DNA of 64,000 nt from Planctomycetota bacterium (GCA_965228735.1 OZ245838.1:4672001-4736000), one strand, 5' to 3'. Positions 1-64,000 are shown, counted from the stretch's first letter. Notes: generated by a model not told the origin, from the sequence alone. Numbers and translations are program-made.

Positions 1-1392
1 GACTTCGGTTGTGCAGCCGATGAGATCCTCGGTGCCCTGCCGTTCCTCAATCAGGTGCGGGAGCGGGTGCAGGCAGGGTTCGCAACGGACGCGGCGCCGC
101 CCGAGTCCATCGGTGGGTTGATCGAGCAGCACGGAGCGACCCACCTGCAATGCACGCCGTCGATGGCGCGAATGCTCATGGCGGACCCGGAGTCGCGCGA
201 AGCGCTGTCGCGCCTTGGCTGCCTCATGGTCGGCGGGGAAGCGCTCCCGGAGAGCCTCGCTCGCGAACTGTCGGCCACCGTTCCCGTCGTGCACAACATG
301 TACGGACCGACCGAGACGACGATCTGGTCGAGCACGGCGCGGGTCGAGGGCGGTGGCCCGGTGACGATCGGTCGGCCCATCGCGAACACCGCACTCTACG
401 TGCTCGATGACGCCCGTCGTGTCGTTCCGAGGGGCGCCGTTGGCGAGCTCTACATCGGCGGTGACGGGGTGGTTCCGGGCTACCACGACCGCCAGGAGCT
501 CACGGTCGAGCGTTTCGTGCCCGACCCGTTCGCCACCCGCGAAGGTGCCCGGATGTATCGGACCGGGGATCTCGTGCGCCATCGACCCGATGGGCAGCTC
601 GAGTACCTCGGGCGCAGCGACCACCAGGTCAAGGTCAGCGGTCATCGCATCGAACTGGGCGAGATCGAGGCGGCGCTCGAGAACCACGCCGGTATCGCCG
701 CTGCCGTGGTGACGGTTGTTGGCGAGGATGTCGACGCCACGCTCGTGGCGAACGTCGTAGAGCGCGACGGAGGGGCGGCCGATGATGATCTGCTCGGGTC
801 GCTCCGCGCCTCGCTGCCGGCCTACATGGTGCCCACCGCGGTCGTGCGGCACGAGCAGTTCCCGACGACGCCCAACGGCAAGACCGATCGCGGCGCGATC
901 GCGGCGATGAAGCCGATGGCCGCTGGCGCGCCCACGAAGAGTGCGGCAGGCGTGGCGGACGCCGAGCCCCGAATCGCCGGCGCCGCGGCGCGGCCCGTCG
1001 CGTCCACACCGGTCGCCGACGCCTTCGATCCGGCGGGTTCGATCGATGACATCAAGGCGATCTGGCGCGAGTTGCTCGGCTTCAACGAGATCGGAATCGA
1101 CAGCAACTTCTTCGAGATCGGCGGGCACTCGCTGCTGACGATCCGGTTGCAGGCCGCACTCCGGGAACGGCTCGACGTCGCCGTGTCGCTCGTGGACCTG
1201 TTCCGGTTCACGACACTGCGGGCGTTGGCGAAGCATGTCGACGGCAAGCGCGGTGGTTCTGGCGGCGGCGGTGGCGGTGTCCGGGCTGCGGGTTCGGCGA
1301 CGGACCCGACCGACGAGGTCGCCAGTGCGTCGTCCCGCGGTAGCATGCGCGCCGCGAAGCGGCGACGGGCGATGCGCCGGCGCGAGGACTGA
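1..1392 (+). CDS. NRPS, 3' part (5' end outside window): end of a luciferase-like monooxygenase insert, C-terminal half of the adenylation domain, and PCP (MupA/Atu3671-like)
   Basis: Frame is open from base 1 (DFGCAADEILGALPFL resembles the end of the LLM insert). A-domain motifs NMYGPTETT, GELYIGG, YRTGD, GRSDHQVK and TPNGKTDR; PCP motif FFEIGGHSL; basic C-terminal tail. Confidence 0.9.
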   Translation, partial: DFGCAADEILGALPFLNQVRERVQAGFATDAAPPESIGGLIEQHGATHLQCTPSMARMLMADPESREALSRLGCLMVGGEALPESLARELSATVPVVHNMYGPTETTIWSSTARVEGGGPVTIGRPIANTALYVLDDARRVVPRGAVGELYIGGDGVVPGYHDRQELTVERFVPDPFATREGARMYRTGDLVRHRPDGQLEYLGRSDHQVKVSGHRIELGEIEAALENHAGIAAAVVTVVGEDVDATLVANVVERDGGAADDDLLGSLRASLPAYMVPTAVVRHEQFPTTPNGKTDRGAIAAMKPMAAGAPTKSAAGVADAEPRIAGAAARPVASTPVADAFDPAGSIDDIKAIWRELLGFNEIGIDSNFFEIGGHSLLTIRLQAALRERLDVAVSLVDLFRFTTLRALAKHVDGKRGGSGGGGGGVRAAGSATDPTDEVASASSRGSMRAAKRRRAMRRRED

Positions 1393-1425
1393 GGATCGTC
1401 CGCAACGAGCCAGACAGGACTGACG

Positions 1426-4400
1426 ATGAGCGAAGGACCGGGATCGAGCCAGGCGGACAATCGGATCGCGATTGTCGGAATGGCTGCGCGTGTGCCCGGC
1501 GCCAACGATCCGCGGTCGTTCTGGCGCAACCTGTGCGCTGGCGACGAGGCGATTCGCTTTCTCGACGACGATGAACTGGCGGCCAACGGTGTCGAGCCCG
1601 GGCAGATCGCGCGGCCCGACTTCGTCCGCGCCTATGCCGGCCTGGCGGACATCCGCGGGTTCGATGCCGACTTCTTCGGGCTCGGCCCGAAAGAGGCGGC
1701 CATCATGGATCCGCAGCACCGGCACTTCCTCGAGTGTGCGTGGGAGGCCCTCGAGGCGGCCGGTCACACGCCGGAGAGCGTCGCGCGTTCCGTCGGGGTG
1801 TTCGCCGGGTGCGGCATCGGGACGTACTTCGCGTTGAACATCCTCACCAACCGGCAGCTGCTCGAGGACGTCGGGTTCTTCCTCCTGAGCCATACCGGTA
1901 ACGACAAGGACTTCCTCGCGACCAGGCTGTCCTACTCGCTCAACCTCGAAGGCCCGAGCATCAGCGTCCAGACCGCGTGCTCGACGTCCCTGGTCGCGAC
2001 GCATCTGGCCTGCCAGAGCCTGCTCGGCGGGGAATGCGACCTCGCCCTCGCCGGCGGGTCGACGATCAAGACGCCGGACGGGCAGGGCTACGTGTTCAAG
2101 TCCGGCGAGATTCTCTCACCGGACGGGCATTGTCGGCCGTTCGACCACAAGGCCGCCGGCACGGTGTTCGGCAGCGGCGTCGGAGTCGTCGCACTGCGCC
2201 GGCTCGAGGATGCCCTGGCGGACGGTGACCACATCCATGCCGTGCTGCTCGCGACAGCCGTCAACAACGACGGCGCCGCCAAGGCCGGCTACCTGGCGCC
2301 GTCCCTCGATGGTCAAGCGGCTGCGGTCTCCGAAGCGCTCGCCGTGGCCGACATCACCGCGGACACGATCGAGATGATCGAGTGTCACGGCACCGGCACA
2401 CCGATCGGCGACCCGATCGAGGTCGGAGCGCTGAGCCAGGCGTTTCGTGAGAGCACGGATCGCACGGCGTTCTGCCGTATCGGGTCCGTCAAGGGCAACA
2501 TCGGTCACCTCGACACCGCGGCAGGAGTCATCGGTCTGATCAAGGCTGCGCTTGCCGTGGAGAAGGGCAAGATTCCGCCGAACCTGCACTTCGAGCGCCC
2601 GAACCCCGAGATCGACTTCGAGAACAGCGCGTTCGTGGTCAACGGCGAGCTGCACGAGTGGCGCGGAACCGGCCCGCGGCGGGCTGGCGTCAACGCGCTC
2701 GGGGTCGGCGGCACGAACGCGCACGCCATCGTCGAGCAACCGCCGGCACCGGCGCCTTGCTCATCGCCGGCCCGAACGGCGCAGCCGATCGTGGTGTCGG
2801 CGCGGTCACCGGCGGCGCTCGACGCCGCCGCGCAACGGTTGGCGCAGTTCCTCGACGAGGAGTCGAGCGTCGAGCTCGCGGACGTCGCCCACACGCTGCG
2901 CCATGGGCGGCGGCGATTCTCGCACGGCCGCGTCGTGGCCGGGCACACCGTCGCGGAGGTCGCCGAGCTGCTCACGCAGAAGACCGGGCCGCGGTCGTTC
3001 GACGTGCGGGCGTCCGAGCGTCCAGCCAAGGTCGCGTTCCTCTTTCCGGGGGCTGGCCCGCAGCACGTGGGGATGGGGCGCGATCTGCGGGCGACGGAAT
3101 CCGGGTTCCGTGAGATCACCGACCGACTGCTCGGCATCGCCTCGAAGCTCGTCGGGGTCGACCTGATCGAGCTGATCGATGGACCGGAGACGCCCGAGGT
3201 GGAGCGGCAGCTCGAGCGACCGTCGATCCAGTTGCCGCTCGTCTACGTCTTCGACTACGCCGTCGCCCGACTCTGGATGGACCTCGGCGTCCAGCCCGTC
3301 GGGATGCTGGGTCACAGCCTGGGTGAGTATGTCGCGGCCGCGATTGCCGGGGTTTGGAGCCCTGAGGACGGCGTCGCGCTCGTGCATGAGCGCGGTCGAC
3401 TGTTCGAGTCGGTGACGGTCGAGTCCGGCATGGTGACCGTCGAGCTCGAGCCCGACCGGGCGGCGGAGCTCGGCGCCGGCATCGAGGGGCTGGAAGTGAG
3501 CGTGGTGAACACGCCCGGCAACTGTGTGCTCAGTGGGCCGCGGGCTGCCATCGACACGGTCGTGACGGAGCTCGAGCGGCGGGAGATCGATCACCGGATC
3601 GTCCCGATCGCCACGGCGGCGCACTCGTCGCTGCTCGAGCCGTTGCTCGACACGTTCCGAACCTTCGTCGCGAAGCTGGAGCTCCGCGCGCCGACCATCC
3701 CGTTCGCCGCGAATCTGACGGGGCGGTGGATCGAGGACGACGAAGCGACGGACCCCGACTACTGGGTGAAGCACTTCCGGCACCAGGTTCGATTCTCGGA
3801 TTGCCTCGCCACGATCTTCTCGGATCCGCAGGTCGTGATGCTCGAGTGTGGCCCGGGCCGCATGCTGAGTTCCCTTGCCAAACGTCACCCGCATGGCAAG
3901 GGCCGCGTCGTGCTGCCGTCGATGCGGCACCCGGACGAGAAGGTGGGTGACGACGTCGCGTTCGCTGCCGCGGCCGGTCGGCTCTGGGCGGCGGGTGTCG
4001 ACATCGGGTTCGAGCACTTCACGGGCCCGCGTCGACGGCGCGTGCCGTTGCCGACCTACCCGTTCCAGCACAAGGACTACTGGATCGAGTGGCGGGGGCC
4101 GTCGGCCGGGTCGGGGCCGGATCAGAGCCAGCCGCCGCAGCCGGAACGTTTCGAGAACGTCGAGGACTTCTTCGCGCGCCTGGAATGGCGACCGCGAGCC
4201 GCCCCGGCCGCTCCGCTGGCGGTGCCCGAGGGGTCGCGATTCCTCGTGCTGCTCGACAAGCTCGGCTACGGCGATGCGTTCGTCGATGAGTTGCGCCGGC
4301 TCGATGCGGATGTCGTCGTCGTTCGCGAGGACGATTCCTTCGTCGAGCGCGGCAGCAAGGAGTTCTGCATCGCGCCGGAAGACGGACGCGCGGGGTTCGA

Positions 4401-7400
4401 CCGCCTCGTGGCCCGACTCGGCGAAGGCGATTGGAGCCCCACGCACGTCGTCAGCTTCTGGGCCGTGTCTCGCGAAGGCGATCGCCGGCCCGGCTCGAGC
4501 CCGCTGCATCACAGCGAGGAGCGCGGTCTTTACACCCTGGTCTACCTGATTCAGGCGCTGCTCGGGGTGGGGGCGGCTGGCCCGTTCCGGTTCGTCGCCG
4601 TTTCATGCGGGATGCAGCGGCTGCCCGGCGATGCGCCCGCGGAGCCCGAGAAGTCTCTCGTGCTGGGGCCGGCGCGCGTGCTGTCGCGCGAACTGCCGGG
4701 AAGCGACTGCATCAGTGTCGATATCGACCGTCCCCCGCAACGTCGGCTCTTCGGCTCGGAGCGGGTCGCGGACTCCTCTCGGCGTGCCATCGCGTCGGAC
4801 CTGCTCGCGGAGTGCTTGTCGGACGGGTCCGCGACGACGATCGCGATTCGTGGGCGAGAGCGCTTCGAGCTGACCAACGTGAAGTGGCCGCCACCCTCGG
4901 CTTCGGGCGACACGACGACGGCGCCGTCGCGGGTGCGCCAGGGTGGGGCCTACCTGATCACCGGCGGCTTGGGCGAGATCGGCCGCCTGTTCGCGGCGCG
5001 GATCGTCGCCGCGGAACCGGACGTTCGCCTCGTGCTGACAGCCCGGCGCGGGCTCCCGCCGCGCGAGGAATGGAACAATCACGCTCGCCGCAGTGACGCC
5101 CTCGGGGAGGCGATTCGAGCCGTCATCGCGCTGGAGCGCCAGGGGGCGACGGTCCGGGTCGTTGCCGTCGACGTGACCGACATCGAGGCGATGCGCCGGA
5201 TTGTCACGGACGCAGTCCGTGACTTCGGTGCGCTCGCCGGTGTCGTCCATGCTGCGGGCATCGTCGATGATCAGCTCCTGCAGGTCGCCGAAGCCGCCGC
5301 CGTCGAGTCGGTGTTGGCGCCGAAAGTTGCCGGCACGCTCGTGCTCAATGAGCTCGTTTCCGAGTTGCCGTCGCTCGACTTCGTCTTTCTGTTCTCGTCG
5401 ACGAGTGCTTGGATCGCGCCGGCCGGGCAGAGTGCGTACGTGGCGGCGAACGTGTTCCTGGACGCGTTTGCCGAGTCGCGATCGTCCGCCACGGTGCCCG
5501 TGTGCGCGGTCGCGTGGGGCATCTGGCGGGAGATTGGCATGGCGGCCAGGGCGGTCGGTTCGCGGGACGACTCCGGGCGCGTTCTCGCCACGGCTCGCGC
5601 GACTGCGTGCAAGCATCCATGGCTGCACGAGTGCATAGGCACCGCGGCCAGCGGTGGCATCGTCGACTTCCGGTCGAGCGCCGGCAGCAGCTGGGTGTTC
5701 GACGAGCATCGCACGGCGGATGGTCAGGCGGTGTTTCCGGGTGCCGCGTACTTCGAGCTCGTTCGCGGTGCGCTCGCCGAACTCGGGTCGTCGGCGCAAC
5801 CGCCTCGGGGGGCGCTGGCGATCACGGACCTGTTCCTGTTTCGCCCGCTCGTGCCCGGTCCGGACGGTGAGATCGCGGCCCGGGTGGTCGTCTCCTTGGC
5901 GGATGACGGCGGCTTCGAGGTGCGGGTCGAGCAGCGCGCGACGACAGCTGGCGAGGGACCATGGACATTGGCGGCCCAGGCTGCCGCTGCGCTGACGGAA
6001 ACCGCCACTCCCGCCGCCGCCACGGGGCGGTCTGCTCCGACCCTCGAAGCCAGTGCCGAACCGGAGCTCGAAGGGGCTCAGCAACGTCGAATGCGCTTCG
6101 GTCCGCGTTGGAGCTGCCTGCGGACGCGAAACGTCGACCGCGATTCGGGGGTGGTCGACGGTCGGTTGGAGTTGCGGAGCTCATATCACTCGGATCTGGA
6201 GTCGATTCTCTGCCATCCGGCGCTCATGGACGTCGCGACGGGCCTCGGCCTCGAGCTGGTCGATCAGAGCGAGGGGCGGCTCTGGGTGCCGGTGTCATGT
6301 GGCGGAGCGACCCTGCATCACGGGTTGCCCCCCATCGTCGACGTCCACGTCGAACGGACCGCCCACGGTGGCGGCGAGGATCGGCGGTTCATCACGATGA
6401 CCGTCACCTTGCGGGATCCGGAGTCCGGGACGACTCTCGTCGAGTTGCGCGACTACACGATGCGGCAGGCCGACGCCAACTCGCTCGCGAGTGCGGACGA
6501 CGAAGGTTCGGCCTGGGGGGGCGGTCAGGAAGCCGCGATGGATCGGCACGAGAGCCCGGCCGAGCGTGTGTTCCTCGAGAACCTTTCACGCGGCATCACT
6601 CCGGCGGAGGGGGCGGCGGCGATCGATCGGCTCCTGGCCATGCAAGACCTGCCGCATCACGTGTTCGTCAGTTCCTTGTCGATCGATGGGCTCGCGGCCC
6701 AGACGAACTGGCTGCGGGACCACGCGGCAGCCTCGGGCGGCGAAGGCTTCGAGCGGCCGGATCTCGAGAGCACGTACAGCGAGCCCGAGACGGCGACGGA
6801 GAAACGGCTCGTCGAGATCTGGGAAGACGTGCTCGGTGTCCGGCCGATCGGCGTCGAGGACAGCTTCTTCGACCTGGGCGGCCACTCGCTGATCGCGGTT
6901 CGGTTGTTCGCTCGCATCAAGCGGGACTTGGGAGTCGATCTCCCGATCTCGACGTTGCTCGACGTGCCGGACGTTCGTGGCAGTGCCGCCATCATCGATG
7001 AGCAGGCGGGTGCGAGCGGGGAGGATTCGGCCGGCGCGGATGGCCGGTTCACCTATCTCGTGCCGCTGCAGGGCGCCGGCGAGCGCAGCGCGGGTCGATC
7101 GTCGGGTGCTACGGCGTTCTTCATGGTTGCCGGGATGTTCGGCAACGTGATGAACCTGCGTCACCTGGCGAGTCTGGTCGGCTCGGATCGTCCGGTCTAT
7201 GGCGTTCAGGCTCGCGGCTTGTTCGGCGGGCTGGAGCCGCACCTGTCGTTCGAGGACATGGCGCGCGACTATCTCGAGGAGATTCGTCGCGTGCAGCCGC
7301 ATGGCCCGTATCTGCTCGGGGGGTTCTCGGGCGGCGGGATCACGGCGTACGAGATGGCGCGGCAGCTGCGTTCGCAGGGAGAGGAAGTCGCGGCCATCGT

Positions 7401-7917
7401 GATGCTGGACACCCCCGTGCCATCGCACGAGAAGTTGACCCGCAAGCAGAAAGCCCAGATCCACCTGATCCACTTGAAGCGTCGCGGAATCCGGTATCTC
7501 GGCGAGTGGGCGCTCAAACGGGCGCGCTGGGAACTCGGCCGATTGCGGGCTCGGTTCCGGGGCAAGGTCGAACTCGACAGCTCGACCTATCATTCGGACG
7601 ACGTCCGCGATGCGTTCGTGGTTGCCGTCCGGGACTACGGTTTCGCGCCGCAGCCCGTCACGATCCATCTCTTCCGGCCGGGTCTCGCCGTGCACTACGA
7701 CCTCGGCGACGGTGTGTTGTTGGACGCGGGGAGGCAACGGGTTCGAGAGGACAACGGTTGGCGCCCGCTGGTCGACGAGGTCCACGTCTCGGAAGTGCCC
7801 GGCAACCACGACAGCATGGTTCTCGAGCCCAATGTCCGGGTCGTGGCTCTGCGAATCCGCGAACTGCTCAAGCGGTGCGATCGCAAGCGGGCAGGCGGCG
7901 CCGGCTCGCGCGGTTGA
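1426..7917 (+). CDS. Type I polyketide synthase KS-AT-KR(DH inserted)-ACP-TE, 2163 aa
   Basis: KS: VQTACSTS, HGTGT, KGNIGH, and GNDKD typical of NRPS-fed KS. AT: GHSLG. KR: TGGLGEIG and YVAAN. DH: HRTADGQAVFPG. Carrier: FFDLGGHSL. TE: GFSGG and PGNH. Confidence 0.95.
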   Translation: MSEGPGSSQADNRIAIVGMAARVPGANDPRSFWRNLCAGDEAIRFLDDDELAANGVEPGQIARPDFVRAYAGLADIRGFDADFFGLGPKEAAIMDPQHRHFLECAWEALEAAGHTPESVARSVGVFAGCGIGTYFALNILTNRQLLEDVGFFLLSHTGNDKDFLATRLSYSLNLEGPSISVQTACSTSLVATHLACQSLLGGECDLALAGGSTIKTPDGQGYVFKSGEILSPDGHCRPFDHKAAGTVFGSGVGVVALRRLEDALADGDHIHAVLLATAVNNDGAAKAGYLAPSLDGQAAAVSEALAVADITADTIEMIECHGTGTPIGDPIEVGALSQAFRESTDRTAFCRIGSVKGNIGHLDTAAGVIGLIKAALAVEKGKIPPNLHFERPNPEIDFENSAFVVNGELHEWRGTGPRRAGVNALGVGGTNAHAIVEQPPAPAPCSSPARTAQPIVVSARSPAALDAAAQRLAQFLDEESSVELADVAHTLRHGRRRFSHGRVVAGHTVAEVAELLTQKTGPRSFDVRASERPAKVAFLFPGAGPQHVGMGRDLRATESGFREITDRLLGIASKLVGVDLIELIDGPETPEVERQLERPSIQLPLVYVFDYAVARLWMDLGVQPVGMLGHSLGEYVAAAIAGVWSPEDGVALVHERGRLFESVTVESGMVTVELEPDRAAELGAGIEGLEVSVVNTPGNCVLSGPRAAIDTVVTELERREIDHRIVPIATAAHSSLLEPLLDTFRTFVAKLELRAPTIPFAANLTGRWIEDDEATDPDYWVKHFRHQVRFSDCLATIFSDPQVVMLECGPGRMLSSLAKRHPHGKGRVVLPSMRHPDEKVGDDVAFAAAAGRLWAAGVDIGFEHFTGPRRRRVPLPTYPFQHKDYWIEWRGPSAGSGPDQSQPPQPERFENVEDFFARLEWRPRAAPAAPLAVPEGSRFLVLLDKLGYGDAFVDELRRLDADVVVVREDDSFVERGSKEFCIAPEDGRAGFDRLVARLGEGDWSPTHVVSFWAVSREGDRRPGSSPLHHSEERGLYTLVYLIQALLGVGAAGPFRFVAVSCGMQRLPGDAPAEPEKSLVLGPARVLSRELPGSDCISVDIDRPPQRRLFGSERVADSSRRAIASDLLAECLSDGSATTIAIRGRERFELTNVKWPPPSASGDTTTAPSRVRQGGAYLITGGLGEIGRLFAARIVAAEPDVRLVLTARRGLPPREEWNNHARRSDALGEAIRAVIALERQGATVRVVAVDVTDIEAMRRIVTDAVRDFGALAGVVHAAGIVDDQLLQVAEAAAVESVLAPKVAGTLVLNELVSELPSLDFVFLFSSTSAWIAPAGQSAYVAANVFLDAFAESRSSATVPVCAVAWGIWREIGMAARAVGSRDDSGRVLATARATACKHPWLHECIGTAASGGIVDFRSSAGSSWVFDEHRTADGQAVFPGAAYFELVRGALAELGSSAQPPRGALAITDLFLFRPLVPGPDGEIAARVVVSLADDGGFEVRVEQRATTAGEGPWTLAAQAAAALTETATPAAATGRSAPTLEASAEPELEGAQQRRMRFGPRWSCLRTRNVDRDSGVVDGRLELRSSYHSDLESILCHPALMDVATGLGLELVDQSEGRLWVPVSCGGATLHHGLPPIVDVHVERTAHGGGEDRRFITMTVTLRDPESGTTLVELRDYTMRQADANSLASADDEGSAWGGGQEAAMDRHESPAERVFLENLSRGITPAEGAAAIDRLLAMQDLPHHVFVSSLSIDGLAAQTNWLRDHAAASGGEGFERPDLESTYSEPETATEKRLVEIWEDVLGVRPIGVEDSFFDLGGHSLIAVRLFARIKRDLGVDLPISTLLDVPDVRGSAAIIDEQAGASGEDSAGADGRFTYLVPLQGAGERSAGRSSGATAFFMVAGMFGNVMNLRHLASLVGSDRPVYGVQARGLFGGLEPHLSFEDMARDYLEEIRRVQPHGPYLLGGFSGGGITAYEMARQLRSQGEEVAAIVMLDTPVPSHEKLTRKQKAQIHLIHLKRRGIRYLGEWALKRARWELGRLRARFRGKVELDSSTYHSDDVRDAFVVAVRDYGFAPQPVTIHLFRPGLAVHYDLGDGVLLDAGRQRVREDNGWRPLVDEVHVSEVPGNHDSMVLEPNVRVVALRIRELLKRCDRKRAGGAGSRG

Positions 7918-7924
7918 CGACTGG

Positions 7925-9922
7925 TCAGTTCCCGACCGTCACGACCAGCCCGCGGGTGAGCGCGATGCCGCCGGTCGACGCGGGATCGAGAACCGCGCCC
8001 TGGGCGACGAACGTGAACCCGCTGAGGCTCGCAGCGCTCGGCAGCGGCAACGGCACTCGTACGATGCCGCTCGCGTTCGTGAACCAGACGCGCGACGCGA
8101 TCGGGCTGTGGATCGCGAGCTCACAGCCGTTGCCCAGCGGGATCTGGGTCTGACCCGTGCCGAACGCGATCATCGCGGGTCGTTGCGTGGCCTCGGCGCG
8201 GACCTGCAACTGCAGATCGGCGTTGCCGGGGCGCGGGGCGCCGAAGGTCGTGATCGACGAGACGATCGTCTGGCCGCCGCAGTTCGAGCCGGCGTGGACG
8301 GCGTCGGCCGACTGCTGAGTGTCGGCCACGAGCCGCTCTTCGCTCAGGCCTAGCATGAAGCCGCGCGCGCCGTCGAAGACGTGGTGGCCGATCGGATCGC
8401 CGATCGCGGTCCAGACGCTGCCGTCCCAGCTGTAGCGTCGGACCAAGCCGGTGTTGATCCCGCGCAGGTCGCCTTCGACGCGCTGGGTGATCGCGTTGAA
8501 CGCGAACGAGGAGTTGCGCTCCGCGCGCAGCACGGTGTTGATGCCGGCCTGCCAGCTCGTGCCGTCGTACTCGAACGTGTTGGTCATCGCGAAGAAGACG
8601 GTGCGGGCCCGAATCGGATCATAGGCTGCCTTGCCGGCGGCGATCGTCATCGGGGTGGCGCTCGAGATCAGGGCCCAGTTCGTGCCATCCCATTCCCAGT
8701 GGTCGTTGATGTAGCCGCCGCTGTCATTCCCGCCGATCAGCAGGACACGTTGCCGGCCACTGTCATAGGCGAGCGCCGGGGACGAGCGCGGCGATGGCGT
8801 CGGGCCCGTGGGGTTGGCCTGTTGCCACGCCGCACCGTCCCAGAGCCAGGTATCGCCGAGGTCCTGCCCCTGCCATCGGCCGCCGAACAACACCGTCTGC
8901 TGGCGCGCCGCGTCGTAGGCCTGGGCGTGATCCTGGCGCAGCGGCACGGGCACGTTCGCGGTGTAGTTCCAACGAACACCGTCCCACTCCGCCGCGTTGG
9001 ACTGGCTGCGCGCCAGGTCGGCACCGAACGCGACGACGCGGTTTCGGTTCGAGTCGTAGCTCGCGCTCTGGTAGGCCTCATCGAAGTGCGGTCGCCGGAT
9101 CGACGACCACGCCGCACCGTCCCAGACCGCGAGTCCACGCGTTACGAAGAAGCTGCCGAACAGGCGACCGTTCTCGTGGTCGGCCGCATAGGCCTGGAAT
9201 CGCCGGGCGCCCGGTTGTCGGACGAGGTTCCAGTTGGAGCCGTCCCACTCGAAGGTCTCGTCGATCGCTGGCGCGACGACCCTGTTCAGCGCCGGGTCGT
9301 ACACGATGGCGCCGATGGCCGTTGGCCGTGAGTTCTGCATCGACCAGTTCGCGCCGTCCCATTCCCAGGTCTCGAAACCCAACGGCTGGATGGCGAGGGT
9401 CACTGCGACGAGTCGATCGCGGGCCTGGTCGAAGCTCGCGCCGAGGATCGGCGCGATGGTGGTGGCCGGGATGGGCGGCAAGCTCTGCCAGCCGCCGGCG
9501 AGGGTGAAGCGCCACGTGCTGCTGTTGCCGAGCAGGTAGAGCGCGCCGCTGTTGCGATCCACCGCGAGTCGCCCGTCGCTCGGCATCGTCGTGACCGGCT
9601 CGAGGCCGTCGCCGTCCCAGGCCACGATGTCGATCCCGTTCTGCAGGATGACCTTCTGCAGCGGCGGGAACCATGCAGCGAACCGCGCGCCGACGTTCAC
9701 GTCCGGCAAGACGCGGCCCCATCGCGTGCCATCCCACGCGTGCACCGGCGCGGGCAGGTTCGGGCCGAAGAACAGCAGCTGATCGCGAGCTTCGTCGTAG
9801 ACCATCCGACCGGCCAGGACGCTGAGGCTCAGGTTGGTTGGCGCGGTCTGCGCGGACGCGAAAGCGGAGAGGACGGGAAGCGCGGCCAGCAGGCCGACGC
9901 ACGCCAGAGCAGGCTGTTGCAT
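7925..9922 (-). CDS. Secreted kelch-like/beta-propeller repeat protein
   Basis: Signal peptide; repeated (A/V)YD..R.R.V.FG...TW.WDG..W units; C-terminal LPLPSAASLSGFTFVAQ segment. Confidence 0.75.
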   Translation of the reverse strand: MQQPALACVGLLAALPVLSAFASAQTAPTNLSLSVLAGRMVYDEARDQLLFFGPNLPAPVHAWDGTRWGRVLPDVNVGARFAAWFPPLQKVILQNGIDIVAWDGDGLEPVTTMPSDGRLAVDRNSGALYLLGNSSTWRFTLAGGWQSLPPIPATTIAPILGASFDQARDRLVAVTLAIQPLGFETWEWDGANWSMQNSRPTAIGAIVYDPALNRVVAPAIDETFEWDGSNWNLVRQPGARRFQAYAADHENGRLFGSFFVTRGLAVWDGAAWSSIRRPHFDEAYQSASYDSNRNRVVAFGADLARSQSNAAEWDGVRWNYTANVPVPLRQDHAQAYDAARQQTVLFGGRWQGQDLGDTWLWDGAAWQQANPTGPTPSPRSSPALAYDSGRQRVLLIGGNDSGGYINDHWEWDGTNWALISSATPMTIAAGKAAYDPIRARTVFFAMTNTFEYDGTSWQAGINTVLRAERNSSFAFNAITQRVEGDLRGINTGLVRRYSWDGSVWTAIGDPIGHHVFDGARGFMLGLSEERLVADTQQSADAVHAGSNCGGQTIVSSITTFGAPRPGNADLQLQVRAEATQRPAMIAFGTGQTQIPLGNGCELAIHSPIASRVWFTNASGIVRVPLPLPSAASLSGFTFVAQGAVLDPASTGGIALTRGLVVTVGN

Positions 9923-10142
9923 GAGAGGGGTCTCCTGCGGCCCGACCGCGGGTCACGATCGCCGTGGCTAGCGGGCCAGTTGGTACTGTAGAGCCGCCGG
10001 TTGCCGAGGTATCGCGCCGCAAAACCCGGTCCGGTGCGCCGGTATTGCTGCCGGTTCGAGCGGTTGCTCCGAACGGACTCTCACGGAACGGGTTGCCGCT
10101 ACCCCCGGGGGCGGACAGCTGGCAAAAAAAAGCCGGCCGCGT

Positions 10143-11798
10143 CTACCTGGGCACGAGTACGGATGGCGAATCGGCGGCGAACCCGACCAACGGGTTGAGC
10201 GCCTTCGGGTTGCTCAGCGCATCGAGCGGGCGCGATTCGTAGAGGTCGTCCGGCGTGCCGAGCTGCCCATCAGGGCCGACGAGAGCGAGCCGGAACATGT
10301 ACAGGTAGGCTCCGCGGATCTGCTCGTCGAGGATGATTGCCGAGTAGCGGCGACTCGTCATCGCCGCGTGCATGCCGTCGCGAAAACTCACGAGGGCGTC
10401 GCGGACCCGCGGTGAGAGCTGCGCGAGTCGGGCCTCGTCTTGCAGGGCGAGCACGTCGATCGCGCCGTCCGCCCGATTGGGCAGCGTCTGCATCAGGTCG
10501 TAGATCGCCTGGCCGTGCGCTGAGGTCGGTTTGCCGGCGCGCGCGGTGATGTGGCCGTGCGCCGGCATGAAGACGTCCCCTGGGCGTGACCTCACGTACT
10601 CGAACAGCTCTTCGTGTGCGGTGCGGTGCGCGTCGCTCGGCAGCGCGCTGCGCACTCGCGAGGGCGCGAACGCGAACACGAACAAGAACACGAACTGCAC
10701 GACGAGGAGCCACGGCAGGAACCGCAGGCGCGCTGCCGCGACAGGACCGAGGACGCAGGCGCCCGCGAAGCCGTAGAGCAGCACGTTGTCGAAGCCGCCG
10801 ACGTGGATGCGCGACAGCCACGACGTGACGAGTCCGCCGCTGCCGACCGCGGCTAGGAACAGGGCTGCGCGGCCGCGGCCGGCGCGGCAGTCGCTGACGA
10901 ACCCAGTTATCCCGGCGACGACGAGCGGCAGCATCGGCCACAGGTCGCGCGTCCAGAAGCCGAGCTTGTTCGCCTCGACCGAGCCATGGTAGGTCGGCAT
11001 CTCGAACAGATAGAACGTCGACCAGCCTTCGCTCGACATATGCATGACGCCGAGCGCGAGGACGATCGCACCGACACCCGCGAACCCGAACTTCACGCCC
11101 CTGCGCCAGTCCAGGATCAGCGCGCCGATGCCGACAGCGGGCAGCCACATCGCGGCCGACTGCTTGGCGAGCACGGCCACCATGGCAAGCAGCGCCGCGA
11201 CCCACCAGCCGTGTCGGCCGCCGTGCCGCAGCGCGTAGGCGCACAGCAGCATCGACAGGAGGAACGGCGAGTCGTTGCGCGCGAGGTCGTACCACCAGTA
11301 GAGCCAGCCGTAGCCGGCGAGAAAGACGCCGACTGCGACGAGGCCCGGCAGGACGTGGCCGGTCTCCTTCTTGACCCAGTGGCCGATGAGCGTGGCGACT
11401 CCGAGGGAGCTCGCGAGCGCGACGAGCCGCAGCGCGAGGATGCCGTCGAGACCGAGCGCGATGCCGCCGCCGCCGAGCCAGAAGAGCAGGGGGGCGTAGA
11501 GGAACGGCACGTGCTCGGGTGTCGGTGGGCAGTAGATCGGTTCGCCTCTGCTGACGCGCAGCGCGTGATCGGCGAGCGCGCCTTCCATCCACTCGAGCTC
11601 GAACGGATAGCCGATGCGTTGGCTGACGAGATAGCCGAACCAGGCGACCGCGACCGCGGATGCCACGACCAGGACGTGCCAGACGTGTCGTTGTGCGAAT
11701 GCCGCGAAGCGCAGGAGCGCCGGCGGCAACCGGCCGGGGATCGGAGCCGGTTCGGCGGTTTGCGCGGAGGGAGTCGACATCGAGGCGAGGCGGAGCAT
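10143..11798 (-). CDS. Multi-pass membrane glycosyltransferase (GT-C/ArnT/PMT-like); start may be 11780
   Basis: About 11 hydrophobic segments; YPFELEWMEG, YAPL, LARND and AKQS motifs typical of GT-C-like proteins. Confidence 0.65.
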   Translation of the reverse strand: MLRLASMSTPSAQTAEPAPIPGRLPPALLRFAAFAQRHVWHVLVVASAVAVAWFGYLVSQRIGYPFELEWMEGALADHALRVSRGEPIYCPPTPEHVPFLYAPLLFWLGGGGIALGLDGILALRLVALASSLGVATLIGHWVKKETGHVLPGLVAVGVFLAGYGWLYWWYDLARNDSPFLLSMLLCAYALRHGGRHGWWVAALLAMVAVLAKQSAAMWLPAVGIGALILDWRRGVKFGFAGVGAIVLALGVMHMSSEGWSTFYLFEMPTYHGSVEANKLGFWTRDLWPMLPLVVAGITGFVSDCRAGRGRAALFLAAVGSGGLVTSWLSRIHVGGFDNVLLYGFAGACVLGPVAAARLRFLPWLLVVQFVFLFVFAFAPSRVRSALPSDAHRTAHEELFEYVRSRPGDVFMPAHGHITARAGKPTSAHGQAIYDLMQTLPNRADGAIDVLALQDEARLAQLSPRVRDALVSFRDGMHAAMTSRRYSAIILDEQIRGAYLYMFRLALVGPDGQLGTPDDLYESRPLDALSNPKALNPLVGFAADSPSVLVPR

Positions 11799-11815
11799 AT
11801 CGTCGCCCGCCGACG

Positions 11816-13468
11816 ATGCGCGTAGCGATGGTGTGGTTGCTGGTGGCCGTCGCCGTGGGCATCGGCGGTTGGTTGCTGCTGGGTGGGAGTGGTGACGGCG
11901 CCGCGCTCGCGCCGCCCAATGGTGTTGGCGGCGGCGGCGTCGGCGACGTTCCCGTGACTCCGGGTCGCAGTGGCGACGCGGACCTGTCGGCCGGCGGCGA
12001 GCTCGCCCGCGCGGTGCCGACCCGAGAGCTGACGACGCCGGCGCCGACGGATCTCGCGAGCCGCATGACCGCGTGCGTGCAGGTCGTCGACTACGAGCGT
12101 GGCACGCCGATCGCCGGCGCCGTGGTGCGACGGTTGAAGGGCGGCGCGGAGATCGGCTTCACGGACGAACGCGGGATCGTCGAGCTGCCGCTCGCAGAAC
12201 GCGAACAGCTCGGCATCGTCGCGGAGCGCTACCTGACGCGGCTGGCCGCGACGCGCCTCGGCTCGACGATCGGCGCGCCGCAGCGGGTGCAGCTGGTGCG
12301 CGATCGCTGGTCGGTGCGCCACCGGTTCGTTCTGCGGTCCGGGCCGGGCAGCGCGGCCGTGCCCGAAGCGACGATGGTCGTGCTGTCCCGGGGCCAGGCC
12401 GAGGCACCGAACCACACGGACGCCGTCGTCCAGCGCGCCCGCCTCGAGGATGCGCGACTCACGGAGCTGTTCGCCAGGCTGGCGCCCGCGCGAGTCGTGC
12501 AGGACGGCGAGAACGTCCGGTTTGCGATCGGCGTGCCCTACACGCTCGAGTTCGCGACCCGGGACGGCCTCGCGACGCGCGTCGAGCTCGCGGCGGTCGA
12601 TACGGCGCGGATCGTGCGCGTCGATCTCCAGCCCGGCGCGTTCGTTCGCGGCCGGATCGTCGGCGGCGGACAGCAGCCGCTCGCGGGGGCCGAGATCACG
12701 CGTCGGGTCGAGAGCGGTGATGGCGGCGGCCCGCTCGCACTGCGGTGCGTCACGGGTGAGAGCGGTGCGTTCGCGTTCGGCCCGCTGCCGAACGGGCCCG
12801 TGACGTTGCTCGTGCGACACGTCGACCACGAGCCGCGCGCGTTCGGTCCGATCGACGTCGCAGCCGCCGGGACGCCGGAGATCGCGCTCGTGCCGTTGCC
12901 GCAGAACGCGCTGCGTGGGCGGGTGCGGCGTCGGCCCGGCGGCGAGCCGGTCGCCGGCGCAGCCGTCGCGTGGACCCTCGGCGGCAATCCGCCGATCACG
13001 GCGGTAACCGCGGCTGATGGCACGTTCCGGCTCGCGGCGAGCGGCGACGCGGCGGGCCGGCTCGTCGTGAGCAAGCCGGGCTACGTGCCGCTCGCGGAGC
13101 TCGTCGAGGCGGCCGCGCCGATGCGCGACTACGACCTGTTGCCCGCCGTGACCGCGGACCGCGTCGCTGCCGGTCTCACGGGCGTACTCACGGGCGTCGT
13201 CGTGCGCGCGGGTCAGCCGCTCGCGGGCGCGACCGTGCGCTGGGTGCCCGGCGCGCCGGCCGCAGCGCCGGAGCCGACGGGTCGCCGCGCGATCTCGGGA
13301 CACGTGCTCGCGCTGCCGTTGACCGTGAGCACCGACGGCGAAGGCGTGTTCACGCTCGAGACCGATCGCTTCGGACCGGGCCGGCTCGAGCTCGCGGACG
13401 GCGGCGCGGGTCTCGACGTCGAAGCGATCGCCGGGCAGCGGCGCGATGGCCTGCGGCTCGGCAACTGA
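11816..13468 (+). CDS. Carboxypeptidase-regulatory-like (prealbumin-fold) repeat protein
   Basis: N-terminal TM; repeated GRV....G.P.AGA.V and T...G.F motifs. Confidence 0.7.
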   Translation: MRVAMVWLLVAVAVGIGGWLLLGGSGDGAALAPPNGVGGGGVGDVPVTPGRSGDADLSAGGELARAVPTRELTTPAPTDLASRMTACVQVVDYERGTPIAGAVVRRLKGGAEIGFTDERGIVELPLAEREQLGIVAERYLTRLAATRLGSTIGAPQRVQLVRDRWSVRHRFVLRSGPGSAAVPEATMVVLSRGQAEAPNHTDAVVQRARLEDARLTELFARLAPARVVQDGENVRFAIGVPYTLEFATRDGLATRVELAAVDTARIVRVDLQPGAFVRGRIVGGGQQPLAGAEITRRVESGDGGGPLALRCVTGESGAFAFGPLPNGPVTLLVRHVDHEPRAFGPIDVAAAGTPEIALVPLPQNALRGRVRRRPGGEPVAGAAVAWTLGGNPPITAVTAADGTFRLAASGDAAGRLVVSKPGYVPLAELVEAAAPMRDYDLLPAVTADRVAAGLTGVLTGVVVRAGQPLAGATVRWVPGAPAAAPEPTGRRAISGHVLALPLTVSTDGEGVFTLETDRFGPGRLELADGGAGLDVEAIAGQRRDGLRLGN

Positions 13469-13505
13469 TGCAGGGTAGCTGACCGATGATGCGGGGGACT
13501 ACGAC

Positions 13506-14054
13506 ATGACGCTCGGCGACTGGGAGCAGCTCGAGGAAGAGACGCTGCTGCACTACAAGGTCTTCCACGTTCGCAAGTCGCGCCGGCGGTCGCCGCGCAC
13601 CGGCGCGGACATCGGGTTCTTCCTGATCGACACCCCCGACTGGGTCAACATCGTGCCGATCACGACCAACGACGAGATCGTCCTCGTGCGGCAGTATCGC
13701 CACGGCGACAGGCGCATCGCGCTCGAGGTGCCCGGCGGCCTCATCGATCCGCACGAGACCGATCCGGCGCAGGCCGCAGCGCGGGAGTTGCGTGAGGAGA
13801 GCGGCTACGAGGCCGGCACGCTCGAGCGGATCGGGGAGATGAATCCCAACCCCGCGATCTTCTCCAACCGCTGCTACGTCTACCTCGCGACCGACTGCAC
13901 GCGGGTCGGCGAGCCCGAGCTCGATCCGGGCGAGGACATCGAGGTCGTCACCGTGCCGGTCACCGAACTCGATGCGCTGATTCGGGACGGCGCCATCGAG
14001 CACTCGATCGTGCTCGGGGCCATCGCGATCTGGCGGGCGCGGCAGAGCGTCTGA
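13506..14054 (+). CDS. NUDIX hydrolase (ADP-ribose pyrophosphatase-like)
   Basis: Nudix box GGLIDPHETDPAQAAARELREESGY; LVRQYR motif. Confidence 0.9.
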   Translation: MTLGDWEQLEEETLLHYKVFHVRKSRRRSPRTGADIGFFLIDTPDWVNIVPITTNDEIVLVRQYRHGDRRIALEVPGGLIDPHETDPAQAAARELREESGYEAGTLERIGEMNPNPAIFSNRCYVYLATDCTRVGEPELDPGEDIEVVTVPVTELDALIRDGAIEHSIVLGAIAIWRARQSV

Positions 14055-14157
14055 TCCGGCCGCCGGGGCGCGTTTTCCGGGATCAACCGGCAGTTTTCCC
14101 CAATAGTTGGCCACAGCGCCGTGCATTACCGTGGCGGCTGCCGCCCGGAGATCCTCC

Positions 14158-17127
14158 ATGCAGAAGAACGCTGTCCTCATCGTCCTGCTCCTGCTGGTCA
14201 CGGCCGGCGTCTGCTGGCTCGTGTTCTTCCGCGGTGACGATGCCGCGCCGATCGTGCCCAACGACGGCGACGTGGTCCCCCTCGCCGACGATCCGGCGGG
14301 CGCATCCGGCGGCAGCGGCCTGGCGGCGGCCGAGGCGACCGGACCCTCGACGATGCAGCGCACGGCGGTCGCGGTCGGCAACGACGATCTGCTCGACGAC
14401 CCGGAGATCCGCGAGGGGCTCTGCGGGTTCAAGGGTCGGGTCGTCTCGTTCGACGGCCAGCCGGCGAGCCGCTGCGGTGTCCGGTTCTACCGCGGGGCGA
14501 TGGATTCGATCGTGCGCGAGGGTGCGGACGTGTTCGCCGACGAGCCGACGGCCGAACCGAACTACATCGCGGGCGAGACCCAGACGGGCGAGGACGGCCG
14601 CTTCCTGCTGAGCGGCGTCTGGCCGCGGGCGATCTACGTGATGTTCGCGGGCATCGGCACGGACGCGCCCGTGCACGAGATCATCACGCAGACGCCGTCG
14701 CCGGGCGAGGTCGTCGATCTCGGTGACATCGTGCTGCCCAACGCGGGCGTCATCGTCGGCAAGGTCCTCGGCGAGGACGGCCAGCCGCTCGCGGGTGCGC
14801 TCGTGCGCGCGGCCGACCTGCCGGGCACCCTCGCCGGGTTCTTCCCCGTCGAACGGTTCGACCCCGAGGGCGCGGTCCTCATTCGCGAGCCGCGGGCACC
14901 CGTGCAGGTCGTCGAGATGCCCCCGTGGGTCAAGGGCGCGTTCGAGAACGTGCCGATCCCGACGACCCACTCGGGCGAGGACGGCACGTTCCGGCTCGTC
15001 GGTGTCGTGCCCGGCAGCAATCTGCTCGCGGTTACCGCCGAGGATCACCTGTCACACATGTCGCCGAGCGTGGTCGTGCGCGCCGGCGAGGAGAAGAACG
15101 TCGGCGAGATCGGCCTCAGCACGGGTGAAGAACTCTGGGGCAAGGTCGTCGACGGCGATGGCGAGCCGGTCGCCGGAGCGGAGATCCTCGCCGGCTCGAC
15201 GATTCCGATCGCGCCCGTGGATCTCGCGCGCCGCGTGCCGAAGACGAACGAGAAGGGCGAGTTCACCGCGCTCGGCTTCGCGCGCGGCAACGTGACGGTC
15301 GCTGCCCGGCGCGGGCCGACGCACACGTGGGTGATCGCAGAGCCGCAACCGATCGGCAGCGACGTCGTCGTCGTGCTCGAGGCGTCGCGTCACATCGACG
15401 CGATGATCGTCGGCGCGGACGGTAAGCCCGTCGCGGACGCCAATCTGCGGCTGCTGCAGGGCGATGCGGGTGACGGCGCGGCCGAGATGGCCGTGTTCGG
15501 CTTCGTGCCGCCGGTCGACATCCGGGAGCGCGTGTCGCGCACCGAGGAGGGCGCGTGGCGCATCGAGAACCTCAACGCCGGCAAGTACACGCTGGTCGCG
15601 CGCGCGCCCGGTCACGCTACGGGCTTCGCCGAGGTGTCGATCAAGGACGCCAACGTCGAGACATCGATCCAGCTCGAGCCGTTCCAGGCGTTCCAGGTCC
15701 GGGTCGTCGGACCCGAGGAGCGCCCCATCAAGAACGTCGCGATCTACGCCGATCCGCAGGGGCGGCAGCTCTACGACATCCCGCTGATGTGCGGCCGCAC
15801 CGACAAGGGCGGCGCGCTGACCATCGATCGCTTCAAGGCCGACAAGTTGCGCGTCAGCGCGGAGCATCCCAAGTGGGGCTACGTGCACGGCGAGGCGGTG
15901 CTCGGCGAAGAACTCGTGCTGCGCATGGAGGCGCCGGGTGCGCTCGAAGGCGTGCTCACCGAGAACGGCGCGCCGCCGGAGGCGGGCAAGTACACGGTCG
16001 TCGTCGAGTGGCGTCGCAACGGCGGCCCGCGCGGTCCGCTCGAGGTCGTGCCGCGGATGGTCACGGCGGGTCTGGACGGCTCGTTCCGCGTCGCGGCGCT
16101 GCAGCCGGGCAGCTACCGCGTCCAAACGATCGATTCGCTCGACATGCTGAAGTCGCCGGGCGGCGTCATGGAGCTCATGATGTCGGCGCGGATGATGGGC
16201 GGTGGCCGCGAACAGCAGCGCGCCACGGTGGACGTTCTTTCCGGTCAGACGGCGCGGGTGCAGCTCGACGCCGGCGAGAAGCCGATCGAGGGTCCGACGG
16301 CGCGCGTGTTCGGCTCCGTGACCGTCAACGGTCGCCTGGTCGAAGGCGCGATGGTGATGGGCTGGATCGAGAACCGGCGCTACGGCGAAGAGACGGACCG
16401 CGCCGGGCAGTTCGATCTCGGGGTCGTGCCGGCCGGCAACGCCTATCTCACGATCACCCGGCAGGGCGGCATCTTCGGCGTCACGTCGACGATCTGGCAG
16501 GGCAACTTCGAGCTGAAGGAAAACGAGCAACGCGAGCTCCGCATCGAGATCATGACGTCGTCGATCTCAGGCACGGTGTACGGCATGAACGGCGCCCCCG
16601 TGGCTGGCGGTCACATCAGCGCGCGCGGCTCGTTACCCGACGACTCGGGTTCGCTCAACCTGCACGCGCCGATCGACGCCAACGGCAACTTCGAGTTCGA
16701 CGAAGTGGCGGAGGGCACGTGGACCTTCACGGCGCGGCAGCGCGGCGACGAGCCGAGCGAGGGCAAGGTGACGGGCGTCAAGGTCACGGGCGGCGTGCCG
16801 GTCACCAACCTGCGCATCGACATGCGCGCGACGATCCAGGTGAAGGGGCGGCTCGACTTCGCGATGTTCGGCAACGAGAAGCCGCAATGGACGTGGATCA
16901 GCGTGCACGAGCTCGAGCCCGACGGGTCGCTCGGCTCGCAGGAGGACGGCATCGGCATCGACATGGGCGACGGCTCGTTCCGGACCGATGACCTGGCGCC
17001 GGGGCAGTACGGCCTGCGGATTCACGCGGGCTGGGACGGCCGCAGTGAGCGGTATCGCGGCCAGAACATCACGGTCGGCCCCGATGGCCTGGACGGCATC
17101 GTCATCACCGGCACGAAGGAAGGGTAG
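14158..17127 (+). CDS. Large carboxypeptidase-regulatory-like repeat membrane-anchored protein
   Basis: N-terminal TM after MQKN; about 8 repeats of G.V.D.DG.PVAGA / T.EDG.F.L. Confidence 0.75.
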   Translation: MQKNAVLIVLLLLVTAGVCWLVFFRGDDAAPIVPNDGDVVPLADDPAGASGGSGLAAAEATGPSTMQRTAVAVGNDDLLDDPEIREGLCGFKGRVVSFDGQPASRCGVRFYRGAMDSIVREGADVFADEPTAEPNYIAGETQTGEDGRFLLSGVWPRAIYVMFAGIGTDAPVHEIITQTPSPGEVVDLGDIVLPNAGVIVGKVLGEDGQPLAGALVRAADLPGTLAGFFPVERFDPEGAVLIREPRAPVQVVEMPPWVKGAFENVPIPTTHSGEDGTFRLVGVVPGSNLLAVTAEDHLSHMSPSVVVRAGEEKNVGEIGLSTGEELWGKVVDGDGEPVAGAEILAGSTIPIAPVDLARRVPKTNEKGEFTALGFARGNVTVAARRGPTHTWVIAEPQPIGSDVVVVLEASRHIDAMIVGADGKPVADANLRLLQGDAGDGAAEMAVFGFVPPVDIRERVSRTEEGAWRIENLNAGKYTLVARAPGHATGFAEVSIKDANVETSIQLEPFQAFQVRVVGPEERPIKNVAIYADPQGRQLYDIPLMCGRTDKGGALTIDRFKADKLRVSAEHPKWGYVHGEAVLGEELVLRMEAPGALEGVLTENGAPPEAGKYTVVVEWRRNGGPRGPLEVVPRMVTAGLDGSFRVAALQPGSYRVQTIDSLDMLKSPGGVMELMMSARMMGGGREQQRATVDVLSGQTARVQLDAGEKPIEGPTARVFGSVTVNGRLVEGAMVMGWIENRRYGEETDRAGQFDLGVVPAGNAYLTITRQGGIFGVTSTIWQGNFELKENEQRELRIEIMTSSISGTVYGMNGAPVAGGHISARGSLPDDSGSLNLHAPIDANGNFEFDEVAEGTWTFTARQRGDEPSEGKVTGVKVTGGVPVTNLRIDMRATIQVKGRLDFAMFGNEKPQWTWISVHELEPDGSLGSQEDGIGIDMGDGSFRTDDLAPGQYGLRIHAGWDGRSERYRGQNITVGPDGLDGIVITGTKEG

Positions 17128-17161
17128 CGCGCCCGTTCGGTTCGGCGTCGCGGCGCGCGCG

Positions 17162-17659
17162 CTACCCGAGGTCGGCCGCGACCCGCTGCGGTAGCGCGAG
17201 GCGCAGCTCGCCGATCGTGCTGGCGCGCGACGCGAGCTCGACGGCGACGAGCATGCCCTTCTTGAGTGGGATCGATCGCCGCACGTCGCCGGTCAGCAGC
17301 GCGGCGAGCACGCAACCGAGGTGCGGCTCGTGCCCGACGAATGCGATCGCCGTCGTATCGGATGCGAGCTCCTCCTCGATGAGCCGCAGCGTTTCCCGGA
17401 CGCTGCCGCCCGGCGCGATGAGATCGGTCGTGCGCAGCTCCGGCGAGCCGCGCACCGCCAGTTCGAGCAGGATGGCTGCGGTCTCCTGGGCTCGCCGCAA
17501 CGAACTCTGGAACACGACGTCGAGCGGCGGCAGCAGCTTGTGCCATACGGGCGCCGCGGCGCGCAGCCGTTCTTCCCCATCACTCGTGAGAGCGCGCTCC
17601 TCGTCGGGTTTGCCGAAGCCGTCCTCGGCGCGACCGTGCCGCAGCAGATAGATGAGCAT
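17162..17659 (-). CDS. sixA: Phosphohistidine phosphatase SixA (histidine phosphatase family)
   Basis: LLRHGRAE, R.LT..G, SS.RRA.ETA and VGHEP motifs. Confidence 0.85.
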   Translation of the reverse strand: MLIYLLRHGRAEDGFGKPDEERALTSDGEERLRAAAPVWHKLLPPLDVVFQSSLRRAQETAAILLELAVRGSPELRTTDLIAPGGSVRETLRLIEEELASDTTAIAFVGHEPHLGCVLAALLTGDVRRSIPLKKGMLVAVELASRASTIGELRLALPQRVAADLG

Positions 17660-17680
17660 CGGTTCTCCAGACTAACCCGC

Positions 17681-17797
17681 GTGGCGATACCGAACCCGTT
17701 TCAAATCCGCCACGGCGCCGGCCACGCAACCCCGGTGCCTGCCGGCGTTCGCGCCGAGTCGCGAGTGGCGGATTTGAAACGGGTTCGGTACCGCCAC
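17681..17797. repeat. 117-bp palindromic element with 33-bp inverted arms (MITE/REP-like)
   Basis: GTGGCGATACCGAACCCGTTTCAAATCCGCCAC (17681-17713) and GTGGCGGATTTGAAACGGGTTCGGTACCGCCAC (17765-17797) are reverse complements at 32/33 positions; intergenic. Confidence 0.85.
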
Positions 17798-17811
17798 TGT
17801 ATGTTCACGTC

Positions 17812-19032
17812 GTGAGTTCGGAGTCCCTCTCTCAGCGCATGCGTGCTCGTCGTGACGGCGTGCGGCGGCCGTGGTGGCGTTCGACGCCGATGCTCGTGGT
17901 GTGGCTCGCCGCGATCGCCGGTCTGGTGGCGCTCGGGGTCCGGCACTGGCAGGCCGGCCGGGTCACGTTGACGTTCGTGCACGCGACCGGTGCCGTGCCG
18001 CCGCTCGAGCTGACCGTCTTTGCCGATCGCCTCACGTTCACCGGCCCTTCCCCGCCGGCCGCGCTCGGACAGCGGCAGGTCGAGGGCGCGAGCGCGACGC
18101 TGGCCGGTGACCTCGTGCCGGAGCGCGCGGTCGTGCGATACCGCGGTGACGGGGTCGGGGCCGGCATCGTGTTCGTCACGCTCGGCGACGACATCGCGCC
18201 GATCGAACTCGGGCCGGCGCGCACGATTCGCGGCTCGGTGGTCGAACCGCTCGGCTTCTGGGCGTTCGGCTGGCGGCCAGCCGGCACGAGGGCCGTCGGC
18301 GGCGCCGAGATCATCGCGATGGCCGGCGGCGAACAAGGTATCGAGATCGCGCGCACCGTCGCCGACGAGAACGGCGACTTCGTTCTGCCCGGGATCGCCG
18401 CGGCCGTCGATGCGCTGAGCCTGCGCGTGCGCGCACCGGGTTTCGAGCTCGGGCACGTCGACGTCTCGACCCATCGGCCGCGCACCAGCGCCGACCCCGA
18501 CATCGTCGTCGCGCCGGTTCGGCGCACGAAGCCGGTTCGCGGTCGCGTCCTCGGGCCGGACGACGTCGATCTCGAAGGGCTGTGGGTGCTCGCACGCGGT
18601 CTGCCGGGAGTGCAGGTTCGACCCGACGCGGACGGCACGTTCGAGCTCGACCACGTGCCGCCACGAGCGCAGCTGCGGTTGCTCGTTCACGGCCTCGGCC
18701 CGTTCTTCGCGTGCGCCGACGTGCGGGCCGAGCCCGGCAGCGTCCCGGAGCTGCGAATCGTCCCCGCCGGACTCGTTCGCGGTCGCGTCGTCGACCACGA
18801 AACGGGGGAGCCGATCGCCGGCGCCCTCGTCTACGCGAAGAACACGGCGACCGTGCGGACGGACGTACACGGGCACTTCGAACTGCCGCACATCGAGCCC
18901 GGCCGCGTCGAGGTCATCACGCAGGTCGAGACCAGGACCAAGAAGCGGCGCCGACAGGTCCGCTTCGGGCGCGCCGACGTCGACGTGCGGGCCGGCGCGG
19001 AGCAGGCCGGCGTCGAGATCCAAGTCCACTGA
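17812..19032 (+). CDS. Carboxypeptidase-regulatory-like domain protein
   Basis: TM near N-terminus; GRVVDHETGEPIAGALV and TDVHGHFEL motifs. Confidence 0.7.
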   Translation: MSSESLSQRMRARRDGVRRPWWRSTPMLVVWLAAIAGLVALGVRHWQAGRVTLTFVHATGAVPPLELTVFADRLTFTGPSPPAALGQRQVEGASATLAGDLVPERAVVRYRGDGVGAGIVFVTLGDDIAPIELGPARTIRGSVVEPLGFWAFGWRPAGTRAVGGAEIIAMAGGEQGIEIARTVADENGDFVLPGIAAAVDALSLRVRAPGFELGHVDVSTHRPRTSADPDIVVAPVRRTKPVRGRVLGPDDVDLEGLWVLARGLPGVQVRPDADGTFELDHVPPRAQLRLLVHGLGPFFACADVRAEPGSVPELRIVPAGLVRGRVVDHETGEPIAGALVYAKNTATVRTDVHGHFELPHIEPGRVEVITQVETRTKKRRRQVRFGRADVDVRAGAEQAGVEIQVH

Positions 19033-19035
19033 CGA

Positions 19036-19620
19036 TTGCGGGAGCACGGAACGTTGAAGCCATTTCTGATGACGGTTCTCTTCGGCATCTCGGCCGGCCT
19101 GACCGGCGCCGTGATGTCGCCCCGACTGCAGGATCCCCAACCCCAGGATCCCCGACCCCAGGATCCCCGACCTCACGATCCGAAGGTCGAACGCTCGCAG
19201 GATCCCGGTTCGAAGCAGCCGGCGGCCGAGGAACCAGCGGCACAGGAGCCCGACAAGCGACCCGAGCGCGACCCGATCGAAGGCGTCTACCGCCTGACGC
19301 GCCGCATGGTCGAGGGCCGGCCCGACCCGCGCGCGAGCAGCGGCTACGTCGCGATCACGCGCCGGCACCTCCTGCTGTGCCTCGCGGGTGCCGGCACGGA
19401 TCCGGACTACCCGCTGCTGCGTGCCGGCGTGCGGGAGTGGCAGCGGCAACCGAACGGCTACCAGACGACGGTCAGGCTCGGCTTCTACACGGACGTGGAC
19501 GGCGAGATCCACGTCGAGGAGAAGGGCGAGTTGCGCGTTCGCCGCATCGACGTCGTGCGCGGCATGCTCCGCATCTGGCAGGACGGGTCGAGCTTCCTCG
19601 AGTTCGAGCGGCTCGAATGA
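19036..19620 (+). CDS. Hypothetical exported protein with QDP repeats (start uncertain)
   Basis: Hydrophobic N-terminus; QDPQP-QDPRP-QDPRP-HDP linker; follows the upstream gene closely. Confidence 0.6.
   Translation: MREHGTLKPFLMTVLFGISAGLTGAVMSPRLQDPQPQDPRPQDPRPHDPKVERSQDPGSKQPAAEEPAAQEPDKRPERDPIEGVYRLTRRMVEGRPDPRASSGYVAITRRHLLLCLAGAGTDPDYPLLRAGVREWQRQPNGYQTTVRLGFYTDVDGEIHVEEKGELRVRRIDVVRGMLRIWQDGSSFLEFERLE
19129..19182 (+). repeat. 15-bp coding tandem repeat (about 3.5 copies, CAGGATCCCCGACCC)
   Basis: Units at 19129, 19144 and 19159, plus a partial unit at 19174. Confidence 0.85.
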
Positions 19621-19641
19621 CGCTCCGGCTGTCCCTGTGGC

Positions 19642-21207
19642 TCAGCGCCGCCGCGCCCGCCGCACGCCGCGCCACTCGGGCGACCCCATGAGGACGTGCG
19701 CGAGCAGATACCCGACGATGCCGACGCCGATCGGGATCGCCACGTCGTAGAGCGCGACCTGCATGAGGCTCGCATCTGGCGGCGCGCTCTGCGAGAGCAC
19801 GACCGCGACGCCCATCGCGCCGGTCGCGGCGATCGCGCGCACCCAGCTGCCCGTGAGCCCACCGTCGTCGACCGCGGCCACGTGGCGGCGAAAACGCTGC
19901 GCCAGGAGGATCGCGTTCGCCAGCGACGAGATGCTGCTCGCGAGCGCGAGACCGGCGGTGCCGAGATCGGTGAGCCAGAGCAGCAGCGCGTTGAGCGCCG
20001 CATTGCAGAGAACGAGCACGGCGGCGAAACGGGCGGGCGTGCGGGCGTCCCCCACGGCGTAGAACGCGCGGGCATAGAGCTGTGCGAGTCCGAGGAACGG
20101 CAGACCCAGCACGAGCAGCGTGACCGTCCGCGCCGTCGGTCCGACATCGGCTTCGACGAAGCGGCCGCCGAGGAACAGCATCCGGATCACCGGCTCGGCG
20201 AGCAGGGCGAGTCCGATCGATGCGGGCAGGGTCACGAAGATCGTGTAGCCGGCGAACTGATCGAGCGTGCTGCGCATGCTGCGCCGGTCGGTCTCGGTCG
20301 CTTCGAGCGCGAGCTTCGGGAACGCGGCGACGCCGAGCGACATCGCGGTCAGCGCATGCGGGAACAGCAGCAGCCGGTTGGCGAGATAGAGGTAGGTGAC
20401 GGCGCCCGACGACACGAAGTAGTACGCCATCAACATGTCGAGCAACGAGCTGATCTGGTTGAGCGACATGCCGACGACCATCGGCACCATGGTCACGAAG
20501 ACCCCGAACGCCGCGCTGCCCCGTCGCGGCAGGCGGAACCGGGGCCACGGCAGTTCATTGCTGCGCCACATCGGCAGCGCGAGGACCGCGAGCTGCACGA
20601 AGCCGCCGGCGAGCAGCCACCACGCGACGAAGTTGGCGATGTCGGTTTCGACCGTGTAGCCGAGTGGTCCCGCCAGGAGCAGGGCCGCGATCCAGAACGC
20701 GTTGAGCAGGACCGGCAGCGCGGCCGGCAGCGCGAACCTGCCGAGCGTGTTCAGCGCGCCACTGAGCGCCGCGCACAGACAGACCGGCAGCGCGTAGGCG
20801 AACAGCACGACGTTGAGCGTCAGCAGCAACCGGATCGCCTCGACGCCACCCTTCTCCGGCGCGGGCAGCCACTCGGCCGGATACAGCAGGCTGACGGCGG
20901 CGACCACGAGGCAGAGTGGCAGCAGGATCGTCGTCACCGCGCCCGTGATCTCCGCGAGCAGCCGCCGCGCCTCGTCCGGGTCGCGCTTCTGAGCCGCGGT
21001 GTAGGCCGGCACGAGCGCGGCGGACAGCGCGCCCTCGCCGAGCAGCCGCCGCATGAGGTTCGGCAGCATCCACGCGAGCAGGAACGTGTCCTGCACCCAG
21101 CCCGCACCGAGCACCTGCGCCATCATCCGGTCGCGGAACAGTCCGAGGACGCGAGACACGAGCGTCATCGCGGTCATCGACCCGGCGGCGCGCAGAAGTC
21201 GCGTCAT
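19642..21207 (-). CDS. murJ: Lipid II flippase MurJ (MviN)
   Basis: TLVSRVLGLFRD, LPNLMRRLLGEGALSAALVP, YLYLANRL, RAFYAVGDARTP. Confidence 0.93.
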   Translation of the reverse strand: MTRLLRAAGSMTAMTLVSRVLGLFRDRMMAQVLGAGWVQDTFLLAWMLPNLMRRLLGEGALSAALVPAYTAAQKRDPDEARRLLAEITGAVTTILLPLCLVVAAVSLLYPAEWLPAPEKGGVEAIRLLLTLNVVLFAYALPVCLCAALSGALNTLGRFALPAALPVLLNAFWIAALLLAGPLGYTVETDIANFVAWWLLAGGFVQLAVLALPMWRSNELPWPRFRLPRRGSAAFGVFVTMVPMVVGMSLNQISSLLDMLMAYYFVSSGAVTYLYLANRLLLFPHALTAMSLGVAAFPKLALEATETDRRSMRSTLDQFAGYTIFVTLPASIGLALLAEPVIRMLFLGGRFVEADVGPTARTVTLLVLGLPFLGLAQLYARAFYAVGDARTPARFAAVLVLCNAALNALLLWLTDLGTAGLALASSISSLANAILLAQRFRRHVAAVDDGGLTGSWVRAIAATGAMGVAVVLSQSAPPDASLMQVALYDVAIPIGVGIVGYLLAHVLMGSPEWRGVRRARRR

Positions 21208-21344
21208 CGGGTGCTCACGAACGGAAACGAGGACGGCTTGTGCACGAGTTCGGGGTGGGACCTGTCGGCGCCATGGGGAACAATGCACACGGGTTCGTGC
21301 CCCGCAAGCTCGCTCTCTCGCCGCCCGTCATTCATGGCCATCAC

Positions 21345-21989
21345 GTGACTCGCCGCATCTTCATCGGTGACATCCAGGGCTGCCGCGAACCGCTCGAACG
21401 GCTGCTCGCGGCCGTGCGGTTCGAGGCGGGGCGCGACCGCCTCATGCCCGTCGGCGACCTGGTCAACAAGGGGCCGGACTCGGACGGCACGCTCGATCTG
21501 CTCATCGAGCTCGGCGCCGAGCCCGTGCTCGGCAACCACGACCTGTCGTTCTTGCGGAAGGGCAAGGCGGCGAGCGCTCGCCATCGCGAGTGGCTCGAGT
21601 CACAGCCGATCGTCCGCACGTTCGACGATCTGATCGTCGTGCACGCGGGCCTGCATCCGAGCTGGTCGCAATGGCCCGACGACCGCCTCACCGCGCTCGC
21701 GGCCGATGACGTGCGCTACGCGGTGACCGTGCGCTACTGCGACTCCGAGGGCAACCGACCGGCCGCCGACTGGCCGCCGCCTGGGCCGCCGTTCCGACCG
21801 TGGGACGACTGGTACACGGGCGCCCGGCGCGTCGTGTTCGGGCATTGGGCGCGGCGCGGTCTCGTCGTCCGGCCGCACGCGATCGGCCTCGACACCGGCT
21901 GCTGCTACGGTGGTGAGCTCACCGCGTGGATCGCCGAGGAAGATCGCTTCGTGCGGGTGCCGGGGATCGCCGGGATGCGATCGCGCTGA
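21345..21989 (+). CDS. Metallophosphoesterase, ApaH/Ser-Thr phosphatase-like
   Basis: IGDIQGC, GDLVNKGP, VLGNHD, VHAG, VFGHW, GLDTGCCYGGELTA. Confidence 0.88.
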   Translation: MTRRIFIGDIQGCREPLERLLAAVRFEAGRDRLMPVGDLVNKGPDSDGTLDLLIELGAEPVLGNHDLSFLRKGKAASARHREWLESQPIVRTFDDLIVVHAGLHPSWSQWPDDRLTALAADDVRYAVTVRYCDSEGNRPAADWPPPGPPFRPWDDWYTGARRVVFGHWARRGLVVRPHAIGLDTGCCYGGELTAWIAEEDRFVRVPGIAGMRSR

Positions 21990-21995
21990 TGCTCG

Positions 21996-22697
21996 TCAGG
22001 CCGGTGCCGCGGCGGAGAGCGCGGTTTCGTAGTAGCCCGCGCCGAGCACGATGCCCGCGAGCCCCTTCTCCTCCAGCGCGCGGACCGAGTCGCGGTCTTC
22101 GCGGCTCTCGGCCCCGACGCGGGCGAAGAGCTCGACGTTCTCGAGCTGACCGAGCACCGCTTCGACCGCCGCGATGTCCGCGTCGATGTCGACCGTGTCC
22201 CCGATGCGCGAGTAGGACAGCGTCTCCGCGCCGGTCGACGTGATCGCGGCGATGGCCTCGGCGACGCTCCGCGCGTCGTTCTCCGCGCGGCCGCTGACGA
22301 GCACCTGACCGCCGCGGTCGTCGATCGCCGCGATGACCCGACGACCGAACTTGCCGACGAGCGCCTTCGCCTCGTCGGGTGCTGCGAGCATCATCGTGCC
22401 CACGACGACCCGATCGGCGCCGAGCGCGAACAGCTCCTCGGCGCGAGCCGCGCTGCGGATGCCGCCGCCGACCTGGAACGGGATCGTGCGCTCGGCGAGG
22501 CCGCGCAGCACGTCATCGTTGTTGCCCGACCCGAACGCCGCGTCGAGGTCGGTGATCTGGAAGAACAGGGCGCCGTGTTTCTGCAGCAGGCGCGCCGCCT
22601 CGAGCGGGTTCTCGTGCAGGACGCGTGCGTCGTCCGCACCCTTCGCGTCCGCGACCAGGCGGCCGCCGAGGATCTCGAGACATGGAACCTGCATCAT
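21996..22697 (-). CDS. HisA/HisF-family TIM-barrel protein (divergent HisA paralog)
   Basis: TDLDAAF, FQVGGGIRS and GADRVVVGT match HisA; the N-terminal PAID motif reads PCLE and the C-terminal SGG motif is absent. Confidence 0.7.
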   Translation of the reverse strand: MMQVPCLEILGGRLVADAKGADDARVLHENPLEAARLLQKHGALFFQITDLDAAFGSGNNDDVLRGLAERTIPFQVGGGIRSAARAEELFALGADRVVVGTMMLAAPDEAKALVGKFGRRVIAAIDDRGGQVLVSGRAENDARSVAEAIAAITSTGAETLSYSRIGDTVDIDADIAAVEAVLGQLENVELFARVGAESREDRDSVRALEEKGLAGIVLGAGYYETALSAAAPA

Positions 22698-22872
22698 GAC
22701 GCGTCGCTACCCTTCATGACCTGGGGAAGAAGCGGGCCTGCGAGGCGAAGGCCGCCCCGGAACGAGACGTTCATCGGCTCAGAGCCGTCCGACCTTGCCC
22801 GAACCGTCCAGTTTTCGGACGCCGCTCGGCGGGCGGTCCGCAGCGGCCCGTCCCGTCGAGGGTTCGAGCCGG

Positions 22873-24486
22873 CTACGCGAGTACCGGTGACGCGCCCTCC
22901 GGCTCGACGGCCGAGAACGATGCCGAGGACGCGGCCCGTAGCGCGCGCGCGTATCCTGCGGGCGGGTCGTCGCCGAGCAGATCCCCCGGGGCCAGGTACT
23001 CGTAGATCTCGCCGTAGTGCCGGACGTCGGTCGGGCTGATGCGCCGCACGAGATGCCACGGCCGCAGCTGATGCGGTGCTTCGAGGCCGAGCGTGCCGAG
23101 CAGCTCGGCGAGGCTCTCGACCGACTCGGCATGGAACGAGGTCACGCGCTTGCGCTTGTTGCTCACGACGAGGCCGGCCTCGAGGTGCGGGTCCTGCGTC
23201 GCGACGCCGGCGGGGCACACGTTGGCGTTGCAGCGCAGCGCCTGGATGCAACCGAGCGCGAGCATCATCGCGCGCGCCGAGTAGATCATGTCCGCGCCGA
23301 GCATCAGCGCCTTGATCATCCCGAAGCCGCTCGTGATGCGGCCCGAAGCGATGACCTTGATGCGGTCGCGCAGTTCGAAACCCGTGAGCGCGTTGTGCAC
23401 GAACACGATCGCGTCCGCGGCCGGCGTGCCGACGCGGTCGGTGAACTCGACCGGTGCAGCGCCCGTGCCGCCCTCGCCACCGTCGACGGCGATGAAGTCC
23501 GGTGTGATGCCGGTCTCGCGCATCGCCTTGCACAGCGCCAGGAACTCGCGGCGCTTGCCGAGGCACAGCTTGATGCCCACGGGCTTGCCGTCCGCGAGCT
23601 CGCGGAGCTGCTGGACGAACTTCACGAGCTCGAGCGGCGTCGAGAACGCCGAGTGCGCGGGCGGTGACAAGACGTCCTGGCCGAGTGGCACGTTGCGAAT
23701 CGCGGCGATCTCGGGCGTGACCTTCTGCGCCGGCAGGATGCCGCCGTGGCCGGGCTTGGCCCCCTGCGACAGCTTGAGCTCGATCATCTTGACCTCGGGC
23801 CGCGCGGCGTTCTGCTTGAACAGCGCGGTATCGAAGTCGCCCTCGAGCGTGCGACAGCCGAAGTAGCCGGTGCCGATCTGCCAGATCAGGTCACCGCCGT
23901 GTTCGAGGTGGTGCGGCGAGATCCCGCCTTCACCCGTGTTGTGCGCGAAGTCGCCGTCCTTCGCGCCGCCGTTGAGTGCGCGGATCGCGTTGCCGCTCAG
24001 CGCGCCGTAGCTCATCGCCGAGATGTTGAGGATGCTCGCGCTGTACGGCTTGGTGCAGTGCGGTCCTCCGACGGTCACGCGCATGAGGCGCGGGTCGACG
24101 TGCACGGGCGCCATCGAGTGGTTGAGCCACTCGTAGCCCGGCTCGTAGAGATCGTGCCGCGTGCCGAACGGCATCGTGTCGAGCGCGCCCTTCGCGCGCT
24201 GGTAGACGAGCGAGCGTTCGTCGCGGCTGAACGGCCGCCCATCCGTGTTGGACTCGACGAAGTATTGGTTGATCTCGGGGCGGATCGCCTCGAGCCAGTA
24301 GCGGAAGCGGCCGAGGACCGGGAAGTTCCGGCGGATCGCGTGGCGAGTCTGGCAGTAGTCGTAGCAGCCGGCCGCGAAGATCGGGCCGACCACGGCGAGC
24401 GACCAGAGCACGGGCGGCCAGAAGATCGCGGTGATCGCGATCGTCAGCAGCACGATGATCGATGTCAGGACGAAGATTGGGCGCAT
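22873..24486 (-). CDS. FMN-binding glutamate synthase family protein
   Basis: NISAMSYGALS, HNTGEGG, ELKLSQGAKPGHGG, VDGGEGGTGAAP, CIQALRCNANVCPAGVATQ. Confidence 0.93.
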   Translation of the reverse strand: MRPIFVLTSIIVLLTIAITAIFWPPVLWSLAVVGPIFAAGCYDYCQTRHAIRRNFPVLGRFRYWLEAIRPEINQYFVESNTDGRPFSRDERSLVYQRAKGALDTMPFGTRHDLYEPGYEWLNHSMAPVHVDPRLMRVTVGGPHCTKPYSASILNISAMSYGALSGNAIRALNGGAKDGDFAHNTGEGGISPHHLEHGGDLIWQIGTGYFGCRTLEGDFDTALFKQNAARPEVKMIELKLSQGAKPGHGGILPAQKVTPEIAAIRNVPLGQDVLSPPAHSAFSTPLELVKFVQQLRELADGKPVGIKLCLGKRREFLALCKAMRETGITPDFIAVDGGEGGTGAAPVEFTDRVGTPAADAIVFVHNALTGFELRDRIKVIASGRITSGFGMIKALMLGADMIYSARAMMLALGCIQALRCNANVCPAGVATQDPHLEAGLVVSNKRKRVTSFHAESVESLAELLGTLGLEAPHQLRPWHLVRRISPTDVRHYGEIYEYLAPGDLLGDDPPAGYARALRAASSASFSAVEPEGASPVLA

Positions 24487-24583
24487 TGGCGAGTTCTTCA
24501 GCACGGCTCCGATCGGCACCGTCGCGAACCGTTCTGGAGGAGGCCGTGTGCGGGCGATGCCATCGAGCCGATACCCTTGCCGC

Positions 24584-26125
24584 ATGCGGCTGCCCGGCCT
24601 CTTCGCACTGCTCCTCGTCGCCCTCGAAGGCGCCGCGTCGCCGCTGGCGGCGCAAACGGTCGGCCCGACGGTCGCGACGCACTACTTCTATTGGTACCAC
24701 TGGCCGACGGAGCACTTCGACCAACCCGGGGCGCCCGGTCGCGAGGGGCACGCGCGCCACTTCGTCGCGCCGGAGAAGGTCAGCTACCGGAGTGTCGACT
24801 GGCACGCCGGCAACTTCGAGGCGATGGCGGCGGCGGGGATCGACGTCGCGCTGCCGGTCTACTGGGGCGCGCCCGGCGCCTACGAGCGCCCGAACCTCGC
24901 GTTCTCGCGCGAGGGTCTGCCGCCGATGGTTCGTGCGCTCGATCGGCTCGAGAAAGAAGGCGACGGGAGCGTCGAGCTCGGTCTGTTCTACGACACGAGC
25001 ACGTTGCGCAACGACGTCTGCGGCCGAGAGCCGCGCGGCGGCCGCGCCGATCTGACGACCGCCGCGGGGCGCGAGTTGTTCTGCACCACGGTCACCGATT
25101 ACTTCGCGGCGATCCCGCGGCGGCACTGGGCCCGCCACCGCGGCGGCGCGCTCGTCGTGCTCTACGTCAGCGGTTTCGCCGAGCGTTGGGACCGCGAGCT
25201 CGGGGATGCGTTGCGCGAACGGTTCGCGGCGCGCTTCGACGGCGATCGCGTGTGCCTCGTCGCCGATCAATCGTGGGGCGACATCGGACAGGACCTGACG
25301 ACGAGCTGGGGGGCGGCGTTGTGGGGACCCAAGCTGTTTCCCGGCGTCGCGCAGATCGGACCGGGCTACGACGACCGACCCGTGCCCGGCCGCCGGACGC
25401 CGATCCGCGAACGCGAGGGCGGGCGCTACTACAGCTGGTCCTGGCAACGCGCGATCGCGCATCGCCCGGAGCTCGTTCTGCTCGAGACGTGGAACGAGAT
25501 GCACGAAGGCACCGAGCTGTGTCCGACCATCGAGACGGGGCGGCAGTACGTCGAGCTCACGCGGCTTTGGATCGCAGCGTTGCGGACCGGCACGAAGCCC
25601 GACCTGGGCCCGGACCCGATCGAACTGAGCTGGCCCGAACCGCGTCCGCGGCCCGATCGCAGTTGGGGGCAGGCCGCGGCCGATCGCGATCACGTGCTCG
25701 TGTCGTACGGCGGCCGTCGCCTCGGGGTGCGTGAGGTCGCATGCGAAGACGGACCGTGCCGCGTCGCAGACGGCGCGCTGCGACCGGGCGTCGTCGCACG
25801 AGGCCTCGGCAACTACCTCTACTTCCAGGTCAGCGACCACTTCGCGTTCGACGTCGACGCCGACTTCGAACTCGAGGTCGTGCGCCGCGGCGGTGTCCCC
25901 GTCGGTCTCGAGTTCGACTCGCGGGACCGCGAGGCCACGCTGAGCGGGGCCTACACGGCGTGTCGACCGTCCGAGACCGAACGCCAGGACGATCGCGTCG
26001 TGGAGCGCTACCTGCTGCGCCGGGCCCGCTTCGCCAACCGCCAGAACGGCGGCGCGGACTTCCGTTTCGTGCTGCCACAGCGTCGGGCCGCGATCCTGTC
26101 GGTGACGCTGCGGCGCGCGCGTTAG
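24584..26125 (+). CDS. Secreted glycoside-hydrolase-like protein (DUF5010/GH99-GH71-like)
   Basis: Signal peptide; HYFYWY, AGIDVAL.YWG, PGYDD, ETWNEMHEGT. Confidence 0.7.
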   Translation: MRLPGLFALLLVALEGAASPLAAQTVGPTVATHYFYWYHWPTEHFDQPGAPGREGHARHFVAPEKVSYRSVDWHAGNFEAMAAAGIDVALPVYWGAPGAYERPNLAFSREGLPPMVRALDRLEKEGDGSVELGLFYDTSTLRNDVCGREPRGGRADLTTAAGRELFCTTVTDYFAAIPRRHWARHRGGALVVLYVSGFAERWDRELGDALRERFAARFDGDRVCLVADQSWGDIGQDLTTSWGAALWGPKLFPGVAQIGPGYDDRPVPGRRTPIREREGGRYYSWSWQRAIAHRPELVLLETWNEMHEGTELCPTIETGRQYVELTRLWIAALRTGTKPDLGPDPIELSWPEPRPRPDRSWGQAAADRDHVLVSYGGRRLGVREVACEDGPCRVADGALRPGVVARGLGNYLYFQVSDHFAFDVDADFELEVVRRGGVPVGLEFDSRDREATLSGAYTACRPSETERQDDRVVERYLLRRARFANRQNGGADFRFVLPQRRAAILSVTLRRAR

Positions 26126-27543
26126 CGGTACGGCACGACGAGCGTGTCGATCAGCGGCACCTCGCCGGTCTGCGCATTGCTCCGGAACGTGATCCGGAAC
26201 TGCAGGTGCGGCAGCCCGTCCGCGACGTTCGGGCTGCTGGACCAGGCGGTCGCGTTGCTGCCGGAGTTGCTCGTCGCGCCGCGGAACTCGACTTCGTAGC
26301 CCGTGCCGGCCGGCAGCGTCGCGGCCACGAGCGCCGGATCCCAATCCGGGTTGCTGACGTTCGCCGAGAAGAACGGGGACAGCGCCTCGGTGGTCACGTC
26401 CGCGAACTCGAACTGCAGCCGCATGAGCAGGTTGTCGCCCGTGCCCATCGTCGCCTGCGACGGGTTGAGCGGCTGGCTCGGCGTGCCGCTCGCGACGACG
26501 CGCGCGGCCGGCAGGGGTGAGCTCTGCACCATGAGGTAGCCGTACATCCCGTTCTGCCCCGTCGCCGGTGCGCCGGGGTTGGTGCGCAGTTCGATCAGCA
26601 GGCTCGACGTCCCGTCGTAGGCGAACGGCACGATCTCGGGCAGCGGCACGTAGCCGTCGGGTTGTTGGATCGACGGCTGGATCACGTAGCCCGCGCTGTA
26701 GACGACCTGCGGCGGCGCACTCGGTGAGTAGTTGTTGGCGAACGTCGGGTCGAGGCCCGAGTTGGGCGACGACGGCAGTGCCGTCCAGGGGTCGATCGAG
26801 TAGTCCGGCGTCACGGGCGTGTGCCCGACGAGGATGTCGATGTGCGGGAAGACGTCGAAGACGACGGGCGTCGCCGAATACCACCGGATCGCGGTGAGCA
26901 TCTCGGGACTGCCGCTGGCACCGACGTCCGACGACCGAAACACCATCTGCTCGCGCGCGCCCGCGGGGTTGAGCGGGTTCTGCACCGGCGAGCCGAACGC
27001 GACGCCCTGGGTCGGCATGACCGACCACGTGCGACGCGTGATCGCGCCGCCGGTGATGTGACCCGCGACGCCCTGGCCGAACGAACCCGTGAACCCGGCC
27101 TGCTGCGGGTCATCGAACGCGATCGCGAGCGCCTGGGGTGCGCCGTGCACGAGTGAGCTCTCGCCGTTGCTCACGACGATGCCCTGCGGCGCCGTCGGGT
27201 CGGCGGCGATGGCCTGACCGTAGACCGCGAGGCCGAGGGCGGCCGGCCCGGCCGGCAGCGAGATCGTGCCCGTGACGAGGCCCGTGCCGGGGAGCAACCC
27301 GCTGCGCAAGGTCAGGATCGGCGTCGGACCGAGGAAGAGGCGTTCCCCGAGCACGTCGAGCGGCCCGCCCTGCGGCGAGATCAGGACGGCGTAGAGCTGG
27401 CCGGCGTTGCCGACGATGGCGTAGGGAATCGACGCGCCCGTGGGGCCGAGCGCCGCTGCGGGTGCGATGTCGAAGGTCGGGGACTGCGCGAGGGTCGCTG
27501 CGGCGAGGCAACTGATCGCGCCCGTGATCGTGCTCGGTCTCAT
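26122..27543 (-). CDS. Hypothetical secreted protein
   Basis: Signal peptide MRPSTITGAISCLAAATLAQ; LPAGPAALGLAVYGQ segment; GC3-biased coding frame. Confidence 0.7.
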   Translation of the reverse strand: MRPSTITGAISCLAAATLAQSPTFDIAPAAALGPTGASIPYAIVGNAGQLYAVLISPQGGPLDVLGERLFLGPTPILTLRSGLLPGTGLVTGTISLPAGPAALGLAVYGQAIAADPTAPQGIVVSNGESSLVHGAPQALAIAFDDPQQAGFTGSFGQGVAGHITGGAITRRTWSVMPTQGVAFGSPVQNPLNPAGAREQMVFRSSDVGASGSPEMLTAIRWYSATPVVFDVFPHIDILVGHTPVTPDYSIDPWTALPSSPNSGLDPTFANNYSPSAPPQVVYSAGYVIQPSIQQPDGYVPLPEIVPFAYDGTSSLLIELRTNPGAPATGQNGMYGYLMVQSSPLPAARVVASGTPSQPLNPSQATMGTGDNLLMRLQFEFADVTTEALSPFFSANVSNPDWDPALVAATLPAGTGYEVEFRGATSNSGSNATAWSSSPNVADGLPHLQFRITFRSNAQTGEVPLIDTLVVPYR

Positions 27544-27640
27544 GTCGAATGGTGGATCGCAAGAAGGCGCCCCTCGCCGAGTGCGAAGCGACGTCCGATA
27601 CACGGCACCTAGCCGGGTTCGTGACCGACGTCACTGCGGA

Positions 27641-28645
27641 TCAGCTGGTTCCGAGGTGGCGTTCGATCTCTTCGCGCACGATCGGGATCATGTTCCGCGC
27701 TAGCGTTTCGTTCGCGTAACACGCGAAGCCGACGTTGGTGGTCACGTCGAACGGCGCGTCGAACGGCCCGCCGAGCGGGTCGCGGACGACGCACCCGGCC
27801 TCGGCGGCGATGAGCCACGTCGCGAGGTCGTAGGGCCGACACGCGAGCGACGATCGCACGCCGAGCGCGCGATGCACCAGCGGCCGAACGTCGAGCACGA
27901 ACCGATCGCGTCCGAGCGCGACCTCCGCGAGCTGCCCGCCGGAGCAGATGTACTGGTCGGTGTAGACCTCGGCCTTCTCCGGATTCCACGGCCCGAGCGC
28001 GCGTGCGAGGATCGCTTCCTCGAGCCGCGCGATCAGCTCCTTGCCGCCCTGGAAGAAGTTGCCGACCGTCGCGAACCCGTGCCGCAGGTTGTCCGCGCGA
28101 CTCGGTTGCAGGGGCAGCTCGCGCGTCGCGCCGGTCTCGAGATGCGTGCGCACCCCGCGCGCGCCGCCACCCGCGGTCGCGGTCAGCGTGTCGCTCGTCG
28201 CCTGCCGCGTCGTCGGCAACTCCGTCATCACCGCGACCTCGACATCGGTGAGACGCGTCGCGTCACCACGATCGGGCGCGACGCCGAAGAGGCACCACGC
28301 CGACCGCTTGTCGAACATCAACCCGCGCGTGCCGTCGATCGGATCCGCGAGCAGTCGGAACGGCGGCCCGCCGCGACCCGACTTCCCGAACGTCACGCCG
28401 GCCGGATCGAGCCCTTCCGCGAGCAACGTGAAGTGCTGCGTCGCGCCCCACCGCTCGCACTCGCGCAGCAGCAGCTCCTCGACCTCGACATCGATCCCGA
28501 AGATCGTGTCCCCGAGATCGTCACGCACCGTGCGCGCCAGCACGTCGGTCGACTGCGATGCCATGTGCGAGCGCAGCGCATCGCGAACCGCCGCGCCGAT
28601 CGCGGTGAGACGGGTCAGGATCGACGAGGTGTCGAGCGGGCTCAT
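27641..28645 (-). CDS. Inositol monophosphatase/FIG superfamily protein
   Basis: DPIDGT motif; YDLA motif near the C-terminus. Confidence 0.8.
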   Translation of the reverse strand: MSPLDTSSILTRLTAIGAAVRDALRSHMASQSTDVLARTVRDDLGDTIFGIDVEVEELLLRECERWGATQHFTLLAEGLDPAGVTFGKSGRGGPPFRLLADPIDGTRGLMFDKRSAWCLFGVAPDRGDATRLTDVEVAVMTELPTTRQATSDTLTATAGGGARGVRTHLETGATRELPLQPSRADNLRHGFATVGNFFQGGKELIARLEEAILARALGPWNPEKAEVYTDQYICSGGQLAEVALGRDRFVLDVRPLVHRALGVRSSLACRPYDLATWLIAAEAGCVVRDPLGGPFDAPFDVTTNVGFACYANETLARNMIPIVREEIERHLGTS

Positions 28646-28726
28646 GGGGTCCCGATCCTAGCCCGCAGGCGCCAGCCCTGTCCGCGGCGCTGCATCCGAA
28701 TTCACGGCCTCGACGAAGCCCTCGTC

Positions 28727-28975
28727 ATGCCGAAGAGCCGCCCCACGATCGCCAACGACGATCAGTACGAAGCCCTCCGCGAGAAGGGCTATGGCAAGGA
28801 AACCGCCGCCCGCATTGCGAACAGCGATGGTGCTGGCGCGCGCGGCGCCGCCCGGTCGCCGTACGAGGAGTGGAGCAAGGATGCGCTCTACGAGCGCGCG
28901 CAGGAGCTCGAGATCGACCGCCGCTCTTCGATGAACAAGGCCGAACTGATCGAGGCCCTGCGCAGCGCCCGCTGA
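28727..28975 (+). CDS. Small protein with Rho-termination-factor N-terminal-like domain
   Basis: YEALREKG..KE.AARIAN followed by YEEWSK..LYERAQELEI..RSSMNKAELIEALR. Confidence 0.75.
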   Translation: MPKSRPTIANDDQYEALREKGYGKETAARIANSDGAGARGAARSPYEEWSKDALYERAQELEIDRRSSMNKAELIEALRSAR

Positions 28976-29018
28976 AGCTCTTCGGGCCGGTCGTTCCCGC
29001 CCGCCATACCGACGACGT

Positions 29019-30503
29019 ATGGTCAACCGTGTGAGTGGTGATCAGGACCACGATGGCTGTCGGATCTCGGGTCGCTACCTGGGCGCGATCCTGCTCGGTC
29101 TGGCCGGGGTTGCGGCCGTGCCCGGCCTGGTCGCCGTTGCGTGCGGCGACGCGAACCTCGCCGTTGCGTTCCTGACGACCGCGGCGCTCTACGGCGGCGT
29201 TGGTTGGCCGCTGCGCCGGATGTCTCGCCCGCCCGATCGCCGCGTCGGTTCGCTGCTGGCGACGATGGCGCTCGCGTGGCTCGTTGCGCCGTGCATCGGT
29301 GCCGTGCCGTTCGCCGCCCACTTCTTGGAGCTGGGCCGGCCGGCGGTCGTGATCGACAGCGCGTTCGAAGCGATGTCCGGGTTCACGAGCTGCGGGCTCA
29401 CGATCGTGGCGGCGCCCGCGGAATTGCCGGCCTGTCTCCAGCTTTGGCGGTCGCTGACGCAGTGGGTCGGCGGTCTCGGCATTGCTGCGCTCATGCTGAC
29501 GGCCATGCGTCCGAGCGAGGACGGGCGACCCATCGTTCGGGCCGAGATCGGCCGGGTATTCGCCGGCGGCGCGCGTGCGGCCGCCCGTTGGAGCTGGTCG
29601 ATCTACATTGGGTTGACGGTGCTCGCGATGGTCGGGTTCCTGCTCGTTGGTCGGCCGTGGTGGGAGTCCCTGAACCACGCGCTCACGACCGTCTCCACGG
29701 GCGGCTTCTCGGTGACCAACAGCAGCGTCGCCGAGGTCGGAATCGGAGCGCAAGTCGTCGCGGCGACTTTCATGTTCGCCGGCGCGCTGAGCTTTCAGTT
29801 CTACCACCGCGTGCTGACTGCGCGAGCCCTGCGCGCGCTGTGGGATCGTCGCGCCGTGGCGCTGTTGCCGCTCGCGGTCATGGCGACGCTGCTGGTGCTG
29901 GCGCTCGCCGACAGCGAGAGCGGGTCGCGCCCCGATGCGCCAACGGCAGCGTTCGAGTGCATCTCGGCGCTCGCGACCGGCGGCTTCTCGTCGACCGACC
30001 TGCGCGACTGGTCACCGGCGATGCTCGGCGTCCTCGCTCTGCTGATGTTCGTCGGTCCCATGTCCGGCTCCACGGGCGGAGGTGTCAAGATCGAGCGCGT
30101 CGGCCTCGTGCTCCGGGCCATCTGGTGGCGCGTCAGTCGCGCGTTCCTGCCCGACCGTCCGCGAATGCGCGTGGTCGAACGCGAGCGAATGCCCGAGGAC
30201 GCGGCGCGACTGCTCGCCGAATCCGCAGCGACTCTCATCGCGGTCTGGTTCGTCACCATCCTCGGCGCCGCGTTCGCCCTCACGATTTGCCTCGGCAACG
30301 ACGCCACCTTCGCCCAGGTCTGGTTCGAGGTCGTCTCGGCCCTGAGCAGCGTCGGCCTGTCGGCCGGCATCACCACTCCGGACGCACCGGCCGCGGCCAA
30401 GCTGCTGCTGCTCGGACTCATGTGGCTCGGCCGACTCGAGCTCTTCGCCGGCCTGTTCCTGCTCACGACGGTCCTTCGCGCGATCCCGAAACGAACGCGC
30501 TGA
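29019..30503 (+). CDS. trkH: Trk-family potassium uptake membrane protein
   Basis: FEAMSGFTSCG, LWRSLTQWVGGLG, STGGFS, GSTGGGVK, SSVGLS, MWLGRLE. Confidence 0.9.
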   Translation: MVNRVSGDQDHDGCRISGRYLGAILLGLAGVAAVPGLVAVACGDANLAVAFLTTAALYGGVGWPLRRMSRPPDRRVGSLLATMALAWLVAPCIGAVPFAAHFLELGRPAVVIDSAFEAMSGFTSCGLTIVAAPAELPACLQLWRSLTQWVGGLGIAALMLTAMRPSEDGRPIVRAEIGRVFAGGARAAARWSWSIYIGLTVLAMVGFLLVGRPWWESLNHALTTVSTGGFSVTNSSVAEVGIGAQVVAATFMFAGALSFQFYHRVLTARALRALWDRRAVALLPLAVMATLLVLALADSESGSRPDAPTAAFECISALATGGFSSTDLRDWSPAMLGVLALLMFVGPMSGSTGGGVKIERVGLVLRAIWWRVSRAFLPDRPRMRVVERERMPEDAARLLAESAATLIAVWFVTILGAAFALTICLGNDATFAQVWFEVVSALSSVGLSAGITTPDAPAAAKLLLLGLMWLGRLELFAGLFLLTTVLRAIPKRTR

Positions 30504-30568
30504 TCGCTGATCTGCTCGAATCTGGGTTGCCACGAGCGTGATCGTCCGATCCGATCGACGCCGACGAC

Positions 30569-30642
30569 GGGCCCTTAGCTCAATTGGTTAGAGCCGGTGT
30601 CTCATACACACTTGGTTGCAGGTTCGAGTCCTGCAGGGCCTA
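30569..30642 (+). tRNA. tRNA with CAT anticodon (likely Ile2, possibly elongator Met); CCA not encoded
   Basis: Acceptor GGGCCCT/AGGGCCT; D arm GCTC-AATTGGTTA-GAGC; anticodon arm GGTGT-CTCATAC-ACACT; T arm GCAGG-TTCGAGT-CCTGC. Confidence 0.93.
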
Positions 30643-30650
30643 TCACTCGC

Positions 30651-30689
30651 ACCCCTCGAATGTGGCCGTTAACGGCCGATTCGCGGGGG
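30651..30689 (+). other. Hairpin just downstream of the tRNA (possible terminator or att-associated structure)
   Basis: Perfect palindrome GGCCGTTAACGGCC (30664-30677) flanked by CGAAT/ATTCG and CCCC/GGGG. Confidence 0.55.
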
Positions 30690-30710
30690 TTCGGGGTCTG
30701 GGCGAGGGGC

Positions 30711-30775
30711 AGTGTGCAACAGAGTGTGCAACGGGCGTGTTCACAGCCTGGCACGACGTGGCACGATCTGGCACG
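30711..30775 (+). repeat. Short direct repeats, candidate integrase arm-type sites
   Basis: AGTGTGCAAC at 30711 and 30723; TGGCACG at 30749, 30759 and 30769 (10-bp period). Confidence 0.6.
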
Positions 30776-30878
30776 GGGTGGCGTTGGCGCTGCAGGGTGT
30801 GACCTGCAGCGCAAGGGGGGCCTGCGGAAGGCCTGTGTCGGGACATGTGCGGGCCGACCTGGGCCCGCGTCAGGCGGA

Positions 30879-33800
30879 TCAGCGGATGCGGATCCGTTCG
30901 ATGTTCGACTTGGCATACAGGCCGCTGGCGGCGAGCACTCCGCTCACGCAGTAGAGGTCGTAGGCCGGCAGGGGGCCGGGCGGGAGCGGGAACGAGAAGG
31001 TGCCGGCACCGCTGCCGTTCAATGGCCCCTGTGCGCCGAGCCCGATCGAGCTCTGCAGCCACGCCCCGTCGTTGGGCAGTAGGAAGAGGCCGAGGTTCTG
31101 CGGCCGCACGTCGGTGCCGGGGTGGATGCCTTCGCCTATGGCGATGAAGTGCCAGGCACCCGGGTGAGCCGGAGCATCGATCGCGAACGTCACGGTCTGA
31201 CTGCCGGTGTAGGTGTGCTGGGTGGCCGCGATCGTGACCTCACCGCGGTGCGGCTCGGACTCCAGCACCAGCTGGCGATAGGTCTTCTGCAGGTCAGAAC
31301 GGTTGCCCTCGTCGTCGACGACATCGATCGCGATGACGTCGTCGAGCGCCGGTGGAGTGCCGAGCTGGAACACCTTGGTGCCATTGCTGGTCGGCGAGTA
31401 CGGCGCCAAGGCGGCACCGTTCACGCTGACCGTCACCGTGTCGATGTTGTCGAACGCGTCCCAGTAGCCGACCTCGAGCGCGGTGCCGTTGAAGGTCGTC
31501 AGGTTCGCCGAGATGCCGATCTGATAACCATCACCGTTGAGGCCGCGACGCGGGTCGTTGATCCAACCACCGCTGCCGTCCGGGATGACGGCGTTGTGCG
31601 TGATACCAGCACCGCCGTCGATCCATTCGATGACCGTGCCGATCGCGGTGCGGTCCGAGATCATGGCGGTGGGGTGGACCTTGGTGCCTTGGTGGTGCGT
31701 CGTGATCCAGTATCGGCTGCCGGCGTTGGCATTCGGGTTGTACGCCTGCATGTATCGGGCGTTGGTTTCGCCATCGAGGCGGATGTCCTGGTCGGTGTTG
31801 ATCCCGGTGAAGTACCAGGTGAACGGGGACTTCGCCGCGCCGGCGCGGCGGTTGACGATGCGCTGACGGTTGAGCCAGGCCCAGACCGCAGCCTCCTTCT
31901 CCATGGTCACCAACACACCGTTGTACAACTCATCGCGTGGCCTGCTGAGGTTGAAGGCGCCAGTGCCGTCGTGCGGGTCGGGATAGTTCGTGTGAGCCGT
32001 GTCGTGACACGAGGCACAGTGGTCCAGCAGGAGCGGCCAGATGTCCTTCCTGAACTCCGGGACTCTGAGTGAGTCGTCCGAGTAGACGTTGAACGCCATC
32101 GCGCCGCTCGACGTCCGCTCCCACTTGCCGGTCTGGGTGACGGTGTCGAACGCCGAGCTCAGGGACGCGGCCGGGCCCGGCGTCGGGCTGACGTGTTGGT
32201 GACAGCCAGTGCAACGCTGCTCGATCTGGCCGGGGGCAAAGCTGTGGTGGTTGCGGTGCGCGGCCAGCACCGTGCCGTCGTTCGCGAGCAGCATGAACTT
32301 GACCGGGACATTGGCAGGCAGCAGGAAGTTGACCTTGCCCTCGTCGTCGGCCTTGACGTCCGAGAGATGGCGGTAGCGCTCGAAATGGTAGGGCGCTCCC
32401 CACTCCTGGCCGCCGACCCCGTCGTGATGGAGGTAGCCCCAGATCGGCGGGTTGTTCGCGGTCAGCGGCATCAGCGGGTCGTAGTCGTGCTGCGGATTCA
32501 TCAGCCGGCGCACCTTGGCGTCGGTGATGTAGATGCGAACACCCCAGACGTCGTCGTGAGTGACGCTGGCGAGGTCCTTGGTCAGGCTGGCGACGCGGGA
32601 GAACTCGTGGTGTGTGCCCGCCGTCGCGTTGTTCCGGTTCTCGGTGGTCGGGTCGTAGAAGTCGGCGGATGGCTGCTCGACGCGCCGACGGGCCAGCGAC
32701 CTGATGTCGGTGTCGTAGATGGGGCCGGCGATGACCTTTGCGACCGGCATGCCGTCGAGCTGTGGCGCGCCGGCAAACTCGGCGCGGGGGTGGAGCGGCT
32801 TGGCCTCGCGCAGGGAGTAGCCGAAGCGTTCACTGTCGGACAGGACGGGGCGCATCGCAAAGCAGTGCTTGCTGGGGTGCTCGAGTACGAGCTGGACCGG
32901 GTAGTTGGGAGGTGGCGACGCCGGCAGATAGCTGTTGGAGACTGCCGCGATGGGGGCGCTCATGTCGGTGACGACCACGAGCTTGGCATCGTAGGTCCCG
33001 GCGCCGTGCGAGCTCATCGGCGAGTAGGTGAGGAACAGCTGCACGTCGCTGCGCGAGGTCCCACAGCGGCCGCCTGCCGGATGAGCGAACTTGCCGATCG
33101 AGCCATCGGTGGGCAGCGGTGGGATGCTGCGTGGATGGGCACCGAGGTCTTCGAACTCGTCGACGTCGGTGAACATGTTGGCGACGGTCCCGCTGCCGGT
33201 CGAAAAGGCACCGACCTGATGAATGTCCGTTTGCCCATCGTCTTCGTTGAGCCCGGCGTCGCCGTAGCGGATGACGACGATGGTGCCGAACGACTCGTTG
33301 TTGCCGACGTAGTAGCGACTGATGGCGATCAGGCTCTCATCGGGATCGTCACCCCATGCCACGGTGGTGGCATTGTGGTCGGCGAAGTTGATCGGATCGG
33401 CGTAGCCGCTGATCGTCTGCCACTCGGCCTCGTCGGAGCGGAACTCGAAGATGCCCCACTGGTTGACACTCTCGGTGCTCGAGCGGTACGAGCCGCCGGC
33501 GCCGCGCGGCGTGGCGAACATCGAAGTCATGCTCGTGGTGCCGAAGTGTTGGATCTCGCGCTTGTCGAGCAACGAGAGCAGACCGTTCTCGTAGTGCAGG
33601 TCGGCCGCCAGCATGCCCTGGCCGTCGGTGCGGCGCTGGTTGGAGGCGTAGTAGAGCACCGGCCCGTGTTCCTCATCGACGACACAGGCGCCGGAGTTGG
33701 TCTCGTAGTGCAGGTTGATGCCGCCGACGCCCTGCCAGGCGACGCCGTTCAGGTAGGAGAACTGCGGCGCGAGCTCGCTGTTGAACGCGCGGTCGTAGAT

Positions 33801-34436
33801 GTCCTGGGCTACCGCCGATTGCTGCGTCATGGTGCCCACCGAATCGGTGAGACGGACGAGCGGCAGGGTGGGAACGCTGCTTGCATTGAAGGTCGTCGGC
33901 GAGTTGATCGCGTCGCTGATGTCCATGGCGAACAGGTCGCACGGCAGGCGGATGTCCCGCGTGGTCAGGTCGAGCGCGAAAGAGAAGATGACCCAGTAGC
34001 GGTCCTCATTACCGGCCGAGGCGTTCTCGTCTCGGAAGTGGTAGATCGCCGGCTCGTGCACCGAGCCCTTGCTCAGGTCTGACGAGGCCGGCAGATGGAG
34101 TCCGCTGGCGTAGGTGTTGCTCGTGAGCGGGAAGAGCAACACGGGCTGGCTGCGGTGCTGATCCATGAACCACAACTCACGACCGGGCGAGCCGAGGTCG
34201 AGTTCACCGCCGAGTGAGTCGTCCTGAGCGGCATCGGTGCCGAACCCCGAGAGGCTGTCGGACATGGTCACGAAAACGAACGGCGGGCAGTTCGGGTCTG
34301 CGAGGTAGGGACCGGGGACGAAGCCTTGCGCGAACGCGGTGCCGCCAGTCGCGAAGAGCGAGCAGGCGAGCGCGAGCGGCACGGCTACGGAGGGCGTCCT
34401 CCGGCGCGGGCGGGAGAACGAATGGCGAGACGTCAT
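30879..34436 (-). CDS. Large secreted HzsA-middle-domain-like protein with two CxxCH heme motifs
   Basis: Signal peptide; FLLPANVPVKFMLLANDG...FAPGQIEQRCTGCH and P.F.KDIWPLLLDHCASCH resemble hydrazine synthase alpha middle-domain homologs. Confidence 0.65.
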   Translation of the reverse strand: MTSRHSFSRPRRRTPSVAVPLALACSLFATGGTAFAQGFVPGPYLADPNCPPFVFVTMSDSLSGFGTDAAQDDSLGGELDLGSPGRELWFMDQHRSQPVLLFPLTSNTYASGLHLPASSDLSKGSVHEPAIYHFRDENASAGNEDRYWVIFSFALDLTTRDIRLPCDLFAMDISDAINSPTTFNASSVPTLPLVRLTDSVGTMTQQSAVAQDIYDRAFNSELAPQFSYLNGVAWQGVGGINLHYETNSGACVVDEEHGPVLYYASNQRRTDGQGMLAADLHYENGLLSLLDKREIQHFGTTSMTSMFATPRGAGGSYRSSTESVNQWGIFEFRSDEAEWQTISGYADPINFADHNATTVAWGDDPDESLIAISRYYVGNNESFGTIVVIRYGDAGLNEDDGQTDIHQVGAFSTGSGTVANMFTDVDEFEDLGAHPRSIPPLPTDGSIGKFAHPAGGRCGTSRSDVQLFLTYSPMSSHGAGTYDAKLVVVTDMSAPIAAVSNSYLPASPPPNYPVQLVLEHPSKHCFAMRPVLSDSERFGYSLREAKPLHPRAEFAGAPQLDGMPVAKVIAGPIYDTDIRSLARRRVEQPSADFYDPTTENRNNATAGTHHEFSRVASLTKDLASVTHDDVWGVRIYITDAKVRRLMNPQHDYDPLMPLTANNPPIWGYLHHDGVGGQEWGAPYHFERYRHLSDVKADDEGKVNFLLPANVPVKFMLLANDGTVLAAHRNHHSFAPGQIEQRCTGCHQHVSPTPGPAASLSSAFDTVTQTGKWERTSSGAMAFNVYSDDSLRVPEFRKDIWPLLLDHCASCHDTAHTNYPDPHDGTGAFNLSRPRDELYNGVLVTMEKEAAVWAWLNRQRIVNRRAGAAKSPFTWYFTGINTDQDIRLDGETNARYMQAYNPNANAGSRYWITTHHQGTKVHPTAMISDRTAIGTVIEWIDGGAGITHNAVIPDGSGGWINDPRRGLNGDGYQIGISANLTTFNGTALEVGYWDAFDNIDTVTVSVNGAALAPYSPTSNGTKVFQLGTPPALDDVIAIDVVDDEGNRSDLQKTYRQLVLESEPHRGEVTIAATQHTYTGSQTVTFAIDAPAHPGAWHFIAIGEGIHPGTDVRPQNLGLFLLPNDGAWLQSSIGLGAQGPLNGSGAGTFSFPLPPGPLPAYDLYCVSGVLAASGLYAKSNIERIRIR

Positions 34437-34830
34437 GACTGCTCCTTTTTCGATAGGGAAACCACATGGCAAGGCTCTGCCTCGAGGCGTCCTCGAGGTC
34501 AGTGCAGTCACTCCTGCCGTCGGCCCGCTCATGCGGTCTCTTTCCCCCGGCGGTCGCACCGTATCGCCGGAATCGATGTCAGCAACTCCCTCGTCCGGGG
34601 GGCGCCTCGCTCCGCCGATGTAAGTGCTGTCTTTCCATCGCGCACGTCGTGGCGCCCGATTGTCGTAGCTCGTGTTGCGCGAGAGGCGTGCGTCTTGGCA
34701 AGACTCCGGCATTAAGAAAGACACAAGAATCTGCTCAGGAGCGTGCGGACGCGCGGGGTAGGCATCTGCACCCGATCTCGGCGCGAGGGATGCCGCGCAA
34801 GGATTGGGCGACGAAGTCCTGCCGGCGGCC

Positions 34831-36373
34831 CGAGAGCGTCGTCGCCGTTCTTCGTGAACTGGCCTGCGAGTCGAGCGCCGACGCGCCGATGACCGACAGT
34901 GGCTATGCGGTCCCGATGGCGGTCGTCGAGGCGCCCGCGGCTGACTTGGCGAACATCTTCGGCACCGGAAACGTCCCCGGCACCTCCCGGAACAGATCGT
35001 CCTCGCCCAGCTCCCCGTAGAGGTCCATGGTCAGCCGGATGTCCGAGTGCCGCAGGATCTGCTGGATGATCTTCGGGTGGACGTTGAGCTCGATCAGGAT
35101 TCGCGCGCAGCTCTTGCGCAGCGCGTGGAAGTCGACGCGGCGGGTCGTCGCACTGCGCTGGGGCGTGAGGCCGGCGTAGGCCGCGTCCTTGCGCACGATC
35201 TCGGCGATCTTCGAGGGCACCCGGAACACCGGGTCCGTTTCGCGCGCCGGGCCAGCTAGACGCTCCATCTGTAGCTTGCTGCGGCGAGTCCGCATGTCGC
35301 GCAGGGCCGCCGCGACGAAGTCCTGCAAGGGCACGAGAGCGTCGTCGCCGTTCTTCGTGAACTGGCCTGCGAGTCGAGCGCCGACGCGCCGATGACCGAC
35401 AGTGGCTATGCGGTCCCGATGGCGGTCGTCGAGGCGCCCGCGGCTGACTTGGCGAACATCTTCGGCACCGGAAACGTCCCCGGCACCTCCCGGAACAGAT
35501 CGTCCTCGCCCAGCTCCCCGTAGAGGTCCATGGTCAGCCGGATGTCCGAGTGCCGCAGGATCTGCTGGATGATCTTCGGGTGGACGTTGAGCTCGATCAG
35601 GATTCGCGCGCAGCTCTTGCGCAGCGCGTGGAAGTCGACGCGGCGGGTCGTCGCACTGCGCTGGGGCGTGAGGCCGGCGTAGGCCGCGTCCTTGCGCACG
35701 ATCTCGGCGATCTTCGAGGGCACCCGGAACACCGGGTCCGTTTCGCGCGCCGGGCCAGCTAGACGCTCCATCTGTAGCTTGCTGCGGCGAGTCCGCATGT
35801 CGCGCAGGGCCGCCGCGACGAAGTCCTGCAAGGGCACGAGAGCGTCGTCGCCGTTCTTCGTGAACTGGCCTGCGAGTCGAGCGCCGACGCGCCGATGACC
35901 GACAGTGGCTATGCGGTCCCGATGGCGGTCGTCGAGGCGCCCGCGGCTGACTTGGCGAACATCTTCGGCACCGGAAACGTCCCCGGCACCTCCCGGAACA
36001 GATCGTCCTCGCCCAGCTCCCCGTAGAGGTCCATGGTCAGCCGGATGTCCGAGTGCCGCAGGATCTGCTGGATGATCTTCGGGTGGACGTTGAGCTCGAT
36101 CAGGATTCGCGCGCAGCTCTTGCGCAGCGCGTGGAAGTCGACGCGGCGGGTCGTCGCACTGCGCTGGGGCGTGAGGCCGGCGTAGGCCGCGTCCTTGCGC
36201 ACGATCTCGGCGATCTTCGAGGGCACCCGGAACACCGGGTCCGTTTCGCGCGCCGGGCCAGCTAGACGCTCCATCTGTAGCTTGCTGCGGCGAGTCCGCA
36301 TGTCGCGCAGGGCCGCCGCGACGAAGTCCTGCAAGGGCACGAGAGCGTCGTCGCCGTTCTTCGTGAACTGGCC
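34831..36373 (-). repeat. 503-bp tandem triplication of the integrase 3' end
   Basis: Identical units with stop codons at 34903, 35406 and 35909; bounded by the 34-bp repeat CGAGAGCGTCGTCGCCGTTCTTCGTGAACTGGCC at 34831, 35334, 35837 and 36340. Confidence 0.95.
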
Positions 36374-37162
36374 AGCCAGGCGCACGCAAGGCTTGTTGCC
36401 GGTGAGTGTCAGGTCCTCCCAGTGGATCGACGCGCACTCGTTGGCGCGGAAGCCGGTCGTCAGCGTGAACCAGTAGAGCACTTGCCGGTCACGGACCGCC
36501 TCGCCGCCGTCGTGCGTGGGCGTTCCGCCGAGCACGCGTTCTTCCTCGAACCGCGCCCAGGCCGCCTCGACCAGGTTCTCGGCTTCTTCGAAGCGAAAGC
36601 CGACGCGCCGGAAGACGCGGTGCTTGTCGCGCTTCGGCGTGCGCACGCGCAGGCGGTGGAAGGGGTCGCGGTCCCAGCGTCCCGTGCGCTCGAGCCACCG
36701 GCCGAAAGCGCGGAGTGCCCCGGCGTGATGGTCGCGCGTCTTCACGCTGCGCTTGCGGCGGATGGCCGCGAGGAAGCGCTCGACGTCAGGCAGCGCGATC
36801 GACGGGATCGTGGCCACCTTCGCGAACGACACGAACGCTCGGATCTGTCGAATCGACTCACGCACGTAGCGCGGGTGGCGGTCCTCGGCCTCGAGGTTCG
36901 CCTTGTAGTCGTCGACGAGCTTGCTGATCGGCATCGTGCGGAACTCGGCGTAGCGGTCGACCTCGCCGAGCTTGGCCTTCTCGACCTCGCGGAGCTTCTG
37001 CGCCAGAGCGTCGCGAGCGATGCGAAGGTCCTTCGTGCGGGCCGACTTGCGTCGCGTGACGCCGGATGCGTCCTTGTAGACGTAGCTCCAGTAGGGCGAA
37101 CCGGGGCGCTTGTAGGGATTCCCGCGCCAGGCGTTCTCGGGGCTCTTCTTCACCCGGGTCAC
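35909..37162 (-). CDS. Phage-type tyrosine integrase (about 417 aa)
   Basis: N-terminal arm-binding-like domain; TGFRANE (R), TKNG (K), FHALRKS (HxxR), LRHSDIRLTMDLY (H, Y). Confidence 0.92.
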   Translation of the reverse strand: MTRVKKSPENAWRGNPYKRPGSPYWSYVYKDASGVTRRKSARTKDLRIARDALAQKLREVEKAKLGEVDRYAEFRTMPISKLVDDYKANLEAEDRHPRYVRESIRQIRAFVSFAKVATIPSIALPDVERFLAAIRRKRSVKTRDHHAGALRAFGRWLERTGRWDRDPFHRLRVRTPKRDKHRVFRRVGFRFEEAENLVEAAWARFEEERVLGGTPTHDGGEAVRDRQVLYWFTLTTGFRANECASIHWEDLTLTGNKPCVRLAGQFTKNGDDALVPLQDFVAAALRDMRTRRSKLQMERLAGPARETDPVFRVPSKIAEIVRKDAAYAGLTPQRSATTRRVDFHALRKSCARILIELNVHPKIIQQILRHSDIRLTMDLYGELGEDDLFREVPGTFPVPKMFAKSAAGASTTAIGTA

Positions 37163-37404
37163 CGCGCGGCTCCTCCCTCGATGAACGCGATCACCTCGGC
37201 ACCGACGAGCAGTGTTCGGCCGCGGATGCGGCGACGCTTCGGGAAGCCAGAATCGGGGTCGGCCATCAACCTCCACACAGTTCGCATCGAAACGCCGAGG
37301 ACGGAAGCGGCTTCTGCGATGGTCCAGAGCAGTTTCGCGGGTGCGCCCGGAATGCTCGGGAACGCGGTTGATGCCGGGGGCGGAACATGGATGTCGTCGC
37401 TCAC
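37159..37404 (-). CDS. Excisionase/AlpA-like HTH protein
   Basis: LLWTIAEAASVLGVSMRTVWRL...FPK; GTGA overlaps with both neighbours. Confidence 0.8.
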   Translation of the reverse strand: MSDDIHVPPPASTAFPSIPGAPAKLLWTIAEAASVLGVSMRTVWRLMADPDSGFPKRRRIRGRTLLVGAEVIAFIEGGAAR

Positions 37405-37802
37405 AGCCCAGCCTCCTCGTTGACGCCGAGTGCGGCGAAGACTGCGTTCTCGATGGCTCGGCGGGCTGTGGCGTCGAGCGGGCGAATCAGCGGGTGCCGG
37501 CGACCGGACGAGTCCTTGCGGCAGGGGAAGCTCAACGACAATTTGCCGTGCTCGGTCCGGCGCAGTGTGACGCCGTCGACCAGCCACATCCCCCCGATCC
37601 CGAGTGTGATGAAGCCGAGCAGCCCACTCCTCACGTCGTCGTCGTTCCCTTTCGTGAAGCCGACCGAGTCTAGGTTGGCGACCGCTTTCGGTCGGGCTGT
37701 CCCCAACTGTCGTTTGGGATGAGTTCCTGTTCTTGTCGCTCGTCGGGTTTGCACCGTGGTCACCTCCGCAGTTGCGCTTGGATGGTCTGCAGAATGGCTC
37801 AT
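37401..37802 (-). CDS. SpoVG-like DNA-binding protein (start uncertain)
   Basis: GLLGFITL...LVDGVTLRR...LSLSFP.RKDSSG..H..IRPL....R.AIE.AV pattern. Confidence 0.65.
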   Translation of the reverse strand: MSHSADHPSATAEVTTVQTRRATRTGTHPKRQLGTARPKAVANLDSVGFTKGNDDDVRSGLLGFITLGIGGMWLVDGVTLRRTEHGKLSLSFPCRKDSSGRRHPLIRPLDATARRAIENAVFAALGVNEEAGL

Positions 37803-37818
37803 GGGGTGTGGCGCCGCA

Positions 37819-38035
37819 GTGGGGTTAGCGCCTTGATCAAACCGCAGGGACGGCCAGTCGGTGGGATTGCGAAATCCTATGAGGCGACCCGATCTCGGGG
37901 AGGAACACCGCTAACCCCACCCTTCGGGGCGGCGTGCCTGACAGGGGTGACAGGACAGCGGTTTCGCGGAGAAGCCGGGACACTAGGTGACGCCGGGGGG
38001 ATTGCCCGGACTCGGTTTCCTAGCCGCTAACCCCA
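37819..38035. promoter_or_regulatory. Divergent control region with three copies of a 12-bp box
   Basis: GTGGGGTTAGCG (37819-37830) is the inverted repeat of CGCTAACCCCAC (37909-37920); CCGCTAACCCCA occurs at 37908 and 38024; TGACAGG occurs twice near 37939-37955. Confidence 0.55.
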
Positions 38036-38071
38036 AGGCGCGTGGCCGCCCAAAGCGGGACGGTCGGGCTC

Positions 38072-38404
38072 ATGAACAAGCCCAGCACGAAGGGTTCGGC
38101 GAGTCGGCTCCTGGCCGACGGCAGTCAGTTGGAGCGGATCGTCGAGCTCGCCAAGAAGGCCGGGTTGCGGATCTGCAACAAGACGGCAGTTCGGTGGGCG
38201 ACCCAAGGACGCCACGGCATCAGGTTGCACTCGATCAAGATGCGAGGCTGCCGAATGTCGACGTGGCCTGCGTTCCTTGCTTGGCTCGATGCTGTGGAAG
38301 CGGCCGAGTGCGCTCGGGGGGGCAACGTGTCGGAAAGCCGGGCGAGCAACACAGTCATCCCCTTCGAAGGCGTTACACATCACGATGGGGGAGAGGAGCA
38401 GTGA
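38072..38404 (+). CDS. DUF1580-like HTH protein
   Basis: T..RW.T.G..GIRL.S.K..G.R.ST..AF..W pattern; GTGA overlap with the primase gene. Confidence 0.65.
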   Translation: MNKPSTKGSASRLLADGSQLERIVELAKKAGLRICNKTAVRWATQGRHGIRLHSIKMRGCRMSTWPAFLAWLDAVEAAECARGGNVSESRASNTVIPFEGVTHHDGGEEQ

Positions 38405-40734
38405 CAGCGCCCCCAATGGGCGATCGGGGCTCGACCGAGGAGCCCGAGGGATCGTCCAGTGACGCTTGCGCCTTGTCACTCCGCTACGCCGATCGTTGCG
38501 GGTGGCCTTTGATCCCCGTAGGCGACGGCAAGAGGCCCCTCGGCGGGCTTGGACTCTCGCATGCAACCCGGGACCCGGAGGTGATTCGGTCTTGGTTCAC
38601 GCGGTGGCCGAATGCGGGTGTCGCTCTTGCCTGCAAAGGGGCAGGTGTCGTCGCGATCGACGTCGATGTCGGTCATGGCGATGGTCTTGACGGATTCGAG
38701 TCACTCAAGCAGGAGTTCGGTGACGAGCCGCACGGCTCAGTCCTTGTCGCTCGGACGCCCAATGGCGGAGAGCACCGGTTCTACCGAGCGCCCGAGGGAG
38801 TCGAGGTGAAGAGTGTTCCCGGGTGGCTCCCTGGGGTTGATGTGAAGGCAGGTGGTGGTGAGTTCGGCGGCTACGTCATCCTGCCAACCGGCAAGGACGG
38901 CCGAGAGTGGTCCGAGGGAGAGCCGTTCGAGGATGAACCGGACGAGTTGCCTGCGTGGCTGCTCAAGGCATTGCCGAAGGTCGGCGAACGACGCGATAGG
39001 GCGCTTGAAGTCCTGCCGGAGTGCGCGGCGGACGAGCGAACGCACCAAGAGGTGCGTTCAGCGCTCTTCGCAATTCCGCCGGAGATCAAGCGCGGCCCTT
39101 GGCTGCGAGTGATCTACGCTGTGCACGCAGCTCTCGACGCTAACCCGCGGGGCGCGGCCTACGTCGAGCAGTGGTCGAGCAACACGTCACGCGGGACGGT
39201 CGAGGGCGCTGGCGGCAAGCGGAAGCCGCACTACGTTCCGGGCGAGGCGAGGAAGATCTACGACAACGCGACGTCGCCTCACGACTTCGACGGCGATCCC
39301 GTTGACTCAGGCACGCTGTTCGCGACGGCGCGTCAGAACGGTTGGCGCGCGGCTGGTCACGATGAGGACGTGAAGTTTCTACCGGGAGGCAACCTCAAGC
39401 CTGCGCCGACAGGCTCGCCCGACGACGACGACGATGCACAGCTTTCCGCAATCGGTGTCGAGCCGTTCCCAATTCACCTGATTGAAGGTGACGACCTTGT
39501 GTCTCGCACAGTACGCGAAATCGTCGACTCTGCGCTGCTCCCGCAGCCGGCGCTGGCGCTCGGGAACGTCATCGCGGCGCTTGGCGCCGTGGTCGGCCGT
39601 AGGGTCGAGACCGACACTCGGCTGCGTACGAACTTCTACATCCTCGGAATCGCCGACAGCGGCGCGGGCAAGAACCACAGTCGCACCTTCACTGAGCAAC
39701 TACTGACGCTCGGCGTCCTCGACCACTACATGGGCCCCGGCCGGTGGAGTAGCGAGTCGGGCCTCCGGGCCGCGCTGCTCGAGCAGCCTTCGCACGTGTC
39801 GCAGCTCGACGAGTTCGGTGACCGCATGCTTGCAACGACTGGAAGGAACGCGGCGCCGCACATGGTTGGGATCAACGGGTTCCTGAAGGAAGTCTTCACG
39901 TCCGCGAACTCGATTCTGCGCGGTGCCGCCTACGCCGACAGGGTTAAGAACCCGCCGTTGCCGATCCACGAACCGAACCTCTGCATCTACTGCACGGCGA
40001 CGCCCGAATCGCTGTTCGCCGGCCTGAGCAGTGACCACGTGAAGGATGGCCTGCTCAACCGGTTCCTACTGTTCTTCGGTGAGCCCGAGCGAGAGCCAAA
40101 GTTCGAGGGGGTCAACGTACCGCCGAGTCCGGCGCTCATCTCGGACTGGAGCGCTGTCGAGGAGCAGACGAGGCCGACGAGGGACGCGCTCGGCGACCTG
40201 CACAACGAGGCGACGGGTCAGAGCTTCGCAAGAGCCGTCATCCTCGACAGCGCCGCGGCTGCGCTGAGGCGAGAAGTCCACGCGACGAGCCTGCGGCGTC
40301 GTCGGGCCCTCAAAGAGCAAGGCAGCCAGTTAGCGCCGCTCTGGCAGCGGTTCCCGGAACACGTCGAGAAGCTGGCGCTCATCAGGGCCATCTCGCGCGA
40401 CCCCGAGACTTCGACCGTGACGGAGGACGACATGCGATGGGCCATGGCTCTGGCCGAGTGGTCGATTGGCAACCTGGTGGCGATGGGCGAAGCCCACTTG
40501 GCTGACAGCGACTTCGAGCGCCAGGTCAAGAAGGCGTTCGCGATCATCGACAAGGGCGGCGAGGACGGCGTCAGCCAGACCAAGTTGTCGCGCCAGATGA
40601 AACTCAAGAAGCGCGACCTGCAGGACGTCGTCAGTCACCTCAACGAGTGCGACCGAATTGTCTGCGAGGCGATTGAGACCAGAGGCCGGCCACGAACCAC
40701 CTTCTGGACGAAGGCGAATGCCCCGCGACGGTGA
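38401..40734 (+). CDS. Bifunctional primase-polymerase + PriCT-2 + DUF3987 P-loop replication protein
   Basis: N-terminal GW.LIP...GKRP, ATRD....WF.RWPNAGV, IDVD, TPNGGEH, GGYVILP; central W..V..A.H..L / WS; Walker A GIADSGAGKN, LDEFG, DGLLNRF. Confidence 0.85.
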   Translation: MTAPPMGDRGSTEEPEGSSSDACALSLRYADRCGWPLIPVGDGKRPLGGLGLSHATRDPEVIRSWFTRWPNAGVALACKGAGVVAIDVDVGHGDGLDGFESLKQEFGDEPHGSVLVARTPNGGEHRFYRAPEGVEVKSVPGWLPGVDVKAGGGEFGGYVILPTGKDGREWSEGEPFEDEPDELPAWLLKALPKVGERRDRALEVLPECAADERTHQEVRSALFAIPPEIKRGPWLRVIYAVHAALDANPRGAAYVEQWSSNTSRGTVEGAGGKRKPHYVPGEARKIYDNATSPHDFDGDPVDSGTLFATARQNGWRAAGHDEDVKFLPGGNLKPAPTGSPDDDDDAQLSAIGVEPFPIHLIEGDDLVSRTVREIVDSALLPQPALALGNVIAALGAVVGRRVETDTRLRTNFYILGIADSGAGKNHSRTFTEQLLTLGVLDHYMGPGRWSSESGLRAALLEQPSHVSQLDEFGDRMLATTGRNAAPHMVGINGFLKEVFTSANSILRGAAYADRVKNPPLPIHEPNLCIYCTATPESLFAGLSSDHVKDGLLNRFLLFFGEPEREPKFEGVNVPPSPALISDWSAVEEQTRPTRDALGDLHNEATGQSFARAVILDSAAAALRREVHATSLRRRRALKEQGSQLAPLWQRFPEHVEKLALIRAISRDPETSTVTEDDMRWAMALAEWSIGNLVAMGEAHLADSDFERQVKKAFAIIDKGGEDGVSQTKLSRQMKLKKRDLQDVVSHLNECDRIVCEAIETRGRPRTTFWTKANAPRR

Positions 40735-41311
40735 GCCCGACCCTTCTTGTTCTTTCACCCGGGGCTGTCTGTCGGGCACGTGGAGAGGGTGAGAGAGGGG
40801 GAGAAACAGTAGGAGAGAGAAGAAGAGCAATAAGTACTTATCTATCTAGCATGCATCGCCTTACGCCCGATCACACTGCGCGAAAAATGGGTGTCCGGAA
40901 GGGGTGAAGAAGCCCCCAGTGGCGCAGGCCGCCGCGCCAGCGCGAGACTTATTGAGCGGCCGGCTGGTGAAGAAACACACAGCACGGCATCCGCGCCTTT
41001 CCCGAACTTCCCATCCGCCCCAGCGCTCGTACAGCTCGGTCGAATCACGCCGCCCTGGACCACGCGTCGCCGGGTCGAGCCGCGGCTTCGAGGGCGCGCC
41101 CTTCTCGCCCGCGAAAGTCGAGTGCCGAGGTGCGGGCGTGCGCGAGGCACCTGACCCGCCGCTACTGGATTCGGCCGGTCGCATTTCGGCAGGCATGTGA
41201 CCCCCTTCAGGTCGCGGACAGCCCGTCCGTGCGCCGACTCGCGCGTGCCGCCTAACCGGCAAGAGATGCGCATTCATGTTCTCGCCACGAGCCGGTGGCA
41301 GAATCGGACAC

Positions 41312-42217
41312 ATGAAGACCGTGATCTGCATTCTCGTGGCCGCGATGCTGGCTCTCGGAGTCGTGACTGGCTTGCTCGTTGGGTTGAGCGCAAGCCCAGT
41401 CGTCGGGGTCGTGTTGCCGCTCCTGTTCTCACTCCTTGGCGGTGCGGGTGGTTTCTTTGTTCTGAAAACCGATTTCTCGTCTGGCGGCCCTCGGCAGTCG
41501 CTTGTTGCCTACTCAGCCTGCGTGCTCAGCATCGCTACCGGAACGGGCCTTGGGGTCTACATTGGTATTGCTGAGCGAGGAGGGGCGCCGGCGTGGAGTG
41601 CCGTGGCCGGTGGCGAGAATCCGCTATTCCCTCCTGCGCTGAAGAACGACGGGGCGATTGGATGGATGCTGTTGGATGCGCGTCTGCACATGCTCGGCCT
41701 CGATCGCGACGAACGACGCGTAGTTCTGCAGCGAGTGAGCCACGAACAGGGCAGTGACCTGACGCAGTACCGCTCGGAGCTACGGCAAGCAGCGGAATCG
41801 CTAGAGAAGGCGGCTCCCGGTGAGGGAGTCCTTTCGAACGTCGGCGAATGGCAGGACCTCGCCCGTGAGGCTACACAGATCACTGAACTCATCGAGCTAG
41901 CGCCAACCGGCGACGAGTCAATCGGCTCCGCGCTCGAAGCCATGCACGGCAGGCTGGGTTACTTGAATGACGACGAGGACGATCGGTCGTTCATCAAGAG
42001 CAATGCAGCGGCGGCCGCGGCTGTCGAAGAGTTCAAGCGTGCGGCATTGCGGTTGCTGATCACCTACCGGGGTGCCCGCTCACCCTTGGAGAGCGCTAAC
42101 GCTCAAATGGCTGAGTTCTTGGAGAAGCACTCCCAGGCGGCCAGGGCCGCACTCGATGTCAAGCCAGGAAGGTTCCTCGCAAGCACTGGCTTCGACTCAG
42201 GGACAGCAGATTCGTGA
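41312..42217 (+). CDS. Hypothetical membrane protein (3 N-terminal TMs, helical C-terminus)
   Basis: GLLVGLSASPVVGVVLPLLFSLLGGAGG hydrophobic segments. Confidence 0.65.
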   Translation: MKTVICILVAAMLALGVVTGLLVGLSASPVVGVVLPLLFSLLGGAGGFFVLKTDFSSGGPRQSLVAYSACVLSIATGTGLGVYIGIAERGGAPAWSAVAGGENPLFPPALKNDGAIGWMLLDARLHMLGLDRDERRVVLQRVSHEQGSDLTQYRSELRQAAESLEKAAPGEGVLSNVGEWQDLAREATQITELIELAPTGDESIGSALEAMHGRLGYLNDDEDDRSFIKSNAAAAAAVEEFKRAALRLLITYRGARSPLESANAQMAEFLEKHSQAARAALDVKPGRFLASTGFDSGTADS

Positions 42218-42393
42218 AATGGGCGCGTTGCTTGTTGCTTGGTGGATTGCAGCCTTCGTTGAAGCCGCGACCGCCAGCCGAATACCTTCCCGCAGCCGCT
42301 CGGCCTCTTGTCCGCCCTCAGCAGGGAGTCCGGGTTCCTGCTTGCACGTAGGCGGCCGTTGCCGGCGCCATTGCTGCCCGGACTGGCCTGCAG

Positions 42394-42927
42394 TCAGCGG
42401 CTGAGGATCTTCATCACGATGAGCGCGCCATCGTTCTCGTAGCCAGCTTCCGCCGCCGCAGCGAGTTGCTCACGGACCCATTGATCATCGAACAGACGCC
42501 ACCCACGCTCGCGAAAGTGGACCTCAAGCCCTGTCCGATCCGTTGAACGGGCGATCTTGCCTGTCGCGAGGCACAGAGTGACCGTCGGATCACGGCTGCA
42601 CATCCCGATCGAAGTGAGCTGGCTAGCTAGATTCGATAGCACGACGTCGCGGAGCTTCGAGTCAGTGAACAGCTTGAAGCGGTTCGGGTCGCGGAACTCA
42701 CCGTCGTTGAACCGCACGCCGTGCGAGTCGAAGTACGACTTGCACTCGACGACCAGCAGCTCGTTCGTCGCGCCGCGGTACGCAACGACGTCGATCTCCC
42801 ACCGTGGGGATGACGGACGACCGATCGCGACCTTCTGTGCCTTCGACAGCTCGACCTTCACGCTGGTGTCGGTCCAGTAGCCCTCGCGGCGGAGAAGCAG
42901 AGCGATCAGAGACTCGAAGGCGTCCAT
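42394..42927 (-). CDS. PD-(D/E)xK restriction-endonuclease-fold protein
   Basis: FE..I..LLRREGY, EIDVVAY, LLVVECKSY. Confidence 0.75.
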   Translation of the reverse strand: MDAFESLIALLLRREGYWTDTSVKVELSKAQKVAIGRPSSPRWEIDVVAYRGATNELLVVECKSYFDSHGVRFNDGEFRDPNRFKLFTDSKLRDVVLSNLASQLTSIGMCSRDPTVTLCLATGKIARSTDRTGLEVHFRERGWRLFDDQWVREQLAAAAEAGYENDGALIVMKILSR

Positions 42928-42946
42928 GTCAGGGCGTCCGATGCTC

Positions 42947-43501
42947 TCACGCGGGGCCAATGAGTGTGATCGGCTCCTCGTAGTGCCCCTTGACCTCCTC
43001 TGCGCTTGTCGCGTCACCCGTGTTCGCCGCGAGCAGGATTAGTGGTCTCCCGGGGTTGGCGTTGCAGACTTCTTGGACTGCATCTCGCAGATCGGCGTAG
43101 GTTTCGAACTCCGCGTGGGTTCCGAAGTAGGCCGCAAGAACGCGTAGTTGGGTCTCGACGACGAGGAGCTTCCACGCGGCGTACTTAACCCAGTCCTTCC
43201 CTTTCTTGCTCTCGGTCTCGGCGACCATCAACGGCGGGCCCCACGGTTCGTCTTGGTCCCAGACCATGACATCGATGGTCAAGTACTCGGAGTAGTCTTC
43301 GCTGTCCCGGTTCTTGATGTGCGCGACCTCGAGGTTCTTGTGCGAGAACACCTGCTTTCCGACCTCGGCCAACGCGCTAGTGACAACTGGCGTCCACGCC
43401 CTGTTGCCGAGCCACTTCTTCGGTAGCTCTTCCTCGGTTGCCAGGTGCTTGAAGAACATGGCCCCGACCTCTTCGGCGTTCGCTTGGCGCGTTTCCTTCA
43501 C
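42947..43501 (-). CDS. Hypothetical protein, possible PD-(D/E)xK fold (start uncertain)
   Basis: EYLTIDVMVW...PLMVAETES..., followed by WKLL.V. Confidence 0.55.
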   Translation of the reverse strand: MKETRQANAEEVGAMFFKHLATEEELPKKWLGNRAWTPVVTSALAEVGKQVFSHKNLEVAHIKNRDSEDYSEYLTIDVMVWDQDEPWGPPLMVAETESKKGKDWVKYAAWKLLVVETQLRVLAAYFGTHAEFETYADLRDAVQEVCNANPGRPLILLAANTGDATSAEEVKGHYEEPITLIGPA

Positions 43502-43627
43502 GGGAAAGACGATAGCGCGCGTCGCGAATTGCGTCACGCCATGCGTGGCCACAGCGCGGCGTGAGCGCGCCGCCACCTGGTGCTAGCGACAAGGCACGGC
43601 CTCGCGGGCTTCGGCTAACCTCTTCTC

Positions 43628-43849
43628 TCAAGCCATTCGCGCACGCGCTTCTGCCTCGGCGTCGCCGCGATCGGCGAACAACGTCAGGTTCCGGCCGCAC
43701 GACAGCCCGCCGCGAAACTGCAGCTCGAGGTCGCGGAGCGAGGTCTCGAACAGGATATCGATGAGCTCGCTGTGATGCGTCGGGTCGACGACGGCCCAAA
43801 TCCGGTCGGAAGGGCCGAGCCGCATCGATCTCGCGTCGTTCCCGCTCAC
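43628..43849 (-). CDS. Small hypothetical protein
   Basis: GTGA overlap with the upstream gene; plausible composition. Confidence 0.55.
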   Translation of the reverse strand: MSGNDARSMRLGPSDRIWAVVDPTHHSELIDILFETSLRDLELQFRGGLSCGRNLTLFADRGDAEAEARARMA

Positions 43850-44322
43850 CGCGAGCCCTCGACTGCCGCCTGCAGCACTGCAATCGCCTCCCGCATCGCC
43901 GCCCGCAGCCGGTCGGCCTCGGCACGACTCTCAGCTTGGACTTGGTCGGCGAACTGGCGAACTAAGCCTTCGACGTCCATTGAGGGGGCTGCGGCCCTTG
44001 GGCGGCGCGTGCCGCGCTTTCTCGCCGGGTGCGCTGCTTGTTCCGTGCTCGCTGTAGCGGCGCCCTGTTGCTGCGACAGGAGGCGTCGCGCCGCTTTGAC
44101 GCTCGCCGCCGTGATCCGGGTGCCGTGCAGGGCGGCCTGCGCCTTCGCGTCATCGAGGGAGATCGCGGGGTTTTGGGTGAGGATGTGGAGCGCGACTAGG
44201 ATCGGCTCACGGACTTTCGGGTAGCGCGACTTCAGTTCGGTGAACTGTGCGGTCCAGGTGTTGGCGGGGGATGCGGGGGGCGTTTCGGTCGCGGATTCAA
44301 CCGCAGCTTCTGTCGTCGTCAT
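43846..44322 (-). CDS. Hypothetical helical protein, possibly DNA-binding
   Basis: Ala-rich, basic linker and C-terminal coiled coil; coupled to the 73-aa gene. Confidence 0.6.
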   Translation of the reverse strand: MTTTEAAVESATETPPASPANTWTAQFTELKSRYPKVREPILVALHILTQNPAISLDDAKAQAALHGTRITAASVKAARRLLSQQQGAATASTEQAAHPARKRGTRRPRAAAPSMDVEGLVRQFADQVQAESRAEADRLRAAMREAIAVLQAAVEGSR

Positions 44323-44490
44323 TCGAGTCTTGCGGGGTAGAGCGGGTTTGGCGGAAGCCTGCGGAGTGCATGCTCCGGCTGGCGAATGAGGTTCCGCCGA
44401 GCCATTGCATGAACGCTCAGCGTCCGCCCCATCATCAAGTCGTTCCTGCGGGATTGTGCGGGAACCCCCAAGTGTCAAGGACCGCCTGAT

Positions 44491-44624
44491 CGGAGCCACC
44501 CCAGTTCGGCCAAACGGAGCCACCTCGCGAGGCCGGTTTCGGGTTGGCACAGAGCGTGGTCACCGTTCGGCACGAACGCCCGATCGCGTCCGGCACGAAT
44601 CGCGCTCAGTTCGGCCAAACGGAG
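44491..44624 (+). repeat. Cluster of short direct repeats in non-coding DNA
   Basis: CAGTTCGGCCAAACGGAG at 44502 and 44607; CGGAGCCACC at 44491 and 44515; CGGCACGAA twice. Confidence 0.7.
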
Positions 44625-44754
44625 TCGCGAAAGCCCCTGCCCGGTTATCCGCGGCGGCGATTCCAGTTTGGCCCGGGAAACCGCGCGGTTCGACGGTCGC
44701 GGACTTCCGGCGCTCGGCGCCCACCGTGCGCGCCTCAGCCTAACGACAGTTAGG

Positions 44755-46068
44755 TTATTCGAACTCGGAGTGCGGCGACCTGCCCGGCAAGCTCGGACAT
44801 CGACTCGCGACTCGGCACCAAGGGTAGCTAGCGGTTGCGGGATCGAAGTCGCGAACGACGTAGACTTCATCGAGTTGCCGCAGCGATTCGAACCCTGTGC
44901 TCCGAGCTCTATCGATGAACTCATCCCAATCGACAAACGGCTCGGACGTGTGGACAACGAGCCATCTTTCAGCATAGGGCTCACGATCAATCGTGAACGG
45001 TTTGCTGTCCTTCACCTGGATGAGACGCTCCACTTCGTGATGTAGGTCAGCAGCGCTCCAAACCCTCACCTGTTCCGAGTGGGTGGTGAGCGCATCGAGG
45101 CGTTCGGCAGCAGTTTGGGCGGCCTGCATCGCCTGATAGCGCTCCCGCGAGCGCGGGATGTTGCGCTCGATCAGCTTCTGGTCGGTCAGTTCGACGACTT
45201 CGAACCCAATCAAGCCACCGCATTCGTCACGCCCAAGAACATCAGGAGGCGTCTGCGGCTTGGTCTCGACACGGGCCTGGACAGATCGCACTTTCCGCAC
45301 ACCCGCAGAGTTGAGTGAGTCTGTCAGGTCGCGGACGACTCCCAACTCGACGAGCTTCTTGTCGGGCCACGCACGGCCGCCGCCTGGCACCAGCATTCTG
45401 GGGCAGCGCCGGGCGCTAGCGCAGATTTCGCTGTGATCCTGAATGAGGCGGTGGACCCTCGACCCCAGGCCAAAACCCAGTCGGCTTGACAGATTCGCAG
45501 CGCGGACTGCTACCTGGCTAGCAGATGGGAGCGGCTCTAGGTTCACTTCGATCACGCGCTCCGACAACGCTGCGACAAAGCCAGCTTCGAAGACGGCGCT
45601 TGTGCCGCCGAGCTCGACCGCGACAGCTTCGATGTTCAGCGACGTCGTTCGCGGCAGGTTTGGGAAAATGGGACCTCGAACTAGTTGTCGGCGAAAGGCC
45701 CATGTGTCGCGCAGCGGCCACAGATCGAACGCCACGCCATCCGCGATGGCCCGGACACCACCAAATGCCGTGTGAGAAACTGCCTGAAGACCGCAAGCAC
45801 GAACCAGCGAATCGAGCTCGGTAGGACTTTCTACGTCCACCGCGATATCGATATCGCGCGGCTTGGCGTGAGCCCCCGAAAGGACGGCGTCTCGGACTAG
45901 CCCCCCAAGCACGAAGCCTCTCGTGCCGGATTGGTTCAACTCGTTCGCCACGACGTGAACGAGGCGCGCCGCTGGGGTTTCCTGCTCCAACCACAGGTCG
46001 AAACACCTACGAATCCATGCAGGATCAACCACCACGGATCTCCTGGTGTAGACGACAAGCGTAGCCAT
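44755..46068 (-). CDS. Nucleotidyltransferase (polyA-polymerase/CCA head-like) fused to a PD-(D/E)xK-like domain; start may be a GTG near 46035
   Basis: GFVLGGLVRD...PRDIDIAV, FGG.R, FDLWPL; C-terminal half has PPD...IGFEVVEL; overlaps the dGTPase stop codon. Confidence 0.65.
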   Translation of the reverse strand: MATLVVYTRRSVVVDPAWIRRCFDLWLEQETPAARLVHVVANELNQSGTRGFVLGGLVRDAVLSGAHAKPRDIDIAVDVESPTELDSLVRACGLQAVSHTAFGGVRAIADGVAFDLWPLRDTWAFRRQLVRGPIFPNLPRTTSLNIEAVAVELGGTSAVFEAGFVAALSERVIEVNLEPLPSASQVAVRAANLSSRLGFGLGSRVHRLIQDHSEICASARRCPRMLVPGGGRAWPDKKLVELGVVRDLTDSLNSAGVRKVRSVQARVETKPQTPPDVLGRDECGGLIGFEVVELTDQKLIERNIPRSRERYQAMQAAQTAAERLDALTTHSEQVRVWSAADLHHEVERLIQVKDSKPFTIDREPYAERWLVVHTSEPFVDWDEFIDRARSTGFESLRQLDEVYVVRDFDPATASYPWCRVASRCPSLPGRSPHSEFE

Positions 46069-47401
46069 CCGTCATTCCACACACATGATCCGTGACGAGC
46101 TGAAGCCGTAGATACTCCTCGGGCAGGCCGCCTCCCCAGTTCTTCTCAAAGACTCGCCGGTAGTTCTCGGAGATCAGGCCGTAAGCGCGGGTTGCAATCC
46201 CTTCCCGAATCTTCCGGTCTGGAGCCCCAGGACCGGCGTGCGCTGCCCCCATCCAGAAGAAGTCCATGAGGTTGCTGATGACGCGCCGACCGAGCAGTTC
46301 CAGCTTGACCGTTTCTGCACTCGGGTAGACGTGCGTTCTGGCGAACTTCTTGCACTTGTCGATCAACTCACCCTCTTCCGTGCCGTCCAGCAACTCGCCA
46401 TGGAATCTGCCCTCGACGATCTCTGACCGAATCTCTTGGAATCTTCGACACGCCGCCTCAGCCGCCTTCGCGATGAACTTCACGCGAAAGAACTGGGAGA
46501 GGGCCTCCTCTAGAGCTTGGCCGGAGAGGTTGCTTGCATGCTTCTCGATGTATTGACGCGACTCGCTGGCGAGCTTCTCCCCGATCGCGGACGTGGAGAT
46601 TGCCGCTTCGACCGCTGCCCATGACGTGACGGCCTTCTTGACGCCGTCTTCGATATCAACCACTGAGAAGCAAATGTCGTCAGCCGCTTCCATGAGCAGC
46701 GTGAGCGGATTCCTGGCACCGTCAGGAACATCCGTGTGCTCTCGCACTTTCGCCACGAGTTCCGCCTCGGACTGAAAGAACCCGGGCTTCTTGACAGCAT
46801 GCAGCTCGCCAAGCCCGTCCGACGACGCAGCATACTTTTGCAGCGCCGACATGGTGGCACAGGTCAGGTTGAGCCCGTCATCTCGAGCGAGAATCTGCAG
46901 GCGAGACACCAACCGGATCGTCTGAGCATTCCCTTCGAAGTTCTCGAAGTCAGTGCGATGGGGGCCCGAGAGATTCTTGATCTGGTCATCTCCAGCGTGC
47001 CGAATGAACCAATCGCGAATCGCTCCTTCGCCAGCGTGTCCGAAGGGCGGGTTCCCCAGGTCGTGCAGAAGGGCGACTGTCGCGACAATGGTCTCGATCG
47101 ATCTAGCGGCCTGTGCGTCAACCCGTCCCTCGCCTTCCTCCGACGAAGCGACGCAGCGAGCCAAGCCACGGGCAACCGACGAAACCTCCATCGAATGGGT
47201 CAGGCGTGTCCTGACCGCATCCGTGGGGTCCAAGGGAAAGACCTGAGCCTTGTCCTGGAGCCGCCTCACCGGTGAGCAGAAAACAGCCCGCCCGTAGTCT
47301 CGATCGAACGGAGTCCGTCCAACGTCGTCGGTCTGGTCGGGATCGCCGTCGGGGAGATCGGCGATGCGAACGGCTGACAGCAGCTTGTCCCAAGTCATCA
47401 T
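46025..47401 (-). CDS. dgt: dGTP triphosphohydrolase (HD domain)
   Basis: RRLQDKAQVFP, RTRLTHSMEV, LLHDLGNPPFGHAGE, FEGNAQ, EAADDI, GMTD.YA. Confidence 0.93.
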   Translation of the reverse strand: MMTWDKLLSAVRIADLPDGDPDQTDDVGRTPFDRDYGRAVFCSPVRRLQDKAQVFPLDPTDAVRTRLTHSMEVSSVARGLARCVASSEEGEGRVDAQAARSIETIVATVALLHDLGNPPFGHAGEGAIRDWFIRHAGDDQIKNLSGPHRTDFENFEGNAQTIRLVSRLQILARDDGLNLTCATMSALQKYAASSDGLGELHAVKKPGFFQSEAELVAKVREHTDVPDGARNPLTLLMEAADDICFSVVDIEDGVKKAVTSWAAVEAAISTSAIGEKLASESRQYIEKHASNLSGQALEEALSQFFRVKFIAKAAEAACRRFQEIRSEIVEGRFHGELLDGTEEGELIDKCKKFARTHVYPSAETVKLELLGRRVISNLMDFFWMGAAHAGPGAPDRKIREGIATRAYGLISENYRRVFEKNWGGGLPEEYLRLQLVTDHVCGMTDGYACRLHQEIRGG

Positions 47402-47569
47402 CGAGAAGCGGCGCTCCACTCCGCTCGACGTCACATCGGCGACGCTCACTCTGTGGCGTGGCCCTTCGTCGTTCTATCGGGAACGGCCAAGAACCCGCCA
47501 ACGACAGCCGAGAATGTCCGTTGGCTCGCACCGGAAGAACACCCGCAGCCTCAGCCACCCCGGACGGGA

Positions 47570-47950
47570 TGGGCGACCCTCGGTCGGAGGGTTATGTGAA
47601 CGCTAACCTCGTGGTGCAACTGAAGCAAACGGCGTGCGTTCTGATGCGTCCACCACCCTCGAAATCGGTTTCAGATTCTGGGCGTCCAGAGTCTCTCAGC
47701 CCCGGTGACCAGGCGAACGCTTGCTGTGCGCCAGTGGTTGTGACCGACGCAGGCCGAAGGCAGCGAGCGCTCGGACCAAGATCGCCCTGGAGGTAGGTCC
47801 TGCGGCCACCCGCGCCCAAGTCAGCCTCTCGTCGGCTCGGCCCTGGCTTGCTCCCGTGAACGAAGGTAGGAACGGAGTTGCTTCCCCGGGAAAGGCACGT
47901 CGGCAGAACTCCGAGGTCCTTTCGATGCCCTTTCGGGGTAGTTGTCCGGA
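47570..47950 (+). ncRNA. Putative structured ncRNA upstream of the reverse transcriptase (boundaries approximate)
   Basis: Helices seen by eye: 47673-81/47686-94, 47709-16/47782-90, 47718-26/47761-69, 47817-24/47843-50, 47873-79/47907-13, 47861-66/47918-24, 47926-30/47936-40, 47611-16/47651-56. Confidence 0.55.
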
Positions 47951-47962
47951 TCAGCATCCACC

Positions 47963-49873
47963 ATGGCCCAGAAGGACAACCAGCTCTGGAACGAACTGCT
48001 CGACATCAGGGAGCTGAAGAAGGGGTGGCATCAGGCTCACCACGAGTATCGGCGCGACTTCGCCGAAGATCCGTTGCATGTCGATGCATACGCCGCTGCG
48101 CTCGACAGGCACCTCGCCGACATCCGCCATCGGCTGAGTCGTGGCCGCTATCGACCTCGGCCAGCCCTTCGGTGTGAGGTCCCGAAGGGGCCTCTGGGGT
48201 ATCGCCCCGGGACGGTGATCGACATCGAGGATCGCGTCGTTCTGTATTCCGCGATCCGGCAGATCGCACCCGCGATCGACGAGCAACTCTCGGATTCCGT
48301 GTTCAGTTGGCGTCTCAAGAACCCGCTCCCGCGGAGCGACTGGATGTTCAAGGACACCACCATCGAGGACATGCCGTATCTCAAGAGCCGAACGGTGTCG
48401 AACCACATCGACCAGTTCGAATACTGGCTCTCGGCGTGGCCGGAGTTTGATAACGCCGGGCGAGCGGCGTTCACCGAGAAGGGGCATCGTTTCATGGCGA
48501 CTTGCGACATCGCCGCCTACTTCGAGAACATCCACCTCGGGATACTCCGTGACAAGCTGATGCAGTGGGTCCCGATCGAGCCGCGCATCATCAACCTCAT
48601 CGTGACGTGCCTGTCCTACTGGTGTCCAAGAACACCAAGCGGCGGGAACGAAGCACGCGGGATTCCGCAAGGGACCGGCGTTTCAAGTTTCCTCGGCAAC
48701 GTCTTCCTGAAGGGCCTGGATGACCGGCTCGAAGAACTCGCCAAGCAGTGCGAAGCGGACTACCAGAGATACATGGATGACGTTCGCTTCTTCGCCAAGC
48801 GACGCGAGGATGCTCGGCGTGCGATCCTGATCATGGAACGGACGTTGCGTGAACTGCATCTAAACGTGCAGTCCGCGAAGACCAAGATCCTCGACGAAGA
48901 CTCGGGAGAGATTAGCGAGGCGCTTGTGGATCAGCGTCTGGACGACATCGACGAGATGGAAGACGAGATTCGGGCGCGAGACGAAGACGACGAGGCTGCG
49001 AAGCGTGGCTTCCTAGCGAACCTCAAGCGCCTGGAAGGACGACAGTCGCGGAGCGACAGGCAGGCCATCAAGGCGGCGAGGAAGCCTCTGACTGGCCTCA
49101 CGTTGAGGCTGTTCAAGCGGTGGGTATCGTGCCACAGGTTGCTTGGCTCGCACGACTACGTGAAGCGGCTTCAGAAAGAGGTGGAGCGTACCTCGGACGC
49201 CAAGCTGACGAGCATCATCATACGCACGGCTCGTGACTTCCCCTCCCTACGGTCGATCGCGGGGTGGAGCATGAAGTTCATCCACAGCGAGCTGAACGTG
49301 TTCGCTCACCAGGAAGCGGAGTTACTTCGGGCGATTCGGAATCTCGCGCGGGTCCCCGAGGACGCCGCTGACCACGCTTGGAAAGTCCTGTTGGACACGG
49401 ATGCAGACCCATACCTCAGGATGCAGGCGGGGTTCCTGCTGTCGAGGACGGAGTTGACGAAGCAGCGCCTTAGCACGGTCGCGAACCGCTACGACCAGGA
49501 AACGGACTCGTTCGTGTCGCCCGTCTGGTGTCTCTTGCTGATCCAGCGACGGAGGCAGAGCGAAGTGCTGTTGGCAGACATGATGTCCGATCCCGTTGAC
49601 CGCGTCAGAAGGCTGGGGTGGATGTTCTACCGAGCTGCCAAGGACGAGGCGTGGTGTCGGAAACAGCTCGACTACGTGTTCGGCCCGGTGCGCGCAGCGC
49701 GCCTGTCCGGCTACATGCCGATTGTCTGGGCTGCGGCAAACTGTGGGACACAGGCGGTCCAGCGTGCCCTATTGGAAAAGGTCAACGTCGCGAAGGCGGC
49801 TTGCCTGCACGTTGATCTGCGTCCAACGCTCGAGGCGATCCAGGCACGATTGGAACGGGCTGCGACCGCGTAG
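47963..49873 (+). CDS. Reverse transcriptase, UG/Abi (DRT)-like, with long alpha-helical C-terminal region, 636 aa
   Basis: Y.P......VPK....RP, CDIAAYFENI, GIPQG, RYMDD, L.....KT; about 300-aa helical C-terminus; no retron VTG or NAxxH, no DGR SQ motif, no group II maturase or intron domain V seen. Confidence 0.9.
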   Translation: MAQKDNQLWNELLDIRELKKGWHQAHHEYRRDFAEDPLHVDAYAAALDRHLADIRHRLSRGRYRPRPALRCEVPKGPLGYRPGTVIDIEDRVVLYSAIRQIAPAIDEQLSDSVFSWRLKNPLPRSDWMFKDTTIEDMPYLKSRTVSNHIDQFEYWLSAWPEFDNAGRAAFTEKGHRFMATCDIAAYFENIHLGILRDKLMQWVPIEPRIINLIVTCLSYWCPRTPSGGNEARGIPQGTGVSSFLGNVFLKGLDDRLEELAKQCEADYQRYMDDVRFFAKRREDARRAILIMERTLRELHLNVQSAKTKILDEDSGEISEALVDQRLDDIDEMEDEIRARDEDDEAAKRGFLANLKRLEGRQSRSDRQAIKAARKPLTGLTLRLFKRWVSCHRLLGSHDYVKRLQKEVERTSDAKLTSIIIRTARDFPSLRSIAGWSMKFIHSELNVFAHQEAELLRAIRNLARVPEDAADHAWKVLLDTDADPYLRMQAGFLLSRTELTKQRLSTVANRYDQETDSFVSPVWCLLLIQRRRQSEVLLADMMSDPVDRVRRLGWMFYRAAKDEAWCRKQLDYVFGPVRAARLSGYMPIVWAAANCGTQAVQRALLEKVNVAKAACLHVDLRPTLEAIQARLERAATA

Positions 49874-49946
49874 TTGCCGCGGATCTCTGCTTTCGTCTCC
49901 GCGATGCGTCGCTCGGATGGTGCAGCTTTCGGGGCCGCCTCGCGAC

Positions 49947-50819
49947 CTACGCCCCAACCGCCGCCCGCAGCCGCCCCCTGTCCACCCGCGCGTAGATCGC
50001 CGTCGACACGACCGATGCGTGGCTCAGCGCATCCTGAACTAACCGCAGGTCGCCGGTCTTCGCGAGCAGCCCGCAGGCGAACGTGTGCCGCAAGCTGTGC
50101 GCGCTCTTGCCGCGGATCTCTGCCTTCGTGAACCAGTCCGAGATGCGTCGCTGCGCGTGCCGCGTGGACACTCGCCTCCTATCCGCGAGGAATACCGGTC
50201 CCGATGCTCGATCGCCGACGAATCCGCGCAGTTTGCTGGCTAGCGCCTTCGGCACGAGCACCGTTGACGGCCGGTCGTTCTTCGCACGTCGAACCGTGAT
50301 CTCGCCGTGCTCGAGGTCGAGGTCCTCGATGTTGAGCGCAAGCGCGCTGCCTATCCGCATGCCAGTGCCGAGCAGCAGCTCGATGAGCATCCGGTCTCGC
50401 TCCGCATGCTCGCCCGTGGCCGCGGCGAGCACTGCGAGCAGCCGCTCATGCTCGTCGGCGTGCAGTGATTTCGGAGGGGGCGGGGAGCATCGAGCTCGAC
50501 GCAGAAGCCGTGCGGGGTTCGCGGCGACCAGTCCGGCGTCGTGAAGATGGGCGCAGAAGCAGCGGACGCTCGTACGCATCGCGTTGAGCGACGTGTTCTT
50601 CTTCGAGCCGCCGTGGCTGCTGACGCGCGCGGCGTCGTCAGCGAAGAACTGGGCGAGCAACTCGCGGCTCAGGCACGCGACCTTGCGTTCTGCGTCGCGG
50701 TCGTGAAGCCAGGCGATCAGCGCGGTCACGTGACGGCGGTACTGGTTGATCGTGTGCGGCGAGCGGCCGTCGGCGCGGAGCTGCACCAGGAAGGCTTGGA
50801 GGGCGTCTTGGAGGTCCAT
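49947..50819 (-). CDS. XerC/D-like tyrosine recombinase (290 aa)
   Basis: SAM-like N-terminus (RS.HTI..YR); TGMRIG, AKN, SAHSLRHTFA, LSHAS...TAIY. Confidence 0.9.
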   Translation of the reverse strand: MDLQDALQAFLVQLRADGRSPHTINQYRRHVTALIAWLHDRDAERKVACLSRELLAQFFADDAARVSSHGGSKKNTSLNAMRTSVRCFCAHLHDAGLVAANPARLLRRARCSPPPPKSLHADEHERLLAVLAAATGEHAERDRMLIELLLGTGMRIGSALALNIEDLDLEHGEITVRRAKNDRPSTVLVPKALASKLRGFVGDRASGPVFLADRRRVSTRHAQRRISDWFTKAEIRGKSAHSLRHTFACGLLAKTGDLRLVQDALSHASVVSTAIYARVDRGRLRAAVGA

Positions 50820-51185
50820 GGCTACATGCAGCCATGGGCGGGCCGGGGTCATCAAGTCACATTCCTGGGTCGACTGGCTCAGCAACAAGCAGTCCGTTTG
50901 TGTCCCAATTATCCCGACTCCATCAGCGTCCCTTGAACGGCCTGCCCAGTTCCTCACCATGTCTGATGGCCGACCGTCGCTTACAGCTCTCCGGTTGGTC
51001 AAGCTCGGCCCACCGACTCGCCAAAGGGCGGTGGGCTGGGCGTTCACTCGTGGCCGGGCATCGGAAAAATGGCCCAGGCTCGGGCATGGCAAGCCTGGGG
51101 CCGGGCAGCCGAGCTTCCATGCTTTGGCCCGGCTGCCGGAGTTCAGGCTAGCATTACGCCCCGATCTGACACAGTGGCAGATTCA

Positions 51186-51210
51186 CCGTTGAAACACCGT
51201 TGACCAACGG
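51186..51210. repeat. 25-bp site, copy 1 (contains palindrome CCGTTG-AC-CAACGG)
   Basis: CCGTTGAAACACCGTTGACCAACGG; 23/25 identical to 60278-60302. Confidence 0.7.
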
Positions 51211-51355
51211 CAAATCCGGCGCCTTCCGCGTCACATTCGGGGGGAAATGCGACGCGCTCGGTTGGGGTTCACCTTGGTCAAGTTCCCGCGAGCTTTGTGC
51301 GTCCCGAAGATCCGTCGAGCGGACAGCAGTGGTCCAGAGGTACAGCTCGTGATCG

Positions 51356-52684
51356 CTAGCGATCGCGGCTCAGCTCGAAGGTTTCCGGCCCGAGGATGCG
51401 TGGCACGCAGATGTTGACCAGAAGCGTTCGATGCCGCTGGAAGAACTTCTTGCGGGCGGAGTTGTCGAGGGTGATCCGCGGCAGCTTCGAGTAGCCGACG
51501 CCTTTTTTCCCGCGTTGGAGCGGCTGGGCTTCGACTTCGAGGTGGAGGTCCTTGTCCAGGTGGGGCTCGAGAGTCGTCACGTCGAGATAGAAGCTCCGTT
51601 GGGCCGCGTTCCCGCTGAAGTTGTGCACGTCCTGGATGATGTCGCGCTGGAAGAGGGTGCCGATGTTGAACAGGTTGAACCCGCGCGACCGGCCTTGGTG
51701 AAACTCGACCATGTAGTCCTCGACGGGATTGCCGACGCTGTCGTTCAGCCTGACGACGGTGTTCTGGTAGCCGTGGAAGTAGCTGTGCTCGGCTTCTTTC
51801 GCGAGGAGGGCGTCGTTCGACTCGTCGAGCTCTATGATGAACCGGCCCCAATCGGCCGATCGGATCGTCAACGCCTGCAACAGCCACTGGGCCATCTGTG
51901 GACCGGACGGAGCGTACTGGCCGCTGGAGTTCTTCGACTGGAAGGTGATGCTGGAGTGGTTATCGCCATCGCTGATACCGAACGCGAGTGCGCACTTCGG
52001 TGGCGGGTTGCGGAACTTCGGCACGATCTCGCCGTCGACCGAAAAGTCGACGTCGAGCCGCGACGCGCGCAGGTTGGCCGTGGAGACCCGCACGGTCCCG
52101 TCGCCGCCAACCTCGTCGGTGATCGCTGCCGCGCCGCCGTAGCCCGTGTTGCCTACGAACACTGCCGCCTGCACGAGGTCCGTGCCGTAGTAGCGCGTTG
52201 ACCCTAGGAGATCGCGTTCGGCGAGGTCCCAGACGTAGGCCGAGGCGAGTTCGAGCCCCTTGAGCAGGTGGGTGCCGGTCTCGAATCCCGTGCGCCAACC
52301 CTTGAACGCCCGCCCGTACCAAGACCGGCCCTTGTGCGCTAGCTGAGAGCCAAAGTTGGCCGGGGCGAGCATCAGGTGCCGGCGGATCGGGACCTCGCTT
52401 GGCTTGTAGAAGTGAGACATCCAGTCGCGGACGACTAGCGCGCCGGTGCTATGGGAGATCACGTCGACGTTCTTCTTGCCTGCGATGCCCGGGTGTGAAG
52501 TCCACACCCGCTGCATGGCGGTTCGGAGGTCGCGATAGGTGATCTCGTCGTCGAGGGACACCCAGTCCGCAAGGTCGATGGTCGTCACCTGCGTGCGCAG
52601 CTGGCTGCCCAGAAACTCGGCGAGCCGCCGGAACGACTTGCTGCTGTCGCTCCAGCCGTGGACGATGACGATGGGATTCGGCAT
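51356..52684 (-). CDS. Alpha/beta hydrolase fold protein
   Basis: VIVHGWSD, nucleophile elbow SHSTG, LAPANFGS, GDGTV, NHSSI. Confidence 0.85.
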   Translation of the reverse strand: MPNPIVIVHGWSDSSKSFRRLAEFLGSQLRTQVTTIDLADWVSLDDEITYRDLRTAMQRVWTSHPGIAGKKNVDVISHSTGALVVRDWMSHFYKPSEVPIRRHLMLAPANFGSQLAHKGRSWYGRAFKGWRTGFETGTHLLKGLELASAYVWDLAERDLLGSTRYYGTDLVQAAVFVGNTGYGGAAAITDEVGGDGTVRVSTANLRASRLDVDFSVDGEIVPKFRNPPPKCALAFGISDGDNHSSITFQSKNSSGQYAPSGPQMAQWLLQALTIRSADWGRFIIELDESNDALLAKEAEHSYFHGYQNTVVRLNDSVGNPVEDYMVEFHQGRSRGFNLFNIGTLFQRDIIQDVHNFSGNAAQRSFYLDVTTLEPHLDKDLHLEVEAQPLQRGKKGVGYSKLPRITLDNSARKKFFQRHRTLLVNICVPRILGPETFELSRDR

Positions 52685-52821
52685 GGATGTTCCCCCACTT
52701 CGATCGGGGTTGGGGCCTCTCCTTTGGACTGAGTGTATGTGATGCTATAGACGGAGCCAATGGGGCGGTGCTGGGAATATGCAACGGCTACTTCTGCGGT
52801 GGCGGCCGAAGGAACCTCTAG

Positions 52822-53055
52822 GATCGCCACGGCAAACGGATCCTCTGCATCATCCCCATCGACCTCGACGGCTACCTGTTCAGCCGCCACTGCAAGTTCA
52901 AGTTCACGAGCGACCTTCGCGAGCGCCGCGCCGCCAAGTTCGAGGGTTGGCAGGACGACAAGGGCATCTTCGACACGCAGCTTGAGCGCGTCGTGAAGGC
53001 GCTTCGGTCGGACGATGGGGTGCGGCCGCCGCCGCCTACGCCGAAGCTGTCGTAG
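52822..53055 (+). pseudogene. Remnant C-terminus of a TIR-domain protein (not in the ORF track)
   Basis: Start-less frame RHGKRILCIIPIDLDGYLF...LRERRAAKFEGWQDDKGIFDTQLERVVKALR...PPTPKLS*, preceded by an in-frame TAG at 52819; resembles the C-termini of pentapeptide-TIR proteins. Confidence 0.55.
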
Positions 53056-53060
53056 GGGCG

Positions 53061-53987
53061 TTAGCGGACGCGAATGATCCAGTGGACCGCGTAGTTCACG
53101 GGCACGGTCTCGGTTTCGTCGGGGTGGAATATGTTCAGCTCGGTCCCGCGCGGTGCCTCTCCGATCTTCTTAAACGAATAGCGATCTCCTCTTAGAGTCC
53201 CGATCGGTTGCGCTCGTCGCCTTTGTTGTGGCCGGTGCTGGTTCTCCGGGTACAGTTCCTGGGGCACCGAGACCTCCCCAGTTCCGCGAAGGAAGCAGCC
53301 GCGGAAGTCCGGAAGCTTGAACTTGCCTCCCTCCTTTCCGTAGGGAGTTGCATCTCCGCCGAGCACACTGAGTAATCTACAATAGTGGTTGGGATCCATG
53401 AGTGCGCCGTTGCATTTGCGCCAGTTGCTGTCTTCCCAAGCCCGGCCATCGGGCGCTCTGTCAGTTGGCCACGCGATGATCGTTCCGATGGGGGGCGCGA
53501 TGGTCGCGATAGTGTTCGCTAAGCCGTTCTTCCACGGACCGTCTTCGAGAAGAAGATCTTTGATGTTCTCCGCTAGTTCATTCGGGTTCTTGCGGATCTT
53601 TCCTGACCAGTCGCTGAGTTCCTTGAGGTCCGCTTGGGCGGCTTCGGTCTGAGCCTTGGTTGTTTGAGCGGATGCTCTCGCCTCGCCGACGATCAATAGC
53701 GCGTCGGCAGCTCTTTGGCTGAGGTGCGAAGCGTCGCTGTCTATTCGTTCCTCGCGTCTTTGCCGCCATGTGTCGTGCTCATCTTGTTGCCTCTTGCGCC
53801 AAAGGGCCTGCTCGTTCTCTTGCATTTCGCGCCAAGTGTTGAACTTGCTCTCCCATTCCTCGGATGCCTGGGCTTCGGCCTTCTCGGTCACGAACTGGTA
53901 GAACCAGGTGCCTAGGAAGCCGAGCGCGGTGCCGAGTAAACCGACAAGAACCGGATGGCTTTCCATCCACGTCGTGGCCTTCTTCAT
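53061..53987 (-). CDS. TM + coiled-coil protein with C-terminal phage tail-collar-like domain
   Basis: PPIGTIIAWP, W.KCNG, FKLPDFRG.FLRG, P.NYAV.WIIRVR. Confidence 0.75.
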   Translation of the reverse strand: MKKATTWMESHPVLVGLLGTALGFLGTWFYQFVTEKAEAQASEEWESKFNTWREMQENEQALWRKRQQDEHDTWRQRREERIDSDASHLSQRAADALLIVGEARASAQTTKAQTEAAQADLKELSDWSGKIRKNPNELAENIKDLLLEDGPWKNGLANTIATIAPPIGTIIAWPTDRAPDGRAWEDSNWRKCNGALMDPNHYCRLLSVLGGDATPYGKEGGKFKLPDFRGCFLRGTGEVSVPQELYPENQHRPQQRRRAQPIGTLRGDRYSFKKIGEAPRGTELNIFHPDETETVPVNYAVHWIIRVR

Positions 53988-54317
53988 GGGGTTAGATACG
54001 GGAATCGCGTGCGGGGCTGCTCCGGTTACTTGAGGACGCTCCCAGTGGAGAGAAGCTGTGTTAGTCTGCAGCCATCCCGAGTAGGTCGGGCTGAGTATTG
54101 CCCGAGCATTAGGGGCTGCCGCGAGCTGTTCGCGTCGCACGCAGTGATGGTGAACGAGTGCTCTGCTAGCGATAGGTCCTAGTCTGAACGAGTTCCGCTG
54201 AGGTCTTTCGCGGCATCTTGCCGGTTGAAGCGTTGAAACAGCGGGGCTTCGGCTCGACGAGCTTCGAATGCGTGCGAGAAAAAGGGGCCGATCTGTTCAG
54301 AGCCTCCCCTACTTGGA

Positions 54318-54893
54318 GTGTGCTTGGCCCAGCGGGGCGAGTTGGCACTGAACGACGAAGAAATAGTCCTACGGCTGCAGCGAGGGGACGTGTCCGGCTT
54401 GGACGCGTTGCTGCGCGAGCATGGACCGTTTGTCAAGGCCGCGTTGCGGCAGTCGTTCCAGTTCGTCAACGACGAGCACGACTTGGAGAGTGCGCTCCTC
54501 GACGGAGCACTGATCATGTGGAAGCGGGATGTGTCGAATCGGCTGGATCCCAGCAAGGGGATCCGGGCTTACTTCTATGTCACGTGTCGGCGGGAGCTGA
54601 TGCGTGCGTGGAAGAACAAGCCGGCGGAACAACTTCTGGATCCAACGGTTGTCGACGCGACGTTCGCGTCGCAAGGGGCGATGGAGAGAGCTGGCGGCGG
54701 TCCGTCGCTCGAAGACATCATGGCCGGGCTCTCGTCTCTAGAGCGAGGGATTCTGATGGCAGACATGGCTGCGAACTTCACAGCATCGAGCGCAGAGCTC
54801 GCGGCGCTGTTGGAGACGACGTCAGCGTCCGTCGATTCGTTAAAGTACAGAATTCGCAAGAAGCTGCGCAGGTGGCTCGGAGGGAGCCAATGA
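54318..54893 (+). CDS. ECF-type RNA polymerase sigma factor
   Basis: DEEIV.RL..GD..GLD.L...H region 2-like; LSSLER.IL...ELA.LL......V.S...RIRKKLR region 4. Confidence 0.7.
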   Translation: MCLAQRGELALNDEEIVLRLQRGDVSGLDALLREHGPFVKAALRQSFQFVNDEHDLESALLDGALIMWKRDVSNRLDPSKGIRAYFYVTCRRELMRAWKNKPAEQLLDPTVVDATFASQGAMERAGGGPSLEDIMAGLSSLERGILMADMAANFTASSAELAALLETTSASVDSLKYRIRKKLRRWLGGSQ

Positions 54894-55522
54894 CATCTAA
54901 TCGCCGCGGCGACGACGACTACACGGCGGCGGAGAAGCGCCTGCTCCTGTCGGCGCTCCGGTCCGAGTCGCTCGATTCGGCGCGCGTGCGTGCGTCGATA
55001 GAGTTGGCGCGACGTGAGCTCACTTGGTGGCGCCGCTACCCCGGTTTCGTTAGGGCGGCGGGGGCTGCGTCGTTGCTGCTTCTCGTCGGGGCTGTTGTTT
55101 GGATCTGGGATGGGGAGGACACTGACGACATTCGCTACGGCCAAGCGATCGCTGTGCTGCGATCGCCTGGAGCCTACTCGGATGAGAACCTGCTGGCAGG
55201 CATCGGCAAGGTGCGGCGTGAGCTCGCTGGATTGGTGAGGGACATGCGGGCTCACGGCCAGCTACCGAAGGCGTTTCTCGATGACGTGAGACTGGCCTTG
55301 TCGAGTGCTTCGGTGCCGTCCGTGCCTTACTTGGGAGACTTTGAGGCATTGAGGCAAGCTGCCAGCGAGCGACCTCTCCGCGGACAAGAGCTAGCTGAAG
55401 CGCTCGAGGCGATCGTCGCAGGGGTTGGTGCTGCCCAGTCGCTCGAGCTGCGTGGCGGAGTCTTCCCGGCCTACTCCCGAAGTGTGATCACTGCTCTCCA
55501 CGAGGCTCTCGAAGGTGGCTAG
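54890..55522 (+). CDS. Putative single-TM anti-sigma factor
   Basis: ATGA overlap with the sigma gene; one TM (AAGAASLLLLVGAVVWIW). Confidence 0.55.
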   Translation: MTSNRRGDDDYTAAEKRLLLSALRSESLDSARVRASIELARRELTWWRRYPGFVRAAGAASLLLLVGAVVWIWDGEDTDDIRYGQAIAVLRSPGAYSDENLLAGIGKVRRELAGLVRDMRAHGQLPKAFLDDVRLALSSASVPSVPYLGDFEALRQAASERPLRGQELAEALEAIVAGVGAAQSLELRGGVFPAYSRSVITALHEALEGG

Positions 55523-55761
55523 GCCGAGGCGGCTGCCCCGTCTTGGATCAAGCGGAACACCTCGTCATGGCCTGGCGAGGTGAAGCGCGCCTCGGTCCAC
55601 CCAGTGGGGGGGTCCCACGCCACACTGTCTCCCGGAGGAACAGTGATCGTCTCGGAATCGCCGTTGTCGTTCTTGATGGTGATCGTGATGGCGGTCGTGC
55701 CGTCATGGCTGATTTGAGCGGAGCCGCCGGGGCTGATGATGCTGGGGTCAACTTGGATCAT
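55519..55761 (-). CDS. Small hypothetical beta-rich protein (80 aa)
   Basis: AAGG-like RBS upstream; MIQVDPSIISPGG...; low Arg content unlike shadow ORFs. Confidence 0.5.
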   Translation of the reverse strand: MIQVDPSIISPGGSAQISHDGTTAITITIKNDNGDSETITVPPGDSVAWDPPTGWTEARFTSPGHDEVFRLIQDGAAASA

Positions 55762-56082
55762 GGGAGTTGCCTTCTTGGAAAGGGTCGTGGAGGGTAGGGG
55801 TCGCTCTGAACAACTTCCTTGTCTGATGAGCCTATTTTTTGGCGAGTTTCGAGATGGGCGAACCTTGTTTAGACCCGGGCCTAACACTGCCGACCTGCGA
55901 TAGCGAATGGCGCGTGCGCTAGGAGCGAACAGAGGTTGCGAGTGCGGGAAGAAGGAGAGTCGAGTTTCAAAAATCCTAAAAGCGGATGATCTCCGGGTCG
56001 TTTTGGCCATTGATCGGCCACTGCCGCCCCGTTGTGTGCAGGCTTCTGCCAGCCTAGGGTCAGTCCTTCTCCGCAAGACCTC

Positions 56083-56805
56083 ATGCTCGTCTCTATTCTA
56101 CTACCGTTTCTGTCGCTGCTGGTCGGTTTGCTTGGGGTTTGGTCAAGCAAGAACAGAGGGCCTGACGGTCGATTGAATAAGGCGGGCGTCTCTGTGATTT
56201 TCGCTCTCTTCGGGATCGCTGCGATTACGGTTGGCAAGGCCGTCGTCGACGACGTCAACGCTCGCACGCTTCGCAGTCTGGCCTCAATGGCGATCGAGCG
56301 CGATGTGTGCCAACTGCTCGAACCCCTTGTCGTGCTATTCCCGGGCGGTGAGGGCGATCCGCGTTCGATCAGCGCTGTTCGGATGGCGGTCTCCCTTCCA
56401 CCTCCTGCGGCAGCAGAAGACTTGCCTGCTCGTGTGAGTTCGCGTGCCATACTGGTGAAGTGGATGAAAGGGCCGGTGGCTACAGACTTCGCGAAAACCG
56501 CGCAGGGGCATGAAGTCCGCCTTTTCGGCCAACTCGGTGAGGCGGGGGTCTTGCTCGATGCGGAGTTCCGGTTCGCGCAGGAGCGACTTCGGCAAACGAC
56601 AGCGACTTTCGCACCGCACCTGCCTAGCGGGTTGTTCATGAAATTGGAGGGAGTGCGGAACCACCCGTTCCTTCGAATGGTCGAGCGGAGAACTCGTCGA
56701 CCTCGAACGCCGAAGTCGCCACATGCGTACCTAGGTGGCGAGCGCTCTAGAGTTCAATTCCGGTCGTTCCTGGAAGCGCTCGAGGAGCTGAACGCGGCCC
56801 TCTAG
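56083..56805 (+). CDS. Hypothetical membrane protein (2 N-terminal TMs)
   Basis: Two hydrophobic helices followed by a helical domain. Confidence 0.55.
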   Translation: MLVSILLPFLSLLVGLLGVWSSKNRGPDGRLNKAGVSVIFALFGIAAITVGKAVVDDVNARTLRSLASMAIERDVCQLLEPLVVLFPGGEGDPRSISAVRMAVSLPPPAAAEDLPARVSSRAILVKWMKGPVATDFAKTAQGHEVRLFGQLGEAGVLLDAEFRFAQERLRQTTATFAPHLPSGLFMKLEGVRNHPFLRMVERRTRRPRTPKSPHAYLGGERSRVQFRSFLEALEELNAAL

Positions 56806-57505
56806 TCTCGCTCTTTGCTCTGTCTGTGTTCGGGCGGTCGCTAACAGCGCGCCGTTGCAGCACGCTGTCGATGCTTCGGAGCACGAGCACTGCTTCCCGC
56901 AGCCGCTCGTCTTCCGGCTCCTCGCCGTCCACGTGGAACCGTTCGAGCGCTCTCCGGAGATCTCGGCTCCACTTCCGGTCGTTCTCCGGGATCGTCGCGC
57001 GCGACGCATCGAGGCGTCTGACGAGCTCTGCACCCTCTTCGCCCTCTTGTTCAAGCATTCGGTGCGGGAACTCTAAGATCGCGGCTCCGACTGGACCGAA
57101 CTCAGGCATGTGAAACTGGTCTGAGAGATCGACGGAGTCCGGCGACGTCACGTCGATACCGAGCCTCACCAACATATTCAGTGCCACTCTTGCCAGCAGG
57201 GACACTGGCTCGATCGCGACAACGGCCTCACGGTAGAGTGCGCACAGCACTGGATCGAGCGTTCGATCTCGCTGGTCGACTGCGAGGGCGGTGAGTTCTC
57301 CCCAGCCCGCGTCCCGATCGAGAAGCTCTCGCATCGCTGGGCTGTGCTGGGCATAGACGGTCACGGAGTGCGCGAGCCGAGGTGCTGTCGGGAGTTCGCC
57401 GGTTGCCTTGAACACGTCGAACGCTTCACGCGTCGCGGTGCGCGAAATCGGGTAGTGCTGAATGCGATCACTGGCCCGTTCCAGCCTGCGTCGTAGTGCG
57501 CGCAT
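56747..57505 (-). CDS. Hypothetical protein
   Basis: Follows the upstream gene stop directly; GAGGAG RBS upstream. Confidence 0.55.
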   Translation of the reverse strand: MRALRRRLERASDRIQHYPISRTATREAFDVFKATGELPTAPRLAHSVTVYAQHSPAMRELLDRDAGWGELTALAVDQRDRTLDPVLCALYREAVVAIEPVSLLARVALNMLVRLGIDVTSPDSVDLSDQFHMPEFGPVGAAILEFPHRMLEQEGEEGAELVRRLDASRATIPENDRKWSRDLRRALERFHVDGEEPEDERLREAVLVLRSIDSVLQRRAVSDRPNTDRAKSETRGPRSAPRALPGTTGIEL

Positions 57506-57506
57506 T

Positions 57507-57986
57507 CTAGTTACTCCTCGTGTCGGCCTGTTCGAGCGCTCGTTCGAGTTGCAGAAGGCGCTCCTCCATCTCGCCGGTCTCGATGGCACGAAGCCGGATC
57601 TGGATCGCCTTGACGAGCGTGTCTGCCTCCGTTTGTTCCATTCGGCCGTTGCAGACCGCGTCGATGATCCGTTCCAGCGCGACGTTGCAGTCGTTAGCAT
57701 CGCGCAGCCGAGGGAGATCGATTGCGATTGGCCGAGCTTCGTCGGGTGGTGGGGTCGCTTTGCCGCACAAGCGATCTAGAACCAGGCGCGCGGCCCCGAG
57801 GTCACCTTCGAGTGCCATGCGGGTCGCCCGCCGCATGATTGCCTCGATGTGCTCCTGCGAGATCGCCTCTTCCGCCGCTCGACGCAGATCGAGTGTCCGA
57901 CGCCGTGCGCCGCCCGGGCCGCCGGGGTTGCCGGCGGTGAAGCGACCGCGCTCGTCGCGTCCTGTGTTGTTCCCCGAACCGGTCAC
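57507..57986 (-). CDS. DUF5681-like / small-terminase-like protein
   Basis: GRDERGRFTAGNPGGPG, then ALEGD..AARLVLDR..GK and ELEERL-like C-terminus. Confidence 0.6.
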   Translation of the reverse strand: MTGSGNNTGRDERGRFTAGNPGGPGGARRRTLDLRRAAEEAISQEHIEAIMRRATRMALEGDLGAARLVLDRLCGKATPPPDEARPIAIDLPRLRDANDCNVALERIIDAVCNGRMEQTEADTLVKAIQIRLRAIETGEMEERLLQLERALEQADTRSN

Positions 57987-57988
57987 GA

Positions 57989-59281
57989 TCAGTTCTCCGA
58001 CTCGTTTCGTGCGGGCTCTCGCTCGATGGCTACGTCCGTGAACGTTCGGCCGTCCCCTTGCAGCACCGCGTCTTCGCCCGTTGCCTTCTCCCAGCGACGA
58101 ATCGCAACGTCCACGAACGGCGGACTGATCTCGATTGCCCGGCACCGGCGTCCCGATTGCTCGGCGGCGATGAGTTGCGATCCGCTGCCGCTGAAGGGCT
58201 CAAAGATGACGTCGCCGGGTGACGTGTGCTTCTTGATCGGTCGGAGGAACAGCTCGACGGGCTTCGCGGTAGGGTGCTCTGCATCGGCAGAGCGCGCCTT
58301 GCCGTCGAAGTCGATCTCCCAAACGGAGTCGTGCTCGTGGACGCCATCGTGTTGGGGTTGGTCGCCCTTGCGCCATCCCATGACGCACGGCTCATGGCGG
58401 AAGTGCCAGTAGACGCGACCGAACACCGCGCTCGGCTTCACCCAGATGATCTGCTGGTGATCGAGGATGCCGAGCTCACGCCAGATGCGCTGCAGGTCGC
58501 CGCTCCGCTTGTGCGCGTGCCAGCAGTAGATCGCGGCCTTGTGCCCGAGCACCTCTAGGACGTTCTTGAACACCGCGCGGAAGAACGCGTCGGGGTCTTC
58601 GATCGACACCTCGTCGTAGCGGTCCGTCCAGTCTTTGCCGGAGTCGTTCGGGCGCTCACCGGTGTAGTCGACGAGGTAGGGCGGGTCGGTCGCGACAAGC
58701 GCAGCCTTCTCTCCGTCCATGACGCGGAGGACGTCGTTCATGTTCGTGGAGTCGCCGCACAAGAGACGGTGCTCGCCGAGCAACCAAAGGTCGCCGAGCT
58801 GAGCCACGGCCTCGACAGGGGGCTCCTCGGGGCCTTCGTCACTCAGCTCGTTGTCGACCTCTTCCTGCTCACGGAGTTCGGCGACGAGCGCGTCCAGGTC
58901 GTCCTCGGAGTAGCCGACGCCGTCGAGCGAGTCTTCTTGTCGGAGCTGCTCGAGCAGCGAGGCTAGCTCGGATTCGTCCCACTGCGCGAACTCGTGCGTT
59001 CGGTTGTCCGCGATCTGGAAAGCCGTCGCGTCGAGGTCAGTGCCCTCGAACCACCAGACAGGCACCTCGGTCATGCCGAGGCTCTGTGCGGCCTTCAGGC
59101 GTGTGTTGCCAGCGACGACTTCACCCGACCGTCGTGCGACGACGGGCTGTTGCCAGCCGAACCGACGCAAGCTCGCAGCGACGTGCGGAATGGCCGCGTC
59201 GTTGCGACGCGGGTTCGTGGGTGAGCAGAAGAGCCGATCGATCGCTACGGTTTCGATCGGCGGGGAAGCGGGCGTGTCCAA
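57989..59281 (-). CDS. ParB-like domain + N6/N4 DNA methyltransferase
   Basis: P.NPR.N...ASLRRFGW.QP, AG.TRLKAA, IADN; HRLLCGDST, TDPPY, HPT.KPVEL, FEPFSGSGS. Confidence 0.92.
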   Translation of the reverse strand: MDTPASPPIETVAIDRLFCSPTNPRRNDAAIPHVAASLRRFGWQQPVVARRSGEVVAGNTRLKAAQSLGMTEVPVWWFEGTDLDATAFQIADNRTHEFAQWDESELASLLEQLRQEDSLDGVGYSEDDLDALVAELREQEEVDNELSDEGPEEPPVEAVAQLGDLWLLGEHRLLCGDSTNMNDVLRVMDGEKAALVATDPPYLVDYTGERPNDSGKDWTDRYDEVSIEDPDAFFRAVFKNVLEVLGHKAAIYCWHAHKRSGDLQRIWRELGILDHQQIIWVKPSAVFGRVYWHFRHEPCVMGWRKGDQPQHDGVHEHDSVWEIDFDGKARSADAEHPTAKPVELFLRPIKKHTSPGDVIFEPFSGSGSQLIAAEQSGRRCRAIEISPPFVDVAIRRWEKATGEDAVLQGDGRTFTDVAIEREPARNESEN

Positions 59282-59416
59282 GATTGCACCTCATGCGGAT
59301 ACGTGGGGCCGCTTGGATGGGGTGCTTGGAAAAGGGGGCGGCCAGTGCGATTCTAGAACTCTGGCCCGCTATCGGACAGCGGTCATTCGATCAAAGTTGC
59401 AATACGAGAACGGTGG

Positions 59417-60211
59417 ATGCTATCACAGCCCTTTGCCGGTGAGCCGATACCGAGAGTACTCTACAAGTATCTGCCGGCAAGCCGGCACGCCTTCAGCGTC
59501 TTGGGGGATATGCGCGTCCGATTCACTCAGCCGTCTGCGCTAAACGACCCATACGAGGGCACCGTTGCCGTGCAGCCGTTCACTGACCCTCGATTCCCTG
59601 GGACAGCGAAGGAGGCTGCTGCGATTCTAGCTGCTGAGCTGAATTTGCCGGAATTCCGCGCACAGGTCGACGCTGACATCGGAGTGCTCTCGCTCTCGGA
59701 GGACGGTCTGAGCCCGAGGCTATGGGCGCACTACGCGGCGGACGCCCGGGGATTCTGTATCGGGTTTCGGACCGACGCGGCCATGTTCGCCGAGCAAGAA
59801 GATCCCAACTTTCAAACGACGCTGCGAGTCGTCTACTGTGACGGTCCTCTTCCGATGCCTGTGAGGCCGGGGGGCAGGCTCTCTCGGAGTGAGGCGATAC
59901 CTTACATGTTTGGGCGTAAGTTCGTCCAATGGTCCGACGAGCGAGAGGTGCGAGTCGTTAGGGCGCTGACGTGGGGCGACTTAGACGATGAACATAAGGA
60001 TGCCAACGGTATGGCGGTGCGCCGCTTACGTTTCCATCCTGACGATGTGGTCGAGATCGTGTTTGGCGCACGGGCGACCACCTGGACGTGTCAGAAGGTT
60101 GCGGCGCACTGCCAGGCAAATGGCATTCGACCCACGTATCGACGCGCGCGGATACTGCAAGGCCAGTTCAGGGTGATCTTGGAGCCGATCGATCCAAGCA
60201 CGCCGTTCTGA
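59417..60211 (+). CDS. DUF2971-domain protein
   Basis: LYKY, LNDPYE, VLSLSE, LWAHYA...GFCIGF, K...W..E.EVR, EIVFG. Confidence 0.8.
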   Translation: MLSQPFAGEPIPRVLYKYLPASRHAFSVLGDMRVRFTQPSALNDPYEGTVAVQPFTDPRFPGTAKEAAAILAAELNLPEFRAQVDADIGVLSLSEDGLSPRLWAHYAADARGFCIGFRTDAAMFAEQEDPNFQTTLRVVYCDGPLPMPVRPGGRLSRSEAIPYMFGRKFVQWSDEREVRVVRALTWGDLDDEHKDANGMAVRRLRFHPDDVVEIVFGARATTWTCQKVAAHCQANGIRPTYRRARILQGQFRVILEPIDPSTPF

Positions 60212-60277
60212 CCTTCGATCCAGGGAGTATTGCCCTTCGCGGATCAGTCAATGCCGGGTCCGCTACGCCAGCTTGAC

Positions 60278-60302
60278 CCGCTGAAACACCGTTGACTAAC
60301 GG
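60278..60302. repeat. 25-bp site, copy 2
   Basis: CCGCTGAAACACCGTTGACTAACGG; direct repeat of 51186-51210. Confidence 0.7.
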
Positions 60303-60353
60303 TGAGGTGGAACCTTCACGGCCGATCCGCGCCGCATTTCCCCGAGCATGTCG

Positions 60354-60788
60354 TCATTCGGGACTGGCCTCGTCCTCGCCGCGGTCATCGGGATCGAATG
60401 CAGAACCCTCGAACGGATCTGATTCAAGATCAGCATAGTCTTCGACAGACAGCGTGTCCCCCGGGTCATCCGTCCGAGAGCGGACGGGAGGGCTTCGCAG
60501 CCCTTCGTGGTTCGGTTCTTTGCGATGGCAGTTCCGGCAGAGCCACCGTACGTCCTCGAGGTGTCTCAGCTCGTCGAAAATGTGGTCGTAGTTGACGTGG
60601 TGTACGTCGAAGGGCAGGAGGTCTTGATCCTCCTGCACTCTTGAACATTCGACACCTTCGCACCGTCCGTCTGCCCTGTGCATCACTGCGCGTCTAACGC
60701 GTTGCCATGCACTGCTTCGGCGGTATTCAAGGTAGCCGAGAGCGCGATTGGCGGCTGGGTCCCAGCCTTCGATTTCCCATTGCTCCAT
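60354..60788 (-). CDS. HNH endonuclease
   Basis: Y..S.AW..VR..V..RA.GRCE...C, DVHH.NY, LCRNCH. Confidence 0.8.
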   Translation of the reverse strand: MEQWEIEGWDPAANRALGYLEYRRSSAWQRVRRAVMHRADGRCEGVECSRVQEDQDLLPFDVHHVNYDHIFDELRHLEDVRWLCRNCHRKEPNHEGLRSPPVRSRTDDPGDTLSVEDYADLESDPFEGSAFDPDDRGEDEASPE

Positions 60789-60834
60789 CGTCGCATGCTA
60801 CAGGAAATGCGACGTCGCAGTCCCGGTCTCGTGG

Positions 60835-61182
60835 CTAGGAGCAGGCGTCCCACACTCCATTGCATGTTCCCACGGCTTCGTCGGTGCAGCAGTACTCTAC
60901 GCCGCCCAGACATCGACTTCGACCGTCTGCGCAGTGTTGGCTGGCCTGGCGAGGTGTGCCGAGACTGAGTCCTTTAGGGATGCGGATCCCCAGCGCACGG
61001 GCTCCTCGCCTAACGTACACGAGCCGCGCACTCTCAAACTGCACGTCTGATGATCGCATCTCAATTGCCACACGGGGATGGTCCCGTGGGAAGAGCACGG
61101 TAGATGTTGCGTCGATTTGAGCTTTGCCTCGGAATCGAAGCCACTCGGGTTGCGTGGGGTGTTGGGGGCTATTCGATGACAT
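60835..61182 (-). CDS. Possible small protein with Cys-rich C-terminus
   Basis: Fills the gap between co-oriented genes; GAGG upstream; six Cys in the last ~33 aa. Confidence 0.35.
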   Translation of the reverse strand: MSSNSPQHPTQPEWLRFRGKAQIDATSTVLFPRDHPRVAIEMRSSDVQFESARLVYVRRGARALGIRIPKGLSLGTPRQASQHCADGRSRCLGGVEYCCTDEAVGTCNGVWDACS

Positions 61183-61199
61183 GGACAGCCTCGTAAGTT

Positions 61200-61814
61200 C
61201 TACGGTGCGGAGAAGATGCTGATCGTGCAGAGCGTCAATGCGACAATCATTGACAGGCCTGCCAGGGCGAGAATGCCTGCGCACGCAAGCTGCACGGGCT
61301 TGCGAACATGTTCTAAGGTCTCTCTCGCGTGGACCGCGAAGTCCTCCATCTTGAGATCTGTGAGATCGTCCAAGCTGGTCAGCAGCTGGCTGTAGTTCGC
61401 CTTGTCGGGGAGTTGTCCCAGGCCGCAGAGCTTGCGGAGATGTGCGAGAGTGTTCCTAAGATCGCGCTCACCGATGACATCTTTGTGAGCTCGGAGATCC
61501 TTCTTCCAGAGGTTCCAGAGTTCGCTCGTCCCCCCTTGGTTGGCGGACTCCTTGAGCGCGCGAGTCGCCTTAACGGTAGCTGGCGCAGCGATTGTCACCA
61601 ATGCCGCGTATGCGGCGAATGCTATCGAGGACGCAACAGCAAGTTGAGTCCTGAGCGGAAGGCTCTTGCCGAACAAGGCTAAGCCGTCAGCTAGCAGTGC
61701 GAGTGCGAAGAGTGTTGCGATCGACAACGGGCTAGACAGACGAAGCGCCAGCAGGTGCGACCAGTTGAGCCAAGAGCGAAGGCGGATGGCGAGTTTCGAT
61801 GGCAACTTGGGCAT
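61200..61814 (-). CDS. Hypothetical 3-TM membrane protein
   Basis: Two N-terminal and one C-terminal TM; start abuts the upstream stop. Confidence 0.6.
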   Translation of the reverse strand: MPKLPSKLAIRLRSWLNWSHLLALRLSSPLSIATLFALALLADGLALFGKSLPLRTQLAVASSIAFAAYAALVTIAAPATVKATRALKESANQGGTSELWNLWKKDLRAHKDVIGERDLRNTLAHLRKLCGLGQLPDKANYSQLLTSLDDLTDLKMEDFAVHARETLEHVRKPVQLACAGILALAGLSMIVALTLCTISIFSAP

Positions 61815-62315
61815 TCAGAAGAGCCTGAGGATTCCGTGGCCGGCAACCCCGACCCATAGCACTAGAAACAGCCAGGGCGTCAATCGACCCCAGTTCTTCG
61901 TGGACAGCCCGTCTCGTAGGAAGCTCCGGCGTGGTCGAAAGTAGTCTTCGGTGTCCGGCCGCGCCGTCAGCATCCGCCTCCCTTCGGGAACGACGGAGAG
62001 CTCCAGTCTGCGGATCAGCTCCTCCTTGTTTCTAAGGTGGTAGAGGAGCCGTGCTGCAGACGTGGCCCAGGCGAAGGCGAGGAGCGTCCCAGCACATCCA
62101 ACAGCGAGAACGATGCTCGCAGGAAGTGCATCGAAGAGTCTGCTTTCCTTGCCGCCGCTCAAGAGCGCCGCCATCAAGGCCGCGAACGCGACTAGCCCAG
62201 AGTGAAGGGTTGCGAAGACCCGGAAGACGTTCCAGAAGTGCTGGCTTGCCGAGGACCGAGTCGCGAAAAGAAGCTTGAGCTGCTCAGCAGCACTGATTGT
62301 TTCTTCGGGGTGCAT
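61815..62315 (-). CDS. Small 3-TM protein resembling RipA/Pycsar-type membrane effectors
   Basis: FW....VF..L.S.L.A TM1, G..L...W TM2, then ..IRRLE and a C-terminal P..F..LW TM3. Confidence 0.5.
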   Translation of the reverse strand: MHPEETISAAEQLKLLFATRSSASQHFWNVFRVFATLHSGLVAFAALMAALLSGGKESRLFDALPASIVLAVGCAGTLLAFAWATSAARLLYHLRNKEELIRRLELSVVPEGRRMLTARPDTEDYFRPRRSFLRDGLSTKNWGRLTPWLFLVLWVGVAGHGILRLF

Positions 62316-62489
62316 CGGCTGGGCTGAGTTGTTGTTGCGTTATTGGACGTAGGACACGCTGAGATTGCCGTTGGCGGTCAACACGATCGAGACATGGTCG
62401 TCGCCAGTTGGATCCGAATGCCCCTCTGGTCCAGACTCTTCGTGGTCCCACTCATCGTCGCCCTCGTGATCGCCCCGATCTGTTCGGAA

Positions 62490-62696
62490 GATGTTGGCTG
62501 CAGCTCTCGGAAGGCGCGGTTCTCTTCAAGCAGGTAAGCGATCAGTCGCGATTGATTCACGGTTGACGAAGCCTGCGAACGTGATCAGAAGCAGCTTTAG
62601 GGGGAGGTCAGCGGCCATCTGGCCGGATCATCGGCATCTGGGTGACCGATGTAACTCTCACTGGCCCAACGCGATCGAGTTTCCGAGTACCACGCG
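62490..62696 (-). pseudogene. Truncated, frameshifted N-terminus of an integrase-core (rve) type transposase, with possible IS end
   Basis: MAADLPLKLLLITFAGFVNR (start 62618) shifts frame into QSRLIAYLLEENRAFRELQ, then similarity stops; possible terminal sequence at 62671-62696. Confidence 0.55.
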
Positions 62697-62702
62697 CTCG
62701 CC

Positions 62703-64000
62703 TCAGTTGGCCCGGCTCGCGAGCTCGTTGAACGTCTTGATGAGGTCGAGTCCGACGAAGTAGTACTCGCGGTTGCGGTCGACGCTGAGGTTCCAGCCGT
62801 AGCCGGCCGTCACGAAGCCGTTGAACATCGAGACGTTGAACCCGAGCCCGAGCTCGACGCTGTCGTCGCCTTGATCGAGCCCGGCAACGTGGCCGCCTAC
62901 ACCGAGACCGAGCCCGTTCCAGAACTCGCCGGCAGGCGTCGGATCGCGCAAGTAGTACTGCCAGTTCGCGACGGCCGCGACGTTCGGCTTCCAGCTCTTG
63001 GCATCCGCGGTGCCGGTCTCAGCGCGCGCGAAGATCAGCTCGCCGCTGATCGTGCGATGGAAGCCCGTGAGCTTCGTCGTGGACTTGAAGTTCTCTTCGT
63101 GCAGGGTGCGGGCGCGATCGATCGGCACGTTCTCTTCCGTCTCGAGGAACCGCACGCGCGTCGTGATCTCGTCACCGAGCACGAGACTGGCGGTCGTCAG
63201 GTCGATGATGCCAACTGGCAGGTCGCTGAGTGGCCGTGGGATCGTGGTGGCCTTGTTGTCTTCGAGGATCTGTTCGACGGACTTGCGGTTCTTGGAGTCT
63301 TTTACTCGCTCCAGAAAGGTCGCGACGAACCCCGCAGTCGCAGGGAGCTGCGCGTTGAGCTCCTTGCGGAACTCGGCGAGATCGTCAGGGCTCACGATGC
63401 CCGCTAGCAGCGTCTCGAGACGCTCTTTCAGCTCCTCCGTCAGGCCATCACTGATGGCCGCGCTGAGCTTCTCCTTCGCCGTCTTCAGCGCCGCCAGATT
63501 GGCCTGCCAACTATCGACGACGTCCACAACGGCGGTTCGGATCTTGGCGGTCGCGCCCGACAGCGCGGTCACGACGCCAACGAGATCGGCGCCATCCGCC
63601 TTCTCGAGCTGTTTGATCAACAACTCGACGGCCCCGACCTGGGCTGCCAGCGTATCGATGCTCGTGACGGTGCCGTCGAGCGCCTTCTTGAGCTCGGCTA
63701 TGGCACGCTTGACCTCTTCCTTGCCCTCGAGCTCTTTGAGCTGTTCGAGCTCTTCTAGCCTGGCGATCAGCGTCATCGCCACGGACTTCCACGAGTCGGA
63801 CCCGACAACGAGCTTGGTCTCAATGCCGGTCTTTATCTCGGTCTTGATCTTCTCTGCGGCTTCCTTCAGCCGGACCTTCAGCTGCTCGAACTCACCGCGA
63901 AGAAAAGTCTCGATGCGATCGCGGTTCTCGACGATCTCCTTGATCGAGTCCTTGGCCTTCGTCGCCTGGTCGATCTCCATGCGGAGCTGCTTCTCCTCCG
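62703..64000 (-). CDS. Large hypothetical protein, 3' part: coiled coil plus C-terminal beta-strand-rich domain
   Basis: Frame is open to the window edge; heptad-rich region followed by alternating beta strands (ELGLGFNVSMF, TAGYGWNL). Confidence 0.7.
   Translation of the reverse strand, partial: EEKQLRMEIDQATKAKDSIKEIVENRDRIETFLRGEFEQLKVRLKEAAEKIKTEIKTGIETKLVVGSDSWKSVAMTLIARLEELEQLKELEGKEEVKRAIAELKKALDGTVTSIDTLAAQVGAVELLIKQLEKADGADLVGVVTALSGATAKIRTAVVDVVDSWQANLAALKTAKEKLSAAISDGLTEELKERLETLLAGIVSPDDLAEFRKELNAQLPATAGFVATFLERVKDSKNRKSVEQILEDNKATTIPRPLSDLPVGIIDLTTASLVLGDEITTRVRFLETEENVPIDRARTLHEENFKSTTKLTGFHRTISGELIFARAETGTADAKSWKPNVAAVANWQYYLRDPTPAGEFWNGLGLGVGGHVAGLDQGDDSVELGLGFNVSMFNGFVTAGYGWNLSVDRNREYYFVGLDLIKTFNELASRAN

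What the first reader, a model, noticed from the sequence alone, without database searches (positions are those of the whole stretch)
44755..47401. dGTPase overlapping a nucleotidyltransferase-nuclease fusion gene
Seen: an intact HD dGTPase whose stop codon overlaps a 437-aa ORF. That ORF has a minimal polyA-polymerase/CCA-like head (GGLVRD..PRDIDI) joined in frame to a PD-(D/E)xK-like domain (PPD...FEVVEL). Known: stand-alone dGTPases defend by depleting dGTP, and NTases make signalling nucleotides or modify tRNA in several defence and toxin systems. Inference: a two-gene system in which a nucleotide-pool change or NTase product controls the dGTPase or the nuclease. I do not recognise this pairing as a named system.
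Basis: partly seen in the sequence, partly recalled or inferred. Interest (0 to 1): 0.7.

Follow-up and report, generated by a model that had tools for sequence, protein, structure and literature searches.

The report
Clover defence operon with nuclease-fused CloB
This is a variant of the published Clover anti-phage system (a dGTP-destroying enzyme with a partner enzyme that likely makes its off-signal), in which a shortened partner is fused to a predicted nuclease that elsewhere is a separate gene and is probably a passenger.

Summary
Both genes and the in-frame fusion are real; short-read contigs from three studies carry the stretch unchanged. The pairing is not unnamed: it is Clover (CloA dGTPase + CloB nucleotidyltransferase; PMC12265719). 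The dGTPase's best solved relative is Salmonella CloA (284 bits against 187 for the next), with all 6 catalytic and all 8 dTTP-sensing residues. NTase homologs have a dGTPase upstream in 29 of 32 genome loci. Two things differ. First, the NTase is fused to a PA4535-like PD-(D/E)xK domain. Only one other fused protein was found (71% identical). The domain is otherwise a stand-alone gene, twice found directly before the same element gene that follows it here, so the fusion likely arose when Clover landed in front of it. Its predicted active site is intact. Second, both proteins belong to a small subclade: CloB is about 205 aa, lacks the usual tail and changes three conserved motif residues, while CloA changes the two residues that read the second thymidine of p3diT, and 6 of 9 members also lose R29. 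A signal other than p3diT is possible but untested. Verdict: new variant of a known system, modest interest.

The parts
46025..47401 (-). cloA-like dGTPase, 457-458 aa; H68, H112-D113, H121/E124, D240; dTTP-site residues R46, D60, Q168, K254, S410, N412, T443, Y446; p3diT pocket with G36 and S74 in place of D37 and N75 (numbers from ATG 47398)
46039..46044 (-). AGGAG ribosome-binding-site-like motif inside the end of cloA, 7 nt before GTG 46032 (predicted translational coupling)
   Evidence: sequence
45433..46032 (-). short CloB-like nucleotidyltransferase domain, about 200 aa; GG43-44, D60-I-D62, D103; class II NTase head and neck, no body or tail
45412..45432 (-). in-frame junction; the NTase's last helix runs into the N-terminal helix of the nuclease-like gene; 6 residues longer than in P0003
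44755..45411 (-). PA4535-like PD-(D/E)xK domain (E241, P275-D276, E290, E293, K353 in 437-aa numbering) with a disordered C-terminal tail
43846..44322 (-). 158-aa element gene without a family; its homologs directly follow the stand-alone nuclease-like gene in G021 and G434, marking the resident module the operon joined

Best explanation
This is a Clover-type anti-phage operon: the CloA-like dGTPase is predicted to be switched on by rising dTTP during infection and to drain dGTP, while the CloB-like domain likely makes a short oligo-deoxynucleotide (p3diT or a close variant) that would keep it off in uninfected cells; the C-terminal PD-(D/E)xK domain is likely a formerly separate neighbouring gene that became fused and works, if at all, independently of the switch. 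Shown here: gene order, homology to CloA, conserved catalytic and dTTP-site residues, folds of both halves, rarity of the fusion, and the stand-alone state and synteny of the nuclease-like gene elsewhere. Taken from the Clover paper: dTTP activation, p3diT inhibition, toxicity without CloB. Inferred: that these hold for this protein, and the order of events (Clover inserted in front of a resident gene and the stop was lost).
For: Best PDB hits 9P8S-V at 277-284 bits, against 187 for the next, 185 for E. coli Dgt and 87 for SpdGTPase; the paper's CloA residue numbers match that chain minus 2 (mapped by hand). Catalytic residues 6 of 6, dTTP site 8 of 8, p3diT site 7 of 9; E. coli Dgt has 4 of 8 and the genome's housekeeping dGTPase 3 of 8 dTTP-site residues. 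A dGTPase lies upstream of the NTase homolog in 29 of 32 GTDB loci, 3 of 3 viral loci, 2 of 2 plasmid loci inspected out of 9 hits and G471. The short-clade profile matches the NTase of a Phaeobacter operon whose dGTPase scores 467 bits to CloA (hhalign 98.7%, E 2.7e-16). Fusion as passenger: 1 of 150 listed representatives spans both halves, 144 are NTase only and 5 nuclease-like only; the nearest relative with context (G471) has an unfused 215-aa NTase; none of 9 metagenome and 5 genome loci of the nuclease-like gene has an NTase or dGTPase, and 2 of those 5 put it directly before the 158-aa gene as here. CloB homologs are also found fused to Fic and TIR domains (P0044, P0132).
Against: The characterised Salmonella or E. 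coli CloB sequence could not be fetched, so CloB membership rests on proxies. D37 and N75, which read the second thymidine of p3diT, are G and S, and the NTase changes three motif residues, so the product may differ. The fusion is old enough to have diverged to 71% identity, yet both fused copies keep 29-30 of 30 conserved columns against 115 of 174 variable ones (Fisher p 0.0003): the domain is under selection. No internal ribosome-binding site precedes its first Met. Many nuclease-like loci are on contigs of 1.4-3 kb, and 4 of the 9 are near copies. 960 of 1110 representative hits were not listed.
Confidence: 0.68

Rival explanations
1. A Clover subtype with a changed signal: the trimmed CloB makes a nucleotide other than p3diT (another second base, sugar or length), read by a co-adapted CloA pocket. 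This concerns the whole subclade, fused or not.
For: Eleven short NTases form one side of a branch (SH-aLRT 97 with motif columns removed). The Phe of LPxTT-F-LN is lost in 11 of 11 but kept in 160 of 168 others; the Arg before FGG is kept in 1 of 11 against 144 of 168; the Asn of ENP in 1 of 11 against 152 of 168. The Phe aligns to the RRD motif B of CCA enzymes, linked to ribose recognition (PMC2910056, passages). Nine close dGTPases form a matching branch (99, trait columns removed): G37/S75 in 9 of 9 against 18 of 111, and R29 replaced in 6 of 9 against 0 of 111.
Against: Position 75 varies widely and G37 occurs in 24 of 111 other CloA homologs, so these are not unique. This protein keeps R29, R34, R38, F41, N181, Q311 and R314. 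The changes belong to one clade each, so they are single inherited events and not independent co-variation. Only 2 pairings are seen in DNA; 3 more are inferred from equal source and contig length. A distant Xanthomonas CloB still made p3diT (PMC12265719).
Confidence: 0.22
2. The fused domain is a coupled second effector: a nuclease held in check by the NTase domain or its product and released with CloA, giving nucleotide depletion plus DNA or RNA cleavage.
For: Predicted active site intact and matching the PD-EXX-K variant described for PA4535 (PMC3424549, passages); purifying selection in both fused copies; the Clover supplement lists ParB-like/HNH nuclease and patatin among effectors beside CloB (figure text).
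Against: Only 2 fused sequences; a stand-alone copy (P0004) nests with them (99/99), and their forming one clade is neither shown nor rejected (AU p 0.41); the nuclease-like gene never appeared as a separate gene in a Clover locus (0 of 32; G471); no sensor domain is present.
Confidence: 0.1
3. The fusion is an assembly or annotation artefact, or a very recent read-through.
For: The junction lies where unfused relatives stop, and the domain is a separate gene elsewhere.
Against: Three short-read contigs carry the frame with no difference; P0003 is fused at 71% identity.
Confidence: 0.02

Closest known systems
Clover (CloA dGTPase + CloB NTase, p3diT); Yamaguchi et al., PMC12265719; PDB 9P8S-V
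   Same: Gene order and overlap, HD and HE catalytic residues, all 8 dTTP-site side chains, 7 of 9 p3diT-site residues, DxD..D NTase motif, position in a defence island.
   Different: NTase about 200 aa instead of about 270, without the QxxHYG tail and with three motif changes; D37G and N75S in the inhibitor pocket; C-terminal PD-(D/E)xK domain. A word search of the preprint found no 'fused', and 'fusion' only for purification tags.
Stand-alone anti-phage dGTPase (SpdGTPase type, PDB 9P8W; NCBIfam NF041026)
   Same: HD dGTPase fold and predicted dGTP depletion.
   Different: 87 bits only; 183 bits against a cut-off of 400; has a partner NTase and an allosteric dTTP site.
PA4535 / DUF1780 (PDB 1y0k), PD-(D/E)xK superfamily
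   Same: Best structural match (Z 10.1); PD-ExxE with a Lys on the second core helix, like the PD-EXX-K variant in PMC3424549.
   Different: 18% identity; no Pfam DUF1780 hit for any of 7 family members; function of both unknown.
Class II CCA-adding enzymes and bacterial poly(A) polymerases
   Same: Head and neck fold, GGxxRD and DxD motif A.
   Different: No body or tail; RRD (motif B) replaced by TT-S and EDxxR (motif D) absent; not a tRNA-processing enzyme by these marks.

Membership tests
Clover | Two-gene operon, dNTPase followed by NTase | tested here: met
   homologs 29 of 32
Clover | CloA HD motif, HE dyad, H69, D242 | tested here: met
   6 of 6
Clover | dNTPase of the CloA lineage rather than housekeeping or Sp type | tested here: met
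   284 bits to 9P8S against 187, 185 and 87; tree groups it with NTase-linked dGTPases
Clover | dTTP allosteric site (R47, D61, Q172, K256, S418, N420, T449, Y452) | tested here: met
   8 of 8; controls 4 of 8 and 3 of 8
Clover | p3diT pocket (R29, R34, D37, R38, F41, N75, N181, Q311, R314) | tested here: inconclusive
   7 of 9; D37G and N75S; T25 not scored (gapped loop); the housekeeping dGTPase also has 6 of 9, so the set is only partly diagnostic
Clover | CloB [D/E]h[D/E]..h[D/E]h active site | tested here: met
   D60-I-D62 and F-D103-L, invariant in the clade
Clover | Direct homology to the characterised Salmonella or E. coli CloB | tested here: inconclusive
   Sequence not obtained; proxy NTase of Phaeobacter operon matches at 98.7%
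Clover | Located in a defence island | tested here: met
   Integrase and Prim-Pol element at tRNA-Met with UG21 RT and restriction-like genes
Clover | dTTP activation, p3diT synthesis and inhibition, octamer, phage protection | not testable with these tools
   needs biochemistry and phage assays
PD-(D/E)xK superfamily | Restriction-endonuclease-like core fold | tested here: met
   pLDDT 84.5 model; Z 10.1 to 1y0k, Z 5-6.6 to several nucleases; acetyl-CoA carboxylase domains also score 6-7; Foldseek not significant
PD-(D/E)xK superfamily | Catalytic acidic pair and lysine | tested here: met
   E241, D276, E290, E293, K353 conserved in at least 80% of 13 stand-alone homologs and in both fused copies; equivalence to PA4535's residues is from motif order and secondary structure, not a residue-level superposition
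PD-(D/E)xK superfamily | Nuclease activity | not testable with these tools
   needs an assay
DUF1780 (PF08682) | Pfam model hit | tested here: not met
   0 of 7 members
Class II CCA/poly(A) polymerase | Motif B RRD, motif D EDxxR, body and tail | tested here: not met
   PolyA_pol 18.8 bits under cut-off 23
Stand-alone anti-phage dGTPase (NF041026) | Score above curated cut-off | tested here: not met
   183 against 400

The most novel reading that the evidence does not exclude
A distinct Clover subtype in which a trimmed CloB with remodelled nucleotide-binding motifs makes an inhibitory signal other than p3diT, read by a co-adapted CloA pocket, and which in this lineage has gained a tethered PA4535-like nuclease as a second effector.
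Probability: 0.2. Interest if true: 0.62.

Novelty: new variant of a known kind. Interest (0 to 1): 0.33.

Why it matters
As a plain Clover member it extends the system to a Planctomycetota lineage that the preprint's text and figure labels do not name, which is minor. The short-CloB subclade is a ready test of whether p3diT is the only Clover signal: one co-expression and LC-MS experiment, as in the paper, would show it. A new inhibitory nucleotide would add to a very short list (p3diT, oligo-dA, 2'3'-c-di-AMP). The fusion also offers a handle on the uncharacterised PA4535-like nuclease family.

Tried and rejected
Assembly artefact: rejected. CCA-adding enzyme or poly(A) polymerase: rejected on motifs and size. 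Conserved three-part system: not supported; no nuclease-like relative in IMG/VR by pattern scan; no NTase match in the phage collection. Link to the divergent UG21 RT: no RT hit in the NTase loci with about 4-kb flanks or at G471, so treated as an island neighbour. Getting the characterised CloB: plasmid and phage searches with the dGTPase, E. coli blastn with proxy DNA (only housekeeping dgt), a motif scan of viral contigs and 301 genomes around G497 all failed. Nicastro et al. 2023 is not held, so what it says about fusions is unseen; the Clover Supplementary Table 1 of CloB homologs was not in the archive read and could already list fused or short forms; only the preprint version was read. 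Pfam, PADLOC and NCBIfam give no family for the C-domain; ESM Atlas best score 0.76, a lead only. No RNA holder listed. Promoter and terminator scans were at chance level; Rfam found only the tRNA. No complex prediction and no read-laying of the more distant runs was obtained, so domain contact and the junction in near relatives stay open. Earlier findings: three look-ups, nothing shown. Paper searches: CloA/CloB/p3diT gave two relevant papers; Clover + dGTPase + Planctomycet + nuclease fusion (3 of 4 terms) gave none.

Full report
Observation. The minus strand holds a dGTPase (47401-46025) and a 437-codon frame (46068-44755). The second gene most likely starts at GTG 46032: AGGAG lies 7 nt upstream, the 425-aa form and not the 437-aa form is in the public collection, and nine close homologs start there. 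The overlap is 8 nt. Logan contigs of X4, X5 and X7 span 43000-50500 in one piece with no difference; X10 covers it in five pieces with one substitution. They may be the same strain as the source, but they exclude an assembly indel.

Setting. The genes lie in a lower-GC island starting at tRNA-Met 30569-30642, whose 3' end is repeated at window coordinates 75088 and 135013. Nearby are a tyrosine integrase, a Prim-Pol/DUF3987 protein, a restriction-like gene and a UG21 reverse transcriptase. The host is inferred to be Planctomycetota, because the same-family genome G471 encodes P0158, labelled Planctomycetes.

The dGTPase is CloA-like. Its best solved relatives are 9P8S-V (277-284 bits), ahead of 2pgs (187), E. 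coli Dgt (185) and SpdGTPase 9P8W (87). I read the results, discussion and part of the methods of the Clover preprint PMC12265719 (parts 1-3 of 8), further passages and the figure text of its supplement. It lists the CloA entries as 8P9S-V, apparently a transposition, since its residue numbers match chain 9P8S minus 2 at the positions I mapped by hand. Mapped onto this protein, 6 of 6 catalytic and 8 of 8 dTTP-site residues are kept, and 7 of 9 p3diT-site residues, with D37 as G and N75 as S. E. coli Dgt has 4 of 8 and the genome's own housekeeping dGTPase 3 of 8 dTTP residues; the latter has 6 of 9 p3diT residues, so that set is less diagnostic. NCBIfam's stand-alone anti-phage dGTPase model scores 183 against a cut-off of 400.

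The N-half is CloB-like. It folds as the head and neck of class II CCA/poly(A) polymerases (pLDDT 97; E 2e-10; Z 16) but lacks RRD, EDxxR, body and tail. It belongs to a family with 1110 representative hits for the whole protein, 150 of them listed. With an NTase-only query, 32 GTDB loci were fetched: 29 have dGTPase sequence upstream on the same strand (28 adjacent, one 2.5 kb away; some broken or cut), and 3 have none, one of them at a contig end. The same holds for 3 of 3 viral loci, both plasmid loci inspected of 9 hits, G532 and G471. The characterised CloB could not be fetched. As a proxy, the NTase of a Phaeobacter operon whose dGTPase scores 467 bits to CloA matches the profile at 98.7%. 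The system is rare in this lineage: 2 of 339 genomes of the class, the window's own included.

The C-half. The model (pLDDT 84.5) has no significant Foldseek hit but matches PA4535 at Z 10.1 and several nucleases at Z 5-6.6, with unrelated carboxylase domains at 6-7. Passages of PMC3424549 describe PA4535 as a PD-(D/E)xK protein with motif PD-EXX-K, the lysine moved to the second core helix. Here P275-D276, E290, E293 and helical K353 are conserved. No Pfam, PADLOC or NCBIfam family matches.

Does the fusion recur? Barely. Of the 150 best representatives, one (P0003, 71%, 321 aa, N-terminally incomplete, context unseen) spans both halves, 144 are NTase only (median 267.5 aa) and 5 are C-domain only. 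The 90%-cluster searches added stand-alone forms only. The C-domain was in 0 of 32 NTase loci. No NTase or dGTPase was found in 9 metagenome loci of the C-domain (many short, 4 near copies) or in the loci of 5 other genomes out of 300 in the order. In G021 and G434 the stand-alone gene lies directly before a homolog of the 158-aa gene that follows it here. The simplest history, which is inferred, is that Clover was inserted in front of a resident gene and the frames joined. CloB homologs are also joined to Fic and TIR domains. Against pure neutrality, both fused copies keep 29 and 30 of 30 conserved columns while sharing 115 of 174 variable ones (p 0.0003). A stand-alone copy, P0004, nests with them (99/99); a single origin of the fusion is neither shown nor rejected (AU p 0.41).

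A subclade worth noting. The nearest NTases are 200-232 aa and form one branch of 11 rows (SH-aLRT 99; 97 with motif and tail columns removed; quick trees on 86-87 of 179 rows). They lack the tail with QxxHYG, and lose the Phe of LPxTT-F-LN (11 of 11; kept in 160 of 168 others), the Arg before FGG (kept in 1 of 11 against 144 of 168) and the Asn of ENP (1 of 11 against 152 of 168). The Phe aligns with motif B, tied to ribose recognition in CCA enzymes (PMC2910056 passages), and ENP lies at the level of motif D, the base template (PMC7947759 passages). The nine closest dGTPases form a matching branch (99, trait columns removed, 60 rows): G37/S75 in 9 of 9 against 18 of 111 others, R29 replaced by W or F in 6 of 9 against 0 of 111. 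Two pairs are seen in DNA (window, G471) and three inferred from equal contig length. This is one clade, not independent co-variation, and this protein keeps all pocket arginines. The paper found p3diT also from a distant Xanthomonas CloB.

Mechanism. Most likely (0.68): dTTP-activated dGTP depletion restrained by a CloB-made oligo-deoxynucleotide, with a passenger nuclease-like domain. Altered signal 0.22, coupled nuclease effector 0.10, artefact 0.02; the first two rivals can occur together. All activities are inferred from homology.

Novelty. The pairing is published (PMC12265719; review PMC13434031, passages). In the searches made and the preprint text I found no CloB-nuclease fusion or short-CloB subtype, but Nicastro et al. 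2023, the journal version and Supplementary Table 1 were not seen. New variant of a known kind; interest 0.33.

Noticed in passing
window 47963-49873 (+): UG21-type reverse transcriptase (PADLOC RT_UG21, 396 bits), divergent from cloA across about 560 bp with no Rfam hit. UG21's defence role was called inconclusive in PMC9226505 (passages). No RT was found beside other Clover loci.
   Followed up: partly
window 30623; also 75088, 112800, 135013, 137828 in window coordinates (beyond the window, in G000): The 3' end of tRNA-Met recurs several times downstream, with paralogous integrases: a tandem array of integrated elements of over 100 kb.
   Followed up: partly
window 34790-36382: About 503-bp tandem repeats at 98% identity that duplicate the 3' end of the integrase gene; two overlapping ORFs share the same C-terminal sequence.
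   Followed up: no
window 43846-44322 (-): 158-aa gene without a family, with a paralog about 2.47 Mb away in this genome and homologs in G021 (duplicated domain) and G434; may be a marker of mobile elements in this family.
   Followed up: partly
P0044 and P0132: CloB homologs fused to a Fic domain (663 aa) and to a TIR domain with a long C-terminal region (739 aa); contexts unseen.
   Followed up: no
L047:3548-4765: CloB homolog with an insertion of about 125 aa between GGxxRD and the DxD motif, containing an HD-like LLHDIGH stretch.
   Followed up: no
L031:1269-2081 and L032:3749-4672: CloB homologs without a dGTPase upstream in the held DNA (1.3 kb and 4 kb), like the 'single NTase' class in the Clover supplement.
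   Followed up: no
P0278: A 1447-aa database protein that concatenates cloA, the fusion and three downstream genes with small deletions; probably a spliced gene call on bacterial DNA, not a real product.
   Followed up: no
window 42394-43576 (-): Two overlapping restriction-endonuclease-like genes downstream (weak Mrr_cat hit for the 207-aa one; none for the 170-aa one).
   Followed up: no
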